Below, piece by piece: positions 1-64,000 of a DNA stretch of 64,000 nt. Both the position numbers and the translations under genes were made by a program. The stretch comes from an uncultured Actinomycetes bacterium. GTDB taxonomy: Bacteria; Actinomycetota; Actinomycetes; Streptosporangiales; Streptosporangiaceae. Location: the NCBI GenBank assembly GCA_963742795.1, contig CAVUNL010000010.1, positions 82,827 through 146,826 of the forward strand, in the 5' to 3' direction. The notes under the pieces are model-generated. The model searched no databases. It was not told the DNA's origin and worked only from the letters and a program-made list of their open reading frames with translations. The stretch's first letter is position 1; every line of letters begins with the position of its first letter.

Positions 1-77
1 GGCCGTAACGATCCCGTATCGCAATCTTTCTATGGTGAAGGTGCGTCGCAAGACGAGCCGCGAACCCGGAGTGTGAC

Positions 78-2132
78 ATGACGCAACAGATGGGGAGTAC
101 CAGCGGGACCGCACCTGTATCCCGTGAGACGGAGGTAACGCCCGGGGGGGCGTCTGAGCTGACGTCGGAGCCGATGACGGCACCAACGTCTGGTGGGGCG
201 TCCGGGGGGACGCCTGGGGTCACGGAGGCTGACTGGCAGGAGCCAGGCAGCACCGAGCCAGGCGGCCCGATGTCGGCCGGCTCCGAGACCAGCACCGCAG
301 ACGGCACCGCAGACGATGCCACGGACAGCACCGCTGACGACGCCACGGATAGCAACAATGCCGCCCGCCGGCGGAACTGGCTGCGCCGTACGGCGCCCGC
401 CGCCGCCGACATCGTGCCGATCGCGCCGAGCGTGGTGGCGGCCGGGCCCGAGCTGGACCTGGCCTCCAACGACCCGCTGATCGGGTACCTGCTCAGCGCG
501 GCCAGCGCGGTGGACATCACCGCCCTTCAGCTCCAGTCCCCGGCGCTGAAGGCCCTGCAGGAGGCCGGCGTGGTCCTGGTCGTCCCGCTCATCTCGTCGG
601 GCAGTCTGGTCGGCCTGCTCAGCCTCGGCCCGAGAAGGTCCGAGCGCGGGTACTCAACCGACGACCTGCGCCTGCTCAACTCCCTGGCCGGCTACGCAGC
701 TCCCGCCATGCGGGTCGGCCAGCTGGTCCGCCAGCAGCAGGCCGAAGCCCGTCAGCGTGAGCGGCTCGACCAGGAACTGAAGATCGCGCAGCTCATCCAG
801 CAGCAGTTCCTGCCCAAGGAGCTGCCTGACCTGCCGAGCTGGCACGTAGCCGCGTTCTACCGCCCGGCCCGGACCGTCGGCGGGGACTTCTACGACTTCA
901 TCCCGCTGCCGGACGGCCGGGTCATGTTCGTGGTCGGCGACGTGACCGACAAGGGCGTGCCCGCGGCCCTGGTCATGGCCAGCACGCACTCGCTCTTGCG
1001 GGACGCCGCGCCGCGGCTGATCTCGCCGGGCAAGGTCCTCGGGCACGTCAACGACATGCTCTGCGTCGACATCCCGGCCCACATGTTCGTCACGTGCCTG
1101 GCCCTGGTCCTGGACCCGGCCAGCGGCGAGGTGGAGTTCGCCAACGCCGGCCACGACGTCCCGTACGTGCGAACCCAGAGCGGCGTGCAAGAGCTGCGCG
1201 CCCGCGGCATGCCGCTAGGTCTGATGCAGGGCAGCTCGTACGAGGAGATGAGCTTCCAGTTCGAGCCGGGTGACTGCGCCCTGCTGCACAGCGACGGCTT
1301 GGCCGAGGCGCACGCGCCGGACCGCGAGATGTTCGGCTTCCCGCGGGTGTCGGCACTGGTGGGTAAGGGCCCGTCGGGCGAGGGGCTGATCGATCTGTGC
1401 CTGACCGAGCTCGGTAGCTTCACCGGTCCCGATCACGAGCAGGAGGACGACATCACGCTGGTCTCGCTTCAGCGCTCGCCGTCCGCCTGGCGCCAGGAAG
1501 CACGGCACCCAGAAGAACTGCACCCAGAAGACACTGCACCTGGAAGCACTGCACCCGGAAGCACTGCAAACGCAAGCCCTGCAAACGCAAGCCCTGCAAA
1601 CGCAAGCCCTGCACCAGGATGCGCGGCACCAGGACACGCGGTACTAGGAGCAAACGCGATGACTCAGGTAGCCCGCCCCGCCCCCCGCAGGCTCGATGCG
1701 TTCGAGCTGCCAAGCGAACCCGGCAACGAGCGCCTCGCGCTGGCCCGGGTCGCGGAGACGGTGCAAGGGCTTGGCCTGTCCGACTCCCGGCTGGAGAAGC
1801 TCAAGACCGCGGTGGCCGAGGCCACCATGAACGCGATCGAGCACGGCAACGGGAACCGCGCCGAGATCCCGGTGGAGGTCGAGGTCACCCAGAACGGCGA
1901 CGAGATCGTCGTCGCCATCAGCGACCAAGGCGGCGAGGTGTCCAGCACACCCAAGCCGGCCGAGCAGCCCGATCTGCTCAAGAAGCTGGACGGCGGGCAG
2001 AGCCCGCGCGGCTGGGGCCTCTTCCTCATCCGCAACATGGTCGACGCCATGGACATAACCATCAATGGCCAGCGGCACACCATCTGGCTGACCATGCGAA
2101 CTGGAGGTGCTGCACATGGCGAGCATGTGTGA
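78..2132 (+). CDS. GAF-PP2C (SpoIIE/RsbU-type) phosphatase fused to a C-terminal RsbW-like GHKL anti-sigma kinase domain
   Basis: 684-aa ORF with GGAG upstream of the ATG. PP2C/SpoIIE motifs GGDFYDF, VVGDVTDKGVPAALVMA and HSDGL are present. The C-terminal ATMNAIEHGN...GWGLFLI resembles the N/G boxes of anti-sigma kinases. Confidence 0.85.
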   Translation: MTQQMGSTSGTAPVSRETEVTPGGASELTSEPMTAPTSGGASGGTPGVTEADWQEPGSTEPGGPMSAGSETSTADGTADDATDSTADDATDSNNAARRRNWLRRTAPAAADIVPIAPSVVAAGPELDLASNDPLIGYLLSAASAVDITALQLQSPALKALQEAGVVLVVPLISSGSLVGLLSLGPRRSERGYSTDDLRLLNSLAGYAAPAMRVGQLVRQQQAEARQRERLDQELKIAQLIQQQFLPKELPDLPSWHVAAFYRPARTVGGDFYDFIPLPDGRVMFVVGDVTDKGVPAALVMASTHSLLRDAAPRLISPGKVLGHVNDMLCVDIPAHMFVTCLALVLDPASGEVEFANAGHDVPYVRTQSGVQELRARGMPLGLMQGSSYEEMSFQFEPGDCALLHSDGLAEAHAPDREMFGFPRVSALVGKGPSGEGLIDLCLTELGSFTGPDHEQEDDITLVSLQRSPSAWRQEARHPEELHPEDTAPGSTAPGSTANASPANASPANASPAPGCAAPGHAVLGANAMTQVARPAPRRLDAFELPSEPGNERLALARVAETVQGLGLSDSRLEKLKTAVAEATMNAIEHGNGNRAEIPVEVEVTQNGDEIVVAISDQGGEVSSTPKPAEQPDLLKKLDGGQSPRGWGLFLIRNMVDAMDITINGQRHTIWLTMRTGGAAHGEHV
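1506..1640 (+). repeat. Nine tandem, in-frame 15-bp units in the linker between the PP2C and kinase domains
   Basis: Pentapeptide periodicity read directly: HPEEL, HPEDT, APGST x2, ANASP x3, APGCA, APGHA. Confidence 0.85.
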
Positions 2133-2481
2133 GGCCACGACCCGGGTGCTGCCCGGTGCCGCCGTCATTGAGCTTTCCGGTGAGGTCGACGGGTCCGCCG
2201 CCGACGTGCTGACCAACGCGTACCAGACCGCGGTCGGCACCCACGCGGACCTGGGCACGGTCGTGCTCGACTTCGCCGCGGTGGACTACATCAACTCCAC
2301 CGGCATCGCGCTGATCGTCAGCGTGCTGGCCCGCGCCCGGGCCGAACGCCGCAAGGTCGTCGCCAGCGGGCTGTCCCCGCACTATCGCGAGATCTTCGAC
2401 ATCACCAGGCTGTCGGACTTCATCGAGCTCTTTCCCGACCTCGACCACGCCGTCAGCCAGCTCACCGGACCAGCCGCGTAG
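2116..2481 (+). CDS. STAS-domain anti-sigma-factor antagonist
   Basis: GGAGG lies 8 nt upstream of the ATG at 2116, which overlaps the end of the previous gene. Motifs VDYINSTGIALIV and HYREIFDITRL are typical of SpoIIAA/RsbV-like STAS proteins. Confidence 0.85.
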   Translation: MASMCEATTRVLPGAAVIELSGEVDGSAADVLTNAYQTAVGTHADLGTVVLDFAAVDYINSTGIALIVSVLARARAERRKVVASGLSPHYREIFDITRLSDFIELFPDLDHAVSQLTGPAA

Positions 2482-2529
2482 AGCGGCACGCTAACGAACA
2501 TAAAAGGGTCATTAAGGGGAGGAAATCAG

Positions 2530-2886
2530 ATGAGTGCACCGACGATCACGATGGATGTGCGGCGGATCGGCGACGAGGTGGCGGTCGTCGACATCAAGGG
2601 TGAGGTCACCGCGGCGTGCGAGCCCGTGCTGATGTCAGCCTACGAGGCCGCCAGCGACGGCCGGACGAACCGGCTCGTGCTGAACTTTGCAGGCCTTGAG
2701 TACATGAACAGTGGCGGCATCGGCATGCTGGTCACCCTGCTCGTGCGGGCCAACCGGCAGCGTCAGCAGCTCTCCGCCTACGGGCTGAGCGCGCACTACC
2801 GGGAGATCTTCGAGCTCACCCGGCTGGACGAGGCCATCACGATCTACGACAACGAGGAATCGGCGCTCAACGGCGTCGTCAAGTAA
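2530..2886 (+). CDS. STAS-domain anti-sigma-factor antagonist (second paralog)
   Basis: Strong RBS (AAGGGGAGGA). LEYMNSGGIGMLV...HYREIFELTRL is paralogous to the preceding gene. Confidence 0.85.
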   Translation: MSAPTITMDVRRIGDEVAVVDIKGEVTAACEPVLMSAYEAASDGRTNRLVLNFAGLEYMNSGGIGMLVTLLVRANRQRQQLSAYGLSAHYREIFELTRLDEAITIYDNEESALNGVVK

Positions 2887-2905
2887 AAGGAGAGGGGGGC
2901 TGGCC

Positions 2906-3797
2906 ATGACCGAGACAGCAGGCCCGGACCGGGTGCGGTCGACGGAGCAGATCGGGCTGAGCGCCCGTGAGGCCGCTGCGACCCCGGTGCCGCAGGCGAC
3001 GGGCAACGCCCCGCCGCGGAACGCGGCTCAGGCAAGCAGGGCCGCGGAACGCGGCTCAGGCAGCAGGGCCGCGGAACGCGGCCAGCTGGGCCAGGAAGGT
3101 TGACCGGCTCGAGGTGGACCCGCGGGCCGGCGTCCGCGGGACCAACGTCGCGGGCCGGCGGCTCACCGGACCGGTTCAGGGCTTCGGCAAGATGTGGCAG
3201 AAGAGCTACCGCATGAAAGCAGGGCCGGAGATCGCGCCGGAACAGGCGATCGCCACCTGGAGAGAGCACTTTCCCGAGTTCTGGCCGAAGGGCAACCGGT
3301 TCGCCGGCGCCCTGACCGGCATCAATCCCGGCGACGTGGCCCTGCTCGACCTGGCCATCGGCGGCGGCGTGAAGCTGTCCACCGGGGTCTTCGTCCTCTA
3401 CGCCGACGCCGAGTCGTTCACCCTGATGACCCCGCAGGGGCACATGTTCGCGGGCTGGATCACCTTCTCCGCCGAACGCGAGGCCGACGAGACTGTGGTG
3501 CAGGCCCTGGTCCTGATGCGAGCCAACGACCCGCTCTACGAGATCGCGATGACGTTCGGCGGGCATCGCAAGGAGGACAAGTTCTGGGCCGCCACGCTGA
3601 CCGCGCTGGGGGAGCGGCTGGGCCTCCCGAACCCGGTCGTGGAGACCAAGACCACCTGCGTGGACACCAAACGCCAGTGGCGTCACGCCAACAACGTCTG
3701 GCACAACTCGATGATCCGCAGCGTGTTGCAGACCATGGCGGCTCCGGTGACCGGCCTGGCCCGTAGGCTCCGCCGAAACAAGCAGGCCACCACCTGA
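2906..3797 (+). CDS. Conserved hypothetical protein, apparently split by a +1 frame shift inside a 28/27-bp tandem repeat
   Basis: AAGGAGAG RBS precedes the ATG at 2906. That frame stops at 3103, while the protein-like sequence (GFGKMWQKSYRM...) continues in the next frame to 3797. Removing one A at 3034-3035 joins the two frames. Confidence 0.5.
3013..3083 (+). repeat. Tandem repeat with units of 28, 27 and a partial 16 bp
   Basis: GCCGCGGAACGCGGCTCAGGCAAGCAGG / GCCGCGGAACGCGGCTCAGGCAGCAGG / GCCGCGGAACGCGGCC. The units differ by one A. Confidence 0.8.
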
Positions 3798-3811
3798 AAC
3801 AGAGAGATGTC

Positions 3812-5308
3812 ATGCGGGGGAATCTTGACGCGGTGATAGTCGGCAGCGGCCCGAACGGTCTGGCCGCTGCCGTCACCCTGGCCGCGGCAGGCCTGAGGGT
3901 GCAGGTGATCGAGGGCGCGCCGGAGATCGGCGGCGGCTGCCGGACCGAGGAGCTCACCCTGCCCGGCTTCCGGCACGACGTCTGCTCGGCGGCGCATCCC
4001 CTGGCCCTGGCCTCGTCCTTCTTCCAGCGCTTCGACCTGGCCGCGCGGGGCGTGCGGTTCGCGCAACCGGAGGTCGAGTTCGCCAACCCCCTGGACGGCG
4101 GCCGGGCGGCGATCGTGACCCGCTCGGTGGCCGAGACCGCCGCCCGCCTCGGCGCCGACGGCCGCTCCTACCGCCGCCTGATCGGCCCGATGGCCCGCCA
4201 CGTCGACGACATCTGCGCGGAACTGCTCAAGCCGCTGCGCCGCCCGCCCGCGCATCCGCTGGTCATGGCCGGGTACGGCAGCCGCGGCATCCTGCCCGCC
4301 GCCGCGCTGGTCCGGCGCTGGCGCGGGCCAGAGGCGCGGGCGATCATGGGCGGGGCCGCGGCTCACTCCATGCTGCCGCTCAACGCCGTCCCGACCGGGG
4401 GCATCGGCCTGATGCTGATCGTGCTCGCGCACGGCGTGGGCTGGCCGCTGATCGAGGGCGGCAGCGCCCGGATCACCGACGCGATGGCGGACGCGGTGGT
4501 CACCGCCGGCGGCAGCATCGAGACCGGCCGCTGGGTCCGCTCGCTGGCCGAGCTACCCAGGGCGACCGCCGTCCTGCTCGACGTCTCGCCCAAGAACCTG
4601 GCCGAACTGGCCGGCGACCAGCTACCCGGCCGGTACCGCGCCGCCCTGCGCCGCTACCGCTACAACCCCGGCGTCTGCAAGGTCGACTTCGCCCTGTCCG
4701 GCCCGGTGCCGTGGGCCAACGAGGACTGCCGCCGGGCCGGCACCTTGCACCTGGGCGGGACCTTCGAGGAGATGGCCATAGCCGAGGCCGAGGTCGTCGC
4801 GGGCAAGCACCCGCAGAACCCGTACGTGCTGGTCGTCCAGCCGGGGGTCGCCGACCCGTCCCGGGCCCCGGCCGGGCAGCAGACGCTGTGGGCCTACACC
4901 CACGTGCCGGCCGGGTCCGACGTAGACGCGACCGACCGGATCGAGGCGCAGATCGAGCGGTTCGCGCCCGGCTTCCGCGACCTGGTCCTGGCCCGCGCCG
5001 TGCGCACCGCGGCCGACGAGGAGGCCCACAACCCGAACTACGTGGGCGGTGATATCGCGGTCGGCATGCAGACCATGAAGCAGACCGTATTCCGGCCGAC
5101 CATCCAGTGGAACCCGTACCGTACCCCGATCCGCGGCGTCTACCTGTGCTCCTCGGCCACCCCTCCCGTCCCCGGCGTGCACGGCCGCTGCGGCGAACTC
5201 GCCGCGCTCACCGCGCTGCGCGACATGTTTGCCATCCGCGACGCCCCCGACATCAGCCCGGCCCGCCTCCGCCCCGCCCCGAACGTCCCGACCAGCCCAG
5301 CACCGTAG
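3812..5308 (+). CDS. FAD/NAD(P)-binding oxidoreductase of the phytoene-desaturase (CrtI-like) family
   Basis: N-terminal Rossmann motif DAVIVGSGPNGLAAAVTLAAAGLRVQVIEG in a 498-aa ORF. Confidence 0.8.
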   Translation: MRGNLDAVIVGSGPNGLAAAVTLAAAGLRVQVIEGAPEIGGGCRTEELTLPGFRHDVCSAAHPLALASSFFQRFDLAARGVRFAQPEVEFANPLDGGRAAIVTRSVAETAARLGADGRSYRRLIGPMARHVDDICAELLKPLRRPPAHPLVMAGYGSRGILPAAALVRRWRGPEARAIMGGAAAHSMLPLNAVPTGGIGLMLIVLAHGVGWPLIEGGSARITDAMADAVVTAGGSIETGRWVRSLAELPRATAVLLDVSPKNLAELAGDQLPGRYRAALRRYRYNPGVCKVDFALSGPVPWANEDCRRAGTLHLGGTFEEMAIAEAEVVAGKHPQNPYVLVVQPGVADPSRAPAGQQTLWAYTHVPAGSDVDATDRIEAQIERFAPGFRDLVLARAVRTAADEEAHNPNYVGGDIAVGMQTMKQTVFRPTIQWNPYRTPIRGVYLCSSATPPVPGVHGRCGELAALTALRDMFAIRDAPDISPARLRPAPNVPTSPAP

Positions 5309-5347
5309 CGCGCCTGACCCGCCTGCCCTGTTTTCAACCCCTTTATT

Positions 5348-5362
5348 CCGAACGGACCGTGG
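5348..5362 (+). repeat. Dispersed motif copy 1 (CCGAACGGACCGTGG)
   Basis: Exact 15-mer preceded by CTTTATT, in a convergent intergenic region. Confidence 0.8.
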
Positions 5363-5451
5363 TGCTCGCCCCCGGCTGCCGCCCTGCCCCGAGATGCTGC
5401 CGCTATATCCGTTATGTCCAAACTTAAGGTTGAGACATTTCGGGCACGGCT

Positions 5452-5504
5452 CATGATCGTGAACAGTTTGGGTCAAATAGCGCCCAAAACTGTACATGAT
5501 CATG
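5452..5504. repeat. Long imperfect inverted repeat in an AT-richer intergenic island
   Basis: CATGATCGTGAACAGTTTGGG, a 10-nt loop, then CCCAAAACTGTACATGATCATG. About 21 bp with two mismatches and one bulge. Confidence 0.7.
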
Positions 5505-5564
5505 AAACAGCTCCGCGCTGGGATGTGCGCCAGCGACACGGGAACCGGGACGCGCCGCCCGGAG

Positions 5565-6221
5565 CTACTTACGGGAACCCTTGATCGAGCCGTTCAGGGT
5601 CGCACCGGCGGGCTGCTTGGACGTTGAGTAATAGGCGACGCAGTGCAGCGCGCGGTCGCCCGTCGGCCAGGTCGAGGCGTCCGGGATGATGTTGGTCCAG
5701 GTGTAAATGGACTTCTTGTAGGTAATCCCGACGTAGGCTTGGAAGGCGCTGTCGCACGCCGCGGTGCCGTCCTTGCTGATCGTGCTGGCCCCGGGGAACG
5801 GGCCGTTCTGCGGCCAGAAGTTGTCATCGGCCAGGAACACTTCCGCGGTGTGTGGCTGGTTGCACGGCACGGCTTGGGTCAGCTTGGGCCACGGGTCGCT
5901 GGTGTTCAGCTCCATGTTGGTTCCGCTCAGACAGTCGCCCACCTGCAGCTGGGAGAGCTGCAGGTTCCCCAAGGTCGGGGTCGGCGTGACGCTGGGCGCC
6001 GCGGAACTCGACCCCGCGCTAACGCCCGACCCGGCCGACGCCGCGTGATGGCCGGAGCCGAGCGACAGGACCACGGCCGCGACGATCACCGCGCACACCG
6101 CCGCCGCCGCGCCGACCGCCCACGGCCACCGCGTCCGCCGCCGCGGCATCGGCTGCACGAGCGGCGAATACCACTGGCTGCCCTGCAGACCCGGATACGC
6201 CGGCTGACTCGGGTACCGCAT
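5565..6221 (-). CDS. Pro/Gly/Gln-rich linker, one TM helix and a septum-formation-type extracellular domain. Probably the C-terminal part of the upstream kinase.
   Basis: WPWAVGAAAAVCAVIVAAVVL is a TM helix. The Cys/His pattern (DCL...VPCNQPHTAEVF...HCVAY) fits septum-formation-domain proteins. It overlaps the kinase ORF by about 200 nt in another frame. Confidence 0.6.
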   Translation of the reverse strand: MRYPSQPAYPGLQGSQWYSPLVQPMPRRRTRWPWAVGAAAAVCAVIVAAVVLSLGSGHHAASAGSGVSAGSSSAAPSVTPTPTLGNLQLSQLQVGDCLSGTNMELNTSDPWPKLTQAVPCNQPHTAEVFLADDNFWPQNGPFPGASTISKDGTAACDSAFQAYVGITYKKSIYTWTNIIPDASTWPTGDRALHCVAYYSTSKQPAGATLNGSIKGSRK

Positions 6222-7359
6222 CGGGGGCGGAACCTGCGCCCCGCCTCCCGGCTCCTGTGGCCCCTGCCCCGGGCCGGCGCTGGCCCAGGTATCCCCGCGG
6301 CGCCGGATACGCCTGGGCTGCCGCGAGCTCGGCCTCCACCACAGGCTCGGCCTCCGCCACAGGCTCGGCCTCCACCACAGGCTCGGCCTCCGCCACAGGC
6401 TCGGCCTCCACCACAGGCTCGGCCTCCACCGCGGGCTCGGCGTCCGCCACGACAGCCGCGTGCGGGCTGACCTCCGCGACTCGCTGCGCGGAGAGCTCCA
6501 CGAGCCGGGCCGGCAGCCAGTCGGCCAGGTCGGCGGCGGTAGGGTCGACGGCGGCCAGCTCGGCCAGGAACTCCGCCGCGGTGGGCCGCGCCGCGGCGCT
6601 CCGGGACAGGCACCGGCTGATCAGCGGCCGGATCTTGTCCGGGACCTGATCCAGGTTGGGCGTGCCGTGGACCACGCGGTACAGCAGCGCCGCCGTATCC
6701 CCGCTCCCGAACGCCCCTTCTCCTCGCGACGCGAAGACGACCACGCCGGCCAGGCTGAAGATGTCGCTGGACGGCCCGACCGGCATCCCCTCAGCCTGTT
6801 CGGGGGACATGAACCCGGCCGAGCCGATCATCAGCCCGGTGCCGGTCAGCGAGGCGGCGCCCGCCGCGGAGGAGATCCCGAAGTCGATAATCCGCGGCCC
6901 GTCCGGCGCCAGTAGCACATTGGACGGCTTGAGGTCCCGGTGGATGACCCCGGCCGCGTGGATCGCGCTCAGCCCTTCGGCCAGCCCCGCGGCCAGCGCC
7001 AGCACCGTCGTGGCTGGCAGCGGCCCCTGCTGTTCCACCGCTTCGGTCAGCGAGGCGCCCGGCACGTAGGCGGTGACCAGCCAGGGTACGGGGCTGTCCA
7101 GGTCGGCGTCGACCACCTGCGCGGTGAACAGCCCGCCCACCTTGCGCGCCGCGGACACCTCGCGCGCGAACCTGGCCCGGAAGCTGTCGTCCTCGGCCAG
7201 CTGCGGCCGGATCACCTTCACCGCCACCTGGCGCCCGCCCGGTGACCGGGCCAGATAGACCCGGCCCATCCCGCCGCTCCCGAGCCTGCCCAGCAGCACG
7301 TATGGCCCCACCCGCTGCGGATCGTCGGCTTGCAACGCAGCCAAACTAGTCACCCCCAC
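6019..7359 (-). CDS. Ser/Thr protein kinase (Hanks type)
   Basis: GSGGMGRVYLA, VAVK, HRDLKPSNVLL, DFGIS and SPEQ motifs. The sequence after about 6270 looks out of frame (Gly/Arg/Ala junk), which suggests a frame shift into the 5565..6221 ORF. Confidence 0.85.
   Translation of the reverse strand: MGVTSLAALQADDPQRVGPYVLLGRLGSGGMGRVYLARSPGGRQVAVKVIRPQLAEDDSFRARFAREVSAARKVGGLFTAQVVDADLDSPVPWLVTAYVPGASLTEAVEQQGPLPATTVLALAAGLAEGLSAIHAAGVIHRDLKPSNVLLAPDGPRIIDFGISSAAGAASLTGTGLMIGSAGFMSPEQAEGMPVGPSSDIFSLAGVVVFASRGEGAFGSGDTAALLYRVVHGTPNLDQVPDKIRPLISRCLSRSAAARPTAAEFLAELAAVDPTAADLADWLPARLVELSAQRVAEVSPHAAVVADAEPAVEAEPVVEAEPVAEAEPVVEAEPVAEAEPVVEAELAAAQAYPAPRGYLGQRRPGAGATGAGRRGAGSAPDAVPESAGVSGSAGQPVVFAARAADAAAADAVAVGGRRGGGGVRGDRRGRGPVARLRPSRGVGRVGR
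6331..6438 (-). repeat. Six tandem 18-bp units encoding (EPVVEA/EPVAEA)n in the kinase linker
   Basis: GGCCTCCACCACAGGCTC alternates with GGCCTCCGCCACAGGCTC. Confidence 0.9.
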
Positions 7360-7466
7360 CTGCTGCCTGACGACGCGCCGGCGAAACTACACATATCACG
7401 GTCTTTAGCGGCGGCCCGGACCCCGCGTAACGCAACGGGCCGGCCGCAAGCCAGTTCCCTACAGTA

Positions 7467-8453
7467 GTGCGGATTACGGCCATATGGCGGGTTAAGCGGC
7501 AATCGACCAGCGGTTATGGCCCTGGCCGAAGCCCCGGGGGAGCCAAGGGAGCCGACGGGATCATCCGTACCGGGCCGGTCGAGCCGCGCATCTCCAGTGC
7601 GCAGCTGAACCGCCCGCGCAGCCGGATCTACTACCGGATCGTGCTCACCCTGGTCGTGGTGATCTTCACCCTGGTCTTCATCGGGCCGCTGTACTTCCTG
7701 TTCAGCGACGGGCTCAAGTCCACCCAGGAGGCCGTCCAGGTGCCGCCGACGATCATCCCGGCGCACGTGCACCCGGGCACCTACGCGTCCGCGTGGAGCC
7801 GTGTGGGCCTCGGCCGGCTACTGTTCAACACCCTGTACTACGCCTTCGGCGCGCTGGCCCTGCAGCTCGTCTTCGACGTAGCCGCGGCCTACTCGCTGTC
7901 GCGGCTGCGGCCGGTGCTCGGGAACGTCATCTTCGCGCTGATGCTGGCCACCTTGATGATCCCGGCCACCGTCCTGATCGTCCCGCAGTACATCACGGTC
8001 GCCGACCTGCCCCTCCTGCATCTGAACCTGATCGGCTCCCCGGCCGCCATCTGGTTGCCGTCGGTGGCCAACGCGTTCAACATCTTCCTGCTCAAGCGGT
8101 TCTTCGACTCGATCCCGGGCGACCTGCTGGCCGCGGCGGCGATCGATGGCGCGTCCCCGCTGCGCACCCTGCGCTCGGTCGTGCTGCCCATCTCCCGCCC
8201 GATCATCGGCGTGGTCTCGATCTTCTCGCTGGTCGCCGTGTGGAAGGACTTCCTGTGGCCGCTGCTGGTCGAGTACGGCTACAACCCGAGCCGGGAGACC
8301 CTGAACGTCGGCATCTGGGAGGCGTCAAGCACCACCCCGCAGAACCTGGTCCTCGCCGCCTCGGCCATGGCCGCGGTCCCCACGCTCATCTTCTTCCTGA
8401 TCTTCCAGCGCAATATCTTGGCCGGCTTGACCGCGGGCAGCCTCAAGGGCTGA
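7467..8453 (+). CDS. Carbohydrate ABC transporter permease (MalG/BPD type)
   Basis: Multi-TM protein with the EAA-loop region FFDSIPGDLLAAAAIDGASPLRTLRSVVLPISRP. The true 5' end is unclear. No partner permease, binding protein or ATPase lies nearby. Confidence 0.75.
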   Translation: MRITAIWRVKRQSTSGYGPGRSPGGAKGADGIIRTGPVEPRISSAQLNRPRSRIYYRIVLTLVVVIFTLVFIGPLYFLFSDGLKSTQEAVQVPPTIIPAHVHPGTYASAWSRVGLGRLLFNTLYYAFGALALQLVFDVAAAYSLSRLRPVLGNVIFALMLATLMIPATVLIVPQYITVADLPLLHLNLIGSPAAIWLPSVANAFNIFLLKRFFDSIPGDLLAAAAIDGASPLRTLRSVVLPISRPIIGVVSIFSLVAVWKDFLWPLLVEYGYNPSRETLNVGIWEASSTTPQNLVLAASAMAAVPTLIFFLIFQRNILAGLTAGSLKG

Positions 8454-8491
8454 GGCCACCTCTCGAAATCACCGAAGAAAGCAGGTTCTCC

Positions 8492-10196
8492 TTGCCTGAC
8501 ATCAGGGACGGCACCTGGTGGCGTGGTGCCGCGATCTACGAGCTGTACGTGCAGAGCTTCGCCGACGGCAACGGCGACGGCCTGGGTGACCTGGCCAGCG
8601 TCCGGGCCCGGCTGCCCTACCTGGCGGCTCTCGGCATCGACGCGATCTGGTTTACCCCGTGGTACCCGTCCCCGAAGTCCGACGCCGGATACGACGTCGC
8701 GGACTACCGCTCTATCGATCCTGCCTTCGGCACCCTGGCCGACGCCGACGCGCTGATCGCCGACGGTCACGCGCACGGCATCAAGACGATCATTGACATC
8801 GTCCCCAACCACTGCTCCGACCGGCACCCGTGGTTCCAGGCCGCGCTGGCCGCCGCGCCCGGGTCCGCCGAACGCGCCAGGTTCTGGTTCCGGCCCGGAC
8901 GCGGCCCGGTCGGCGACCTCCCGCCCAACAACTGGCGGTCGATCTTCGGCGGCCCCGCGTGGACCAGGGTCACCGCGCCGGACGGCGCGCCCGGCGAGTG
9001 GTACCTGCACCTGTTCGCCCCGCAGCAGCCCGACTTCAACTGGGCCAACTCGGAGGTCCGGGCCGAGTTCGAGGCGGTACTGCGGTTCTGGTTTGACCGC
9101 GGCGTGGACGGCATCCGCATCGACTCGGCCGCGCTGCTGACCAAGGACCCTCGCCTACCTGATACAGAGCCTGGCGACGAGGCGCCCTACACCGACCGCG
9201 ACGACGTGCACGACATCTACCGGGCCTGGCGCGCGGTGGCCGGCCAGTACCCCGGCCGGGTCCTGATCGGCGAGGTCTGGCTGGCCGACGCCGCCCGCCT
9301 GGCCAGGTACCTGAGCCCGGACGAGCTGCACACCGTGTTCAACTTCCCCTACCTGTGCTGCCCCTGGGACGCCGCACGGCTGCGCGAGGTGATCGACAGC
9401 ACGCTGGCCTTCCACGCCGTGGCCGGCGCGCCGCCCACCTGGGTCCTGTCGAACCACGACGTGGACCGGCACGTTTCCCGGTACGGCCGCGCCGACACGT
9501 CCTTCGGCCTGGACCGGCGCAACCACAGCCAGCCCGTCGACCTGGAGCTGGGCACCCGCCGGGCCCGCGCCGCGGCGCTGCTCACCATGGCGCTCCCCGG
9601 GTCGGTCTACCTGTACCAGGGCGAGGAGCTTGGCCTGTGGGAGGTCGAGGACATCCCGGACGAACGGCGCCAGGATCCGATCTGGTACCGCACGGGTGGT
9701 GCCGACCCCGGCCGGGACGGCTGCCGGGTCCCGCTGCCCTGGGCGGGTCTGGAGCCCCCGTTCGGTTTCTCACCGCCCGCCGGCGCAGCCGGCCCAGCCA
9801 ACACGCCCGCCAGCGCAGCCGGCCCGGCCAGCACGCCCGCCAGCGCAGCCGGCCCGGCCAACACCGCCACCGTCCCGCCCCTGGCTGCCCCAGCCCAAGG
9901 AGTGGCGCGAGCTGACCGTCGAGCTGCAGGCCGGCGACCCGGACTCCATGCTCGAGCTGTACCGCGCCGCGCTGCGGCGCCGCCACGCCGAGCCCGCCCT
10001 CGGCGACGGACCCCTGCACTGGCTGCCCGCGCCCGCCGGGGTGCTCGCCTTCGGCCGCGGCGACCTGTGCTGCGTGGCCAACCTCTCGCCCGGCCCCGTC
10101 GCCCTGCCCGCTCACACCGCCGTGCTCCTGGCCAGCGGCCCGCTCGACGACGACCTCCTCCCCGCCGACACCGCCGTCTGGCTCCGCATCCCCTGA
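8492..10196 (+). CDS. GH13 alpha-glucosidase / oligo-1,6-glucosidase, split by a 1-nt frame shift
   Basis: WWRGAAIYELYVQSFADGNGDGLGDL, DAIWFTPWYPSP, DIVPNH and GIRIDSA motifs. The canonical C-terminus (PWLPQPKEW...DPDSMLELYR...DTAVWL) is in the next frame. One extra C in the run 9878-9881 explains the shift. The TTG start at 8492 is tentative. Confidence 0.8.
9785..9866 (+). repeat. 30-bp tandem repeat (about 2.7 units) inserted just before the glucosidase frame shift
   Basis: GCAGCCGGCCCAGCCAACACGCCCGCCAGC-type units encoding AAGPANTPAS. Confidence 0.8.
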
Positions 10197-10279
10197 CGTC
10201 TCCGCGGGAAACGCCCAACCCACGCCCAGCGCCCTTCCTCGGTGCCGGACAGCTACCATCGCTGTGAACAGGGAGACAG

Positions 10280-10456
10280 ATGCCGAGCGCCGCTCACTGC
10301 CATCACTGCTATGGCGACTGCCCCGGGACCTGCCTGCTACCGGGCGGCGGTGGCCTGTGCATTCACAAGCCGGTTCCGAAGCTGACCGTCGGCCAGTGGC
10401 TGGGCGTCTTGCGGACCCGGCGATTCTGGCATCAGGTCCTCCGCGGCACCCGGTGA
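10280..10456 (+). CDS. Small (58 aa) Cys/His-rich protein, not in the ORF track
   Basis: GGGAGA RBS 3 nt upstream of the ATG. Translation: MPSAAHCHHCYGDCPGTCLLPGGGGLCIHKPVPKLTVGQWLGVLRTRRFWHQVLRGTR. Confidence 0.35.
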   Translation: MPSAAHCHHCYGDCPGTCLLPGGGGLCIHKPVPKLTVGQWLGVLRTRRFWHQVLRGTR

Positions 10457-10519
10457 TCCTCCGCTGTCACGACAGCCGTCGGCCCGGCCACCCGAAGGCA
10501 GCCGGGCCGAGGAAACCAG

Positions 10520-11320
10520 CTAGTTGCTGCGCAGCCAGGTCGCGCTGAAGTTCTCTCCGCTGGACAGCGAGGAGATGGTGTCCTTGTCGCGCCCGGCGTT
10601 GTCGATCATGATGATCTCGGTCAGACCGCCGGCGTTGCCGATGGCCGATCCGTTGGCCGTGGTGCCGGTGAAGCTCATCGTGCCGAAGTCCGTCAGCGGC
10701 AAGATGCCGCCGCTGGCCGTACAGCACGGCGCCTCGGCGATGGCCTCGGCCGAGGACAGGGATGGCGTCTGGCCCAGGCTCGCGTCGGTGGTGTGGCTCC
10801 AGCCTTGCGTGGTGTCGGAGATGAACAGGCTGAACTGCTCGCCGCTCAGGTAGGTCACCGTGGCGGTGAAGTGGTCGCCGGCCTTGACCGTGTTGGAGTA
10901 GTTCTCCGAGGGACCCGGGAACATTTCGAACCAGGCGACGTACTGGGCGGTGCGCCCGACGCAGTCCACCTCGCTACCGGTCTGCTCCACCGTGCTGCTG
11001 TTGAAGCCGTCCAGCCCGACCCAGAAGGCGGCGTACTGGTCGCCCCGGCTGCAGATGCCGGCCGGCTGGATCCAGCTCGCCGAGACGCTGGTGTACCGGC
11101 CGGTGGTTCCCGCGTAACCGGACCAGTTCGTGCTCTGCGCCTCGAAGCTGAGGCCGCGCGTGTGCGCGGCGCTCACGCCCATCAGGTTAGCCAGCCCGCC
11201 GGGGGAGAAGTGCCTCGCGCCGGCCGGCGCGGCCGGCGCGGCTGACGCGCTGGTCGCGGTGAGGGCCGTGCCGACCGTCAAGGCCGCCAGGGCCAGGGCC
11301 ATGCACCATCGTCGTAGCAT
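10520..11320 (-). CDS. Secreted G1-family (eqolisin-like) glutamic peptidase
   Basis: Signal peptide with an Ala-rich cleavage region. STNWSGYA, FWVGLDG, VEQTG and AWFEMFPG resemble peptidase G1/A4 motifs. AAGGAG RBS. Confidence 0.6.
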   Translation of the reverse strand: MLRRWCMALALAALTVGTALTATSASAAPAAPAGARHFSPGGLANLMGVSAAHTRGLSFEAQSTNWSGYAGTTGRYTSVSASWIQPAGICSRGDQYAAFWVGLDGFNSSTVEQTGSEVDCVGRTAQYVAWFEMFPGPSENYSNTVKAGDHFTATVTYLSGEQFSLFISDTTQGWSHTTDASLGQTPSLSSAEAIAEAPCCTASGGILPLTDFGTMSFTGTTANGSAIGNAGGLTEIIMIDNAGRDKDTISSLSSGENFSATWLRSN

Positions 11321-11618
11321 TCGAACTCCTTGGGTGTCGGTAGCTCGGCCCGATCGCGGACGAAGGAGCAGATCGTGCTCATGATGGTTTGTGTCGCCTT
11401 TTGTCGGGCTAGCTGGGGGTCGCCACGAGTTGACTCTCGGTGAGCGTAACGCACCAAAACCACCAAGAAAAGGTGTTAAAAACGAATTTGGTTGACTTGA
11501 CGATTTCTTGGCGGTTTCTTGAAGAATCGTGCCCCCGTTTACCGGAACACCCAGGTAAGCGTGGCTCAGATCGGCCCAGCCTCGGCTCAGCCCAGGTCAG
11601 CCCGGCCTCAAGCCCGGC

Positions 11619-12371
11619 TCAGCTGCTGCTCTCGCTGCTCTCGCCGCTCGTCAGCTCCGGCGGCGCGCTGCCCGGCCCGATCTGTGCCTTCAGCGCGGCC
11701 AGCTCGGTTTCCACGTCGGCATCTGTGCCAGCTTGATCGAGTTCCTTCTGAATGTCGTCGGTATCGCCGCCCACGTCCTCCAGCACGCCGGACTGCAGCA
11801 GCTCGTCCAGGGCGCCCGCGCGCGCCTGCATCTGGGCGATCTTGTCCTGGGCCCGGGCCAGCTCCGCGCCGGAATCGGACAGCGTGCCGGAGATCCCCGC
11901 TACGCTCTCGTTCACCGAGCTCTCGGCGCTGGCGGCGGTGTACTGGGCCTTCAGCGTCTCCTTCTGGGTCCGGAACGTGTTGACCCGCTGCTGCAGCGCC
12001 GCCAGGGTCTGCTCGAGCTTCTCCTCCTGCTCGGCGAGCTGCTGGTGCTGCGCCTCCATGGGGTCGATCTGGGCCTGGGTCGCGGCCTTGCGGGACAGCG
12101 CCTCCCGGGCCAGGTCCTCCCGGCCGATAGCCAGGGCCCGCTTGGCCTGGTCCTCCAGGTGGTCCGCCGAGTGCTGTAGCTGCTGCTCCTGCAGCTCGAT
12201 CTGCTTACGCGAGGCGGCTACCGACACCAGCGCCTGGCGCACCTTGGTGAGCTGGTCGAGCATCTGCTCGTAGGACAGGTCGAGCATTTCGTCGGGCTTT
12301 TCCGCGGCGTCGAGCGCCTTGTTGGCCTTGGCGTTGAGAATGTCGTGGGCCCTTTGGAAGAGAGTTGCCAT
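11619..12371 (-). CDS. pspA: PspA/IM30 family protein
   Basis: MATLFQRAHDILNAKANKALDAAEKPDEMLDLSYEQM followed by a long coiled coil. AAGGAG lies 9 nt upstream of the ATG at 12371. Confidence 0.85.
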   Translation of the reverse strand: MATLFQRAHDILNAKANKALDAAEKPDEMLDLSYEQMLDQLTKVRQALVSVAASRKQIELQEQQLQHSADHLEDQAKRALAIGREDLAREALSRKAATQAQIDPMEAQHQQLAEQEEKLEQTLAALQQRVNTFRTQKETLKAQYTAASAESSVNESVAGISGTLSDSGAELARAQDKIAQMQARAGALDELLQSGVLEDVGGDTDDIQKELDQAGTDADVETELAALKAQIGPGSAPPELTSGESSESSS

Positions 12372-12579
12372 GTCGATCTGCTCCTTAGTCGACGGTGACC
12401 GGCCAGCTCCTACGGCAAATCTAGCCGCCCGCCACCCTGCGCGATGCTGGTCGATGGGCGCACCGTACCAATAGGAGCCGGTACGACGGCCCATCGACCC
12501 GCGACCAACGCGGCATGCTGGCCATGTGCTTTGCCGAACAGCCCGCCGAGTTCGCCACGACCGTCACTTCTTTTTCTGG

Positions 12580-12594
12580 CCTAACGGACCGTGG
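12580..12594 (+). repeat. Dispersed motif copy 5 (CCTAACGGACCGTGG, one mismatch)
   Basis: Preceded by CTTCTTTTTCTGG. Lies 16 nt upstream of the GNAT remnant ATG. Confidence 0.7.
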
Positions 12595-12610
12595 TTCGGG
12601 CTGTAGCGGT

Positions 12611-12856
12611 ATGAAGGGGCGCATGCTACGCGGAGAGCTGACCGGCCTGCGTGCCCGCTACGGCTTCTCGGTCCGCGGGCTGCACCGGATCCAGATCACC
12701 ACCCTGGCCGACAACCACGCGATGATCGCGGCCGCCGTCCGGGCTGGCTTCGTCCTGGAGGGCACCTCGCGCGACGCGGCCTGGGTCGACGGCGGCTTCG
12801 CGGACGGCGTGACCCTCAGCCTGCTCGCCGGCGAATGGTCCCCGGCCGGCCGCTGA
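12611..12856 (+). pseudogene. GNAT (RimJ/RimL-like) acetyltransferase remnant with an internal deletion
   Basis: An N-terminal-like LRGELTGLRA runs directly into the C-terminal GNAT core RYGFSVRGLHRIQITTLADNHAMIAAAVRAGFVLEG. It is only 81 aa, against about 180 for the family. Confidence 0.5.
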
Positions 12857-12918
12857 TCAGCACGCGTCCCTGGCCAGGTTTCTACCGTGACTTGAAATCC
12901 GGCAACTGAAACTACTAC

Positions 12919-12949
12919 CCGAGAGAATACTCTTGGGGTATTCTCTCGG
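12919..12949. promoter_or_regulatory. Perfect 12-bp inverted repeat, a likely PadR operator
   Basis: CCGAGAGAATAC, 7 nt, then GTATTCTCTCGG. It ends 2 nt before the padR ATG. Confidence 0.5.
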
Positions 12950-12951
12950 TT

Positions 12952-13476
12952 ATGAGTGTTCCCCTGACCCTTCTTGGCTTGCTCGAGCGGGGGCCAAGCC
13001 ACGGATACGACCTGAAACGGGACTACGACGCGTACTTCGGCCGGGGCCGGCCGCTGCGCTACAGCCAGGTGTACGCGACCTTGTCCCGGCTGGCCAGGGA
13101 CGGAAAGGCGGTGGCCGGACCCGTCGAGCAGGGAGCCGGGCCCGAACGCCGCCGGTACGTCATCACCGACGAAGGCATCGCCGACGTGGAGCGGTGGCTG
13201 GCCCAGCCGGCCCCGCCGGAGCCAGACCTGACCAGCGAGCTGTTCGCCAAGGTGGTGCTCGCCCTGATGCTCGACCGCCCGGCCAACGGCTACCTGGACG
13301 CCCAGCGGGCCGCGCACCTGCAGCGGATGCGCGAGCTCACCGAACTCAAGCAGGCCGGGAATCTGCTCGACCTGCTGCTCGCCGACCACGCGCTCTACCG
13401 ACTGGAGGCTGACCTACGATGGATAGACCATACCTCGGCCCGGCTGGACCTGCTTGCGCGGGAGGTACGCTCATGA
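12952..13476 (+). CDS. PadR family transcriptional regulator
   Basis: LLGLLERGPSHGYDLKRDY...YATLSRLARDG is a winged-helix PadR signature. Confidence 0.85.
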   Translation: MSVPLTLLGLLERGPSHGYDLKRDYDAYFGRGRPLRYSQVYATLSRLARDGKAVAGPVEQGAGPERRRYVITDEGIADVERWLAQPAPPEPDLTSELFAKVVLALMLDRPANGYLDAQRAAHLQRMRELTELKQAGNLLDLLLADHALYRLEADLRWIDHTSARLDLLAREVRS

Positions 13477-14174
13477 CCGCGAACCTCCCGGGAACCGCGA
13501 AGATCATCGAGGCCCGGAACCTGGAGAAGTCGTTCGGCGAAACGCCGGCCCTGCGCGGCGCCTCGCTGGGCGTCCGGCCGGGGGAGATCGTCGCGGTCAT
13601 GGGACCCAGCGGCTCGGGCAAGTCCACCTTGTTGCACTGCCTGGCGGGCATCTTGGTCCCCGAACGGGGTGAGGTCTGGTTCGGCGGGCAGCGGCTGGAC
13701 ACGCTGAGCGATGACCGGCGCAGCGCCCTACGCCGGAACCGGTTCGGGTTCGTGTTCCAGTCCGGTCAGCTGGTCCCCGAGCTGACCGCCGAGGAGAACG
13801 TCGCCCTGCCCCTGCTGCTGTCCGGCACCCGCCGCGGCCCGGCGATGACGGCGGCCAGGAAGTGGTTCGGCACGCTCGGCCTGGACGGCCTCGAGCAGCG
13901 CAGGTCGGGGGAGCTGTCCGGCGGGCAGGCGCAGCGCGTCGCGCTGGCCCGCGGCCTGGTCGCCGGGCCGGAGGTGCTGTTCGCCGACGAGCCGACCGGG
14001 TCGCTGGACTCGGTGTCCGGCGAACTGGTCATGGACCTGCTCACCGCCGCCGCCCGCGAGCAGGGCACCACCGTCATCCTTGTCACCCACGACGCCCGGG
14101 TCGCCGCCTACGCCGACCGGGAGGTCGTCGTCCGCGACGGCAAGGTCGGCACGCTCACCGGGGCCAAGCCGTGA
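13473..14174 (+). CDS. ABC transporter ATP-binding protein (MacB/LolD type)
   Basis: Walker A GPSGSGKST, signature LSGGQAQR and Walker B LFADEPT. ATGA overlap with the padR stop. Confidence 0.9.
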   Translation: MTANLPGTAKIIEARNLEKSFGETPALRGASLGVRPGEIVAVMGPSGSGKSTLLHCLAGILVPERGEVWFGGQRLDTLSDDRRSALRRNRFGFVFQSGQLVPELTAEENVALPLLLSGTRRGPAMTAARKWFGTLGLDGLEQRRSGELSGGQAQRVALARGLVAGPEVLFADEPTGSLDSVSGELVMDLLTAAAREQGTTVILVTHDARVAAYADREVVVRDGKVGTLTGAKP

Positions 14175-16516
14175 TCGCGCTCGGGCTGCGGCTGGTGATC
14201 AGCGGCGGCCGCGAGGCCGTCATCCGGTTCCTCGTCCTGGCCATCGCCGTGGGCCTGGGCGTGGGCCTGCTGCTGACCGCCGTGGCCGCGACCAACGCGG
14301 TCACCAACTGGAACAACAGCCACGCATGGCTCTGGACTGCCACCACATCCCAGCCCCCGGGCCCGGCTACGACCGGCATCGCCCCGCTATGGTGGCACCC
14401 CAGCAGCGACATCTTCGACGGCCGGAACATCTTCCGCTTCGACGTGGCCGCCACCGGTGCTTCGTCCCCGGTGCCGCCAGGCATCCGCCGTGACCCGGGA
14501 CCGGGCGAGTATTACGCCTCACCCGCGCTGGCCGCGCTGCTGCGCAGCACCCCGGCGGATGAGCTGGCCGACCGCTACCCGGGCCGCCTGGCCGGGGTGA
14601 TCGGCGACGCCGCGCTATCGTCGCCGGACTCACTGGTCATCGTCGTCGGGCACACCCCGGCGCAGCTGGCGGGCACCCCGGGCAGCGCGCCGGTGACGTC
14701 GATCGCCACGACGCTGTCCCGCAGCTTCTCGGGTCAGGCGAACCCCAAGGGCCTGAACTACAGCCCGCCTGAGGCGGGAATTCAGTCCAGCGGAATCGAC
14801 CTCATCCTGTCTGTCGTGGCGCTGGCCATGCTGGCCCCGGTACTGATCTTCATCGCCACCGCGACCCGGCTGTCGGCCGCCCGCCGCGAGCAGCGGTTCG
14901 CGGCCATGCGCCTGGTCGGCGCGACCCGCAGGCAGGTCTCCCTGCTCGCCGCCACCGAATCGACGGCGGCCGCGATCCTGGGCGTGGCGGCCGGGTTCGG
15001 GATCTTCTTCCTGCTGCGCGCCCCGGTCGCTGCCATCCCGTTCCTCGGCGAGCCGTTCTTCCCCGCCGACATGTCGCTCAGCCTGCCCGACATCCTCGCG
15101 GTCGCGATCGGCGTCCCCGTGGCCGCCGCCGTGGCGGCCCGGCTGGCTCTGCGCCGGGTGCACATCTCCCCGCTCGGCGTCGCCCGCCGGACCACGCCGG
15201 CGCCGCCGCGGGCCTGGCGGGTGCTGCCCCTGCTGGCCGGCCTCGCGGAGCTCGGCTTCTTCGTCGTGCACGGCACCCCGGCCTCCCCGGGCGCGGAGAT
15301 CTGGGCGCTCCTGTCCGGCTTCCTGCTCATCATCGTCGGGCTGGTCATCGCCGGCCCGTGGCTTACCATGGCCGCGGCCCGGGTCCTGGCCCGGCGGACC
15401 AGCCATCCTGGCGCGCTGATCGCCGCCCGGCGTCTGGCCGACGACCCGAGGGCCGCCTTCCGTGCCGTCAGCGGCCTGGTGCTCGCGCTGTTCGTCACCA
15501 CCGTCGCCGTGGTGAGCATTACCACGCAGGACGCCAAGGATTCCACCCAGTCTGCCTCCCCCGCGGCCGCGGCCGTGGTGACCGACCAGCTGGCGGCGTC
15601 GGGCATGTTCACGTCCGCGCAAGAGCCCGGCAAGTCAGGCTCGGGACCGGCCGCGCCCGCCGCGCCGCTCGTGGCCCAGTTGCGCCGGACTCCGGGCGTC
15701 CAGGGGGTCGCCGTGGTCCGCGCGGACCCGGGGCTGGCCCTCCCCGGGACCTTCCACAACCTCGGCACCTTTGGGTCCGGCCAGGCTGTCCCGATTCCGG
15801 CGGGCGTGATCTCGTGCGCGCAGCTCGCGTCCGTTCCCGCCCTGGGCCGCTGCCCGGCCGGGGCGATCGCGGCGGCGTTCCCGGAAGACGGGTTCGCCGG
15901 CCCCCTGGACGCCGCGACGTCGGCCGGGATCACCTGGCCGGCCGTGAACGTCCCGGCCTCGCGCCTTGACACTTCCGGAGTCGACGCCATCAACGTGGGG
16001 ACGAACGGCTCCGTGCCAGCCATCGAACGGGCCAGGACGGTGCTGGAGAACGCACCCGGGTACTCCGCCCCCGGCGGGCCGTCCACCATCGGCGAGGTGA
16101 TCAACCAGGATAATTCCGCCAACAACGCCTACCAGCAGCTCGCGAACACGGTGATCCTGGTCAGCCTGCCGATCGCCGGCTGCACGCTCGCCGCGGCCAT
16201 CGCGGCCGGCCTCGCCGACCGCAAACGGCCGTTTAGCCTGCTGCGCCTCACCGGCGCCCGGCTCGCCACGCTGCGCCGCGTCGTCGCCCTGGAAAGCGCC
16301 CTCCCGCTGCTCGCCGTGGCCGCCGTCGCGATCGGCACCGGGTTCGCCGCCGCCGCGGAGTACGCCTCCGTGGCGCAGCACCACTCGATGGTGGCGCCCG
16401 GCGCCGCCTACTACCTCCTCGCCGCGGGCGGGATCCTGGTGTCCCTCGGCATCATCGCGGCCACCTTCCCGCTGCTGAAGCGCATCACCGGACCCGAGGT
16501 CGCCAGAAACGAATGA
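14171..16516 (+). CDS. FtsX-like ABC permease with two FtsX/MacB-type membrane modules
   Basis: GTGA overlap with the ATPase stop. About 780 aa with multiple TM helices and two large loops. Confidence 0.8.
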   Translation: MIALGLRLVISGGREAVIRFLVLAIAVGLGVGLLLTAVAATNAVTNWNNSHAWLWTATTSQPPGPATTGIAPLWWHPSSDIFDGRNIFRFDVAATGASSPVPPGIRRDPGPGEYYASPALAALLRSTPADELADRYPGRLAGVIGDAALSSPDSLVIVVGHTPAQLAGTPGSAPVTSIATTLSRSFSGQANPKGLNYSPPEAGIQSSGIDLILSVVALAMLAPVLIFIATATRLSAARREQRFAAMRLVGATRRQVSLLAATESTAAAILGVAAGFGIFFLLRAPVAAIPFLGEPFFPADMSLSLPDILAVAIGVPVAAAVAARLALRRVHISPLGVARRTTPAPPRAWRVLPLLAGLAELGFFVVHGTPASPGAEIWALLSGFLLIIVGLVIAGPWLTMAAARVLARRTSHPGALIAARRLADDPRAAFRAVSGLVLALFVTTVAVVSITTQDAKDSTQSASPAAAAVVTDQLAASGMFTSAQEPGKSGSGPAAPAAPLVAQLRRTPGVQGVAVVRADPGLALPGTFHNLGTFGSGQAVPIPAGVISCAQLASVPALGRCPAGAIAAAFPEDGFAGPLDAATSAGITWPAVNVPASRLDTSGVDAINVGTNGSVPAIERARTVLENAPGYSAPGGPSTIGEVINQDNSANNAYQQLANTVILVSLPIAGCTLAAAIAAGLADRKRPFSLLRLTGARLATLRRVVALESALPLLAVAAVAIGTGFAAAAEYASVAQHHSMVAPGAAYYLLAAGGILVSLGIIAATFPLLKRITGPEVARNE

Positions 16517-16576
16517 CCCCGCTTCCCCACTGACCGCACCGGCCCGGAGTGCACATACCGGAGCGCTCCGGGCAGG

Positions 16577-18168
16577 ATGGCTCCCATGGAGACCACGGCC
16601 CGGGTCCAGCAGATCGCCCGCGACGTCCTCGGCTATCCCGAGCTGCGGCCCGGTCAGCTGGAGGCGGCCGCCGCGCTGGCCGACGGCCGGGACTGCCTGG
16701 CCATCTTGCCCAGCGGCGCCGGGAAGTCGGCCATCTACCAGATCGCCGCGGTCGCCCTGGGCGGCCCGGCCGTAGTGGTGTCCCCGCTGCTGGCCCTGCA
16801 GCGAGAGCAGGCCGACACGCTCCGGGCCCGGGGCCTGACCGCCATCACGGTCAATGCGCTGTCCGGCGCGCCCGCCCGCCGGGAGGCCGAGGCGCTGCTG
16901 GCCAGCGGCGGGACCGGCTTCATCTTCCTGGGACCGGAACAGCTGGCCCGCGACGACGTGCGGGACCACCTGGCCCAGGCACCGGTGCGGCTGTTCACGG
17001 TCGACGAGGCGCACTGCATCGCATCCTGGGGTCACGACTTCCGCCCCGACTACCTGCGGCTGGGCGGGATCATCGAGGCGTTCCCGGCCCGGCCCGCGGT
17101 GGCCGCGCTGACCGCCACCGCCGCCCCGCCGGTCCGCCAGGAGATCGCCAGCCGGCTCGGCCTACGCGATCCGCGCCAGGTCATCCGCGACTTCGACCGG
17201 CCCGAGATCCACCTGGCGGTACGCTCCTTCCACCGTGCCGACGACCAGCGGGCGGCCGTGCTGGCCGCGGCGCGCGAGCAGGCCGGCGCAGGCCTGGTGT
17301 ACACCGCGACCCGGGGCCAGGCCGAGGCCTACGCCGGGCTGCTCGGCGTCGGTTATTACCACGGCGGCCTGGCCCGGGCCGACCGGCTGGCCGCTCAGCG
17401 GGTCTTCGAAGGCGGCGCCACCATCGTGGCCACCAGCGCGTTCGGCATGGGCATGGACCGGCCCGATGTGCGCTTCGTCGTACACGCCTCGGTGCCCGGC
17501 TCGCTGGATGAGTACTACCAGGAGATCGGGCGCTGTGGCCGTGACGGCCGCCCGGCCGCCGCCATCTGTTGCTACCGGGCCGAGGACCTGGGCCTGGTCC
17601 GTTTCTTCGCCGCCGGGATGCCCGATCAGGACGACCTGGCCGCGGTGGCCGCCGCGGTGGACCGCCCGCTGACCCGGCGCGAGCTCGCCGCCCGCACCCA
17701 GATGCCGCCCGGGCGGCTCGCCGAACTGCTCAACGTGCTGGAGGCGGTCGGCGCGGTCCGGCTCGGCCGCCAGGTTGAGCCGGCCCCGGCCGCCCCGCCC
17801 CGGCGCAGGCCGCGGCCCGGGCCGTGGAACTGGCCGGGCACCACCGCTCGGTCGAACGGTCCCGGGTGGAGATGATGCGCCGGTTCGCGGAGATGACCGA
17901 CTGCCGGCGCCGGTTCCTGCTGCAGTATTTCGGCGAGGCGGTCTCGCAGGCCTGCCAGAACTGCGATAACTGCGACGCTGGCCTGTCCCGGCCGGTCGTG
18001 GAGGCCGGCCTGTTTTCGCCCGGCGAGCGGGTCACGCACCACCAGTGGGGTCCCGGACTGGTACTCGAGGCCGAAGCCGACCGGCTCACCGTCCTGTTCG
18101 ACGACTACGGGTACCGCGAGCTGTCCGCCCAGGTCGTCTCCGGCCGGCACCTGCTCGACCCGGCGTGA
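16577..18168 (+). CDS. recQ: RecQ-family DNA helicase, split by a 1-nt frame shift
   Basis: LRPGQLEA, PSGAGKS, DEAHCIASWGHDFRPDY, TATA and GMGMDRPDVRFV motifs. The Zn-binding module (SRVEMMRRFAEMTDCRRRFLLQYFGE...CQNCDNC) is in the -1 frame from about 17800. The shift falls in the C-runs 17793-17801. Confidence 0.8.
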
Positions 18169-18241
18169 CCCGCGCCGCGCGTCCTGGCCACCCTGGCCCG
18201 GGAGGCCCGGGCTACGGGCTCACCCTGGCCGCGGTACGGTC

Positions 18242-19168
18242 GTGGTCATGAACGCGCCCCGCATCGCGGTCGGGCCCGAGCCTGCGCCCTGGGCCGCGGA
18301 GGCGATCCGCAGCGGTGGCGGGCAGGTCGTCCCGCTGGACCAGGACCCCGAGGGGCTGGTCTGGACGGACGGCGACGCCATGGACGCCCTGCGCTCCGTG
18401 CTGGCCGCCCGGCCGAAGATCACCTGGGTCCAGCTGCCGCAGGCCGGGGTGGAGCGAGCGTTCCAGGCCGGGGCGGTCGACCCGCAGCGGCGCTGGACCT
18501 CGGCCAAGGGCGCGTTCGCCGAACCGGTCGCCGAGCACGCGCTCGCGCTGACCCTGGCCGGCCTGCGCCTGCTGAAGGTCCGGGCCCGGGCCCGGACCTG
18601 GGGCCAGCCAGCCGGGGAGACCCTGTTCGGTCAGCCTGTCACCATCCTCGGCGCGGGCGGCATCGCCGCTGTGCTGATGCGCCTGCTTGAGCCGTTCGGG
18701 ACCCCGGTCACCGTCGTCCGGCGGCACCCCGAACCCGTATCCGGTGCTGTCCGGACGGTCACCACCGACCGGCTGACCGACGTCCTGCCCGGCGCGCGGG
18801 CCGTCGTGGTCACGCTGGCGCTCACCCCGCAGACCCGGGGCCTGATCGGCCGGGCGGAGCTGGCCGCCATGGCGCCGGACGCCTGGCTGGTCAACGTGGC
18901 CCGCGGCGGCGTGGTCGACACCGAGGCCCTGGTCGACGCCCTGCGCGCGGGCCAGATCGGCGGCGCGGCCCTGGACGTGACCGACCCGGAGCCGCTTCCG
19001 GCCGGCCACCCGCTCTGGGACCTGGACAACTGCCTCATCACGCCGCATACCGCCGACACCGAGGAGATGACCCAGCCCCTGCTGGCCCGCCGGATCACCG
19101 AGAACGTCCGGCGCCTGGCCGCCGGAACCGAACTCCTCGGGCTGCTCGACCCAGGCCAAGGCTACTGA
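18242..19168 (+). CDS. D-isomer-specific 2-hydroxyacid dehydrogenase family protein
   Basis: GAGGIAA NAD-binding site, LVNVARGGVVD and ALDVTDPEPLPAGHPLW...TPHTA. Confidence 0.8.
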   Translation: MVMNAPRIAVGPEPAPWAAEAIRSGGGQVVPLDQDPEGLVWTDGDAMDALRSVLAARPKITWVQLPQAGVERAFQAGAVDPQRRWTSAKGAFAEPVAEHALALTLAGLRLLKVRARARTWGQPAGETLFGQPVTILGAGGIAAVLMRLLEPFGTPVTVVRRHPEPVSGAVRTVTTDRLTDVLPGARAVVVTLALTPQTRGLIGRAELAAMAPDAWLVNVARGGVVDTEALVDALRAGQIGGAALDVTDPEPLPAGHPLWDLDNCLITPHTADTEEMTQPLLARRITENVRRLAAGTELLGLLDPGQGY

Positions 19169-19181
19169 GGAGCGACTGAGG

Positions 19182-19535
19182 CTACAGAATGGCGGCCAGC
19201 GACTCGGCGATGGCGGCCGCCGCGGCCGCGGCCTGGGTCTCCGGCAGCAGCGCGTAACCGCAGACCAGCGCCCGCCGGTGCAGCGGCGCCGTGCTGAACT
19301 GGCCCAGTACGTCCACGGCCAGGCCCGCCTCGGCCAGGCGCCGCTGCACTTCGGCCTCGTCGGCACCCGGCGGCAGGTCGGCGACCAGGTGCAGCCCCGC
19401 GTCCACGCCGGTGATCCGCAGCCCCATCGAGCGCAGTCCCGCGATCAGCGCGCGCCGGCGGCCCGCGTAGGTCCGCGCCGCCCGGGCCAGGTGAGAGGCC
19501 AGGTGCCCGGCGGCAATGAAGTGCCGGCGCGCCGA
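19182..19535 (-). pseudogene. 3' remnant of a MocR/GntR-type PLP-dependent regulator (aminotransferase-domain C-terminus only)
   Basis: FIAAGHLASHLARAARTYAGRRRALIAGL...GLHLVADLP...LVCGYALL. There is no HTH or PLP-lysine region, and the upstream ORF sequence looks non-coding. Confidence 0.55.
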
Positions 19536-19559
19536 GATCCGCGCCACGCGCCGCCGCGA

Positions 19560-19797
19560 ACTGGCCGCCACCATGGTGCTGGCCATGCCGATCCAGGACT
19601 GGTCGCTGAAGATCTCGGGCGCCTGGCCCACCGACCCCGCCGACGATGTGGCGGGCAGCACCTGGGCCGGCGTCATCCCCTTCCGTGTCCAGTACGGCGA
19701 CCCGCAGCCCGCTCCCGACCTGCGCGCGGGCATCGGTGTCCCCGCGTCGGTCCGCGCCCTCACCCACGCGCTCACCCGAGAGGGGATCACGTCCTGA
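19560..19797 (+). pseudogene. 3' remnant of a pyridoxamine-5'-phosphate-oxidase-like (PPOX class) protein
   Basis: WSLKISGAWPTDPADDVAGSTWAGVIPFRVQYGDPQPAPDL...VPASV resembles the C-terminus of this family. The N-terminal FMN-binding part is absent. Confidence 0.45.
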
Positions 19798-19914
19798 CTG
19801 AGGAGGAGTGGCTCGAGCTGTGGGCCGGCCACGAGCAGTACCCTCAGTGAAGGCGCGTCCATTCCGTTATAGAGCATCTTGAACCTGCGGTCCCGGGAGC
19901 ACGTGGTGACAGGT

Positions 19915-20748
19915 ATGGGGAGCCATGAGGGGTCGTCGCGGCCCCGGCGGTCCTGGCTAGGGATCGTCGGGGCAGCACTGCTGGTCGCGTCGGGTGCCAT
20001 TCACCTTGACCTGTACCTGACCGGTTACCGGACCATACCGACCATCGGCCCGCTGTTCCTGCTGCAGGTGATCGCCGCGTTCGTCCTGGCCGCCGCGATC
20101 CTGATCACCGGCAACTGGGTGGCCGAGGCGGCCGGCGCCTTGTTCGCGGTGAGCGTGCTGGGCGGCTACCTGCTGTCGCTGTGGGTGGGCCTGTTCGGCT
20201 TCACCGAGGTGCGCACCGCGGCCGGGATCTGGGCCGGGATCATCGACGTCGCCGCCTTCGCCACGCTGGCCGTCGCCGCCGCGCCCGGCCTGCCGTCCGC
20301 CTTGAACCTCGGCCGCCGCCTGCTGCCCGCGGTCGCGGTCGCCTCGGTCGTCGCGCTCGCGCTGCTCTTCGCGGCCGTCGCCACACCCAAGAGCCAGCCC
20401 GTGGCGACCGGCCCGGACGTCCTGAAGGCCCGGACCATCGGCGGGGTCAACCTGCTCACCAACTCCCGGGGGCTCACCGTGTACTGGTTCGCCCCGGACA
20501 CCTCGACCAAATCGGCCTGCTACGGCAGCTGCGCCGCCTACTGGCCCCCGGTGACCGGAACCCCGTCGGCCGGGCCCGGCGTCACCGGCACGCTCGGCAC
20601 TATCACCCGGACCGACGGCACCAAGCAGGCCACCTACGACGGCCATCCGCTGTATACCTATGTCGCCGACAGCGCGCCCGGCTCGGCCAGCGGCAACAAC
20701 ATCAACCTGAACGGCGGCCTGTGGCACGACGTGCCCATCACGGGATAA
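19915..20748 (+). CDS. Membrane protein (about 4 TM) with a C-terminal COG4315-like secreted-repeat domain
   Basis: TM helices followed by CYGSCAAYWPPV...ATYDGHPLYTYVADSAPGSASGNN...GLWHDV. Confidence 0.6.
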   Translation: MGSHEGSSRPRRSWLGIVGAALLVASGAIHLDLYLTGYRTIPTIGPLFLLQVIAAFVLAAAILITGNWVAEAAGALFAVSVLGGYLLSLWVGLFGFTEVRTAAGIWAGIIDVAAFATLAVAAAPGLPSALNLGRRLLPAVAVASVVALALLFAAVATPKSQPVATGPDVLKARTIGGVNLLTNSRGLTVYWFAPDTSTKSACYGSCAAYWPPVTGTPSAGPGVTGTLGTITRTDGTKQATYDGHPLYTYVADSAPGSASGNNINLNGGLWHDVPITG

Positions 20749-20808
20749 TGGCCTGACCCCACCCGAGGAGGGTCAGCATTTCCGGTCAGACCGGAGAATA
20801 CTTTTCTG

Positions 20809-20823
20809 CCGAACGGACCGTGG
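20809..20823 (+). repeat. Dispersed motif copy 2 (CCGAACGGACCGTGG)
   Basis: Exact 15-mer preceded by CTTTTCTG. It overlaps the 5' arm of a GC hairpin (20820..20840), between convergent genes. Confidence 0.8.
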
Positions 20824-20850
20824 CGCGGGCCCCGCGCCACGCAACGACGC

Positions 20851-21678
20851 CTAGCCGTCCTTCTCCGCGACGCACTGGTTCACGCACTCGCCCAGGCCCT
20901 CGATCCACGTCCGCAGCACATTGCCGGGCTGCAGGTAGACGGGAGGCTTGCGGGCGTTGCCCACCCCGCCCGGCGTGCCGGTCGCGATCAGGTCGCCGGG
21001 TCGCAAGGTAACCGCCTGGCTCGCGTAGGCGACGATCTCCGCCGCGCCGAATAGCAGGTCCGAGGTCCGCGACTGCTGCATGACCACCCCGTCGACCTCG
21101 CACCTGACCTCCAGGTCCGGCGCGCTCCCGGTCTCGTCCGCGGTGACCAGGTAGGGCCCGGCCGGCGTGGTGCGCTCGAACATCTTGCCCTGCAGCCACT
21201 GCAGGGTCCGGGACTGCCAGTCCCGCATCGACACGTCGTTGACCACCGTGTACCCGGCGATGGCGGCCTCGCCTTCGGCCGCCGTGGCCCGGTACACCGG
21301 CCGGCCGATGATCACGCCGAGCTCGACCTCCCAGTCGACCTTCTCGCTCACCGACGGCAGCACCAGGTCATCCCGCGCGCCGGTCAGGGTGTCGGCGAAC
21401 TTGGCGAACAGCGTCGGGTACTGCGGCAGGTCCCGCCCGGTCTCCAGGATGTGCGCCCGGTAGTTCAGCCCCACGCAGATGATCTTGCCCGGCCGCGGCA
21501 CGACCGGCGCGAAGTCCGCCTCGGCGGCCGGCACCGGCGCCGCGCCCTCCCGCGGCCGCCCGAGCCCGCCCGCGGCGAGCACCTCGCCCACGTCAGCCGC
21601 GTCCAGCGGGACCAGCACGTCCCCGTCCAGCCGCGCCGCGGTCGTCCCGTACTCAGTCCGGATGGTGGCCAGTCGCAT
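20851..21678 (-). CDS. Fumarylacetoacetate hydrolase (FAH) family protein
   Basis: KIICVGLNYRAHILE and a typical FAH fold sequence through to the C-terminus. Confidence 0.85.
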   Translation of the reverse strand: MRLATIRTEYGTTAARLDGDVLVPLDAADVGEVLAAGGLGRPREGAAPVPAAEADFAPVVPRPGKIICVGLNYRAHILETGRDLPQYPTLFAKFADTLTGARDDLVLPSVSEKVDWEVELGVIIGRPVYRATAAEGEAAIAGYTVVNDVSMRDWQSRTLQWLQGKMFERTTPAGPYLVTADETGSAPDLEVRCEVDGVVMQQSRTSDLLFGAAEIVAYASQAVTLRPGDLIATGTPGGVGNARKPPVYLQPGNVLRTWIEGLGECVNQCVAEKDG

Positions 21679-21747
21679 AGCGCCGAGGATAGCGTGCCCC
21701 CTCGCGGCCCAGGCTCAGGGGCGCTGCGTACGACCGGCCCGGCCGGT

Positions 21748-22386
21748 TCAGGTGGCTGGCTTCCGCGCCCAGTAATCCTGCGCTGCCTTGGAGGCGGCGA
21801 GCGCCTGCGGTGTGCCGAAACCCGGCGCCATCGAGGCGGCCGTCCCCGCCAGCACCTCGTGGTGCTCGATGTTCAGGAGCCGCAGCCAGCTCTGCTGGCC
21901 CATGGTCAGGGCGATGAAGCAGCCGAGCTCGACCAGCTCGGGCTCGGAGAAGTACTGGTAAAGCCGCTCCCACAGCGCATCGTCGGCGTCCAGGTGCCAG
22001 GTGATCGCCTCCGCGTAGGCCAGCGCCGCCTTCTCGCGTTCGCCGAGCCCGGCCGAGCTCTCGAAGTTGAGCAGGTCGTCGTACTGCCCCTCGCTCAGGC
22101 CCTGGGTCCTGGCCTTCTCCGAGCGCTGGTTCCCGCAGTACTCGCATTTCACCGAGCGCGACACGTACACGCGGCATAGCTCCTTGATGGCGTGATCGCA
22201 TACTCCGTCGCGGAAGATCGTCTCCCACGACCGGGCGAAAGCCCAGAAGCAGGCGGGAACGTGCGCGCGCACCGCCGAACTCTCCGGCCGGGGGGTGCCC
22301 TCGCGCATGCACCGGTCCATCTCGGCCCGCATCTCCTCGTCCATCGCCTCGAGCGGCAGGTAGCTGATGCGCTGTTTGCGGTCCAT
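21748..22386 (-). CDS. Carboxymuconolactone decarboxylase (AhpD-like) family protein
   Basis: CEYCGNQRSEKA motif. GGGAGA RBS before the ATG at 22386. Confidence 0.75.
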   Translation of the reverse strand: MDRKQRISYLPLEAMDEEMRAEMDRCMREGTPRPESSAVRAHVPACFWAFARSWETIFRDGVCDHAIKELCRVYVSRSVKCEYCGNQRSEKARTQGLSEGQYDDLLNFESSAGLGEREKAALAYAEAITWHLDADDALWERLYQYFSEPELVELGCFIALTMGQQSWLRLLNIEHHEVLAGTAASMAPGFGTPQALAASKAAQDYWARKPAT

Positions 22387-22497
22387 CGCGTCTCCCTCAA
22401 GCGTCGCCAGCCCGACCACCACAGGCTAACCGGGCCGTCCGCCCTCCGGCACCGTAGCCGAGCCGCGACGGCCCCGCCGTGCACAGCCCGGGCCAGG

Positions 22498-23358
22498 TCA
22501 TGGCCGGGTGGCCGTCCAGATGGTGCGCGTGTTGCGGATGGCCAGGTCCCGGCGCCGCAGGACGCTACCCGGCCCGTCGTCGCCGATCAGCACGTCGAGC
22601 GTGGCCAGGTCGTCGGCGGCCAGCGCGCCGTCCAGATGGCCGCGTACGCGCCGCAGGTAGCCCTGGGCGTAACGGCCCGCGGACCCGGGCAGCGGGGCGC
22701 CTAGCTCGATGCCGAACGCCCGCTCGGCCACGCCCGTGAACCCGGCCCGCGCCACCAGCGGACCCCAGTCCGCGCCCAGGTAGGGCATCGTCCCGGAGTG
22801 GTGCTCGGCCACCGCGGCCTGGGCCCGTGCCTCGAGCCCGGGGCGGCCCAGACCGACGTCGTCGGGCAGGAAGCGCATCGGGGCGGTGCTCTCGGCCACC
22901 GCCAGCAGCCCGCCGGGACGCGTAGCGGCGAAGATGCCCCGCAGCGCCCGGTCCGGGTCGCCCAGGTGGTGCAGGGCCATCGACGTCCAGGTCATGTCCA
23001 CGGGGCCGACCGCCGGCCAGGCCTGGTCCAGGTCGGCCTCGACGGTCTGCACCCGGTCGTCCAGCCCGCGGTCGCGGGCCCTGGCCCGCAGCCGGGCCAG
23101 CAGGTCACCGGATTGATCCACCGCGATCACCTCGGCCCCGGGGAACTGCCTGGCCAGCGCGAGGGCGCCGTTCCCCGTCCCGGACCCGACGTCGAGGATC
23201 CGCCGTACAGGCCGCCCGGCCGCCACCTGGTGGACCCAAGCGATAGCGTCGGACAGATACGCGTGCAGCACCTCGCCGTCCAGATCCAGCAGGTCGGCCA
23301 TGGCCGCCCAGTCGTCGGCGGAGGGGTCGGTGTGGTGATCGTGCAGATGCTGATCCAT
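22498..23358 (-). CDS. Class I SAM-dependent methyltransferase
   Basis: ILDVGSGTGNGALALA motif I and LLAVAE. Only the last 286 codons of the 729-aa track ORF look coding. Confidence 0.8.
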   Translation of the reverse strand: MDQHLHDHHTDPSADDWAAMADLLDLDGEVLHAYLSDAIAWVHQVAAGRPVRRILDVGSGTGNGALALARQFPGAEVIAVDQSGDLLARLRARARDRGLDDRVQTVEADLDQAWPAVGPVDMTWTSMALHHLGDPDRALRGIFAATRPGGLLAVAESTAPMRFLPDDVGLGRPGLEARAQAAVAEHHSGTMPYLGADWGPLVARAGFTGVAERAFGIELGAPLPGSAGRYAQGYLRRVRGHLDGALAADDLATLDVLIGDDGPGSVLRRRDLAIRNTRTIWTATRP

Positions 23359-23508
23359 GCCTGCGACGCTACGCGATTCCTGCAGGCCACGGCGTGATGT
23401 CGTGCGCGGCGCTATCCCGCACGCCATCGGCGCCCACGGCGGCCCCGTCGATGTCCTCGCCATCCTCGACCATGACGGCGACCGCGCCCACATCCGGTCC
23501 CTCCAGAT

Positions 23509-24945
23509 ATGATTCTGCGCACGATGGCAGCCCTGGAACGGGTCCCCGGCAAGGTCGTCGCGGTGCACTCCAGCTACCGGAGCCGCGCGGCCGAGCGCGG
23601 TACGATGCCGGCCTGGCCGTCGTACTTCCTCAAGCCCTCCTCCTCGCTGGCCGAAAGCGGCGATCCGGTCGCGCGCCCGCCCGGCTGCGAACTGCTCGCC
23701 TTCGAGGGCGAGGTGGCGCTGGTCATCGGCCGCCGCGCCCGCCGGGTCCGCCCGGCCGACGGGTGGGACTACGTGGCCCACCTCACCGCCGCGAACGACT
23801 TCGGCGTCTACGACCTGCGTTACGCCGACCGCGGCTCCAACGTCCGCTCCAAGGGGCTCGACGGCTTCACCCCCCTCGGTCCGCGGCTGATCGATGCCCG
23901 GAGCGTCGACCTCTCCAAGCTGCGCCTGCGCACCTGGGTCAACGAGAACCTGGCCCAGGACGCCTGGCCCGCGCAGGACCTGCTGTTCGGCTTCGGCGAC
24001 ATCGTGGCCGACCTGTCCCGCCTGCTCACGCTGGAGCCCGGCGACGTGATCCTCACCGGCACGCCGACCGGCTCGACCGTGGTGACCCCCGGCGACGTGG
24101 TGGACGTCGAGGTCAGCGCGGGGGACCTGTCGTCTGGCCGGCTGCGCAGCCCGATCGTCGAGGCGGACTACCGGCTGGACCCGCCCGGCGCCATGCCCCG
24201 CGCCGACGACGCCGAGCGTCAAGCCGCCTACGGCGCTGCGCACCAGCCCCCCGCACGCCAGCAAGAAATCCTGACCGAGCTCAGCAACGTCTCCACCGCC
24301 ACCTTGTCCGCCGTACTGCGCAAGCGCGGCCTGAACACCCTGACCCTCGACGGCCTGCGCTCCACCCGCCCGGAACAAAAGATGGCCGGCTACGCCCGCA
24401 CGGTCCGCTACCTGCCGCTGCGCGAGGACCTGTCCGCAGCACAAGGACCGATGAACGCCCAGAAGCGCGCGATCGAGGCCATCCGGCCCGGCGAGGTCCT
24501 GGTCATCGAGGCCCGCGGTGAGTCCACCGCGGGCACGATCGGCGACATCCTGGCCCTGCGCGCCCAGGTACGCGGCGCGGCCGGCCTCGTCACCGACGGC
24601 GCGATCCGCGATTCCAAAGCCCTGGCCGGGCTGGACATCCCGGTCTACCACGCCGCCGTCCACCCGGCCGTCCTCGGCCGCCGCCACGTCCCCTGGGAGA
24701 CCGACGTCACCGTGGCCTGCGCCGGGGTCACGATCCAGGCTGGCGACCTCCTGGTCGGCGACGCCGACGGCATAGTCGTGCTGCCCCCCGCAATCGCCGC
24801 CGAGGTGCTGGCCGAAGCCCGCGAGCAGGAGCGCCAGGAAGAGTTCATCGCCGAACGGGTCGCCGTCGGCGAGAGCATCGACGGCCTGTTCCCCCTCCCC
24901 GAGTCCCGCCGCCCCGAGTACGAAGCCTGGCGGGACCGGCCATGA
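23509..24945 (+). CDS. Fusion of an FAH-family (HpaG-like) domain with an RraA/HMG-aldolase-like domain
   Basis: The N-terminal half carries FAH motifs (FEGEVALVIG, GDVILTGTP). The C-terminal half carries RraA-like motifs (GEVLVIEARGESTAGTIGDILA, GLVTDGAIRD). Confidence 0.75.
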   Translation: MILRTMAALERVPGKVVAVHSSYRSRAAERGTMPAWPSYFLKPSSSLAESGDPVARPPGCELLAFEGEVALVIGRRARRVRPADGWDYVAHLTAANDFGVYDLRYADRGSNVRSKGLDGFTPLGPRLIDARSVDLSKLRLRTWVNENLAQDAWPAQDLLFGFGDIVADLSRLLTLEPGDVILTGTPTGSTVVTPGDVVDVEVSAGDLSSGRLRSPIVEADYRLDPPGAMPRADDAERQAAYGAAHQPPARQQEILTELSNVSTATLSAVLRKRGLNTLTLDGLRSTRPEQKMAGYARTVRYLPLREDLSAAQGPMNAQKRAIEAIRPGEVLVIEARGESTAGTIGDILALRAQVRGAAGLVTDGAIRDSKALAGLDIPVYHAAVHPAVLGRRHVPWETDVTVACAGVTIQAGDLLVGDADGIVVLPPAIAAEVLAEAREQERQEEFIAERVAVGESIDGLFPLPESRRPEYEAWRDRP

Positions 24946-26426
24946 CCGTCCCGCCCGGGCTCCTGGGCAAGCTCGAGCATTTCATCGGCGGCGCGCACAC
25001 CCCGAGCGCCGACGGCGCTACGTTCGAGGTCGCCGACCCGGTGACCAACCGGCCGTACGCCACGGTCGCGGCCGGCGCCCCCCAGGACATAGACCACGCC
25101 GTCACCGCAGCCGCCCGCGCCTTCACCGAAGGCCCCTGGCCCCAGCTTCCCTCCCGTGCACGGGCTCGCATCCTGACCAAGATCGCGGACGGGATCGAGG
25201 CCCGTGCCCAGCGGATCGCCGAACTCGAGACGTTCGACACCGGGCTGCCCATCACCCAGGCCCGCGGCCAGGCGGCGCGCGCCGCGGAGAACTTCCGGTT
25301 CTTCGCCGACCTGACCGTGACCCTGCACGAGGACGCCTTCCGGACCAACGAACAGTTCGGCTACGTCATCCGCAAGCCGGCCGGGGTGGCGGGCCTGATC
25401 ACCCCGTGGAACACCCCGTTCATGCTGGAAACCTGGAAGCTGGCCCCCGCCCTGGCCGCGGGGTGCACGGTCGTGCTCAAGCCCGCCGAGTGGACCCCGC
25501 TGTCGGCCAGCCTGCTGCCGGAGATCATGACCGAGGCGGGCCTGCCCGACGGCGCGTTCAACCTGGTCCACGGGATCGGCGAGGTCGCGGGCGCCGCGCT
25601 GGTCGCGCACCCCCGGGTGCCCCGCATCTCGTTCACCGGGGAGACCGGGACCGGCCGCACGATCATGACCGCCGCCGCGCCGCACCTCAAGGGCCTGTCC
25701 ATGGAACTGGGCGGCAAATCGCCGTGCGTCATCTTCGCCGACGCCGACCTGGACCGGGCGATCGATAGTGCCCTGTTCGGCGTGTTCTCTCTGAACGGCG
25801 AGCGGTGTACGGCGGGTTCAAGAATTTTGGCCGAACGTACCATCTATCCCGATCTGGTCACCCGGCTCGCCACCCGGGCCGAACGCATCCGGGTGGGCGA
25901 CCCGTCCGAGGAGGCCACCGAGATCGGGGCGCTGGTGCATCCCGAGCACTACGCCCGGGTGCTGTCCTACGTCCAGGCCGGCCTGGACGAGGGGGCGCGC
26001 CTGGTGGCCGGCGGCTCCCGCCCGCCAACCCAGCCCGCCGGCAACTACCTGTCCGCGACGGTATTCGCCGACGTCGAGCCCTGGATGCGGATCTTCCGCG
26101 AGGAGATCTTCGGCCCGGTGGCGTGCGTCACCCCGTTCGACGGCGAGGCCGACGCGATCGCCCTGGCCAACGACACGTCCTACGGGCTGGCCGCGTACCT
26201 GTGGACTGCGGACCTGGCCCGCGCGCACCGCCTGGCGGGCGCGGTCGAGGCGGGGATGACCTGGATCAACTCGCACAACGTGCGGGACCTGCGGACCCCG
26301 TTCGGCGGGGTCAAGGCCAGCGGGCTCGGCCGCGAGGGCGGCGCGCACAGCCTGGACTTTTACACCGAGTCGCGTATCGTCCACGTCCCCCTGGCCGACA
26401 CCCGCGTCCCCCGCTTCGGAGCCTGA
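24942..26426 (+). CDS. hpaE: NAD-dependent aldehyde dehydrogenase, probably 5-carboxymethyl-2-hydroxymuconate semialdehyde dehydrogenase
   Basis: ALDH motifs ELGGKSP and NGERCTAGSR. Start overlaps the previous stop. Lies directly upstream of hpaD. Confidence 0.8.
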   Translation: MTVPPGLLGKLEHFIGGAHTPSADGATFEVADPVTNRPYATVAAGAPQDIDHAVTAAARAFTEGPWPQLPSRARARILTKIADGIEARAQRIAELETFDTGLPITQARGQAARAAENFRFFADLTVTLHEDAFRTNEQFGYVIRKPAGVAGLITPWNTPFMLETWKLAPALAAGCTVVLKPAEWTPLSASLLPEIMTEAGLPDGAFNLVHGIGEVAGAALVAHPRVPRISFTGETGTGRTIMTAAAPHLKGLSMELGGKSPCVIFADADLDRAIDSALFGVFSLNGERCTAGSRILAERTIYPDLVTRLATRAERIRVGDPSEEATEIGALVHPEHYARVLSYVQAGLDEGARLVAGGSRPPTQPAGNYLSATVFADVEPWMRIFREEIFGPVACVTPFDGEADAIALANDTSYGLAAYLWTADLARAHRLAGAVEAGMTWINSHNVRDLRTPFGGVKASGLGREGGAHSLDFYTESRIVHVPLADTRVPRFGA

Positions 26427-26428
26427 CC

Positions 26429-27415
26429 ATGGTGCCTCCCGACATCGTCCGGGCCGCGTACGCCGAACTGGTCGTCACCGACCTGGAGCGGGCCCGCTGG
26501 TTCTGGGTCGACCTGCTCGGCTTGGTGGTCACCCGTGCCGACGCGGGCGCCCTCTACCTGCGCGGCTATGACGAGCTGACCCACCACAACCTGATCCTGC
26601 GCGAGGGCCGGGAACCCGCCGCCGCCCGGCTCGCGTTCCGGGTCCGGACCGCGGCCGACCTGGACCGGGCCGAGGCGTTCTACGCCGCACTCGGCGCCCG
26701 GACGGCCCGGCTGCCCGCGGGCGTCACGCCCGGGGTGGGGGAGAGCGTCCGGGCGCAGGACCCGCTCGGCTTCACCGTCGAGTTCTTCTTTGCCGCGGAC
26801 CGCCCGCAGCGCCTGCACCAGCGCTACGACCTGCGGCGCGGCGCCGAACCCGCCCGGCTGGACCACTTCAACATCGTCGTGTCCGACGTGCGGGCCGCCT
26901 ACGAGTATTACTCCTCGCTCGGGTTCGGCCTGTCCGAGACCATCGAGGACGGCGACACCCTGTACGCGGCCTGGATGTTCCGCAAGCAGACCGTGCACGA
27001 CGTGGCGTTCACCGGCGGCGACGGCCCGCGGGTGCACCACCTGGGGTTCTTCGCCCACGAGTCGCACCAGGTGCTGCGGATCTGCGACATTCTCGGCGCC
27101 CTGGGCGAGGAGGCCCGCATCGAGCGCGGCCCCGGCCGGCACGGCGTGTCCAACGCCTTCTACGTCTACCTGCGCGACCCCGACGGGCACCGGGTCGAGC
27201 TCTACACCAGCGACTACTTCACCGGCGACCCGGACCATCCCGTGCTGCGCTGGTCCGTCCACGACCCCAGGCGGCGCGACTTCTGGGGCCACCCGGTGAT
27301 CCCCTCCTGGTACACCGAGGCCAGCGCCGTCCTCGACCTGGACGGCCGCCCGCGTCCCCTGCTCCCCGAGCAGCAGCCCGCCGAGGTCAAGGTCGGCGCC
27401 GACGGCTTCAGCTGA
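26429..27415 (+). CDS. hpaD: 3,4-dihydroxyphenylacetate (homoprotocatechuate) 2,3-dioxygenase, type I extradiol
   Basis: Near-colinear similarity, recalled from memory, to the Brevibacterium/Arthrobacter HPCD/MndD enzymes (DHFN, WMFRKQTVHD, IERGPGRHGVSNAFYVYLRDPDGHRVELYT, SWYTEAS). Confidence 0.85.
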   Translation: MVPPDIVRAAYAELVVTDLERARWFWVDLLGLVVTRADAGALYLRGYDELTHHNLILREGREPAAARLAFRVRTAADLDRAEAFYAALGARTARLPAGVTPGVGESVRAQDPLGFTVEFFFAADRPQRLHQRYDLRRGAEPARLDHFNIVVSDVRAAYEYYSSLGFGLSETIEDGDTLYAAWMFRKQTVHDVAFTGGDGPRVHHLGFFAHESHQVLRICDILGALGEEARIERGPGRHGVSNAFYVYLRDPDGHRVELYTSDYFTGDPDHPVLRWSVHDPRRRDFWGHPVIPSWYTEASAVLDLDGRPRPLLPEQQPAEVKVGADGFS

Positions 27416-29045
27416 CCCGCTCGACGTCCAGGTCGCCGTCGGCCAGGCGGGCGCGGAGCACCTTCTTGTCGAACTTGCCGACCGCGGTCTTGGGGATCTC
27501 GGCCATGAACGTCCAGTTCTCCGGCACCTGCCAGCGCGCCGCCTTGCCGGTCAGGAAGTCGGCCAGCTCGGCGGCCTTGGCCGTCATCCCGGGCCGGAGC
27601 ACCACGGTGGCCAGCGGCCGCTCGCCCCAGCGGGAGTCTGGCATCCCGATCACCGCGGCCTCCTGCACGGCCGGGTGGGCCATGAGCTGGTTCTCCAGGT
27701 CGACCGAGGAGATCCACTCGCCGCCGGACTTGATCACGTCCTTGATCCGGTCGGTGATGGTGAAGAAGCCGCGATCGTCGATCGTCCCGACGTCGCCGGT
27801 GCGCAGCCAGCCGTCGTGGAACTTCTCCGGCGCCGGGTCATTGTGGTAGGACCCTGTGACCCACGGGCCGCGGACCTCGATCTCGCCCTCGCTCACGTCG
27901 TCCCACGGCAGCTCTTCGCCGTTCTTGCCGACCAACCGCATCTCGACCCCGTGGATGACCCGGCCTGAGCGCATCCGCCAGTCCAGGTCCTCGGTCGTCC
28001 CCTCCGGTACCTCCGCGGGCGGTATCGCCATTCCGCCCACCGGGCTCATCTCGGTCATGCCCCAGCCCTGGATGATCCGCAGCCCGTAGCGGTCACCGAA
28101 TCGCTCGAGCATGACCCGGGGCGCGGCCGAGCCGCCGGAGTTGCCCAGGCGCAGCGAGGACAGGTCGATCTCGTGGTCCCGCCCGTAGTCCAGGATCGCG
28201 TTCCAGATGGTCGGCACCCCGGAGGTGACCGTGGACCGCTCGGCGGCAATGAAGGCGGTCAGGTGCTGGGGCTGCAGGAACGGGCCGGGCATGTGCAGCG
28301 TGCTCCCGGACAGGAACGCCGCGTAGGGCAGGCCCCACGCGTTCGCGTGGAACATCGGCACGATGGCCAGCGCCCGGTCCGCCTCACTGATGCCCAGCGG
28401 CGCGGCCATGACCGCCATCGCGTGCAGGTAGGTGGACCGGTGCGAGTACACCACGCCCTTCGGGTCCCCGGTGGTGCCGCTGGTGTAGCACATCAGCGCC
28501 GCGGCGCGCTCGTCCAGTTCCGGCCAGTCGTACCCGGGCTCCTCGCCGGCCAGCAGGTCCGCGTACCGCAGCACCGGCACCGACCCCTCGACCCCCTCCA
28601 GGGCCGACGCGTCGCCCGGGCCGCTGACGATGAACGCCTCGACGGAGGGCATCTGGTCCCTGATCGCGGCCAGCAGCGGGACCAGGCTGTCGTCCACGAT
28701 GATGATCCGGTCCCCGGCGTGCCTGACGATCTGGGCCACCTGCGCGCCGGGTAGCCGGATGTTCAGCGTGTGCAGCACCGCGCCCATCGCGGGGACGCCG
28801 AAATAGGCCTCCAGGTGCTCCTGGTTGTTCCAGCAGAACGTGGCCACCGGGTCGCCGGGATTGATTCCCAGCCGGGCCAGCGCCCCGGCCAGCCGCCCCG
28901 CGTTCTGCGCCACGGTCGCGTACGAGGCCCGGCGAGTGCCCGCCCCGGTCCAGGTCACGCACTCGCTGCGGCCGTACACGCGGGCGCCGTGCCGCATGAT
29001 GCCGCCAATGGTGAGCGGACCGTCCTGCATGGTGCTGCGGATCAT
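27408..29045 (-). CDS. AMP-dependent acyl-CoA synthetase/ligase (FadD-like)
   Basis: YTSGTTGDPKGV AMP-binding motif, GWGMTE and TGD...D. AGGAGG RBS. The ATG overlaps the stop of the upstream small ORF (ATGA). Confidence 0.85.
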   Translation of the reverse strand: MIRSTMQDGPLTIGGIMRHGARVYGRSECVTWTGAGTRRASYATVAQNAGRLAGALARLGINPGDPVATFCWNNQEHLEAYFGVPAMGAVLHTLNIRLPGAQVAQIVRHAGDRIIIVDDSLVPLLAAIRDQMPSVEAFIVSGPGDASALEGVEGSVPVLRYADLLAGEEPGYDWPELDERAAALMCYTSGTTGDPKGVVYSHRSTYLHAMAVMAAPLGISEADRALAIVPMFHANAWGLPYAAFLSGSTLHMPGPFLQPQHLTAFIAAERSTVTSGVPTIWNAILDYGRDHEIDLSSLRLGNSGGSAAPRVMLERFGDRYGLRIIQGWGMTEMSPVGGMAIPPAEVPEGTTEDLDWRMRSGRVIHGVEMRLVGKNGEELPWDDVSEGEIEVRGPWVTGSYHNDPAPEKFHDGWLRTGDVGTIDDRGFFTITDRIKDVIKSGGEWISSVDLENQLMAHPAVQEAAVIGMPDSRWGERPLATVVLRPGMTAKAAELADFLTGKAARWQVPENWTFMAEIPKTAVGKFDKKVLRARLADGDLDVERVS

Positions 29046-29251
29046 CTGGTGCCATCCTCCTCTAACCTCATCCACACCGAAAGATGAGCGGGCTCCAGAG
29101 CATTCTGCACCGTAGTGGCCAATTCGTCCTGGACCGAGTCCAGGCTAGCCGGATCCCGCAGCCTCGCCGCGAACGCGGCCACGATACGGTCCGCGTCATA
29201 CCGGGCCCGGTTGAACCGCCGGTCCACGGCCCGCTGCACCCTCTGCCGCAT
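29042..29251 (-). CDS. 69-aa protein consisting only of an RRFNRxRYDA-type domain
   Basis: DRRFNRARYDADRIVAAFAARLRD...LSVWMR resembles a module I recall from the C-terminal region of larger actinobacterial membrane/sensor proteins. Starts 5 nt after the GHKL ATPase stop and overlaps fadD by 4 nt. Confidence 0.35.
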   Translation of the reverse strand: MRQRVQRAVDRRFNRARYDADRIVAAFAARLRDPASLDSVQDELATTVQNALEPAHLSVWMRLEEDGTR

Positions 29252-29256
29252 GTGCC

Positions 29257-31704
29257 CTATTCGGCGTCGGCGGCCCGGTTCGCGAGCTCACGTTCGATCA
29301 GCGCCACCAGATCCGGGTGCTCACTCAGCCCCCAGAGCACCTCAGCTGGCACCCCGAGCTGGCGGGCGGCCTCGCTGACCGCGGGCCGGAGCATGCCCAG
29401 CGCCTGGGCCAGCCCCTCGTCCCGCGTGTAAGTCGCCGGCAGGTCGTCGAGCGACAAGTCGCCGGGCCGGCGGAAGGCCCCGTCCCGGCCCGGCAGCCAG
29501 GCCTGGCGCGCCGCGGCCTCGCCCATCGCCGACCTGGTCTCCTCGAGGCTGGAGTCGCTGAACGAGGTGAGCACCGACCGCTCGACCACCCCCGCCACCA
29601 GGCGGCGGTTCGGCGCGAGCAGCACGTTCCAGACGTACTCCGAACGGGCGTGGCTGGGATGAGCCAGCGCGAAGTCCAGGCCGTCGACCGCGGCACCGGG
29701 GTCGAACCCGTCCAGCCCGCGCTCGTTCCGCCCGAAGTCGACGGCGATCATCACGTACCCGGCCGCGTTCGGGGTGCGGGCGCTGACCTCCACCGCCTGC
29801 CGGACGCCCATCGCGCGCAACTGGACCAGCCACGGCCCGTATCCGTCGCGGGCGAACCACGCGTCAGGGTTTCCCTCGAAGTAGGCCTCCAGGTCCTTGG
29901 ACCGCTGGTACAGCCGCGGTGGCGGCAGCAGCGCCTGGTCGCCGGTGGCGGCGTTCTCGCCGATGAGGAACGGCGTGGCGGTCACGCTCTCGAGCAGTTC
30001 GGCCCGCCGCCCGGCCGCCGCCTCGTCCATGGCCCGTGCCACCCGTTCAAGGTCGGCGTCGTGCTGGGCCGGATCGAGCGCCGCGAGGTCCAGGCCGTCG
30101 TACCGGGGCAGGACCATCTGGAGCACCTCGGCCACCACGTCCGGCACGGTCAGTTGCAGCGCCGTCAGGAGGGCCCGGGCCGCGGGGGAGTCCGCCACGG
30201 CCCGCCTGACCGTCGGCAGGCTGCTCGGCGCCGGACCGGGCAGGTACACGGCCGGGCGGCCCTGCCCGTCGAACGGCGCGACCTGGCGGCCGTCCTCGAG
30301 CCGGATGATCGGCTTTCCTGTGGCCGTCGGCCACAACGACGGATGGCCGGCCAGGAAGCGGTAGAAGCGCGTGATCCACGGGTCGTTCTGTTCCTGGAGG
30401 AACTCTTCGGTGAGCCGCGTCACCACGGCCTCGGGCGTGATCTCGTCCACGCCGATCTCGTCCCGCAGGTACCACCACAGCGCCGGTGTGCCCCGCTCGC
30501 TGATCGCCGCGTCCGCGAACCGGACCGGCCGCCCCGCCCCGCATAGCACGCCGAGCTGGCCGGGGTCGAGCAGGTCGAGCACCTCCGCGCTGCCGGCCAG
30601 CAGCAGGTCGACGGCCACGCCGTAGCCGCCACCCGCCATCGGGATCAGCGCCTCCGCGGTCAGCGCATCACCCGCCGCGTCAAACAACGGCCGGAACATG
30701 GAGCCGGCCGGAAAGCGCGCCTCCTCCAGCGGCAGCGCCTGCAGCGCATCGGGCGTGAGCAGCCCCTGGTCACGCAGTTCCGGCAGCACCTCGGTCAGCA
30801 GCGCGGCGGTCTGGCGCACCAGTGCCTGGTTCGACGGGTCGTCGCCGGGGATGTTGTCGCGGGCTGGCGTGGTCCGGTAGGGACCCTGGATCAGGAAACC
30901 GAGGAAGGTCTCCTTCTCGGTCGGGAAGAACGCGGTCAGCGGCGACGCTATCACCGCCGCCACCCGCCCGCCCTCCAGCCGGAAGGCGACCTCGACCCGC
31001 TGCTCCGGGTGGCCCTCGACCGGACGCTGCCAGGTGAGCCACCCCTCCCGCCGCCCGTCCCGGGACACCGTCACGCGCCGGGATGCCCCCGTCCCGTCCG
31101 TGACCGAGCGTTCCACTATCGAGTCGGCCGCGCCGGGACCGCCGGTCCGCAGCCGCTTGATGTTCCGCAGGAACAGCAGGATCCGGGGCTGGAGCGTGCC
31201 CAGCGCCGCCGCGATTTCCCGGGTCGCGACCTCGGCGGGCACCGTGTCATGGTCGAACGGGAACACGAACAGCGTCTCGGCCGCCGGCTCGGCGGGCGGA
31301 TTCACGGCGTAGGGCCGGACGAAGTTCTCGATCCGGAACGCCTCGCCGCCGCTGTAGATACGCGGGGTCCTGGTGTACGCGTACACCGACTTGAAGCCGA
31401 TGCCGAACTTCCCGATCGCGGTCAGGTCGCCGGTGATGTCGCTGGCCTTGTCGCTCTGGCCCACCCCGCAGACGCCGCGCACGTCGGCCTCGGTGAAGGG
31501 CCGGCCGTCGTGCCGCAGCTCCAGCCGGTCCTCGAACAGCTCGAAGGCCAGCTCGGTCGCGCCGGCGTCCTCCGCGTTCTGGATCAGCTCGAAGATGAAG
31601 TGGGTGCGCTCGCTGTAGAGCTGCCCGAGCAGGTCCAGCACGGCCGTGTCCCAGCCGTACCGGGCGATGTTCTCCTCGCGAATCCTCTGATAGCCGGCTG
31701 GCAC
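29257..31704 (-). CDS. Large sacsin-like GHKL (HATPase) domain protein, 815 aa
   Basis: The N-terminal THFIFELIQNAEDAGATE...IGKFGIGFKSVYAY matches the sacsin/Hsp90-like ATP-binding motif. I could not assign the remaining ~600 aa to any family. Confidence 0.7.
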   Translation of the reverse strand: MPAGYQRIREENIARYGWDTAVLDLLGQLYSERTHFIFELIQNAEDAGATELAFELFEDRLELRHDGRPFTEADVRGVCGVGQSDKASDITGDLTAIGKFGIGFKSVYAYTRTPRIYSGGEAFRIENFVRPYAVNPPAEPAAETLFVFPFDHDTVPAEVATREIAAALGTLQPRILLFLRNIKRLRTGGPGAADSIVERSVTDGTGASRRVTVSRDGRREGWLTWQRPVEGHPEQRVEVAFRLEGGRVAAVIASPLTAFFPTEKETFLGFLIQGPYRTTPARDNIPGDDPSNQALVRQTAALLTEVLPELRDQGLLTPDALQALPLEEARFPAGSMFRPLFDAAGDALTAEALIPMAGGGYGVAVDLLLAGSAEVLDLLDPGQLGVLCGAGRPVRFADAAISERGTPALWWYLRDEIGVDEITPEAVVTRLTEEFLQEQNDPWITRFYRFLAGHPSLWPTATGKPIIRLEDGRQVAPFDGQGRPAVYLPGPAPSSLPTVRRAVADSPAARALLTALQLTVPDVVAEVLQMVLPRYDGLDLAALDPAQHDADLERVARAMDEAAAGRRAELLESVTATPFLIGENAATGDQALLPPPRLYQRSKDLEAYFEGNPDAWFARDGYGPWLVQLRAMGVRQAVEVSARTPNAAGYVMIAVDFGRNERGLDGFDPGAAVDGLDFALAHPSHARSEYVWNVLLAPNRRLVAGVVERSVLTSFSDSSLEETRSAMGEAAARQAWLPGRDGAFRRPGDLSLDDLPATYTRDEGLAQALGMLRPAVSEAARQLGVPAEVLWGLSEHPDLVALIERELANRAADAE

Positions 31705-31969
31705 CGCCGTTCCTCCCCGCTCTTGCCCCTGCGCTGAATCTACCGGGAGAAGTTTGCGGCTTTGCCTGAGTCGTCCGTGCCTGAGTGGCTAACTTGGATG
31801 AGGAGCCTGCATGCCGACCTCGCTCTGTAGTACCCCGACGTACCACAGGGTGCCCAAGGTCGTCGTGGCCGGTGTCCGTGGGAGGAACTATGGCCGCATC
31901 TGCCTCGCCAGCTTTGGCGATGCCCGTGTCCGGGGAGTCCGGGGAGTCCGAAGAGCTAGCGGTCGTCCG

Positions 31970-32308
31970 ATGAGTCGCCAGTTCGCATGGGGGGACTCAT
32001 CGATGGCCACGCAGCGTGACGACCGGCAGCGCCCCTTGCCGTCAGCGCAGTGCTCGTTGTGCGGTATCGCGCTACCGACCGGCCTGATGGTGCCCGATGG
32101 CGGCCAGGCCTGTGCCGACATCCGCTGGTACTGCAAGGACGCCAAGTCGTGTACCGAACGCTGGACTGCGAGCCTGCCGCGGCACCCGCATATCGCCCCG
32201 ACCCCGGCCAGCCTGGCCCCGGCGCTAGCGCCGATGCCGGCGAGCAGCCCGGTGCCGGCCGAGGTGCGTGGCGCCCCGGAAGAGGCGTGGTCCATCGATC
32301 CCTCTTAG
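31970..32308 (+). CDS. Small Cys-rich (zinc-ribbon-like) hypothetical protein
   Basis: CSLCGIALP...GGQACADIRWYCKDAKSC followed by a Pro/Ala tail. The start is either the ATG at 31970 or the ATG at 32003 (GGGGGGA RBS). Confidence 0.45.
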   Translation: MSRQFAWGDSSMATQRDDRQRPLPSAQCSLCGIALPTGLMVPDGGQACADIRWYCKDAKSCTERWTASLPRHPHIAPTPASLAPALAPMPASSPVPAEVRGAPEEAWSIDPS

Positions 32309-32381
32309 CGGGACACCAGGCCGCGCAGGGCGTTTCTGATCGGCCTGCCCGCGAAGCGTGGCCAGCGCATGCTCGTGACAT

Positions 32382-32735
32382 CCAGTCTCGTCCGTGCCAG
32401 CGCCACCGGTGCCCGCGAGGCAGGTGGAAGATCCGCTCGGTGACCTGCGCCCGCCCATCCGGCCCCGGCTGGAGCCGGGCTAGCTGCGTGAAGTCCTCGT
32501 GGTTCCCGTCCACGAAGGACAGCTCCGCGCCGGATTCCGCGAGCGCGGCGTCGAGCCGGGCCAGGTACTCTTGCCCGCCGGGTCCGGGCCAGATGCCGAA
32601 ATCGCCCAGGTGCACGATGACCCGCGGACCGTCCGCGGGCAGCAGCGCGGTCATCTTGCGCACCGCCCGGGTCGCCCACTCGGTGTTCCCGTGCCAGTCG
32701 CCCGCGACCCCGATGCGTCCCGGTACCCGTTCCAT
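32382..32735 (-). pseudogene. 5' remnant of a calcineurin-like metallophosphoesterase
   Basis: GDWHGN, LGDFG, VDGNHE and HLPRGHRWRW are present. No frame contains the usual C-terminal His motifs. Confidence 0.5.
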
Positions 32736-32758
32736 GTATCAGCAGCGTAGGCGAGAAA

Positions 32759-32773
32759 CCACGGACCGTTCGG
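32759..32773 (-). repeat. Dispersed motif copy 3 (CCGAACGGTCCGTGG on the minus strand, central A to T)
   Basis: Preceded on the minus strand by CCTTTTTGGG. Lies about 25 nt upstream of the phosphoesterase remnant ATG. Confidence 0.7.
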
Positions 32774-32862
32774 CCCAAAAAGGACATGAGGGGTACGGCG
32801 GGTCACCTACCTGCGAAGACATCTGGGCTTTGACAGATATCCACCCATTCGTTTAGCGTCGT

Positions 32863-33705
32863 TTGTCCCGCGTAAATAGTGGAGGGGGGCGAAGCATGCT
32901 GCGAATGCCGGCGGTCTCGGGCCTGACCTTGCGAAGCCCGGTCAGCGGGACGGGGATCGGCGGGCGGCGCTCGCCGGTGGAGGTCGTCGCCACCATGGGG
33001 ACCTACCTGACCCGCACCCACGCCGCCGAGGTGTCCGGGCTGCGCGCCGGGCCGTTCGGGCGGTGGGCCGACGGCGTCACCGCGATGCGCGCCGACTGCG
33101 TCGCCTTCGCCGGTCACTGGCAGACGCACAACGAGCAGGTTCTGCGGACCGCGACGGCCGGGCCGCTGTGGGTGGTGCTGGGGGACTCGACCGCGCAGGG
33201 CCTCGGTGCGCCGACCCCCGAGTACGGGTACGTCGGCCAGGCCCTCGGCGCGCTGCGCCACCGGACCGGCCTGCCGTGGCAGGTGCTCAACCTGTCCGCG
33301 TCCGGTTCGCTCATCCGTGACGTGCTGCACCACCAGCTGCCTCGGCTGCCCGCCTCGGCGGAGCTAGTGACCTGCGGGATCGGCATCAACGACGTCCTGT
33401 ACACCGGGCCTGGGAAGCTGTTCGGCGACCTGCGCGCGCTGCTCGCGGCCGTTCCCGACCGCACCGTCATGCTCGACCTGCCCGTGCCGGCCGGGTACGC
33501 GGGCCTGCTTGGCCGGGCCAGCCGGCCCTACCTGACGCGGATCAACCGCACCCTGCACGAGGCGGCCGCCTCCCGGGGTCTGCCGGTGGCAGAGGTGTCG
33601 GCGCACTTCCTGCCGCCCTGGACCGGGAAGTTCGCGTCCGACTGCTTCCACCCCAGCCAGGACGGCTACCGCGACTGGACCCAGGCCCTGCTAGCCGTCC
33701 TCTGA
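32863..33705 (+). CDS. SGNH/GDSL-type hydrolase
   Basis: LWVVLGDSTAQG (block I), GINDV and DCFHPSQDGY (block V). The true start may be the ATG near 32995. Confidence 0.75.
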   Translation: MSRVNSGGGRSMLRMPAVSGLTLRSPVSGTGIGGRRSPVEVVATMGTYLTRTHAAEVSGLRAGPFGRWADGVTAMRADCVAFAGHWQTHNEQVLRTATAGPLWVVLGDSTAQGLGAPTPEYGYVGQALGALRHRTGLPWQVLNLSASGSLIRDVLHHQLPRLPASAELVTCGIGINDVLYTGPGKLFGDLRALLAAVPDRTVMLDLPVPAGYAGLLGRASRPYLTRINRTLHEAAASRGLPVAEVSAHFLPPWTGKFASDCFHPSQDGYRDWTQALLAVL

Positions 33706-33898
33706 GCGCCGGGTCCCTCTGGCGGCTCGTGCGGGGTTGACCACGTGGCAGGCTCGGAAGAGCATAGAGCGGCAGATCCCGACGACCACTGATGACTTCC
33801 GGCGCGACCTGCGGCCTTTTGATCAGCGCGTACCGGGAATCCCGACTTTCATGCTGATCGTATGATGCGCGGTCGGCATCACTGACGTTGGGTGGTCT

Positions 33899-36631
33899 TT
33901 GGGGGGCGAACGCGTCGTCCCTCATGACGACCCGGAGGTACCGATGGCTGCCCAGGTTCCCGGCCAAGCGTCCACCCGCGGTCGGTGGTCGGCCGTGTCC
34001 GGCGGCGACCCCATCCTGACCTCCAAGATCACTGCACCGAACGTTCCGGACTGGGCGGTACCGCGCCAGCGGATCACCAGGCTGATCGCCGAGGGCACGC
34101 GGTGGTGCCCGCTCACGGTCGTCACCGGTCCTCCAGGGGCGGGCAAGACGATGGCCCTGGGCCTGTGGGCGGCGGCTGAGCCCGGCGCGGTGGCCTGGGT
34201 CGGGCTGGATGAGTTCGACAACCGGCCAGGTGTGTTCTGGTCGTACGTGGTAGCGGCGTTGCGTCAGTCCGGCGTCGCCATCCCGAAGGCGGTGCGGGCC
34301 ACGTCGCAGGAGCGGCAGGGCGAGGACGGGTTCCTGCTGCGGTTGACCGCGGCGCTGGCCGCGCAGGACCCTCCGGTCACGCTGGTCCTCGACGACCTGC
34401 ACCTGCTGACCGATCCCGGGACACTGAAGGGGCTTGAGTTCGTGATGCGGAACGTGGGGCCGGGCCTACGGCTGCTGGTCGCCTCGCGGATGGATCCGCT
34501 GCTGCCGCTGCACCGGTACCGGCTGGCCGGTCAGCTGACCGAGATCCGGGCCAGTGATCTGGCCTTCAGCCTCGACGAGGCCGGCCTGCTACTGGACCAG
34601 CACGGCGCCCTGCTGACGGCGGACGCGCTGGAGAGCCTGAACCGCCGGACCGAAGGCTGGGCGGCCGGCCTGCGCCTGGCCGCGATATCCCTGGGCACTC
34701 ATCCGGATCCGGATCTGTTCGTCAAGGAGCTGATCGCCGAGGACAGCGCCATGACCTGCTATCTGGTTGACGAGGTGCTCAACGTCCAGCCACCGGAGGT
34801 CCGTGAAGTCCTGCTGAGCACCAGCATCCTGGAGCACGTCTGCGGGGCAGCCGCCATCGAGCTGACCGGCGATGAGCAAGCCGCCAGCATTCTGGCCGCC
34901 TTGGTCCGCACGAACGCGCTGGTCCAGCCGATCGGCTCCGGGTGGTACCGCTATCACACGCTGTTCGCCGAGATGCTCCGACTGAGGCTCCGGTACGACC
35001 ATCCGGACCGGGTGGCCGCCTTGCATCAACGGGCGGCCAGGTGGTACGCCCGGAACGGCATGCTCGCCGACGCGGTCCGGCACGCCGCTGCGGCTGGTGA
35101 CTGGCCGCTGGCCGCGGCCATGGTCGTCGACGACCTGGCGCTCAGCCAGATCATCGAGCCGCAGGACGGCCAGCGCCTGGCCGGTGAATTCGCCGGTATG
35201 CCGTCCGGCGAGGCCTGGACTACGCCGCAGCCCCACCTGGTTACGGCTGCGATGGCGCTCCGCGCCGGACAGCATGACGCGGGTGCCGCCGCGCTGAATG
35301 CCGCTGACGCCCTGTTGGAGCGTCTTCCCGCCGACGGGGAGATCAAGGCCCGCCTGACCGCCGCGGTGCTTCGCCTGACCGTCAGCCTGGGCACCGGGGA
35401 CCTAGCGGCGGCGGCGTCGGCCGCCAGCCGCGCGCAGTTCATGCTCGACGAGGTTCCGGGCCGGAAGCTGGCCCGGCATCCGGACATCAGGCGGCGGGTG
35501 CTGTCCGGCCATGCCGCCGTCGAGCTGTGGTCGGGCCGTCTGGACGGGGCGGCCGACGTCCTCGAGGCTGCCGTGACCGCCGAGGCCGCTTCCGGCCGGG
35601 AGCACGAACGGATCAGCCTGACTGGGCGCCTGGCACTGGCGGAGGCGTTGCGCGGACGGCTCCGCCGCGCTGCGGAACTGGCCGGCCAGGCGTCCGCCAT
35701 GGCCAGTGAGCACCGCCCGTCAGGCCCCGGCCCTGCGGCGCTGGTCGCGCTGGCCTGGGTGCACCTGGCCCGCAATGAACTGCGCGAGGCACGCACCCGC
35801 GTCAAGCAGGCAGACGCCGCCCTCGGCGTCAGCCCGGACAAGCTGATCGCGGCGGCGGCCTACCTGGTCGCCGCGAGCGGTGCCCTGGCCGAGGGACGCC
35901 CCGCGGTGGCCACGCAGATCATCGCCCGGGCCAGGTCCGGGTGGTCCGTTCCGGCCTGGCTGGACGAGCAGCTGAGCCTGGCCGAGTCGCGAGCATGCGC
36001 GGCGGCCGGCGACATCCAGGCCGCTCTGACCGCGGCCGAACGGGCCGGCACCTCGCTGGAGGCGGCGATCACGATCGCCCGTGCTTGGGCGGTCGCCGGA
36101 GACGGCGAGGCCGCCCAACGCGCCCTGGCTCCCGCTCTCGCGGCCGATGGCCAGGCACCGGACCCGGTACGCCTGCAAGCGTGGCTGGTGGACGCCCGGC
36201 TCGGCTACGACAGCGGCGACGATGGGCGCGGCCGCCGGTCGCTGGCATGCGCCCTGCGGCTGGCCGAACGCGAGCAGTTCAGGCTGCCGTTCGTGCTGGA
36301 GCGTGGCTGGCTTGGCGCGGTGCTCCGGCGTGACCCCGAGCTAGCCGACTGCCACCGGCTCCTGCTCGCCCCGGCTCTGGGCCAGGACCAGCTTCCGGCG
36401 CCCGTGGACACTGCCGGCCAGCCGCCGGTCCTGATCACGGAGCCGCTCACCGAACGCGAACGGGAGGTGCTCGTGCACGTCTCGGCCATGCTGAACACGG
36501 CCGAAGTCGCCGAGGAGATGTACATCTCCGTCAACACCGTCAAGACCCACCTCAGGAACATCTACCGCAAGCTGGCGGCGGCGCACCGCAGCGAGGCGGT
36601 GCGCCGGGCCCGCCAGCTTCAGCTGATCTGA
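33899..36631 (+). CDS. LAL-type (MalT-like) large ATP-binding LuxR-family regulator
   Basis: Walker A GPPGAGKT, a long TPR-like middle region, and a C-terminal LuxR HTH (LTEREREVLVHVSAMLNTAEVAEEMYISVNTVKTHLRNIYRKL). Confidence 0.85.
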   Translation: MGGERVVPHDDPEVPMAAQVPGQASTRGRWSAVSGGDPILTSKITAPNVPDWAVPRQRITRLIAEGTRWCPLTVVTGPPGAGKTMALGLWAAAEPGAVAWVGLDEFDNRPGVFWSYVVAALRQSGVAIPKAVRATSQERQGEDGFLLRLTAALAAQDPPVTLVLDDLHLLTDPGTLKGLEFVMRNVGPGLRLLVASRMDPLLPLHRYRLAGQLTEIRASDLAFSLDEAGLLLDQHGALLTADALESLNRRTEGWAAGLRLAAISLGTHPDPDLFVKELIAEDSAMTCYLVDEVLNVQPPEVREVLLSTSILEHVCGAAAIELTGDEQAASILAALVRTNALVQPIGSGWYRYHTLFAEMLRLRLRYDHPDRVAALHQRAARWYARNGMLADAVRHAAAAGDWPLAAAMVVDDLALSQIIEPQDGQRLAGEFAGMPSGEAWTTPQPHLVTAAMALRAGQHDAGAAALNAADALLERLPADGEIKARLTAAVLRLTVSLGTGDLAAAASAASRAQFMLDEVPGRKLARHPDIRRRVLSGHAAVELWSGRLDGAADVLEAAVTAEAASGREHERISLTGRLALAEALRGRLRRAAELAGQASAMASEHRPSGPGPAALVALAWVHLARNELREARTRVKQADAALGVSPDKLIAAAAYLVAASGALAEGRPAVATQIIARARSGWSVPAWLDEQLSLAESRACAAAGDIQAALTAAERAGTSLEAAITIARAWAVAGDGEAAQRALAPALAADGQAPDPVRLQAWLVDARLGYDSGDDGRGRRSLACALRLAEREQFRLPFVLERGWLGAVLRRDPELADCHRLLLAPALGQDQLPAPVDTAGQPPVLITEPLTEREREVLVHVSAMLNTAEVAEEMYISVNTVKTHLRNIYRKLAAAHRSEAVRRARQLQLI

Positions 36632-36847
36632 CGAGGTGCTCAGCTGGCACCGCCGCCGTGCAGGGCGTCCTGAAGCTCCGCCTCGCCACGAGCAGTCCAT
36701 CAATGAGCGCGCGGCCGCGCCCCACCCTGGGCGGGTGAGACACCGGGCTCAGCGCGCCCAAATTCACCCGCTACGAGTGGGGCGCACCGGGCCGTGACGC
36801 GTCAGGGTAGGAGCTTGGCCGTGATTCCGAGTTGCTAGGGGCCTGCG

Positions 36848-37087
36848 GTGCCATCGTCGTACTATGAAATCCGGGTAGCGGGCGTCCTCCCGGCCGAGGT
36901 CTTGCTCGATTTCGGCCGGCTCACCGCCTCGGTCGAGCCGGTCGAGACCGTCGTTCACGGCCCCATTCAGGATCAAGCCGCCCTGCAGGGACTGCTCGCC
37001 CGGCTCGAGACCTTCGGCGTGCAGGTCGTAGAGGTCCGGCGGCTGCACGACAGGGATCCCTCGGCCGACGACCGGGACCGCCGGTGA
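36848..37087 (+). CDS. Small YEIRV-motif protein, paralog 1
   Basis: YYEIRVAGVL...TVVHGPIQDQAALQGLLARLETFGVQVVEVRR. Shares its pattern with the next two ORFs. Confidence 0.55.
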   Translation: MPSSYYEIRVAGVLPAEVLLDFGRLTASVEPVETVVHGPIQDQAALQGLLARLETFGVQVVEVRRLHDRDPSADDRDRR

Positions 37088-37236
37088 CCGGCCCGGCCCG
37101 GCCCGCGACAAGGGTGCGGGCCGGCCCCTCCGCGGGCCCGCGGCACGGGCGTCCGCCGCTCATCATCCGCACCGGATGATGTCCCCTCCTGCCTGCCGAA
37201 GGATAGTGGAGGAGAGAGCTGGCCAAGGAGGGCGTG

Positions 37237-37470
37237 ATGGCGACCCGATCCGGGAAGGAGGCCCTCGTGACCGCCTACGAGATCAGGGTGATCGGCTCCT
37301 TTGGCCCGGCGGCGCGTGAGGCGTTCGCCGACATGATGGTGGAGGTGGAGCCGACCATCACGGTCTTGTCCGGTGACCTTGACCAGTGCGGCCTGCACGC
37401 CCTGCTGGATCGCGTGCGCGCGCTGGGTCTTGAACTCGTCGGCGTTAGGCAGGCTCCGTCGTCGGCATGA
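37237..37470 (+). CDS. Small YEIRV-motif protein, paralog 2
   Basis: AAGGAGG RBS. AYEIRVIGSFGPAAREAFADM...TVLSGDLDQCGLHALLDRVRALGLELVGVRQ. Confidence 0.55.
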   Translation: MATRSGKEALVTAYEIRVIGSFGPAAREAFADMMVEVEPTITVLSGDLDQCGLHALLDRVRALGLELVGVRQAPSSA

Positions 37471-37496
37471 CGGCCGTCACGTGCTGGCTGTCCGCC

Positions 37497-37709
37497 TTAG
37501 CTCGTACCGTCGTTCAGCCGGCTCAACTCCACGAGTTCCATCCCGAGCGCCAGGATGCGGTTGAGCGCGCCGTACAGGGCCGCTTGGTCCAAAGTGCCGG
37601 TGAGCACGGTATTGGCGCCGTTAGCTTGGATACCGAAATCCGCGAAGGCCTCGCGCCCGATATCGCCCAGGCCACCAGCAATGGTTATCCGGTAGCGGTG
37701 CGTACGCAC
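37497..37709 (-). CDS. Small YEIRV-motif protein, paralog 3 (convergent)
   Basis: RYRITIAGGLGDIGREAFADF...TVLTGTLDQAALYGALNRILALGMELVELSR. Confidence 0.55.
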   Translation of the reverse strand: MRTHRYRITIAGGLGDIGREAFADFGIQANGANTVLTGTLDQAALYGALNRILALGMELVELSRLNDGTS

Positions 37710-37972
37710 GTCCCCTCCACAGACATAAGTGGCCGGGTATGCGCAACGCGGAGTGACCCGTGCACCGGAACTATATAGGTGCGTGATAATACGGTTGCAC
37801 GTTAGTGGTCACATATGCCTAAGCGTTATCTACCGTGGCCTTACGGAACGACGGCCACTACTGGCCGTGTCCCGTACGACGCAGCGGAAGCCCAAGTGGG
37901 AGGTGGAGGTATCGATGGGCTGGGCCATCCGGGCGGCGGGGCGGTAGCGGCGGCAGTAGTTCGGCGCCTCCA

Positions 37973-38065
37973 GAGCCGGCCGTCGGTGGTACGGCCGTGC
38001 CCCTGGCGTCCGCCCTCCACCACCGCCTCCGCCGTGTAGAGGACCTTCTGAAGCTGAACGGCCAT
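37973..38065 (-). pseudogene. 5' remnant of an Ohr/OsmC-family peroxiredoxin
   Basis: MAVQLQKVLYTAEAVVEGGRQGHGRTTDGRL matches the Ohr N-terminus. No frame contains the catalytic Cys regions downstream. Confidence 0.5.
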
Positions 38066-38112
38066 GACGTGATCCCTTCGAGTCAGCGATTCGCGCGTCC
38101 AGGTATGTCAAA

Positions 38113-38127
38113 CCACGGTCCGTTCGG
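38113..38127 (-). repeat. Dispersed motif copy 4 (exact CCGAACGGACCGTGG on the minus strand)
   Basis: Preceded on the minus strand by CATATTT. Lies about 47 nt upstream of the Ohr remnant ATG. Confidence 0.8.
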
Positions 38128-38321
38128 AAATATGTCAATTCAGAACAGACCGTGCCGCGTGATGGGCGACAAGCACATGGTCAGCATCAGTGCTGCTGCC
38201 CCACCGCCGGCAGGAGCAAATGACTGGAAGGCCGCTCGGTCAGCGGGTTACACTCCCGGCATGGTCCAGACGGCCCGCCTGCTCCTCATGACGCCGCACT
38301 GACACGATCGGTCAGTGCGGC

Positions 38322-38350
38322 AGCCCCTCACGCGTGAGGGGCTTTTTCGT
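38322..38350 (+). terminator. Intrinsic-terminator-like hairpin plus T-tract immediately upstream of leuS
   Basis: AGCCCCTCACG/CGTGAGGGGCT is a perfect palindrome followed by TTTTTCGTTT. It is preceded by a second perfect 11-bp hairpin (38293..38321). Confidence 0.7.
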
Positions 38351-38381
38351 TTCCGGCCAACGATGGGACGAGGAGAGCCCG

Positions 38382-40589
38382 ATGGACGAGGGGACGCCGC
38401 GCTTCAGGTACGACGCGCGGCTGGCGAACGAGATCGAGCTGCGCTGGCAGGACCGGTGGGAGCACGAGGGCACCTTCCGCTCCCCGAACCGGGTGGCGGG
38501 GCGGCCCAAGGTCTACCTGGTCGACTTCTTCCCCTATCCCAGCGGCATGGGCCTGCACGTCGGTCACCCGCTGGGCTACATCGGCACCGATGTGTTCGGG
38601 CGGTACCTGCGCATGACCGGGCATGACGTGCTGCACCCCTTCGGCTTCGACACCTTCGGTCTGCCCGCCGAGCAGTACGCGATCGACACCGGCCAGCACC
38701 CGGCCGTGACCGTGCGGCAGAACGCGGCCGCCATGCGGCGCCAGCTGCGGCGCCTAGGCCTGGGACACGACCGCCGCCGTGAGATCATGACCAGCGACCC
38801 GTCCTTCTACCGCTGGACGCAGTGGATCTTCCTGCAGATCTTCAACAGTTGGTACGACCGGACCGCCGGGCCGCCGGGCTCGAGGGGGCGGGCCCGGCCG
38901 GTCAGCGAGCTGGTCGCCGAGTTCGCCTCCGGGCAGCGTCCGGTCCCGGGCGGCCGGGCCTGGGCCGGCCTGTCCGCCACCGAGCAGCGGGACATCGTCG
39001 ACGATCACCGGCTGGCCTACCAGGCCGAACAGATCGTCAACTGGTGCCCGGGACTGGGCACCGTCCTGGCTGACGAGGAGGTGACGGACGAGGGCCGCAG
39101 CGCGGTGGGCAACTACCCCGTCTACCGCAGGCCGCTGCGGCAGTGGCTGCTGCGCATCACCGCCTTCGCCGAGCGGCTGCTGGCCGACCTGGACGGCGTG
39201 GACTGGCCGGAGAACGTCAAGCGCCTGCAACGCAACTGGATCGGCCCGAGCGGGGGACCGTACCGGCTAAGGGACTGGCTGTTCTCCCGGCAGCGGTACT
39301 GGGGCGAGCCGTTCCCCATCGTCTACGACGAGGCCGACCCGGCCCGGCCGATCGCGCTGCCCGAGGAGATGTTGCCGGTCACGCTGCCCGACGTGGCCGA
39401 CTTCCGGCTGCTGCCCCAGGACGACGCGAGCGACCCGGTGCCCGCCCTGGCCCGGGCCATCGAGTGGTCGCAGGTCACACTGGATCTGGGCGACGGCCCC
39501 AAACGCTACCGTCGCGAGCTGAACGTCATGCCCCAGTGGGCGGGCTCGTCCTGGTACTACCTGCGCTACCTGGATCCGTTCAACACCAGCGCCCTGATCG
39601 GCCCGGACATCGAGCGCTACTGGATGCGGCCGGGCGGCGTCGACCTGTACGTCGGCGGCGTCGAGCACGCGGTGCTGCACCTGCTGTACGCCAGGTTCTG
39701 GCACAAGGTGCTGTACGACATCGGCGTGGCGAGCACCGCCGAACCGTTCGGCCGGCTGTTCAACCAGGGCTACATCCTGGCCGACGCGTTCACCGACGCC
39801 CGCGGCCAGTACGTGCCCGCGGCCGAGGTGACCCGCGAGCCGGACGGCTGGGCCTACCGCGGGCAGCCGGTCACCCGGCGGGCCGGGAAGATGGGCAAGA
39901 GCCTGAAGAACGGCGTCAGCCCCGACGAGATCTACACTTCCTACGGCGCGGACACGCTGCGCCTGTACGAGATGGCCATGGGCCCGCTGGACGCCGACCG
40001 CCCATGGCACACCGACGACATAGTCGGCATGCACCGCTTCCTGCAACGCCTGTGGCGCCTGATCGTGGACGAGTCGACGGGGGAGACGCTGCCGTCACCA
40101 GACGCTCAGGAGCCCCTGGACGCGGCCACCACCCGGCTGCTGCACCAGACGATCATCGCCGTCCAGGACGACTTCGCCGCGTTGCGGTTCAACACCGCGA
40201 TCGCGCGGATCATCGAACTGACCGCGCACGCCTCCCGGCTGGATCACCTACCGCGCGCGCTGGCCGAGCCGCTAGTTCTGATGGTGGCGCCGCTGGCCCC
40301 GCACGCCGCCGAGGAGCTGTGGCAGCGGCTGGGGCATCCCGCGTCGCTGGCCTTCGAGCCGTTTCCTCAAGGCGATCCCGCCCTAGCCGCCGAGGCCACC
40401 GTGACGTTGCCCGTCCAGGTCAACGGCAAGCGCCGGTTCACCATCGAGGTCCCTGCCTCCGCCGGCGAGGCCCAGATCGCCGAACTGCTGGCCGAGCATC
40501 CTGGCTACCCACAGCACGACGTTGCCCGCGTGGTCATCGTCCCCGGCAAGATCGTCAACGTCGTCCTGCGCTTAGCGTGCCGGGTTTAG
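38382..40589 (+). CDS. leuS: Leucyl-tRNA synthetase lacking the CP1 editing domain
   Basis: GAGGAGAG RBS. HIGH (HVGHPLGY), KMSKS (KMGKS), [17 protein letters not shown] and the C-terminal tRNA-binding tail are present. The editing insertion is replaced by [15 protein letters not shown]. The protein is about 735 aa. Confidence 0.85.
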
Positions 40590-40622
40590 CGCGGCAGCTT
40601 TGCGAGCGTTGCGAGGCACCCC

Positions 40623-41795
40623 CTACACTCCCGGTCCCGTCACTGGGCGCTGGATGGCCTGCAGGGCCTCCAGCAAGGCTGGGTTCGACACCCCGGTCCA
40701 GTCCTGGGCGAACAGCCCGTAGCTGGAACGATCGCCGAGCGCGAACTGCAGCTGGTTAGTCTGCGGGGTGGTGCCCCGGCACATGGTTCCGTCCAGCAGC
40801 CACCAGCACCAGTCCACGTCTGTCTGCCCGGCCCACGCCAGGAAGTTGTTAAACCACGCCCCGAGGTTCCCGTCTGACGGACTGGACGCCCCGATCACCG
40901 AGGAGGCGCCGACGGCAGCCAGGCTGTCGTTGCCGGTGCCGAACTCCCCTATCCACACCGGCGCCGTCCCCTCCGTCATCAGGAACCCCCCGGCCTTGTT
41001 CATCGCGGTGATGTAATCGGCCTGCGACTGCCCGGATGGGTGGTACCAGGCATAGTCGTGCATCGAGTACACCACGCAGTTGCCATGGCCCGGGGTGACC
41101 AGGCTTTTCTGGGTGCCCGTCAGGTCCCCGGCGTAGGACAGGCCCTCGCAGAAGAACAGCGCGCTACCGTCCGCTGCCTGGATGCCGGTGGCCGTACTGG
41201 TATAGAGCTGGCAGAAGTCGGTGTCAGTGTTCCCGTCGCCCCACGACGGGGTGTAGGTGGTCCCGCCGATGGTGGCCGTCCTCGGCTCGTTCTTCAGGTC
41301 ATAGCCGATTACCAGCGGGTTACTGGCGAACGCGCCGGCCACCGTCAGCCAGTCGTTCGTGAACCTGGAGCTGGGCCAGTTCCCGTTCCACCACAGGCCG
41401 TTCCCGTCGTTCCCCGAGCAGCACCAGCCCTCGAACAGCAGATGGCAGTTCGGGATCACCATCAGGCCCGCCTCGGTCAGTGCCTGCACGCACGCGGTGT
41501 ACACCTGCCAGGGGGTGCGGCCGACCAGATCCGGGTTGGCGGCAACGCCGGAGGAGGCCACCGGAGAGCCCCAGGTCACAGTCTGCAGCGCGAACGGAAA
41601 CCGCACGCTGTTGAACCCCCACTCCGCGATCTGGGCCGCGATATCGTCGCGCTGCCGGTAGTCCAGGCCCCCGGGTGTCATCGCGTCCTGGTGCGCCCCG
41701 GCCCAGTTGACCCCGGCGAGCTTGACCCGGTTGCCGTTCGCGTCGGTGATCCACCGCCCCGAGACCGACAGCGGGGTAGCAATGGCCATAGTCAT
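40623..41795 (-). CDS. Glycoside hydrolase family 5 (cellulase-like)
   Basis: FNSVRFPF, YDLKNEP (acid/base) and WIGEFG (nucleophile). No obvious signal peptide. Confidence 0.8.
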   Translation of the reverse strand: MTMAIATPLSVSGRWITDANGNRVKLAGVNWAGAHQDAMTPGGLDYRQRDDIAAQIAEWGFNSVRFPFALQTVTWGSPVASSGVAANPDLVGRTPWQVYTACVQALTEAGLMVIPNCHLLFEGWCCSGNDGNGLWWNGNWPSSRFTNDWLTVAGAFASNPLVIGYDLKNEPRTATIGGTTYTPSWGDGNTDTDFCQLYTSTATGIQAADGSALFFCEGLSYAGDLTGTQKSLVTPGHGNCVVYSMHDYAWYHPSGQSQADYITAMNKAGGFLMTEGTAPVWIGEFGTGNDSLAAVGASSVIGASSPSDGNLGAWFNNFLAWAGQTDVDWCWWLLDGTMCRGTTPQTNQLQFALGDRSSYGLFAQDWTGVSNPALLEALQAIQRPVTGPGV

Positions 41796-41927
41796 CCTCC
41801 GTGTGAAAGCAGGCGGCAGCCATGCTGGTTCCCGGATGGTTATCTAGCATTCTGAGCCATAGCAAGCCTGCCCGGTCAGCGCCGGCCGGGACCACATACC
41901 CGGTAAGAAGGCGGCTGTGGCGCTGGA

Positions 41928-42608
41928 GTGCCTGAGGTGTGTGCAAGATGGCATGGTTGGGTGCACATTGGGCTGATGAGGATACGACACCTGGACATGG
42001 CTCCGTCCGTCCACCCCGAGGCCTACGTGGCGCCGACGGCGGTGATCAGCGGCGAGGTCCGCATCGGCCGCGGCAGCTGCATCATGCACGGCGCGGTAGT
42101 TGCCGCCGAGGGCGGCCCGGTTGAGATCGGCGCCAATTGCATGATCATGGAGAACGCGGTGCTGCGCGGCACCCCGCAGAACGCGCTCATCATGGGTGAT
42201 CACGTCCTGGTCGGCCCGCACTCGCACCTGACCGGCTGCGGGATCGCCGATGAGGTGTTCATCGCCACGGGCGCCAAAGTCTTCAATGGCGCGCAGATGG
42301 GCCGGGCCAGCAGCGTCGCGCTCGGCGGCACGGTCCATATCGGCTGCGTGGTGCCTCCGCTGGCCCGGATCCCCATCGGCTGGGTGGCGGTCGGCGAACC
42401 CGCACGCCTCTACCCGCCCGGCGATGCGGAGGCGATCCGGGCCGGCATCGCCGAGTTTGGCGGCGGCTTCCTTCCGTTCGTGTTCGGCATCGAGGAGGCC
42501 GCCGACCGCCGCGAGCAGATGCAGGCCGCGCTCCAGCGCTACACCACGGCGGTTGCCCGCCGCCACCGCCAGGACGAGGTCATCCCTGCCGCAGAAGGCG
42601 ACGGATGA
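41928..42608 (+). CDS. Left-handed beta-helix (gamma-carbonic-anhydrase/PaaY-like hexapeptide) protein
   Basis: Hexapeptide repeats: VAPTAVISGEVRIGRGSCIMHGAVV...IGANCMIMENAVL. The start may be an internal ATG near 41973. Confidence 0.7.
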   Translation: MPEVCARWHGWVHIGLMRIRHLDMAPSVHPEAYVAPTAVISGEVRIGRGSCIMHGAVVAAEGGPVEIGANCMIMENAVLRGTPQNALIMGDHVLVGPHSHLTGCGIADEVFIATGAKVFNGAQMGRASSVALGGTVHIGCVVPPLARIPIGWVAVGEPARLYPPGDAEAIRAGIAEFGGGFLPFVFGIEEAADRREQMQAALQRYTTAVARRHRQDEVIPAAEGDG

Positions 42609-42680
42609 CCTCGGCAGCGGCAACCTAGGCGCCTGGCTTGGCCTAGGCTGTGGGTTCCGCATCAGGCCAAGGAGGTATCG

Positions 42681-43355
42681 ATGGCGCGAGAGATCGACCG
42701 GGAACAGGTTCGCCGTTTCATGGAGCAGGGCGCCCAGATCGTCGACGTGCTGCCGGCCCGGGAGTACGGCGAGGAGCACCTGCCCGGAGCGATCAACCTT
42801 CCACTGCGGCGGATCGAAGCCGAGGCGAGCCAGGTGCTTGATCGCAGCCGGCCCGTGATCGTGTACTGCGCGGACTCTGCTTGAGACCTCAGCCCACGAG
42901 CCGCGTGCCGGCTCGAGACTCTCGGGTTCACCGAGGTATACGACTACCGGACGGGCAAGCAGGACTGGGTGGGAGCAGGCTTGCCCACCGAAGGGACGAA
43001 CACGCAGCGCCCGCGCCTGGTTGATGTGGTCAGGCGGGACGTACCGACGTGCTCCCTGGGTGAGCGACTGGGCGACGTCCGTGATCGAGCCATCGCCGCG
43101 GGATGGGACGCGTGCGTGGTCGTGAGCCAAGACCGGGTTGTCCTCGGGCTGCTCCGGGCCAAAGAACTCCAAGCCGATCCGTACCTCCTGGTCGAACGCG
43201 TCATGCGTCCGGGACCGAGCACGTACCGGCCGTTCGTGAGCGTGGAGGAGATGCGTCGCACGATGACCGAACGCAACCTGGAGAGCTCGCCCGTCACGAC
43301 CTCGGACGGCAGGCTCGTCGGGCTCGTCCGCAAGCAGGACGTGGGCATCACGTAG
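42681..43355 (+). CDS. Rhodanese-CBS fusion protein interrupted by one in-frame TGA (42882..42884)
   Basis: ORFs 42681..42884 and 42969..43355 are in the same frame with no other stop between them. The rhodanese sequence continues across the TGA (VIVYCADSA-TGA-DLSPRAACRLETLGFTEVYDYRTGKQDW). A CBS pair follows. Confidence 0.6.
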
Positions 43356-43489
43356 CGGCCAGGCTCTGTCCCTGGCGGCCGGGCGGCCCGGACCGCCCGG
43401 CCCGGGCGCGGATCCGGGTCACCAGCGAGCCCGTACCTGGCCGGGAAAACCAGGCGACAGACCGAGGGTGAAGCGGCAGGATCGCCGAT

Positions 43490-44581
43490 GTGGTTCCTGA
43501 GTTCATCCCCGGTCTTCAGCTTGCCCGCGGGTTCTACGCCACCGTGGTCCGCCCGCTGCTGGAGGAGCAGTTCTCGCAGGTGCCGTACGCGGCGGCACTG
43601 CTCGGCCCCGGATCGGAGGTCGCCGGCTTCGACAGCCAGCGCTCCACCGATCACGACTGGGGTCCGCGCCTGCAGATCTTCCTGCCCGACAGCGACGCAG
43701 ACCGCCACGCCACGGCCCTCACCGCGATGTTGGCCCGCCGCCTGCCAGGGTCCTTTCGCGGCTACCCGGTTGCGTTCCCCGTCACCAGCGAACCTGGCGG
43801 CGCGGGCCGGCACCGGGTGGAGGTCACCGGCCTGGGCACGTGGCTGACCTCGCAACTCGGGTTCGACCCGCGACCCGCCGTCACCCTGCTGGACTGGCTG
43901 GCCACGCCCGCGCAGCGGCTGGCGGAGTTCACCACGGGAGAGGTCTTTCACGACGGGCCCGGCGAGCTGAGCCGCGCCCGCGAGACCATGGCCTGGTATC
44001 CCCACGACGTGTGGTTGTACCTGCTGGCCTGCCAGTGGCAGCGTATCGGGCAGGAAGAAGCCTTTCCCGGCCGGTGCGCGGAGGCCGGCGATGACCTTGG
44101 CTCTGCCATCGTCACCGCACGCCTGGCGCGCGACCTGATGCGGTTGTGTCTGCTGATGCACCGGCGGTACCCGCCCTACAGCAAATGGCTGGGAACCGCC
44201 TTCGCGCGGCTTCCAGGCACCGCTGGACTCACCGCATCCCTGGCGGCCGCGCTATCCGCTGGCAGCTGGCCCGTACGCGAGCAGCACCTGCGCGAGGCTT
44301 ACCAGATCGTCGCCACGCTGCACAACCAGCTGGGACTCACCCCGCCGCTGGATACCTGCACGCGCGGCTTCTATGACCGGCCCTATCAGGTCATCGGCGC
44401 CGACCGCTTCACTGCCGTGCTGCGAGAGGCGATCACGGACCCGCAGATCAGATGGCTGCCGCCTGCCGGCGCGATCGACCAGTTCGTCGACAGCACCGAC
44501 GCCGCCAACGACCTCCGCTTCCTGCGTGCCTGCGCCATAGCAGCCTGGATGGGGGAAACCCCAGGACACGACGGGGGCTAA
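43490..44581 (+). CDS. DUF4037-type (nucleotidyltransferase-associated) protein
   Basis: PGLQLARGFY...AAALLGPGSEVAGFDSQRSTDHDWGPRLQIFL matches the family as I remember it. Confidence 0.6.
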   Translation: MVPEFIPGLQLARGFYATVVRPLLEEQFSQVPYAAALLGPGSEVAGFDSQRSTDHDWGPRLQIFLPDSDADRHATALTAMLARRLPGSFRGYPVAFPVTSEPGGAGRHRVEVTGLGTWLTSQLGFDPRPAVTLLDWLATPAQRLAEFTTGEVFHDGPGELSRARETMAWYPHDVWLYLLACQWQRIGQEEAFPGRCAEAGDDLGSAIVTARLARDLMRLCLLMHRRYPPYSKWLGTAFARLPGTAGLTASLAAALSAGSWPVREQHLREAYQIVATLHNQLGLTPPLDTCTRGFYDRPYQVIGADRFTAVLREAITDPQIRWLPPAGAIDQFVDSTDAANDLRFLRACAIAAWMGETPGHDGG

Positions 44582-44648
44582 CCGCATTCCGCTCGCCTGC
44601 CCGAGGTCCATACCGTTTCTGCAGGAGTTAACGGAATGTTCGGAGGGC

Positions 44649-45110
44649 ATGATGGCCATAGATAGCCAGGCTGAGATCGCCGCTTCGGTGGCCGCCCTGC
44701 AGGACCTTGGCCCCGGCTTTGACCAGGCACTGGCCGAGGGTCTGGTGGAACGCATCGGGGCGGAGATCGACAAGCGGATCGCGGCCGAGATCGACAACCG
44801 GGTCACGGCGGAGGTGGACAGCCGCATCCTGACCCAGCTGGACCGGTACGCCGGCTGCAGGCACCAGCGCCGCCGGGCCAAACGCATGATTCGGGCCGAA
44901 CGGCGCATGGCCCGGGCCGCTCAGGCCGACCGCCCCGGTCGGCAGTCCCTCATGCTGGCCCTCGGGTCCATGCTGGTCACCCTGCCGGTGACCGCGATCG
45001 TGCTCAAGGGGTCCCCGGGCTTCGCCGCCATCATGCTCATGGCCCTGATCTGGGTCATCGTCGGCATCATCAATGTGGCCTACGCCGTGCGCAAGTTCCC
45101 GCAGCAGTAG
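44649..45110 (+). CDS. Hypothetical membrane protein with an AEIDxRI-type triple repeat and two C-terminal TM helices
   Basis: GAEIDKRIAAEIDNRVTAEVDSRI, a basic stretch, then hydrophobic helices. Confidence 0.5.
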   Translation: MMAIDSQAEIAASVAALQDLGPGFDQALAEGLVERIGAEIDKRIAAEIDNRVTAEVDSRILTQLDRYAGCRHQRRRAKRMIRAERRMARAAQADRPGRQSLMLALGSMLVTLPVTAIVLKGSPGFAAIMLMALIWVIVGIINVAYAVRKFPQQ

Positions 45111-45642
45111 CAGCCAGCTAGGGGCCTGTTTCGTGGATCTTGGTTGTCCACCAACCCCCGCGAGTGAGTGGAAGGCGTGGCCGTCGGCGAATCCGTTGCT
45201 GAATCGCACGCCGTGCTCCTTCGAACCGTCGAAGTCGGCGAGCGTTACCCCGAGTGAGAGGGGAATGATCGCGCGAAAGGTCAGCAGTGCCAGCTGGGTG
45301 TATCACCAGCCCGATTCCGGCCTCCGAGAAACTAGACCACTGCCCGGGCTATGGGCGCGCTCCTATGGAGGTAGTGCCTGCCTGCGGCAATGGTGGTTAC
45401 TAGAAATGAGGATGACCGGTGAATCAGGAGAGCCCTTCGGGCGGTATGTTCAGCATCTCCTACGCGACGATGCGTAAGTTCGTCGGATGGCTTGGCTTGT
45501 CACTGCCATTCATTCTTCCAGCCGGTTTCGTGATCTTGTTCTCGCGTCACGGCTTCCCGGGATCTATAAGTGGCTATTACTACACCGGAATGCGGAACTA
45601 TCTAGTAGCCGCCCTGTGTGTCCTGGGGGTGCTCCTATGGAT

Positions 45643-47347
45643 ATGGGTGCGGTTTGTGAGGTGAGCTGGTTACGCTGCGAGGATGAGGTCTTCGCGGTAT
45701 ATGGCTCGTGGATGCGCTTATGCTCTTGGCGCAGGTGGAAGCGCCAGTAGTCTCGAAGTCGCCGGTTGCGGTGACGGCGCGGAGTTTCAGGATGGCCTCG
45801 GCGCCTTCGAGGCCCCACCTCGCACCGGTTATGTCCATTCTGTCCTTTACGATGTGCCTGCATGCGCCTCGATGATCGGTGGCGATGGGCCAGCCTTTCT
45901 CAGCGCGGTGGCGTAGTCAGGTACTGCTGCTTGTTTTCAGGTAGCGGGCGGCTTGTGGCGCAGGCGCGCTCGGCCGGGGAGTAGGTAGGCGGTGGCGCGG
46001 CGGCGGATCCGGCGCGACCTGCCGGGCGCTGCGTGCAGGATCTTGCGGGCCTGGGCGCGACCATTCCTCGGCGGCGGGCTCGCCTTTCTCGAAGAAGGAC
46101 CAGGCGGCCTTCCATGCGTATTCGAGCACGTGGATGAAATCGATCACGATGTCGCGGTGATGCCCCGGCGGGCGGCCTCGGCGGTGACGGCCTTGATCTG
46201 GGTGTTGTTCCCGTCGATCAGGACCGCCCATTCCCGCGCGTGGTGAGGGTCGAGGCGCTCCGCCTCGTAGAACGCGGCGGCGATGACGGCGGGTATGTCA
46301 TCGGTGACCGAGGCGGTCAGCCACTTGCCCCGCGCCTGCGGCTCCCGCGGCTTCTGCTTGCCCTTCGGCTTGCTGGCCTGCGCCTTCTTCTTCCGCCGTT
46401 TCTGCGCGGGCGTGCTGATGACGTCCTCGGGGGTGCGCGGGACGGGGGCGGCGTCGTAGACGCAGGCCAGCTCGGCCATCCGCTTGCGGCCGGTCTTCTC
46501 CCCCGGCGACAGCCGGGTCGCGAGCTTGCCCTCCGCGGATGCCGCGGCCTTCGCGGTGGCCGGGCGCAGCGCCCCGGGCAGCATCACGATGCCCTTCCCG
46601 TCGAAGGTCAGGATCAGCGGCCAGCCGTCCGGCGGCGGCTTGATCACCCGCTGCAGGTAAAACGCCTCCACGTGCGCGGCGCAGCGGCGGGCCAGCTCTT
46701 CCGCCTGGCGTTTCCCGATCTGCACGCCGGTCGCGCGGGTGATCGCGGCGGCCGCTGCCTCGTGCGAGCCGCGCGCGGACTCGATGGCGGCGAGCTTCCG
46801 GAGCCCGTGGGAGTGCTTTTCCTCCGGCAGGTTCAGCGCCGCGTCGAGCGGGTGCACGTTCGGCCTGCCCGGCGCCCGGTAGGCGATCCGTGACACCGTG
46901 ACCTGCCCGAACTTCGTCATCAGCGGCCGTTCGCGGCCTTTCTCGGCGCGCGTGCGCGGAACCCCGTCCTCCCCGGCCACGTCATGCCGGCGGTCCTCGC
47001 GGGCAGCTGCCAGATCCAGCGGGCCCTGGAACAGCCGCCGCAGCAGCTCCCGGCCCCGCATCTCCAGCTGTTCTTCCAGCTCACCGTGCTGCAGTCCTGC
47101 CGCCTCCGCCGACGCCATCCAGTCCTCCAGCTCACCGAAGCACTTCCTGGACTCCGCGAACGCCTCGTCCTGGCCAGGCACGTACCCTTGCATCGGGCTC
47201 CTTCTTTTGCGATCCGGTCGTCAGATAACCGGGACCGTAACGAGGAGGAGCCCTTTACGCACTCACCGACACGGGCAAACCGGACACAGCGGCAACGACC
47301 ACGCTAAAACTCTTCACGCTGCATCACCCCAGAAGAGCCGCACCCAT
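45643..47347 (-). mobile_element. Degenerate ISKra4-family insertion sequence (transposase with at least four frame shifts)
   Basis: Transposase pieces 46144..47193, 45917..46231, 45635..45838 and 45564..45863 carry family-typical strings ([59 protein letters not shown]). Terminal inverted repeats ATGGGTGCGG, flanked by TGGAT on both sides. Confidence 0.65.
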
Positions 47348-47678
47348 TGGATATGACGCATATCACGACAGGCTCGACTTCTGGATCACGAATCTCGCTG
47401 GCATCTTCGCTGCTGGCGTAGCCTTCTTCCCGACCGCACCGGCAGCAGCGTCTGCTCATCAGCAGGATATCGGACACATCCACTTCGTTTTCGCCGCGCT
47501 CCTGTTCACTATGCTGGCCTTCATGGCACTGCGGTTCACGAAGACCAATCCCGATGGCGACCCAACGAGTCAGAAATCACGCAGGAACGTCATCTATATA
47601 TTCTGCGCCGCCTTGATCGCGGCCAGCATGCTGATAGCATTCGTAGCGAACTTCCTGCCCGCGGCTGTCAAGCAAAGC

Positions 47679-49274
47679 GGCTCTTCGAAGTTAACCGGGA
47701 TCGTGTCGCCGTCCGGTTACCGATCGCGATTTCTCTGTGGTTACTTGTCGTGAGCGCCGTCGTGTGCCCCTGGTACAGGCGATGCGGACGCGCCTGCGCT
47801 GGTTTACCGGGTTGCGGAAGCCGTAGGCCAGGCGGGCTTCGAGCTTGGCGAGCCGGTTCAGGCTCTCGGAAACGGAATTCGTGATGCCGGTCAAGACCGC
47901 GGCGACGATCTCGCTTTCCCACCGGGATACCGTCTTGGCCAGGGACAGCAGCTCGGGGATGTCATCGTTTTGGGCGCACCAGTCGTAGAAGGCGAAGAGC
48001 CGGTCCCGGACGTTGCGCTCGCACGGGACCGAGCCGGTGACGCGGGCACGCAGGTTCAGGGCGTGGCGGAGTTTCTCCTTGCCGATCCAGGCGGCGGCGA
48101 TCTCCTGCCCGCCCGGATCGCTGCCCAGGATGCCGGTGACCTTGGCGAACTGGCCCGGTGACAGGTGCTCCAGGTTCCGTACCAGCAGGCCCTTGATGCC
48201 GTACTCCGGGTCGCCGGAGCGGCCCCGGCGGCCGTACTTGCCGCGGACCACCCGGCGCCGCACGTCCCCGGTCATCTTGACCGCCAGGTGCACGACGTGG
48301 AACAGGTCCACCACGAGCTGCGCGCGCGGCAGCATGCGGCGCACCGCCGAGGCGTAGATGCTGCACATGTCGATGGCGACGGTCTCGATCCGGTCCCGCC
48401 AGGCGGGGGTGGCCTGCGCCAGCCAGTACGCGGCGTCATCGGCGGTGCGGCCCTCGACCTGGCCCAGCAGCCCCTGATCCCCGGACAGGTCAAAGAAGCA
48501 GGTGTGCCACCGGTCTGCGAGCAGCAGGTATTCCCCGGTGTCCGCGTCCCGCGTCCAGCGGGGCCGGCCGCGGCGGTGCTCGTCGATGCCCAGGTGCGCC
48601 ACCGGCGCGCAGGCCTGCTCCAGCACCGGGTCCGCCGCGGCGGCGAACGCCTCGTGGGCCACCGGCCAGGAGATCCCGGCATGCCGGGCCGCCTCCGCCG
48701 GGGTGATCCCCCGCCCGGCGACCTCGGTCCCGGCCTGCTCCCGCAACCGGGCCGTGAGCCGGCACCGCGGCGGCACCTGCGGCACCCGCTCGGTGAACGT
48801 CTTACGGCGGCAGCCCGGCGCCTGGCATTTCCAGCGGCTCTTGACCCACCACACCGCCACCGGGTCAGGGCCCCGGCGGACATCCCGCGGCCGGGCCAGC
48901 ACGGTGTCATGCAGGCGGGCCGAGACCGTCCCGCAGTCCGGGCACGCCGCCGCGGCCGGGTCATCGGTGACCGCCCATACCTCCAGCGTGCCGTCCGGCA
49001 GCGCCTGCGCATCAGTGACCTGCAAGCCCTCCACGCCGAACAGCACAGACGCCGTATCCTGGAACACGATGCCCGCGGCTTTCTGATGATCTCGGATCCT
49101 GTGGTAAGGCCCAAGATCGTAAAAGCCGCGGGCTCCCGTATTACGGCGGCACGCCGCAACTACGCCATATCAGGCGAACCCGGCAGGACGCCGGGCCGGG
49201 CACGCCCGGTAACGCCCCCGCCTCACTCAAAGTCATCACGCAGTGACAACGTCCCGGTTAACCTCGAAGGCCCC
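47679..49274 (-). mobile_element. ISL3-family insertion sequence with an 8-bp target duplication
   Basis: The ends GGCTCTTCGAAGTTAACCGGGA and TCCCGGTTAACCTCGAAGGCCCC form inverted repeats. The direct repeat AGCAAAGC occurs at 47671-47678 and 49275-49282. Confidence 0.85.
47691..49067 (-). CDS. ISL3 family transposase (intact)
   Basis: 458 aa with an N-terminal zinc-finger region CPDCG...CQAPGC and IDEHRRGRPRW, typical of ISL3. Confidence 0.9.
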   Translation of the reverse strand: MFQDTASVLFGVEGLQVTDAQALPDGTLEVWAVTDDPAAAACPDCGTVSARLHDTVLARPRDVRRGPDPVAVWWVKSRWKCQAPGCRRKTFTERVPQVPPRCRLTARLREQAGTEVAGRGITPAEAARHAGISWPVAHEAFAAAADPVLEQACAPVAHLGIDEHRRGRPRWTRDADTGEYLLLADRWHTCFFDLSGDQGLLGQVEGRTADDAAYWLAQATPAWRDRIETVAIDMCSIYASAVRRMLPRAQLVVDLFHVVHLAVKMTGDVRRRVVRGKYGRRGRSGDPEYGIKGLLVRNLEHLSPGQFAKVTGILGSDPGGQEIAAAWIGKEKLRHALNLRARVTGSVPCERNVRDRLFAFYDWCAQNDDIPELLSLAKTVSRWESEIVAAVLTGITNSVSESLNRLAKLEARLAYGFRNPVNQRRRVRIACTRGTRRRSRQVTTEKSRSVTGRRHDPG

Positions 49275-49612
49275 AGCAAAGCATGCCTTCGTTGTTCTGG
49301 TTCGAGGCAATTGCCGTGGTCGCCTTCAGCGTCTCCTGGCTCGTGAAAGGGGCGGCTTTCCCCGTCCTCAACGACAAGCCATCCGTCGCGGTGCAGCCTC
49401 AGCCGGAACCGAGCGAGTTCGACACGTCAGCTAGTTGAGGGTGCCACCGACGCTTTGATCGGCACCTGCAAGGGCGTGCCGACTCATGCGCCGTCGCGCG
49501 TGCCTTCTCCGGGATACGCGTTTCCGCTGACGAGGGTCACGATCGTCATCTGACCAGACCCGCCTGATTCCTCCCGGCTTGACGTATGCCGATATGGGCA
49601 TATGATCGTGGC

Positions 49613-49954
49613 ATGGCACGAGCAGCGACGACGTCGGACGTCTTCAACGCGATCGCCGAGCCGCAGCGCCGGGAGATCCTGGTGCTGCTGCGGGCGGGTG
49701 AGCGGCCGGTGACCGAGTTGGCCCAGGAACTGAGGATGACCCAGCCGGGGGCGTCCAAACACCTGCGGGTGCTCCGGGAGGTCGGACTGGTGCGGGACCG
49801 CAAGGCAGGCAAGCAACGCCTGTACGGCCTTGACGCCCGCGCGCTGCGACCGGTTCACGAGTGGACCGGCGGGTTCGAGCGGTTCTGGAACGAGAGCTTC
49901 GACCGGCTGGACGAGTACGTGCAGGACCTCAAGCAGGCAAAGCAGGAGGAGTAG
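49613..49954 (+). CDS. ArsR/SmtB family transcriptional regulator
   Basis: FNAIAEPQRREILVLLRAGERPVTELAQELRMTQPGASKHLRVLREVGLV. Confidence 0.85.
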   Translation: MARAATTSDVFNAIAEPQRREILVLLRAGERPVTELAQELRMTQPGASKHLRVLREVGLVRDRKAGKQRLYGLDARALRPVHEWTGGFERFWNESFDRLDEYVQDLKQAKQEE

Positions 49955-49957
49955 CTG

Positions 49958-50464
49958 ATGAGTGCGACGGGACGAGGAGCGCCGGCGCAGTCCGCGACGG
50001 CCGACCGCGAGATCGTGATCTCCCGGGTCATCCGTGCCCCACGGGAGCTGGTGTTCGAGGCGTTCACCGAGGTGCGGCACCTGTCGCGGTGGTGGGGACC
50101 GGAGGGGTTCACCACCACCACGCGGGCGTTCGAGTTCCGCGCCGGCGGGGCGTGGGACTTCGTGATGCACGGACCGGACGGGACGGACTACCAGGAGTGG
50201 ATCTCCTGGACCGAGATCGCCCCGCCGGAGCGGATCGCGCTGCTCCACGGTGAGTCCCGCGGCGACCCGAACGCCTTCGAGTCGGTCTTGACGTTCGCGC
50301 CCGACGGCGCGGCGACCCGGATCGAGATGTACACGGTGTTCCCCACCAAGGAGTTGCGCGACCAGGCGGTCGAGAAGTACCACGCGATCGAGGGCGGCCA
50401 GCAGACCCTGAGCAACCTGGCTGCCTACGTCACCGAGATCGTTCGGAAGGGAGTTGAGGACTGA
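49958..50464 (+). CDS. SRPBCC (AHSA1/Aha1-like) domain protein
   Basis: ISRVIRAPRELVFEAFTE...WWGPEGFT. A typical partner of ArsR genes. Confidence 0.8.
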   Translation: MSATGRGAPAQSATADREIVISRVIRAPRELVFEAFTEVRHLSRWWGPEGFTTTTRAFEFRAGGAWDFVMHGPDGTDYQEWISWTEIAPPERIALLHGESRGDPNAFESVLTFAPDGAATRIEMYTVFPTKELRDQAVEKYHAIEGGQQTLSNLAAYVTEIVRKGVED

Positions 50465-51099
50465 TGGCCGGGAAGGTGTTCTTCAGCGTGACGATGTCGC
50501 TGGACGGGTTCATCGCGCCCGAGGAGCGCATGGACGACCCGGATGTGCAGCGCTGGACGGCGCAGTGGATGGAACTGCAGCAATGGATATTCCCGCAGCG
50601 GTTCTTCCGGGAGAACCTGAAGCTCGGCGAGGGCGGGGAGGAAGGGCCCGAGAACGACATCGTGCGGGAGACGTTCCAGCGCACCGGCGCGAGCGTGATG
50701 GGCAAGCGCATGTTCGACCTCGGCGAGCAGGCGTGGCCGGAGGAGGCGCCGTTCCACACCGCGGTCTTCGTCGTGACGCACGAGAAGCGTGACCCCTGGG
50801 AGCGGCCGGGCGGGACCACCTTCCACTTCGTCAACGACGGCATCGAGCCCGCGCTCGACCAGGCCCGCGAGGCCGCCGGCGACCGGGACGTCCGCATCGC
50901 GGGCGGCGGCGCAACGATCCTGCAGTACGTGAACGCCGGCCTGATCGACGAGTTCACGATCGCGCTCTCACCCGTGCTGTTCGGCTCCGGAATCCGCCTG
51001 TTCGAGGGCGTGGACGCGGGCCGCGTGGCTTTGGAGCCGGTCCGCGCGGAGCCGACGCAGCGGGTCACCCACCTGACCTACACCATCCACCAGCGGTAG
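50464..51099 (+). CDS. Dihydrofolate-reductase-like (RibD C-terminal domain) protein
   Basis: FFSVTMSLDGFIA...VMGKRMFD...IAGGGATILQY. Confidence 0.8.
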   Translation: MAGKVFFSVTMSLDGFIAPEERMDDPDVQRWTAQWMELQQWIFPQRFFRENLKLGEGGEEGPENDIVRETFQRTGASVMGKRMFDLGEQAWPEEAPFHTAVFVVTHEKRDPWERPGGTTFHFVNDGIEPALDQAREAAGDRDVRIAGGGATILQYVNAGLIDEFTIALSPVLFGSGIRLFEGVDAGRVALEPVRAEPTQRVTHLTYTIHQR

Positions 51100-51139
51100 C
51101 CCAGATCGCCGGCTCGGGAACGATGGGGGGGCCGAGCAC

Positions 51140-52003
51140 ATGGTTGGTGTGGCCCGCGGCTTGCTGCGGTTGCGTGAGTCGGTCGCCGGGACGGTGAGCG
51201 ACGGCTACGAGCGGCTGACCCGGCGCCCGTTCCCGCGACTGCGTCCTCGCCCACTGTGGTACGAGCAGCCGCTGTACTACAAAGGCAACCCGGCCACGTT
51301 CATCGGCGACGGCGATACCGTCCGCTGGCCGGCCTACGCCCAGCTGCTGGACTACGAGCTCGAGGTCGGCGTCGTCATCGCCCGGGACTGCGCCGACCTG
51401 ACCCGCGAGGAGGCCCTCGCCGCGGTCGGCGGCTTCGTGCTGCTCAACGACTTCAGCGCCCGCGACGTGCAGTTGCGCGAGATGGTCGAGGGTCTCATGG
51501 GGCCGGCGAAGTCCAAGGACTTCGGCACCGCGCTCGGCTCCGTCCTGGTCACCGCGGACGAGTTCCTGGGCACCCTGGACGAGCTGACCGTCGAGGTCCG
51601 TGTCGACGGTGAGCGGTGGGGCGTCGGCCGCACCGCCGGGATGCAGCACTCGGTGGCGCACGTCATCGCCTACGCCAGCGCCGGCGAGCGGCTGGAAGCG
51701 GGCACCGTGATCGGGCTCGGCACCGTTCCGGGGTGCAGCGGGATCGAGACCGGCCGGTGGCTCTCGCCCGGCGACGTGGTCGAGCTGTCGGCGGGCCCGC
51801 TGGGCCGACTCCGCAACACGGTGGGGGAGCCGGAGCCCTGGCGGCAGCCGGGAACCGCGACCCGCGCCCGGTGGAGCATCGTAAACCGGGCCGGCGAGCA
51901 GGCCGACCCCTTGGCCGACCCGGCACCCTGGACTCCGCCGCCGCGGCCGGCCCTGACCGGCGTTCTCGCCCCCAACCAGGTGCTTGACCAGGTTGAGCGA
52001 TGA
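51140..52003 (+). CDS. FAH family protein (fourth FAH-domain gene in the window)
   Basis: YELEVGVVIARD...LLNDFSARDVQ...GTVIGLGTVPG. The start is uncertain. Confidence 0.7.
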   Translation: MVGVARGLLRLRESVAGTVSDGYERLTRRPFPRLRPRPLWYEQPLYYKGNPATFIGDGDTVRWPAYAQLLDYELEVGVVIARDCADLTREEALAAVGGFVLLNDFSARDVQLREMVEGLMGPAKSKDFGTALGSVLVTADEFLGTLDELTVEVRVDGERWGVGRTAGMQHSVAHVIAYASAGERLEAGTVIGLGTVPGCSGIETGRWLSPGDVVELSAGPLGRLRNTVGEPEPWRQPGTATRARWSIVNRAGEQADPLADPAPWTPPPRPALTGVLAPNQVLDQVER

Positions 52004-52018
52004 GTTCGCCGCCGACGA

Positions 52019-52447
52019 CTAAGGCTCGGGCTGCGCATCAGTGACATAAGCCGCCACCTGGCCCACGAAGTCCTCAAGGTCGCCCAGGCTCTTCAGCCTG
52101 TCGACGACTATCGAGTCATCGACCTCGATGTAGTCATGCACGAGTACGTTACGGAACCCGACAGCCTTGCGGATCGAGATAGCCAGCTCAGGTGTAAGGA
52201 CTCCGTGCCCTCCGAGCAGCCGGACGGCGTCACCGTTGTCGGTCGGCGGCCCCCAGCCTTCCGTCGCGCAGAGGTGCTGCGCGACATCGACGCAGGCCTC
52301 GATGGCGGTAACAAAGGTGTACTTCACGCCGCGCAGCCACATGGGATCCAGGCGGCGCTCCTCACTGGCTCCGGCTTCCTGCCCCAGGACGGCAGTGTCG
52401 TCGGCAATGCTCCGGAGCAGCCGCAGGACGCGATCTTCGTCTACCAC
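52019..52447 (-). CDS. hepT: HepT-like (DUF86) toxin of a type VII toxin-antitoxin pair
   Basis: RNVLVHDY (Rx4HxY motif), 142 aa. Lies 3 nt downstream of the nucleotidyltransferase gene. Confidence 0.8.
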   Translation of the reverse strand: MVDEDRVLRLLRSIADDTAVLGQEAGASEERRLDPMWLRGVKYTFVTAIEACVDVAQHLCATEGWGPPTDNGDAVRLLGGHGVLTPELAISIRKAVGFRNVLVHDYIEVDDSIVVDRLKSLGDLEDFVGQVAAYVTDAQPEP

Positions 52448-52450
52448 GGG

Positions 52451-52861
52451 CTACCCGCGTCTGCCAGTGACACTGGCCGCGAACTCCCGGTGCGCGCGGG
52501 TGATGCGCGGGAGCTCGTCGAAGTAAATCTTCCTGGTGGTAGCCTCCCACCGGACCCGGCTGACGGGATCATCATCGAAGAGCAGCCTGCCGCGTGCCGC
52601 TACCCGCCCAGCCAGTTCCAGCGGAGCACGGTCGAGTACCAGGAGGTCCACGCCAGGCGGCATCAGGATGTCAAACGCGTTCGGCGGCTGGCCGCCGAAG
52701 TACGCCGCGATGTCAACGTCCGAATCCGGACGGTACTGCCCAAAGGCGCGACTGCCATGCAAATAGGCGAACCGTGCCCCGGCCCTCCTGAGCACGACAG
52801 CAGACTCCGCCGTCACCTCTGCTGCCCTGGCTTCGTCCACAATCCCAGTCTGGCAGATCAT
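52451..52861 (-). CDS. mntA: MntA-like minimal nucleotidyltransferase antitoxin
   Basis: HGSRAFGQYRPDSDVDIA (GSx10DxD nucleotidyltransferase motif). Confidence 0.8.
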   Translation of the reverse strand: MICQTGIVDEARAAEVTAESAVVLRRAGARFAYLHGSRAFGQYRPDSDVDIAAYFGGQPPNAFDILMPPGVDLLVLDRAPLELAGRVAARGRLLFDDDPVSRVRWEATTRKIYFDELPRITRAHREFAASVTGRRG

Positions 52862-53224
52862 CGGGATGCCTGTTTGCTGGCCGACGCCCGTGCCCTGATG
52901 ACCGGCAACCGACGGCGAGTGCGCCGACTTGCCCCCGCCCGCTTCCGGCGGCTACGTACCGGATTCCTTGAACGAAGCGGCCACGCCTTGCGACATCGTT
53001 TAGTGACAAAAGTCTTGTGCGGACACCGGGAACCATAACGGACATCGTCGCTGTCTCCCCAGGCCAGCAGACTATATCCCGATGCAGCCATGATCCCCTC
53101 TGCAGGCGCCACCACCACCGGGCCGAACAGGCCTCAGGCTGGCACCTCTCGCGGCAGGGGTCATCATCGCCGCCGCTGGGTCGCAGCTGAACTACCGGGG
53201 CTGGTGGTCCCCCGAGCACCGGGC

Positions 53225-55501
53225 TCAGCGCACCCGCACGTGAGCCACTGCGCGGCCCAGAATGGGATGGCTGGCCGAAACCGCAACGTGTCCCGCCGAA
53301 CTCGGGAGCGACCGTATCCAGACCGCACCCACCCCACCCGCCGCCGCGAAGTCGAACGGGCTCTCGCCGACCAGGACCGCTGGACCGGAGACCGCCAGCG
53401 TGACCTCTCCGGTGACGTACGGCCGGGGTGCCCCGTGGCCGTCCACCGCCCGGAACGCCACTCGCGTCGCGTCCGCCCCGTCGCCCGCGATCTCCTCGTC
53501 GTCCGCCGCCAGCCACAGCGTGTCGAGTGACGGGTCGGACGAGAACGACCGCGACGTGACCAGGTCGGATCCCAGGTACCCGTCGATCCGCAGGTCGGGC
53601 AGCGAAGACCCGTCGACCCTCCGGAAGTCGACGAACGACGGCGGGTAGGCGAGCGACCCGTAATCCCCGTCATCCGGCGTGACCGTGGCAAAGTGCGCCT
53701 CGCCCACGTACACCTCCAGCCGGTCCAGGTTGGCGCAGATCATCGCGGCCGGCAGGCTGGTCACCGGCGAGATCGGTCCGAAGTCCCAGTAGAACGCGGG
53801 CGCGATGACTGGCCTGACCTGCGGGTCGACCTGCGCCCGGTAGATGGCGGCGCCCGGCTTGGCCTCCCGGAACAGGTCCACCACCCCGGTGTATTTCACG
53901 CCCCGGTACACGTTGCCGCCCGCGCCTGACGGGTAGTCGATTCCGGACCAGGCCAGCAGCCCGCAGTACCGGTCGTCGGCGGCCACGATGGCGTGCACCC
54001 GCGCGTGCGCCGTGGCCTGCCCCTGCTGGACGGCCTGGGAGTCGGTGCGGCGGTAGAACCGGGCCGGTCCGGACAGCGTGCCGACCGCCTCGGTGACCAG
54101 GTAGGGCCGGCCGACCCCGTCCATCGGCGGCTCCAGAGACGGCTGCTTGGCGCCGTCCGGCCCCGTCACCGAGGAGTAGTCGTTCTCTGCGAACACGTCC
54201 TGCTGATAGTCCATGGTCAGCCGCATCCCGGCCATCGCACCGGCCGTCGGCCGCGAGTCGTCCAGATCGTGGGCCAGTTCGTTGGCGCTGGTGTAGAACG
54301 CGGTGTTATTGGGCGTCTCGTTGAGCCGCGCGCCCCAGATCACGATCGACGGATGGTTGCGGTCTCGCACGATCATCTGCCCGATATCGCGGGAGGCCAG
54401 GGCCAGCCACGCCGCGTCTCCCAGGTAGCCCCAGCCTGGCGCCTCCTCCCAGGCGAGCAGCCCAAGCTCATCGCAGGCGTCGAAGAAGGCCTCCGACTGC
54501 GGGTAGTGCGAGCAGCGCACCATGGTGCAGTTCAGCTCCCGCCGGATGATCTCGGCGTCCCTGGCCTGGACCCGGGCGGGCATCGCGCCCCCGGCGAACG
54601 GGAAGAACTGATGCCGGTTGACACCGAACAGCTTGACCCGGCGCCCGTTGAGATAGAACCCGTCCGGCGCGAACGTGGCCTCGCGGAACCCGATCCGCAC
54701 CCGGTACTGGTGCCGCCGCTGCCCGTCGACCAGCAGCGCGGCCACCACGTGGTACAGCTTCGGCTCATCAAGGTCCCACAAGATGATGTCGCCCAGCCCG
54801 GCGAGCGTGACGGTCACCGTCGCCTGGCCCGGCCCGGCAAACGCCACCGGCACCCGGTCGGTCGCGATCACAATCTCCTCGTCCCGCAGCGAGATCTCGA
54901 CCTCCACGGACGCGTCGGACACAACAGCCGCGTCCACCGTGGCCTGCACCACCACCTGCCGCGCCGCCGGATCCAGCACGGTGACCGGCTTGGCGAACAC
55001 ATCGGACAGGAACACCTCTGGCACCACCCGCAGTCGCACATCCCGGTAGATCCCGCCCGGCTGCCAGAAGTCCACGTCGGTGCTGACCGCGGGAGCAGGC
55101 CGGTCCGGCGGCACGTTGAGGTTGAAGCCGGAGTCCAGCCGCACCGCCAGCGCGTTCCCGGCCGGCTCCAGCACGCCAGTGATCTCGCAGCTGAACGGCA
55201 GGTACCCGCCCAGGTAGTCGCCCACCTCGGTCCCGTTCAGCGTCACCGTCGAGTGGGTCAGCGCCCCGCCGAAGTCCAGGAACACCCGCCCGCCGGGAAA
55301 CTCGACACCGTCGAAGTGCTTCCGGTACACCCACACCCGCTCCCAGTCCGCCGGATCCCACTCCTGCCAGGACAGCGGCGCCACCGTGTGCGGCAGCGTC
55401 ACGGCCTCGAACCCGCTGTCGTCGAACCCGGGCAGGCTGCTGCCCTCGGTGGCCGGCCCGAAGCGCCACCCGGTGCCGAACGGGATGATCTCGTTGATCA
55501 T
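53225..55501 (-). CDS. Glycoside hydrolase family 2 protein
   Basis: VRCSHYPQSEAFFDACDELGLLAWEE and RDRNHPSIVIWGARLNE. GGAGG RBS before the ATG at 55501. Confidence 0.8.
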   Translation of the reverse strand: MINEIIPFGTGWRFGPATEGSSLPGFDDSGFEAVTLPHTVAPLSWQEWDPADWERVWVYRKHFDGVEFPGGRVFLDFGGALTHSTVTLNGTEVGDYLGGYLPFSCEITGVLEPAGNALAVRLDSGFNLNVPPDRPAPAVSTDVDFWQPGGIYRDVRLRVVPEVFLSDVFAKPVTVLDPAARQVVVQATVDAAVVSDASVEVEISLRDEEIVIATDRVPVAFAGPGQATVTVTLAGLGDIILWDLDEPKLYHVVAALLVDGQRRHQYRVRIGFREATFAPDGFYLNGRRVKLFGVNRHQFFPFAGGAMPARVQARDAEIIRRELNCTMVRCSHYPQSEAFFDACDELGLLAWEEAPGWGYLGDAAWLALASRDIGQMIVRDRNHPSIVIWGARLNETPNNTAFYTSANELAHDLDDSRPTAGAMAGMRLTMDYQQDVFAENDYSSVTGPDGAKQPSLEPPMDGVGRPYLVTEAVGTLSGPARFYRRTDSQAVQQGQATAHARVHAIVAADDRYCGLLAWSGIDYPSGAGGNVYRGVKYTGVVDLFREAKPGAAIYRAQVDPQVRPVIAPAFYWDFGPISPVTSLPAAMICANLDRLEVYVGEAHFATVTPDDGDYGSLAYPPSFVDFRRVDGSSLPDLRIDGYLGSDLVTSRSFSSDPSLDTLWLAADDEEIAGDGADATRVAFRAVDGHGAPRPYVTGEVTLAVSGPAVLVGESPFDFAAAGGVGAVWIRSLPSSAGHVAVSASHPILGRAVAHVRVR

Positions 55502-55531
55502 CAAAGCCTCCGGAACGGTTATCGTCGGTGC

Positions 55532-56308
55532 GTGTGCACCGTCGTGATCAGTCTCGCGCCCGCCGAACCGATGCCGCTGCTGCTCCTGGGCTTCCGTGAC
55601 GAACTCACCGGCCGGCCGTGGCAGCCACCGGCCCGGCACTGGCCGGGATCACCGCTGGTGGGCGGGCGTGACGAGCAGGCCGGCGGCACGTGGCTGGCGG
55701 TCCACCCGCAGATCCCGCGGGTCGCCTGCATCCTGAACGCCCGCGGCGCGCAGGCCCCGCCGCAAACCCGCCACTCCCGCGGCGAGCTCCCGCTCCGCGC
55801 CGCCGCCGAGGGCCAGCAGGCCCTCAAAGACCTGTACGACCAACGAGACACACTGGCCAGCTACGACCCGTTCCTCCTGATCTGCGCCGACCTGTCCTCC
55901 GCGCTGATGCTCGGCTGGGACGGCACCCGCGCCGCCCTGGAGAATTTCGAGCCGGACCAGACCCACGTCATCACCAACGCAGGCCACACCTACCCGTCGG
56001 CCCCAGAGCACACAGACGCCAAGGCCGGGCACTTCGGTGCCAAGTTCGCCGCGTACCGTCCCGACGCCGACCCGGCGGCCACCATCAAGGATGCCTGGGG
56101 CGACTGGCTCACGCTGGCCGGCGGGGACGGCCTGTCCGACACCGACCCGGCCGCGATCGTCGTCCGGCACGAACTGCCCGACGGCCGCGTGTACGGCACC
56201 ACGTCGGTCAGCCTGGTCGCCCTCGGCCCCCACGCCCTGCGCTACGACTTCCAGCCCGTGCCCGCCGACCCGACCACCTGGTACCCCATCGACCTCCAGG
56301 CCCGCTGA
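55532..56308 (+). CDS. NRDE-family (TANGO2/DUF833-like) protein
   Basis: The GTG start gives (M)CTVVISL...PLLLLGFRDELTGRPW, matching the family N-terminus. Confidence 0.7.
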   Translation: MCTVVISLAPAEPMPLLLLGFRDELTGRPWQPPARHWPGSPLVGGRDEQAGGTWLAVHPQIPRVACILNARGAQAPPQTRHSRGELPLRAAAEGQQALKDLYDQRDTLASYDPFLLICADLSSALMLGWDGTRAALENFEPDQTHVITNAGHTYPSAPEHTDAKAGHFGAKFAAYRPDADPAATIKDAWGDWLTLAGGDGLSDTDPAAIVVRHELPDGRVYGTTSVSLVALGPHALRYDFQPVPADPTTWYPIDLQAR

Positions 56309-57556
56309 CCGCTCCCGCCGGCCGACGGCCAGCGGCGAGAAGACGGCCAGCGCGATCGCCGCCGGAAGGGCCAGGGCCCAGCCGCAGAATCCCAGCATCA
56401 CGGTGACGGCCAGCCCGGCCAGCAGGGCAGCCAGCCGCACCCGCCCGCGCAGGACCCGCACCGCGGCGGCCATGGCACCCAGGTACACGGCGAGGAACAG
56501 CACCGTCGGCACCGCGACCAGGGCGGCGGTACCGACGATCCGCAGCCCGTACAGGGTGATCAGCAGCAGGCCCGCGATGCCGATCGCCGCCAGCAGCCGG
56601 ACCATCGGCGCGGAACGCCGGCCGCCCGGTGCGGAGTACGAGCCACCTGGTGCGGCCTGGACCAGCTGCCCGGCCAGCGCGGCGGCGCCGTTGATGTAGG
56701 CGTTGGTGGCGCCGAGGGTCAGCACGATGGCGGCCACCGCGGCGGCGTCCGGGCCGACCGTGCCGATGGCGCGGCTGAGCAGGGCGGCCAGCGGGATGTC
56801 GGTGGCCGCCGAGGGCCCCAGGACGCTGATGGTGGCGACCGCCAGGCCCAGGTACAGGACGGTGGTGACGGCCAGGGCGATGGCCACCGCCCGCGGCAGC
56901 TGCCGGGCCGGGTCCGCGAACCGCGTGGTGAGCGGGGCAACGGCCTCCCAGCCGGCGAAGGAGAACATCAGCGTCGCCGCCGCGCTGCCCACCGACAGCC
57001 AGCCGTGCGGCGCGAACGGGGTCCAGTTGCCGGCCCGGGCGGCCGACGCTGACCCGGTCACCGCCACGACCACCACCACGGTCAGCAGGCTGACCAGGAC
57101 CAGCTGGGCCGTCGCGCTGGCCCGCAGCCCGCCGGCGGCCAGGGCGAGAACGGTCAGCAGCAGCACGGCGGCCACGGCCGCGCGGGTGACCTGGCCGCCT
57201 CCGGTCAGGTCGGTGACGTAGCTCGCGCCGATCAGGCAGACGATCGGGGCGCCGCCCACCACCCCGGCCAGGAACATCCAGCCGGTCGCCCGCCCGGCCC
57301 GCGGTCCCAGGCCCGCGGTGACGTAGCCCATCACCCCGCCGGCCGACGGGATCTGCCTGCCCAGGGCCGAGAACACGGCGGCGAACAGGCCGGACAGCCC
57401 CAGCAGCGCCAGCCAGGCCAGGATCGAGGCCGGGCCGGCCTCGGCGGCGGCCAGCCCCGGCAGGAGCAGCAGGCCGGGGCCCAGGATCGCCCCGATGTAG
57501 AGCGCAGCCCCCCGCGAGGTGGTCAGGTGCCGGGATTCACCGGGTGTCAGTGCCAT
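55649..57556 (-). CDS. APC-family amino acid permease. The 3' end is uncertain because no stop occurs until 55649.
   Basis: About 12 TM helices down to roughly 56300. The last ~215 codons are antisense to the NRDE gene and look non-coding (Gly/Val/Arg-rich). Confidence 0.7.
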   Translation of the reverse strand: MALTPGESRHLTTSRGAALYIGAILGPGLLLLPGLAAAEAGPASILAWLALLGLSGLFAAVFSALGRQIPSAGGVMGYVTAGLGPRAGRATGWMFLAGVVGGAPIVCLIGASYVTDLTGGGQVTRAAVAAVLLLTVLALAAGGLRASATAQLVLVSLLTVVVVVAVTGSASAARAGNWTPFAPHGWLSVGSAAATLMFSFAGWEAVAPLTTRFADPARQLPRAVAIALAVTTVLYLGLAVATISVLGPSAATDIPLAALLSRAIGTVGPDAAAVAAIVLTLGATNAYINGAAALAGQLVQAAPGGSYSAPGGRRSAPMVRLLAAIGIAGLLLITLYGLRIVGTAALVAVPTVLFLAVYLGAMAAAVRVLRGRVRLAALLAGLAVTVMLGFCGWALALPAAIALAVFSPLAVGRRERSAGLEVDGVPGGRVGGHGLEVVAQGVGAEGDQADRRGAVHAAVGQFVPDDDRGRVGVGQAVPAGQREPVAPGILDGGRRVGVGTVRGELGTEVPGLGVCVLWGRRVGVACVGDDVGLVRLEILQGGAGAVPAEHQRGGQVGADQEERVVAGQCVSLVVQVFEGLLALGGGAERELAAGVAGLRRGLRAAGVQDAGDPRDLRVDRQPRAAGLLVTPAHQR

Positions 57557-57661
57557 ACCTTCACCATCGCCGAATCGGCCCCGCACGCGATGGCAAATAT
57601 TGCGCTAGTCAGGCCTATTAATGCAATGCTGTTGCGTGATTCAGGCCTTACCTTATATTTC

Positions 57662-58156
57662 ATGCCTGAACATGTCCCGGACCGGGTAGATCGTGCCATC
57701 CTGGCCACGCTCCAGCGCGACGGCCGGATGGCCAACGTCGATCTCGCGGACGCCATCTCGCTGTCGCCGTCGGCCTGCCTGCGCCGCGTGAAGGCGCTGG
57801 AGGCCAGCGGCATCATCGCCGGGTACCGCGCGGAGGTCAGCCGGGCGCGGGCCGGGCTCGGCCTGACCGTCTTCATCGGCCTGAAGGTCGAGAAGCACTC
57901 GCAGGAGACCTCCATCCGGGTCGAGCAGGCCCTGCTGGCCATCCCCGCGATCGTCGCCTGCTACCTGGTCTCCGGGAGCAGCGACTTCCTGGTCGAGGCC
58001 GCCGTACCGGACCTCGCTGGCTACGAGCAACTGCTCCTCGGACAGATCCTCACGATCCCGTCCGTGGTCGAGGCCCAGAGCACGTTCGCGATCCGGACCG
58101 TCCTGAACCGCGGGCCGTTGCCTTTGGACCACTGGCGGGGCCAGCCAGGCCGCTAA
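57662..58156 (+). CDS. Lrp/AsnC family transcriptional regulator
   Basis: DRAILATLQRDGRMANVDLADAISLSPSACLRRVKALEASGII. Divergent from the permease across an AT-rich 105-bp spacer containing a repeated TCAGGCCT. Confidence 0.85.
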   Translation: MPEHVPDRVDRAILATLQRDGRMANVDLADAISLSPSACLRRVKALEASGIIAGYRAEVSRARAGLGLTVFIGLKVEKHSQETSIRVEQALLAIPAIVACYLVSGSSDFLVEAAVPDLAGYEQLLLGQILTIPSVVEAQSTFAIRTVLNRGPLPLDHWRGQPGR

Positions 58157-58168
58157 CAAAGGAGAAGC

Positions 58169-59683
58169 TCAGAAGAACTCGAAGTACTCCCGCATCTCCC
58201 AGTCGCTCACGTCCGGGACCCCCGGATCCCCGGAGGCCGCCGACGACGCCAGCGCGTCCTCGTACCGGCGGATCTCGGCCCGCTTCATCATGACCAGGTA
58301 ATCGACCAGCGTGGCCCCGAACACCGACCGGTAGAACTGGTCCGCGTCCAGCGCCGCCACCGCCTCGCTCAGCGACCCGGGCAGCGGCGGCGCCTCGGCG
58401 GCGTACGGGTCGGCCGACACCGGGGGCGGCGGCTCCAGGTTCCGCCGGATGCCGTCCAGCCCGGCCGCGATGTTCGACGCCAGGTAGAAGTACGGGTTCG
58501 CGGCCGGCTCCCCGAGCCGCATCTCCACGTGGCTGCTGGCGTCCCCGGGCGCGCCCTGGACCCGGACCAGCGCACCGCGGTTCTCCTCCGCCCAGGACAC
58601 CCGGTCCGGCGCGAACGAGTAGGGGCGGAACCGCTTGTACCCGTTGACGGTGGGCACCGCGAACACCGCCATCGGCGCGGTGTGCTCAAGCAGCCCGGCC
58701 ACGTACCGCCGGCCGATGTCCGACAACGCCCCGGAAGCAGAGGCGAACGCGTTCGACCGGGCCGGCCGGTTCAGCAGCGACTGGTGCAGGTGCCAGCCGG
58801 AGGAGAAGAAGTTGGGCAGCGCCGGCCGGCACATGAACGTGGCCAGCAGCCCGCGCCGCTGGCAGACCTGCTTGACCGCCGACCGGAACAGCACGGCGGC
58901 ATCAGCCGCTGCCATACCAGAAAGAGGCGAAAAGCTGACCTCGATCTGCCCTGGGCCCCACTCGTCCTCGATCGACCGCGGCAGCAGCCCGACCCCGTCC
59001 AGCGCGTCGCGGATCGCCTCCAGGACCGGCCCCATGCCATCCAGCCGAACCTCCGACAGGTACTGGTAACCCCGCTCGAACACGCTGACCGCCGGCGGCG
59101 GCGGCGTGAACCCCGCGTCGACAGGCGACAGCGGCCCCGGAGTAAGGACCACGATGTAGAACTCGACCTCGATCCCGGCCAGGAAGTCGTACCCCGCCTC
59201 GGCCAGCGAACCAAGGACCCGCCGCAGCAGCCCGCGCCCGTCCAGCGGCATCGGCTGCCCGTTGCCGAAGTACACGTCGCACAGCATCCACCCGGTGCGA
59301 TCCGCCCACGGCAGGACCCGGAACGTGGCCGGATCGGGCACCAGCATCACGTCCGGGAACCCGGTGAACTCCTCGATCCCGAACCCGCCGCCCCGCGCGA
59401 ACGCGGGCACGAACACCTGGTTGCCGGTGTCCAGGCTGTAGATCGCGCCGGAGAAGTCGAGCCCGTCGGACATGGCCGCGATGGCCGCCTCCGGGGACAG
59501 CATCTTGCCCCGCGGCACGCCGTGCTGGTCGACCACGGCCAGCCGGACCGTCCGCAGCCCCAGCGAACGGATCCGAGCTATCACCTCCTGCGCCAGGGCC
59601 TCTCGCTCCGGGGAGGCCAGTCCGTGCCGGCCTACGAACCCCGGCTGCCCGACACCAGAAGGATCAATGCTCACAGGAGTCAA
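58169..59683 (-). CDS. Glutamine synthetase family protein (GlnA-like / gamma-glutamyl-amine ligase type)
   Basis: GS catalytic-domain motifs (EVEFY, GWHLHQSL, NGYKRF, MRLGEPAANPY). Confidence 0.85.
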   Translation of the reverse strand: MTPVSIDPSGVGQPGFVGRHGLASPEREALAQEVIARIRSLGLRTVRLAVVDQHGVPRGKMLSPEAAIAAMSDGLDFSGAIYSLDTGNQVFVPAFARGGGFGIEEFTGFPDVMLVPDPATFRVLPWADRTGWMLCDVYFGNGQPMPLDGRGLLRRVLGSLAEAGYDFLAGIEVEFYIVVLTPGPLSPVDAGFTPPPPAVSVFERGYQYLSEVRLDGMGPVLEAIRDALDGVGLLPRSIEDEWGPGQIEVSFSPLSGMAAADAAVLFRSAVKQVCQRRGLLATFMCRPALPNFFSSGWHLHQSLLNRPARSNAFASASGALSDIGRRYVAGLLEHTAPMAVFAVPTVNGYKRFRPYSFAPDRVSWAEENRGALVRVQGAPGDASSHVEMRLGEPAANPYFYLASNIAAGLDGIRRNLEPPPPVSADPYAAEAPPLPGSLSEAVAALDADQFYRSVFGATLVDYLVMMKRAEIRRYEDALASSAASGDPGVPDVSDWEMREYFEFF

Positions 59684-59699
59684 TAATGCCGTGAATCGC

Positions 59700-60677
59700 T
59701 CACGGCAGGCGCGCCGGCAGGCCCAGGCTGGCGAAGATCGGCTCGGTGTCGAGGAAGAACGTCAGACGGCCGAACCGCCCGTCCCAGGCCTGGTGGACCT
59801 GCAGCGCCCACGGGATGTGCCCGCCCGCCGGGTCCGGCTTGTACTGAGCCCACGCGGGCACGCCGTTGACCTGGCCCGCGGGCACCAGGATTGAGTCGCG
59901 GCACAGGCTCGGCGTCGGCTCGACCATCCAGCGGCAGATGTCCGGCGCACCCTTGAGCCACAAGGTGTACGGCGGCATGGTCATGACCGCGTCGTCGTGC
60001 AGCAGCGTGACCAACTCGTCCAGGTCGTAGCCCTGGAACGCGTCCACGTACCTGGCCAGCAGGTCGGCCTGATCGGCCTCGACCGCGACCGCGCGCTGGT
60101 CCTCGGGCAGCGCGGCCAGCGTGGCCCGGGCCCGCTGCAGCGCGCTGTTCACCGCGGGCACGCTGGTGCCGAGCGTGGTGGCGGCCTCCGCTGCGGGCAT
60201 CCGCAGCACCTCGCACAAGATCAGCGCGGCCCGCTGCCGGGCCGGCAGGTGCTGCAGCGCGGTCACGAACGCCAGCCTGATCGTGTCCCGGGCCACCGCG
60301 ATGTCGGCCGGATCGCCGTGCTCGGGCAGCACCCGCTCGTCGGCGATCGGCGAGATCCAGGCCTCGTCCGGGCGCCAGTCGCCGAACAGCGCCTCGACCG
60401 GCGGCGAGGCCGGCCCTAGATCCATCGGCAGCGCCCGGCGCTGTCGGCCGCGCAGCATGTCAAGGCAGATATTGGTCGCGATCCGGTACAGCCACGACCG
60501 CACGCTCGACCGGCCCTCGAACCCGTCGGCCGCGCGCCAGGCCCGCAGCATGGTCTCCTGCACGGCGTCGTCGGCTTCGAACCCAGAGCCCAGCATGCGG
60601 TAGCAGTACCCGGTCAGCTCCCGGCGGTACTCCTCAAGCTTGTCCGGGCTCACCTCGGCTGATGTGGTAGACGGCAT
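59700..60677 (-). CDS. ECF sigma factor with a C-terminal SnoaL/NTF2-like extension
   Basis: Region 2 (DAVQETMLRAWRA...WLYRIATNICLDMLR) and region 4 (ALILCEVLRMPAAEAATTLGTSVPAVNSALQRAR), plus a ~130-aa tail. Confidence 0.8.
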   Translation of the reverse strand: MPSTTSAEVSPDKLEEYRRELTGYCYRMLGSGFEADDAVQETMLRAWRAADGFEGRSSVRSWLYRIATNICLDMLRGRQRRALPMDLGPASPPVEALFGDWRPDEAWISPIADERVLPEHGDPADIAVARDTIRLAFVTALQHLPARQRAALILCEVLRMPAAEAATTLGTSVPAVNSALQRARATLAALPEDQRAVAVEADQADLLARYVDAFQGYDLDELVTLLHDDAVMTMPPYTLWLKGAPDICRWMVEPTPSLCRDSILVPAGQVNGVPAWAQYKPDPAGGHIPWALQVHQAWDGRFGRLTFFLDTEPIFASLGLPARLP

Positions 60678-60723
60678 GCTGGCACCCTACGTCGGCCCCC
60701 TGACATTTAAGGCGGGGATATTT

Positions 60724-61161
60724 TCAGGCGGGCTCCATCCCGTACCGGCTCATCAGCTCGCGCTCGGCCTCCCGGGTCGGCGGCTCGGGCCCGGCCCACA
60801 GCGTGTCCAGCTCGGCGAAGTAGGCGTCCATGGCCGGGGCGTGCAGCACCAGCAGCCGGGCCGGGCCCGCGCCCCGGTTGCCGAACGTATGACCCGCCCC
60901 GCGCGGCACCAGCAGGAAGTCCCCGGCCCCGCCTGCTAGTTCCGCCGAATCCAGCCAGAAGGTGATCGTGCCGTCGAGCACGAAGAACGCCTCCGAGCAG
61001 TTCACGTGGCGGTGCGGCGGCGGGGTGCGGGCCCCCGGCGGCACGGTCCGCTCCATCAGCGAGAAGTCGCCGCCCGTCTGGGCCGCTACCGCCTTGAACG
61101 CCATCACGTTCCCGCGCGCGGTCAGCAGCCTCCCCTGTCCCGATGGCACGATCCCCGTCAT
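60724..61161 (-). CDS. Cupin domain protein
   Basis: PPHRHVNCSEAFFVLDGTITF...FLLVPRGAGHTF. Only the last 145 codons of the 318-aa track ORF look coding. Confidence 0.7.
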   Translation of the reverse strand: MTGIVPSGQGRLLTARGNVMAFKAVAAQTGGDFSLMERTVPPGARTPPPHRHVNCSEAFFVLDGTITFWLDSAELAGGAGDFLLVPRGAGHTFGNRGAGPARLLVLHAPAMDAYFAELDTLWAGPEPPTREAERELMSRYGMEPA

Positions 61162-61179
61162 GATGCCTATCCTCTCAAC

Positions 61180-61945
61180 ATGAGCGACCTGCTCGCCGAC
61201 GCGAAGGCCGAGCTGTACCAGGGCGACCCGGAGGAGTTCATGGCCCGCCGCGGTGAGCTCGTCGCCCAGGCCCGCGAGGCCGGGCAGGCCGCCGTGGCCA
61301 AGCAGATCGGCGCGCTGCGCAAGCCGACCCGGTCGGCGTGGCTGGTGAACCGCCTGGTCCGCGCCGAGCCCGAGGTCACCGCCCGGCTGGCCGCGCTGGC
61401 GACCGAGCTTCGCGACGGGGGACTGGACGGCGGGCGGATCCGGGAGCTGACCGTGGCCCGGGCGCGGTTGGTCGACGAGCTCACCCGGCAGGCCCTCGAC
61501 GGCCTCCCCGCCGCGCCCGCGGGGGTCCGCGAGGAGGTGGCGGCCACCTTCGACGCGGCCCTGGCCGACCCCGAGGTGGCGGCGAATCTCGGCACCCTGG
61601 TCCGCGCCGCGCACTGGGCCGGCTTCGGCCTGGACCCGAGACGGCGCGCCGGCGCCACCCCCGCCAGCTGCGAAAACCAAGAAACCCGCGCCGGCTGAGC
61701 CCAGTGCCGAGCGGGAACGCCGTCACCGCGAGAAAATCATTTCGGCCGAACGGGCCGTGGCTGAAGCCGACGGTGCCGCCGACGCCGCTAACGCGGCTGA
61801 GCGGGAGCTGGAGGACGCGGTCCGGCGGCTGGAAGCCGAGCTGGCGCAGGCCCGCCAGCAGCTCGCGGACGCCCGGCGGCAGGCCTACCGGGCCGAGTCG
61901 CAGCAGCGGCGGGCGGGCGAGACGCTGCGCCGGCTCCGGGAGTAA
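61180..61945 (+). CDS. Conserved hypothetical protein with a C-terminal coiled coil, split by a 1-nt frame shift
   Basis: Frame 1 (MSDLLADAKAELYQGDPEEF...HWAGFGLDP) stops at 61698. A sensible continuation (PPPAAKTKKPAPAEPSAERERRHREKIISAERAVAEAD...coiled coil) is in frame 2 to 61945. The shift lies within 61636-61663. Confidence 0.5.
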
Positions 61946-62024
61946 ACCTTCCGGGGTGGCCAGCGTCTCTAATACACGTGAGGCCGCCGTGCCTTCTGGA
62001 AGATTGTGCCGGAACGGAGGATCG

Positions 62025-62561
62025 GTGGACACGCTAACCGGGGTTGAACATCTAGCCGAGCCGGATGGGTTTCGTGACTTCGTCGAGGCGCGATCATCGG
62101 CCTTGCTGCGGTCTGGCTGGCTGCTGACGGGGGACTGGCCGAGCGCGGAGGACCTGGTCCAGACCGCGCTGGCCGCGACCTGGCCGCGCTGGTCCAGCCT
62201 GCGCAGGCAGGACGCGCCGGAGTTGTACGTGCGCAAGATCATGGTGAACACCTTCCTGCGCTGGCGGCAGCGGCGCTGGAACGGCGAGATCGCGACCGGC
62301 CGGCTTCCCGAGACGCAGGCCTACGACGTGTTCGCGCAGGTCGATGCGCGCCAGTCGCTGCTCGCGGCGCTGGACCGGCTGCCCGCCAGGCAGCGGGCCG
62401 TGGTCGTGCTCCGCTATTTCGCCGACCAGACCGAGTCGCAGACCGCGGAAGCGATGGGCTGTTCGGTGGGTGCGGTGAAGTCTCATGCGTCCAAGGCGCT
62501 GGCCCGGCTGCGGAACGCGCCAGGCCTGGCCGAGCTGATGACCGGAGAGGTGGCGTCGTGA
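62025..62561 (+). CDS. ECF sigma factor (actinobacterial SigE-like group)
   Basis: GGAGGA RBS then GTG. AEDLVQTALAATWPRW, YVRKIMVNTFL and RAVVVLRYFADQTESQTAEAMGCSVGAVKSHASKAL. Confidence 0.85.
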   Translation: MDTLTGVEHLAEPDGFRDFVEARSSALLRSGWLLTGDWPSAEDLVQTALAATWPRWSSLRRQDAPELYVRKIMVNTFLRWRQRRWNGEIATGRLPETQAYDVFAQVDARQSLLAALDRLPARQRAVVVLRYFADQTESQTAEAMGCSVGAVKSHASKALARLRNAPGLAELMTGEVAS

Positions 62562-63913
62562 ACACTGAGGAACGCAAGCTCGCCGACGTCCTGCACCGGA
62601 TCACGCCCGAGCCGCCGCGCCGGCTGACGGTCGAGCAGGTCGCGTACCGCCTGGTCAGCGAGCCCAAGCTCAGTCGTCAAACCCGGGGCCGGGAGCCTGC
62701 GGGTCCCCGCCTGCGGCGGCGTGGCCCGCTATTCAGCCGCGCCCTGGCGCCGGTGCTGGCCGCGGCGGCCGTCGTCGTCATCGCCGGCGCCAGCGCCGGC
62801 ATCGCGGTCCTGGCCAACTCGCACCACACCCCGCCGGCGTCGGCCGGCGGCGCGTCCGCCTCGTCGGCCAGTTCGTCCGCCTCGGCCTCGTCCTCGCCGA
62901 CCCAGACGTCCTCCTCGACCCAGCAGACCACGCCCGCGACCGGCCTCGCCGGAGCGCCCTGGGGCGCGGAGCTGATCGGCCACCAGGCGCTGGTCCAGGG
63001 TTCGCTGATAAGCGCCGACGGCTCGCTGTACGCGATCGGAAACACCAGCACGCTGGACCGGATCGACTCGGCCACGGGGGCCGTCGTGGCCTCGGTCCCG
63101 TACAACATGCCGGTCTGGAACCCGCCGGTCGTCGTCGGGAACACCGTCTGGATGGTGTCGTCCTACAACGGCGGCAACATCGTCCTGCAGGGTTATGATG
63201 CCCGCACGCTGGCGCGAACCTCCTCGTTGCTGGTGCCGGCCATCGGCGGGGTCTCCATTGGCGGCCAGGGGGTGCTCACCAGCGGGCCCGACGGGAACCT
63301 GTACGTGGCTGCGGGCGAGACGGTGGCGGTGGTGAACCCGGCTACCCGCCAGGAGATCCACCGGGTCCAGGTGCTGGCGGGCAAGACCAGTTCGGTGGCG
63401 GTCTCACCCGACGGCAGCAAGCTGTACGTCGGCATCGGCTCGTCGACCTCGTTCCGGCTGGTGGTCTTCAACCTGCCCAGTGACACGATCGCCAACGAGT
63501 CCACCCTGACCTCCGGCCGCGCCGGCGGGGACCTGGTCGCGACCTCGGGCGGGGTCTGGGGCACGACCGGGTCCGGGAACAGCCAGTGGACCTGGTTCGC
63601 CCCGAACGGGAACCTGGCCCAGGCCGTCCAGGTCGGCCGGGGCGCGGGCGGTGGCTGGATCTCGCTCCCCAGCTACAGTGGCGGCGTCGTCTGGGTCGGC
63701 GGCACGGGCGACGTGGTGTGCGCCAGCCCGGCCACCGGGCAGGTCCTGGCCAAGGCTGACATCCCGGCCGACCATGGCGTCGCCCAGTACTTCGCCAGTT
63801 CCGTGGTATCCGGCGGCCAGGCCTACTCGTACTACCAGAGCGACGCGTCGCAGCAGACCGGCCTGGTCCGCATGACCCCGCCCGCCGCCTGCACCGGCAA
63901 CGTCAGCTCGTAA
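62558..63913 (+). CDS. Membrane-anchored protein with a Ser-rich linker and a beta-propeller-like domain (possible cognate anti-sigma or sensor)
   Basis: Start overlaps the sigma gene stop. A short cytoplasmic N-terminus is followed by a TM helix (LAPVLAAAAVVVIAGASAGIAVL) and repeated YV/GG..W propeller-like blades. Confidence 0.6.
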   Translation: MNTEERKLADVLHRITPEPPRRLTVEQVAYRLVSEPKLSRQTRGREPAGPRLRRRGPLFSRALAPVLAAAAVVVIAGASAGIAVLANSHHTPPASAGGASASSASSSASASSSPTQTSSSTQQTTPATGLAGAPWGAELIGHQALVQGSLISADGSLYAIGNTSTLDRIDSATGAVVASVPYNMPVWNPPVVVGNTVWMVSSYNGGNIVLQGYDARTLARTSSLLVPAIGGVSIGGQGVLTSGPDGNLYVAAGETVAVVNPATRQEIHRVQVLAGKTSSVAVSPDGSKLYVGIGSSTSFRLVVFNLPSDTIANESTLTSGRAGGDLVATSGGVWGTTGSGNSQWTWFAPNGNLAQAVQVGRGAGGGWISLPSYSGGVVWVGGTGDVVCASPATGQVLAKADIPADHGVAQYFASSVVSGGQAYSYYQSDASQQTGLVRMTPPAACTGNVSS

Positions 63914-64000
63914 CTCCCGGGGGGACGACCCCCGGGATCCCCCCGCTCATGGGGGGGCTCCCCGCCCCCCATACCCCCTCGGCAGGTGGCGGCGGCCCCG

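What the first reader, a model, noticed from the sequence alone, without database searches (positions are those of the whole stretch)
38382..40589. Leucyl-tRNA synthetase with the CP1 editing domain cleanly excised
All class Ia LeuRS landmarks are present: HVGHPLGY (HIGH), KMGKS (KMSKS), [17 protein letters not shown] and the C-terminal tRNA-binding tail. Bacterial LeuRS normally carries a ~190-aa CP1 editing domain between QRNWIGRS.G and YRLRDW. This gene instead reads [27 protein letters not shown], a five-residue Gly/Pro bridge, and the ORF stays in frame. At about 735 aa it is much shorter than the >900 aa I expect for actinobacterial LeuRS.

The excision follows the exact domain boundary, so this looks like an evolved editing-less enzyme rather than random decay. 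From established knowledge, Mycoplasma mobile LeuRS naturally lacks CP1 and mistranslates. The CP1 pocket is the target of benzoxaborole inhibitors. Extra aaRS copies in actinomycetes are often self-resistance or stress paralogs.

The genomic context is atypical for housekeeping leuS. It is flanked by an Ohr remnant and a GH5 gene, with a structured leader upstream.
Basis: partly seen in the sequence, partly recalled or inferred. Interest (0 to 1): 0.72.

Follow-up and report, generated by a model that had tools for sequence, protein, structure and literature searches.

The report
Soil actinomycete LeuRS lacking editing domain
This gene encodes an intact, conserved leucyl-tRNA synthetase that has cleanly lost its proofreading (CP1) domain in a whole clade of uncultured, free-living soil actinomycetes, and it looks like their ordinary leuS, not an extra copy, which is unexpected because such loss was thought typical of tiny parasite genomes.

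Summary
ORF 38382-40589 (+) is a 735-aa bacterial LeuRS (TIGR00396, 654 bits) with HIGH, KMGKS, anticodon-binding and C-terminal domains but no CP1 editing domain. [15 protein letters not shown] replaces about 160-250 residues that full-length relatives carry (PF13603 E=1e-38 to 1e-51).

It is neither an artefact nor a dead gene. More than 120 database clusters from independent assemblies share the junction. dN/dS is 0.22-0.30, and the core evolves no faster than full-length orthologs.

The clade nests (bootstrap 100) among full-length LeuRS of Streptosporangiaceae-type soil MAGs. A second CP1-less lineage (P0121) and a Gaiellales-type lineage lost CP1 independently.

The "structured leader" is the known actinobacterial leuS leader-peptide attenuator ([13 protein letters not shown], hairpin, terminator), which also precedes full-length leuS in relatives. 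The "atypical context" is uninformative, because leuS neighbourhoods are not conserved in this group. No biosynthetic cluster adjoins the gene.

I therefore favour the resident housekeeping leuS having lost CP1 by in-frame deletion over a resistance or stress paralog. I could not scan whole genomes, so a second full-length leuS is not excluded.

The parts
38382..40589 (+). leuS coding sequence: 735-aa bacterial-type leucyl-tRNA synthetase without the CP1 editing domain (end includes the stop codon)
   Evidence: TIGR00396 653.8 bits. Pfam PF00133/PF09334/PF08264 but no PF13603. GC3 = 0.93, typical of native genes. dN/dS 0.22-0.30 against orthologs.
39246..39260 (+). Five-codon bridge P289-S-G-G-P293 that replaces CP1, between NWIG and YRLRDW
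   Evidence: Sequence. Alignment to relatives that have 161-226 aa (measured in five) or up to about 254 aa (alignment counts) at this point. The same junction type occurs in every member of the clade.
38556..38567 (+). HIGH signature (H59-V-G-H62)
   Evidence: Invariant in 35 homologs. Aligned to the HIGH motif of solved LeuRS structures.
39888..39902 (+). KMSKS signature (K503-M-G-K-S507)
   Evidence: Invariant in 35 homologs. Aligned to KMSKS of 3ziu and 1h3n.
39783..39881 (+). Roughly 33-residue segment (about residues 468-500) at the position of the leucine-specific domain, retained here but absent from M. mobile LeuRS
   Evidence: The 3ziu alignment breaks between query 467 and 501. M. 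mobile has GKDG in place of the LSD (PMC3643597).
38249..38254 (+). TACACT, a -10-like box 6 nt upstream of the leader ATG (candidate leaderless transcript start)
   Evidence: Conserved as TTACACT or TTACCCT in related loci. S. lividans leuL2 is transcribed leaderless (PMC8079986). The promoter is inferred and is not detected by the sigma-70 consensus scan.
38261..38302 (+). leuL-type leader peptide [16 protein letters not shown] with three consecutive Leu codons (CTG CTC CTC, 38279-38287)
   Evidence: Equivalent peptides lie upstream of CP1-less and full-length leuS in relatives. It matches S. lividans LeuL2 MRAVRLLLSEPR*.
38293..38321 (+). Hairpin 1: an 11-bp stem GCCGCACTGAC/GTCAGTGCGGC whose 5' arm contains the last leader codons and the stop codon
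   Evidence: Folding. A compensatory A-T to G-C change occurs in L007/L008/L009/L083.
38322..38347 (+). Intrinsic terminator: 9-bp GC-rich hairpin AGCCCCTCA-CGCG-TGAGGGGCT plus a T-run
   Evidence: Terminator scan. Conserved in all related loci that have a leader.
38371..38377 (+). Shine-Dalgarno AGGAGAG for leuS
   Evidence: Sequence. Conserved in L001 and L002.
37973..38065 (-). Remnant (first 31 codons) of an OsmC/Ohr-family gene that is intact upstream of leuS in close relatives
   Evidence: tblastn 100% identity over residues 1-31 of the L085 OsmC protein. The window-L085 DNA alignment is interrupted at 37699-37972.

Best explanation
This is a functional leucyl-tRNA synthetase that charges tRNA-Leu but has no post-transfer editing site. 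It most likely descends from the lineage's resident, housekeeping leuS by a single in-frame deletion that removed CP1 exactly at its two linker strands and left a PSGGP turn. It is still controlled by the ancestral leuL leader-peptide and terminator attenuator, which senses Leu-tRNA charging. The predicted consequences are inferences from established knowledge. Fidelity would rest on the synthetic site only. The enzyme should mischarge norvaline, and possibly Met or Ile, more than CP1-bearing enzymes. It should also be intrinsically insensitive to benzoxaboroles, which trap tRNA in the editing site. What is shown here: the domain architecture, the conservation, the phylogenetic position, the selection regime and the leader. 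What is inferred: enzymatic activity, the fidelity phenotype and the single-copy status.
For: Architecture. The deletion is not an artefact: more than 120 protein clusters at 90% identity, 80-97% identical to the query and 724-838 aa, none with PF13603, come from JGI, ENA and NCBI assemblies including contigs longer than 1 Mb. All share the junction NWIGP-x-GG-P-Y. The gene is under constraint: dN/dS is 0.22-0.30 against 0.24-0.38 for full-length orthologs, and mean identity to 53 outgroup LeuRS is 62.8% against 63.9% for full-length relatives. Catalytic motifs and pocket residues are conserved. Evidence for the resident ortholog: the clade is monophyletic (bootstrap 100) and nested within a bootstrap-100 clade of full-length Streptosporangiaceae-type LeuRS, at 70-75% identity, the same as those show to each other. 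The same Leu-run leader, hairpin and terminator precede both CP1-less and full-length leuS, and this is the element described for the Streptomyces leuS. In the independent CP1-less lineage P0121, the locus shares two neighbours with full-length sister loci. No assembly in the genome scan carries both forms. No full-length protein at 80% identity or more appears among the top 120 hits. Feasibility: editing-dead LeuRS mutants of M. abscessus are viable, and Leu and Ile are not toxic to them.
Against: Whole genomes could not be searched. The one genome-collection scan was truncated at 600 rows and relied on generic peptide patterns, so 'no genome has both' is weak evidence. All carriers are MAGs, so no isolate genome was available. 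There is no flank synteny between the window clade and any full-length locus, although such synteny is absent in this group generally. No activity, expression or fidelity data exist. The structure prediction failed (pLDDT 40.6).
Confidence: 0.62

Rival explanations
1. It is an auxiliary CP1-less paralog. The genome would also hold a canonical full-length leuS. The short copy would be induced through its Leu-sensing leader when Leu-tRNA charging falls, for example under leucine starvation or inhibition of the main enzyme. It would provide stress tolerance or resistance to editing-site inhibitors.
For: The window clade shares no flanks with full-length loci. A duplicated gene could have carried its leader with it.
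Against: There are no biosynthetic or resistance-type neighbours. There is no rate acceleration or relaxed selection. The clade nests among the family's ordinary LeuRS with no sign of foreign origin. No genome has both forms among 7 CP1-less and more than 15 related full-length assemblies. Each of two independent lineages would need a duplication plus a deletion, where a deletion alone suffices. No natural product is known to me that targets the LeuRS editing site (own knowledge).
Confidence: 0.3
2. It is an assembly artefact or a decaying pseudogene. On this reading the CP1 region was collapsed during assembly, or the gene is dead.
For: None beyond the unusual length.
Against: The identical junction type occurs in more than 120 independent clusters and in short- and long-read assemblies from several projects. 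The reading frame is intact with GC3 = 0.93. Purifying selection is evident. The catalytic motifs are invariant. There is no CP1 remnant in any frame.
Confidence: 0.02
3. It is a LeuRS-like enzyme recruited to a non-translational role, such as tRNA-dependent natural-product or cell-wall chemistry or regulation, and not to bulk tRNA-Leu charging.
For: aaRS paralogs with lost domains are sometimes recruited to such roles (established knowledge).
Against: It keeps the anticodon-binding and C-terminal tRNA-binding domains to the last profile position. It has the housekeeping leader, shows no accelerated evolution and has no biosynthetic neighbours.
Confidence: 0.04

Closest known systems
Mycoplasma mobile LeuRS (PDB 3ziu), the characterised naturally CP1-less bacterial LeuRS
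   Same: It is a bacterial-type LeuRS in which CP1 is replaced by a short peptide between NWIG and (Y/K)L(R/Q)DW. It is the best PDB sequence match, aligned continuously over the junction. The expected loss of post-transfer editing is the same.
   Different: The origin is independent: the window protein nests within actinobacterial LeuRS. The bridge is 5 residues (PSGGP) against the nonapeptide KEEIDGKIT. The window protein keeps a segment of about 33 residues at the leucine-specific-domain position, where M. mobile has GKDG, and it keeps the actinobacterial insertion at about 155-210. The hosts are high-GC, apparently free-living soil and peat actinomycetes with contigs longer than 1 Mb, not a genome-reduced parasite.
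Canonical actinobacterial LeuRS (e.g. M. tuberculosis / M. abscessus LeuRS, Streptomyces LeuS)
   Same: The catalytic core, actinobacterial insertion, anticodon-binding domain and C-terminal domain are the same. Identity to full-length Streptosporangiaceae-type enzymes over shared columns is 70-75%. The upstream leuL-type leader matches the one in Streptomyces.
   Different: It lacks the whole editing domain (TTRPDT and PAHDxRD motifs), which all full-length relatives examined retain.
leuL2 leader-peptide attenuator upstream of Streptomyces leuS (Seliverstov 2005; Droste 2021)
   Same: Both have a short, apparently leaderless ORF with a run of three Leu codons ending in P-R/H-stop, followed by a hairpin and U-run upstream of leuS.
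   Different: It is found here in front of a CP1-less enzyme. Some clade members have lost the leader (L006) or the Leu run (L009). No antiterminator structure could be identified by constrained folding.
Engineered delta-CP1 LeuRS and editing-dead LeuRS mutants (e.g. M. abscessus D436H)
   Same: Both lack a functional editing site. Such mutants are viable, benzoxaborole-resistant and norvaline-sensitive.
   Different: Those are laboratory or drug-selected variants. This one is a naturally fixed, diversified clade under purifying selection.

Membership tests
Bacterial-type leucyl-tRNA synthetase (TIGR00396 leuS_bact) | Whole-protein score above the curated equivalog cutoff | tested here: met
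   653.8 bits against a cutoff of 548.4.
Bacterial-type leucyl-tRNA synthetase (TIGR00396 leuS_bact) | Class I signatures HIGH and KMSKS | tested here: met
   HVGH 59-62 and KMGKS 503-507 are invariant in 35 homologs and aligned to solved LeuRS structures.
Bacterial-type leucyl-tRNA synthetase (TIGR00396 leuS_bact) | Anticodon-binding domain and C-terminal tRNA-binding domain | tested here: met
   PF08264 E=5.5e-14. The profile match runs to position 842 of 843.
Bacterial-type leucyl-tRNA synthetase (TIGR00396 leuS_bact) | CP1 editing domain (PF13603; TTRPDT and HDxRD motifs) | tested here: not met
   There is no PF13603 hit, while relatives score E=1e-38 to 1e-51. The motifs are absent. No CP1-like sequence occurs in any frame.
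Bacterial-type leucyl-tRNA synthetase (TIGR00396 leuS_bact) | Leucylation of tRNA-Leu | not testable with these tools
   Inferred from conserved motifs and purifying selection only.
Naturally CP1-less LeuRS of the M. mobile type | CP1 replaced by a short peptide linker at the domain boundary | tested here: met
   [15 protein letters not shown] against M. mobile NWIG-KEEIDGKIT-YKLQDW.
Naturally CP1-less LeuRS of the M. mobile type | Leucine-specific domain also missing (GKDG tetrapeptide) | tested here: not met
   Query residues 468-500 have no counterpart in 3ziu.
Naturally CP1-less LeuRS of the M. mobile type | Common descent with the Mollicutes enzyme | tested here: not met
   It nests with bootstrap 100 inside actinobacterial LeuRS, so the loss is independent.
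Naturally CP1-less LeuRS of the M. mobile type | It is the only LeuRS of the organism | tested here: inconclusive
Naturally CP1-less LeuRS of the M. mobile type | Mischarging and mistranslation at Leu codons | not testable with these tools
   Requires biochemistry or proteomics.
Actinobacterial leuS leader-peptide attenuator (leuL2 type) | Short upstream ORF with a run of Leu codons, directly upstream of leuS | tested here: met
   [13 protein letters not shown] at 38261-38302. Homologous peptides occur in many related loci. Compare MRAVRLLLSEPR* in S. lividans.
Actinobacterial leuS leader-peptide attenuator (leuL2 type) | Rho-independent terminator between the leader ORF and leuS | tested here: met
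   9-bp GC-rich hairpin plus T-run at 38322-38347, conserved across loci.
Actinobacterial leuS leader-peptide attenuator (leuL2 type) | Alternative antiterminator structure dependent on ribosome position | tested here: inconclusive
   Constrained folds keep the terminator in all three ribosome states in six loci. Seliverstov 2005 reports antiterminator hairpins for Streptomyces, but the figure is not available.
Actinobacterial leuS leader-peptide attenuator (leuL2 type) | Leaderless transcription of the leader ORF | not testable with these tools
   A TACACT box 6 nt upstream of the ATG is consistent with it. A TSS map is required.
Self-resistance or auxiliary aaRS paralog | Coexists with a canonical housekeeping copy in the same genome | tested here: inconclusive
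   Not seen, but the scan is incomplete.
Self-resistance or auxiliary aaRS paralog | Linked to a biosynthetic gene cluster or resistance genes | tested here: not met
   The neighbours are an AMP-binding enzyme, a sacsin-like protein, a GDSL lipase, a LuxR/AAA regulator, GH5, a hexapeptide transferase, CBS and DUF4037. Flanks vary between relatives.
Self-resistance or auxiliary aaRS paralog | Divergent or foreign phylogenetic origin, or accelerated evolution relative to the housekeeping enzyme | tested here: not met

The most novel reading that the evidence does not exclude
The CP1-less enzyme is the only LeuRS of a diverse, abundant clade of free-living, large-genome soil and peat actinomycetes. 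CP1 has also been shed independently at least three times in soil Actinomycetota: the window clade, the P0121 lineage and the Gaiellales-type P0207/P0133 lineage. Many further short LeuRS clusters exist in metagenomes. That would mean LeuRS post-transfer editing is dispensable in nature well beyond host-restricted, genome-reduced organisms. One possible reason, which is speculation, is that its main physiological target, norvaline, rarely accumulates in these aerobes.
Probability: 0.5. Interest if true: 0.78.

Novelty: new variant of a known kind. Interest (0 to 1): 0.62.

Why it matters
Loss of aaRS proofreading is currently described as a trait of small-genome, host-restricted microbes such as Mycoplasma, endosymbionts and microsporidia (review PMC7373986). 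This finding gives a conserved, selected, independently evolved CP1-less LeuRS in widespread soil actinomycetes, with recurrent loss in related lineages. That supplies a natural experiment on when editing is dispensable. It also offers a compact actinobacterial LeuRS scaffold for engineering and a predicted reservoir of intrinsic insensitivity to benzoxaborole (editing-site) antibiotics. The prediction is directly testable through norvaline, Ile and Met mischarging, proteome mistranslation and drug sensitivity.

Tried and rejected
1. AlphaFold2 on a 35-sequence alignment (A2) gave mean pLDDT 40.6 and pTM 0.28. The model is unusable, so no fold search was run. The alignment held only sequences at least 83% identical.

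2. Rfam gathering scan of the whole window: no hits. The leader is not an Rfam family such as a T-box.

3. Sigma-70 consensus scan: no promoter found. The -10 box is inferred by eye and by conservation only.

4. Constrained folding to find an antiterminator: the terminator persisted in all states.

5. Flank synteny between CP1-less and full-length loci: none. This turned out to be uninformative, because full-length loci share no flanks with each other either.

6. Met49->Phe in the leucine pocket as a compensatory change: rejected as specific. Full-length L026 also has Phe, and CP1-less L007 and P0121 have Met.

7. Gradual decay of editing motifs in relatives: not seen. All keep TTRPDT, and the nearest keep PAHDxRD.

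8. Search for a stand-alone or frameshifted CP1 in the window and 9 CP1-less loci: only noise, E > 0.08.

9. Exact-sequence look-up of the window protein: not on record, so the source genome is unidentified.

10. Pfam on the putative Ohr fragment: no hit. The remnant was confirmed instead through synteny with L085.

11. Melnikov 2018b (PMC6298100) is not held.

Full report
**The observation.** The window holds an ORF from 38334 (GTG) to 40589 on the + strand. The biologically sensible start is ATG 38382. An AGGAGAG Shine-Dalgarno lies at 38371-38377, and the GTG at 38334 sits inside a terminator hairpin. The 735-aa product exceeds the curated cutoff of the bacterial LeuRS equivalog TIGR00396 (653.8 against 548.4 bits), but in three stretches, the last being query 294-729 = profile 409-842/843. 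Pfam reports the class I catalytic domain and the anticodon-binding domain but not PF13603, the LeuRS editing domain. As a positive control, the same scan finds PF13603 at E=1e-38 to 1e-51 in four full-length relatives and not in other short forms.

**The junction against solved structures.** Query residue 293 aligns to T. thermophilus LeuRS residue 230, and YRLRDW resumes at about 417. The top hit is the 637-aa LeuRS 3ziu (M. mobile type), aligned straight through the junction. The bridge is P289-S-G-G-P293, nt 39246-39260. GC3 is 0.93, like neighbouring native genes.

**Artefact or decay?** Neither. A search of 5.8 billion proteins returned, as its 120 best hits, only proteins of 724-838 aa, 80-97% identical, none annotated with PF13603. 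They come from JGI, ENA and NCBI assemblies and include contigs of 0.5, 1.17 and 1.78 Mb. In a species-representative genome scan, seven uncultured soil or peat MAGs carry the short gene, among them palsa_599, several Microflora-Danica-type MFD bins and "Streptosporangiaceae bacterium" isolates. All share the junction NWIGP-x-GG-P-Y-[RH]-x-x-DW, whereas the nearest full-length enzymes read NWIG[RAP]SDGA...RSYRLRDW with about 160-250 residues in between. That indicates one ancestral in-frame deletion. Pairwise dN/dS within the clade is 0.22-0.30, no higher than 0.24-0.38 for full-length orthologs at similar divergence. HIGH, KMGKS and the pocket residues aligned to T. thermophilus D80, H541 and H545 are conserved. 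No CP1-like sequence survives in any frame of the window or of nine related loci.

**Where it sits in LeuRS evolution.** I used an NJ tree with CP1 columns removed (669 and 575 shared columns, 100 bootstraps). The CP1-less clade is monophyletic (bootstrap 100). It nests within a bootstrap-100 clade of full-length LeuRS from Streptosporangiaceae-type MAGs and Actinoallomurus. Its identity to them (mean 71%, maximum 75%) equals their identity to each other (mean 74%, minimum 69%). Its mean identity to 53 outgroup LeuRS (62.8%) is within a point of the full-length relatives (63.9%, range 62.7-65.3). There is thus no long branch, no foreign origin and no relaxed constraint. All full-length relatives keep intact editing motifs (TTRPDT, and PAHDxRD in the nearest ones), so the module was lost at a stroke and did not erode.

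**Recurrent loss.** P0121 (772 aa) lacks CP1 but has a different bridge, NWIGP-DDSNGPRERT-YRLRDW. It groups with bootstrap 100 with the full-length L026/L023/L020, not with the window clade. This is an independent deletion. Its locus shares two neighbours with its full-length sisters: a 309-aa protein in both L020 and L023, and an NTP_transf_9 protein in L023. Unrelated leuS loci in this group share nothing but leuS. That points to in-situ deletion in the resident gene. A third actinobacterial lineage, P0207 (labelled Gaiellales) plus P0133, is also CP1-less. Several other 600-750-aa clusters from unknown taxa run directly from NWI.. into ..[11 protein letters not shown].

**The "structured leader".** The 170 nt upstream are highly conserved between loci whose proteins are only 82-86% identical. 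They contain a TACACT box (38249-38254) and, 6 nt later, a 13-codon [16 protein letters not shown] (38261-38302) with three consecutive Leu codons. An 11-bp hairpin follows, whose 5' arm embeds the last codons and the stop (38293-38321). A GC-rich terminator hairpin with a T-run comes next (38322-38347). Equivalent peptides (...LLL..P[R/H]*) precede other CP1-less genes and also full-length leuS in many relatives, including Micropruina, and the independent P0121 gene.

This is the known actinobacterial leuS attenuator. Seliverstov et al. 2005 predicted classical attenuators upstream of leuS in S. coelicolor and S. avermitilis (PMC1262725). Droste et al. 2021 mapped a leaderless LeuL2 peptide, MRAVRLLLSEPR*, with a hairpin and U-stretch, upstream of S. 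lividans leuS (PMC8079986). Hairpin 1 shows a compensatory A-T to G-C change coupled to His/Arg at the penultimate codon, which explains the conserved P-[R/H]-stop ending. I could not find an antiterminator, because constrained folds keep the terminator whatever the ribosome position. The switching mechanism therefore remains open. L006 lacks the leader, and L009 keeps the hairpins but has only one Leu codon.

**Context.** The neighbours are an AMP-binding enzyme, a sacsin-like ATPase, a GDSL lipase, a 910-aa LuxR/AAA regulator, then leuS, a GH5 cellulase, a hexapeptide transferase, CBS and DUF4037. This is not a biosynthetic cluster. Close relatives are syntenic. They show that the window has lost all but the first 31 codons of an OsmC/Ohr gene upstream of leuS. 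Because leuS flanks are unconserved even among full-length orthologs, an "atypical" context carries no weight.

**Interpretation.** The gene is best read as the lineage's own leuS that lost CP1. It has the housekeeping regulatory element, the phylogenetic position of an ortholog, an ortholog-like rate and selection regime, no linked resistance or biosynthetic genes, and an independent sister case with locus conservation. An editing-less sole LeuRS is physiologically plausible in Actinomycetota. The M. abscessus D436H editing-dead mutant is viable and epetraborole-resistant. Leucine and isoleucine are not toxic to it, and only norvaline is (about 6% misincorporation; PMC8535176).

The main caveat is copy number. 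I could not scan whole genomes. The absence of any assembly carrying both forms is therefore only weak support. I put about 0.6 on "resident and probably sole LeuRS", about 0.3 on "auxiliary paralog beside a canonical copy", and a few percent on everything else.

**Comparison with the known.** Functionally it should work like M. mobile LeuRS, in which the nonapeptide KEEIDGKIT replaces CP1 (PMC3643597). It is not a member of that lineage. The origin is independent and the bridge differs. The segment at the leucine-specific-domain position and the actinobacterial insertion are retained, and the hosts are high-GC soil actinomycetes. Reviews currently tie editing loss to small-genome, host-restricted organisms (PMC7373986). 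In five full-text literature searches I found no paper describing a CP1-less LeuRS in Actinomycetota. I rate it a new variant of a known kind, with interest 0.62. That would rise to about 0.78 if single-copy status is confirmed.

Noticed in passing
window 38249-38347: A leucine leader-peptide attenuator (TACACT box, [13 protein letters not shown], an 11-bp hairpin that embeds the stop codon, then a terminator). It is the same element as Streptomyces leuL2 and is shared by CP1-less and full-length leuS of relatives.
   Followed up: yes
window 38261-38347; L001, L003, L005, L007, L008 equivalents: Constrained folding finds no antiterminator. The terminator hairpin forms whether the ribosome is absent, stalled on the Leu codons or at the stop codon. 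The Leu-codon stretch GCUCCUCAU could pair with the terminator 3' arm, and CUCCUCG with the leuS SD, but the switching logic is unexplained.
   Followed up: partly
L006 ~1760-1990; L009 ~4790-5000: Two CP1-less relatives deviate. L006 has no leader at all, and leuS follows the GDSL lipase gene directly. L009 keeps both hairpins, but its leader peptide MFSAGSPRLAGPR* has a single Leu codon.
   Followed up: partly
L083 7694-10012 (protein P0121; GCA_009772795.1 WNGH01006182.1): An independent second CP1 deletion with the bridge PDDSNGPRERT. It is sister (bootstrap 100) to full-length L020/L023/L026, has its own leuL-type leader (M)AAGSRLLTRPR*, and has two neighbours with homologs near the sisters' leuS (one in both L020 and L023, one in L023 only).
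   Followed up: yes
proteins P0207 (Gaiellales MAG label), P0133, P0132, P0145, P0141, P0164, P0172, P0176, P0189, P0233, P0262: Many other 600-750-aa LeuRS clusters in metagenomes also lack CP1, with bridges of 0-15 residues. P0133 has the same PRGGPY bridge as L005 despite only about 52-54% identity to the window protein. The taxa are mostly unknown.
   Followed up: partly
window 36848-37087 (+), 37234-37470 (+), 37497-37709 (-): Three paralogous small ORFs of 70-79 aa (motif ..YEIRV/YRITI..G.L..LL.R...LG.ELV.V) with no Pfam hit. Two have homologs at 86-88% identity upstream of leuS in L001, and three small genes of similar size occupy the same position in L085.
   Followed up: partly
window 37699-38065: The OsmC/Ohr gene is truncated to its first 31 codons (37973-38065, minus strand). 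The adjoining 274 nt do not match the relative L085. They contain a weak FGE-sulfatase C-terminal-like fragment (E=0.007), and L001 has an intact FGE-sulfatase gene upstream of its leuS.
   Followed up: partly
window 33899-36631: A 910-aa LuxR-family regulator with an AAA ATPase domain lies between the GDSL lipase gene and leuS. The closely related loci L002/L004 have no such gene there, so it is probably a local insertion or rearrangement.
   Followed up: no
L010, L017, L022 versus L013 (CP1 regions): CP1 length varies among the full-length relatives: 161-175 aa in L010 and L017 (L022 groups with L017 at 914 aa total), 226 aa in L013, and up to about 254 aa in L014. The short ones match only positions 1-139 of the 185-position PF13603 profile yet keep the editing motifs.
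   Followed up: partly
L015 793-4066: The full-length leuS of MAG RYN_229 is split into two overlapping ORFs (793-2436 and 2165-4066), which indicates a frameshift from a sequencing error or a pseudogene.
   Followed up: no
L005 (776-aa LeuRS), alignment columns ~1022-1054: A Pro-rich insertion of about 40 residues (..PQPPDPPHAEA..PPPDPADPPSAVPPDPP..) lies in the anticodon-binding region of one CP1-less ortholog.
   Followed up: no
window 38526-38528 (residue F49): The Met of the MFPYPSG leucine-pocket motif (T. thermophilus M40) is Phe in all 35 close homologs and in the Gaiellales CP1-less form. It is also Phe in full-length L026, and it is Met in CP1-less L007 and P0121, so it is not a clean correlate of CP1 loss.
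   Followed up: yes
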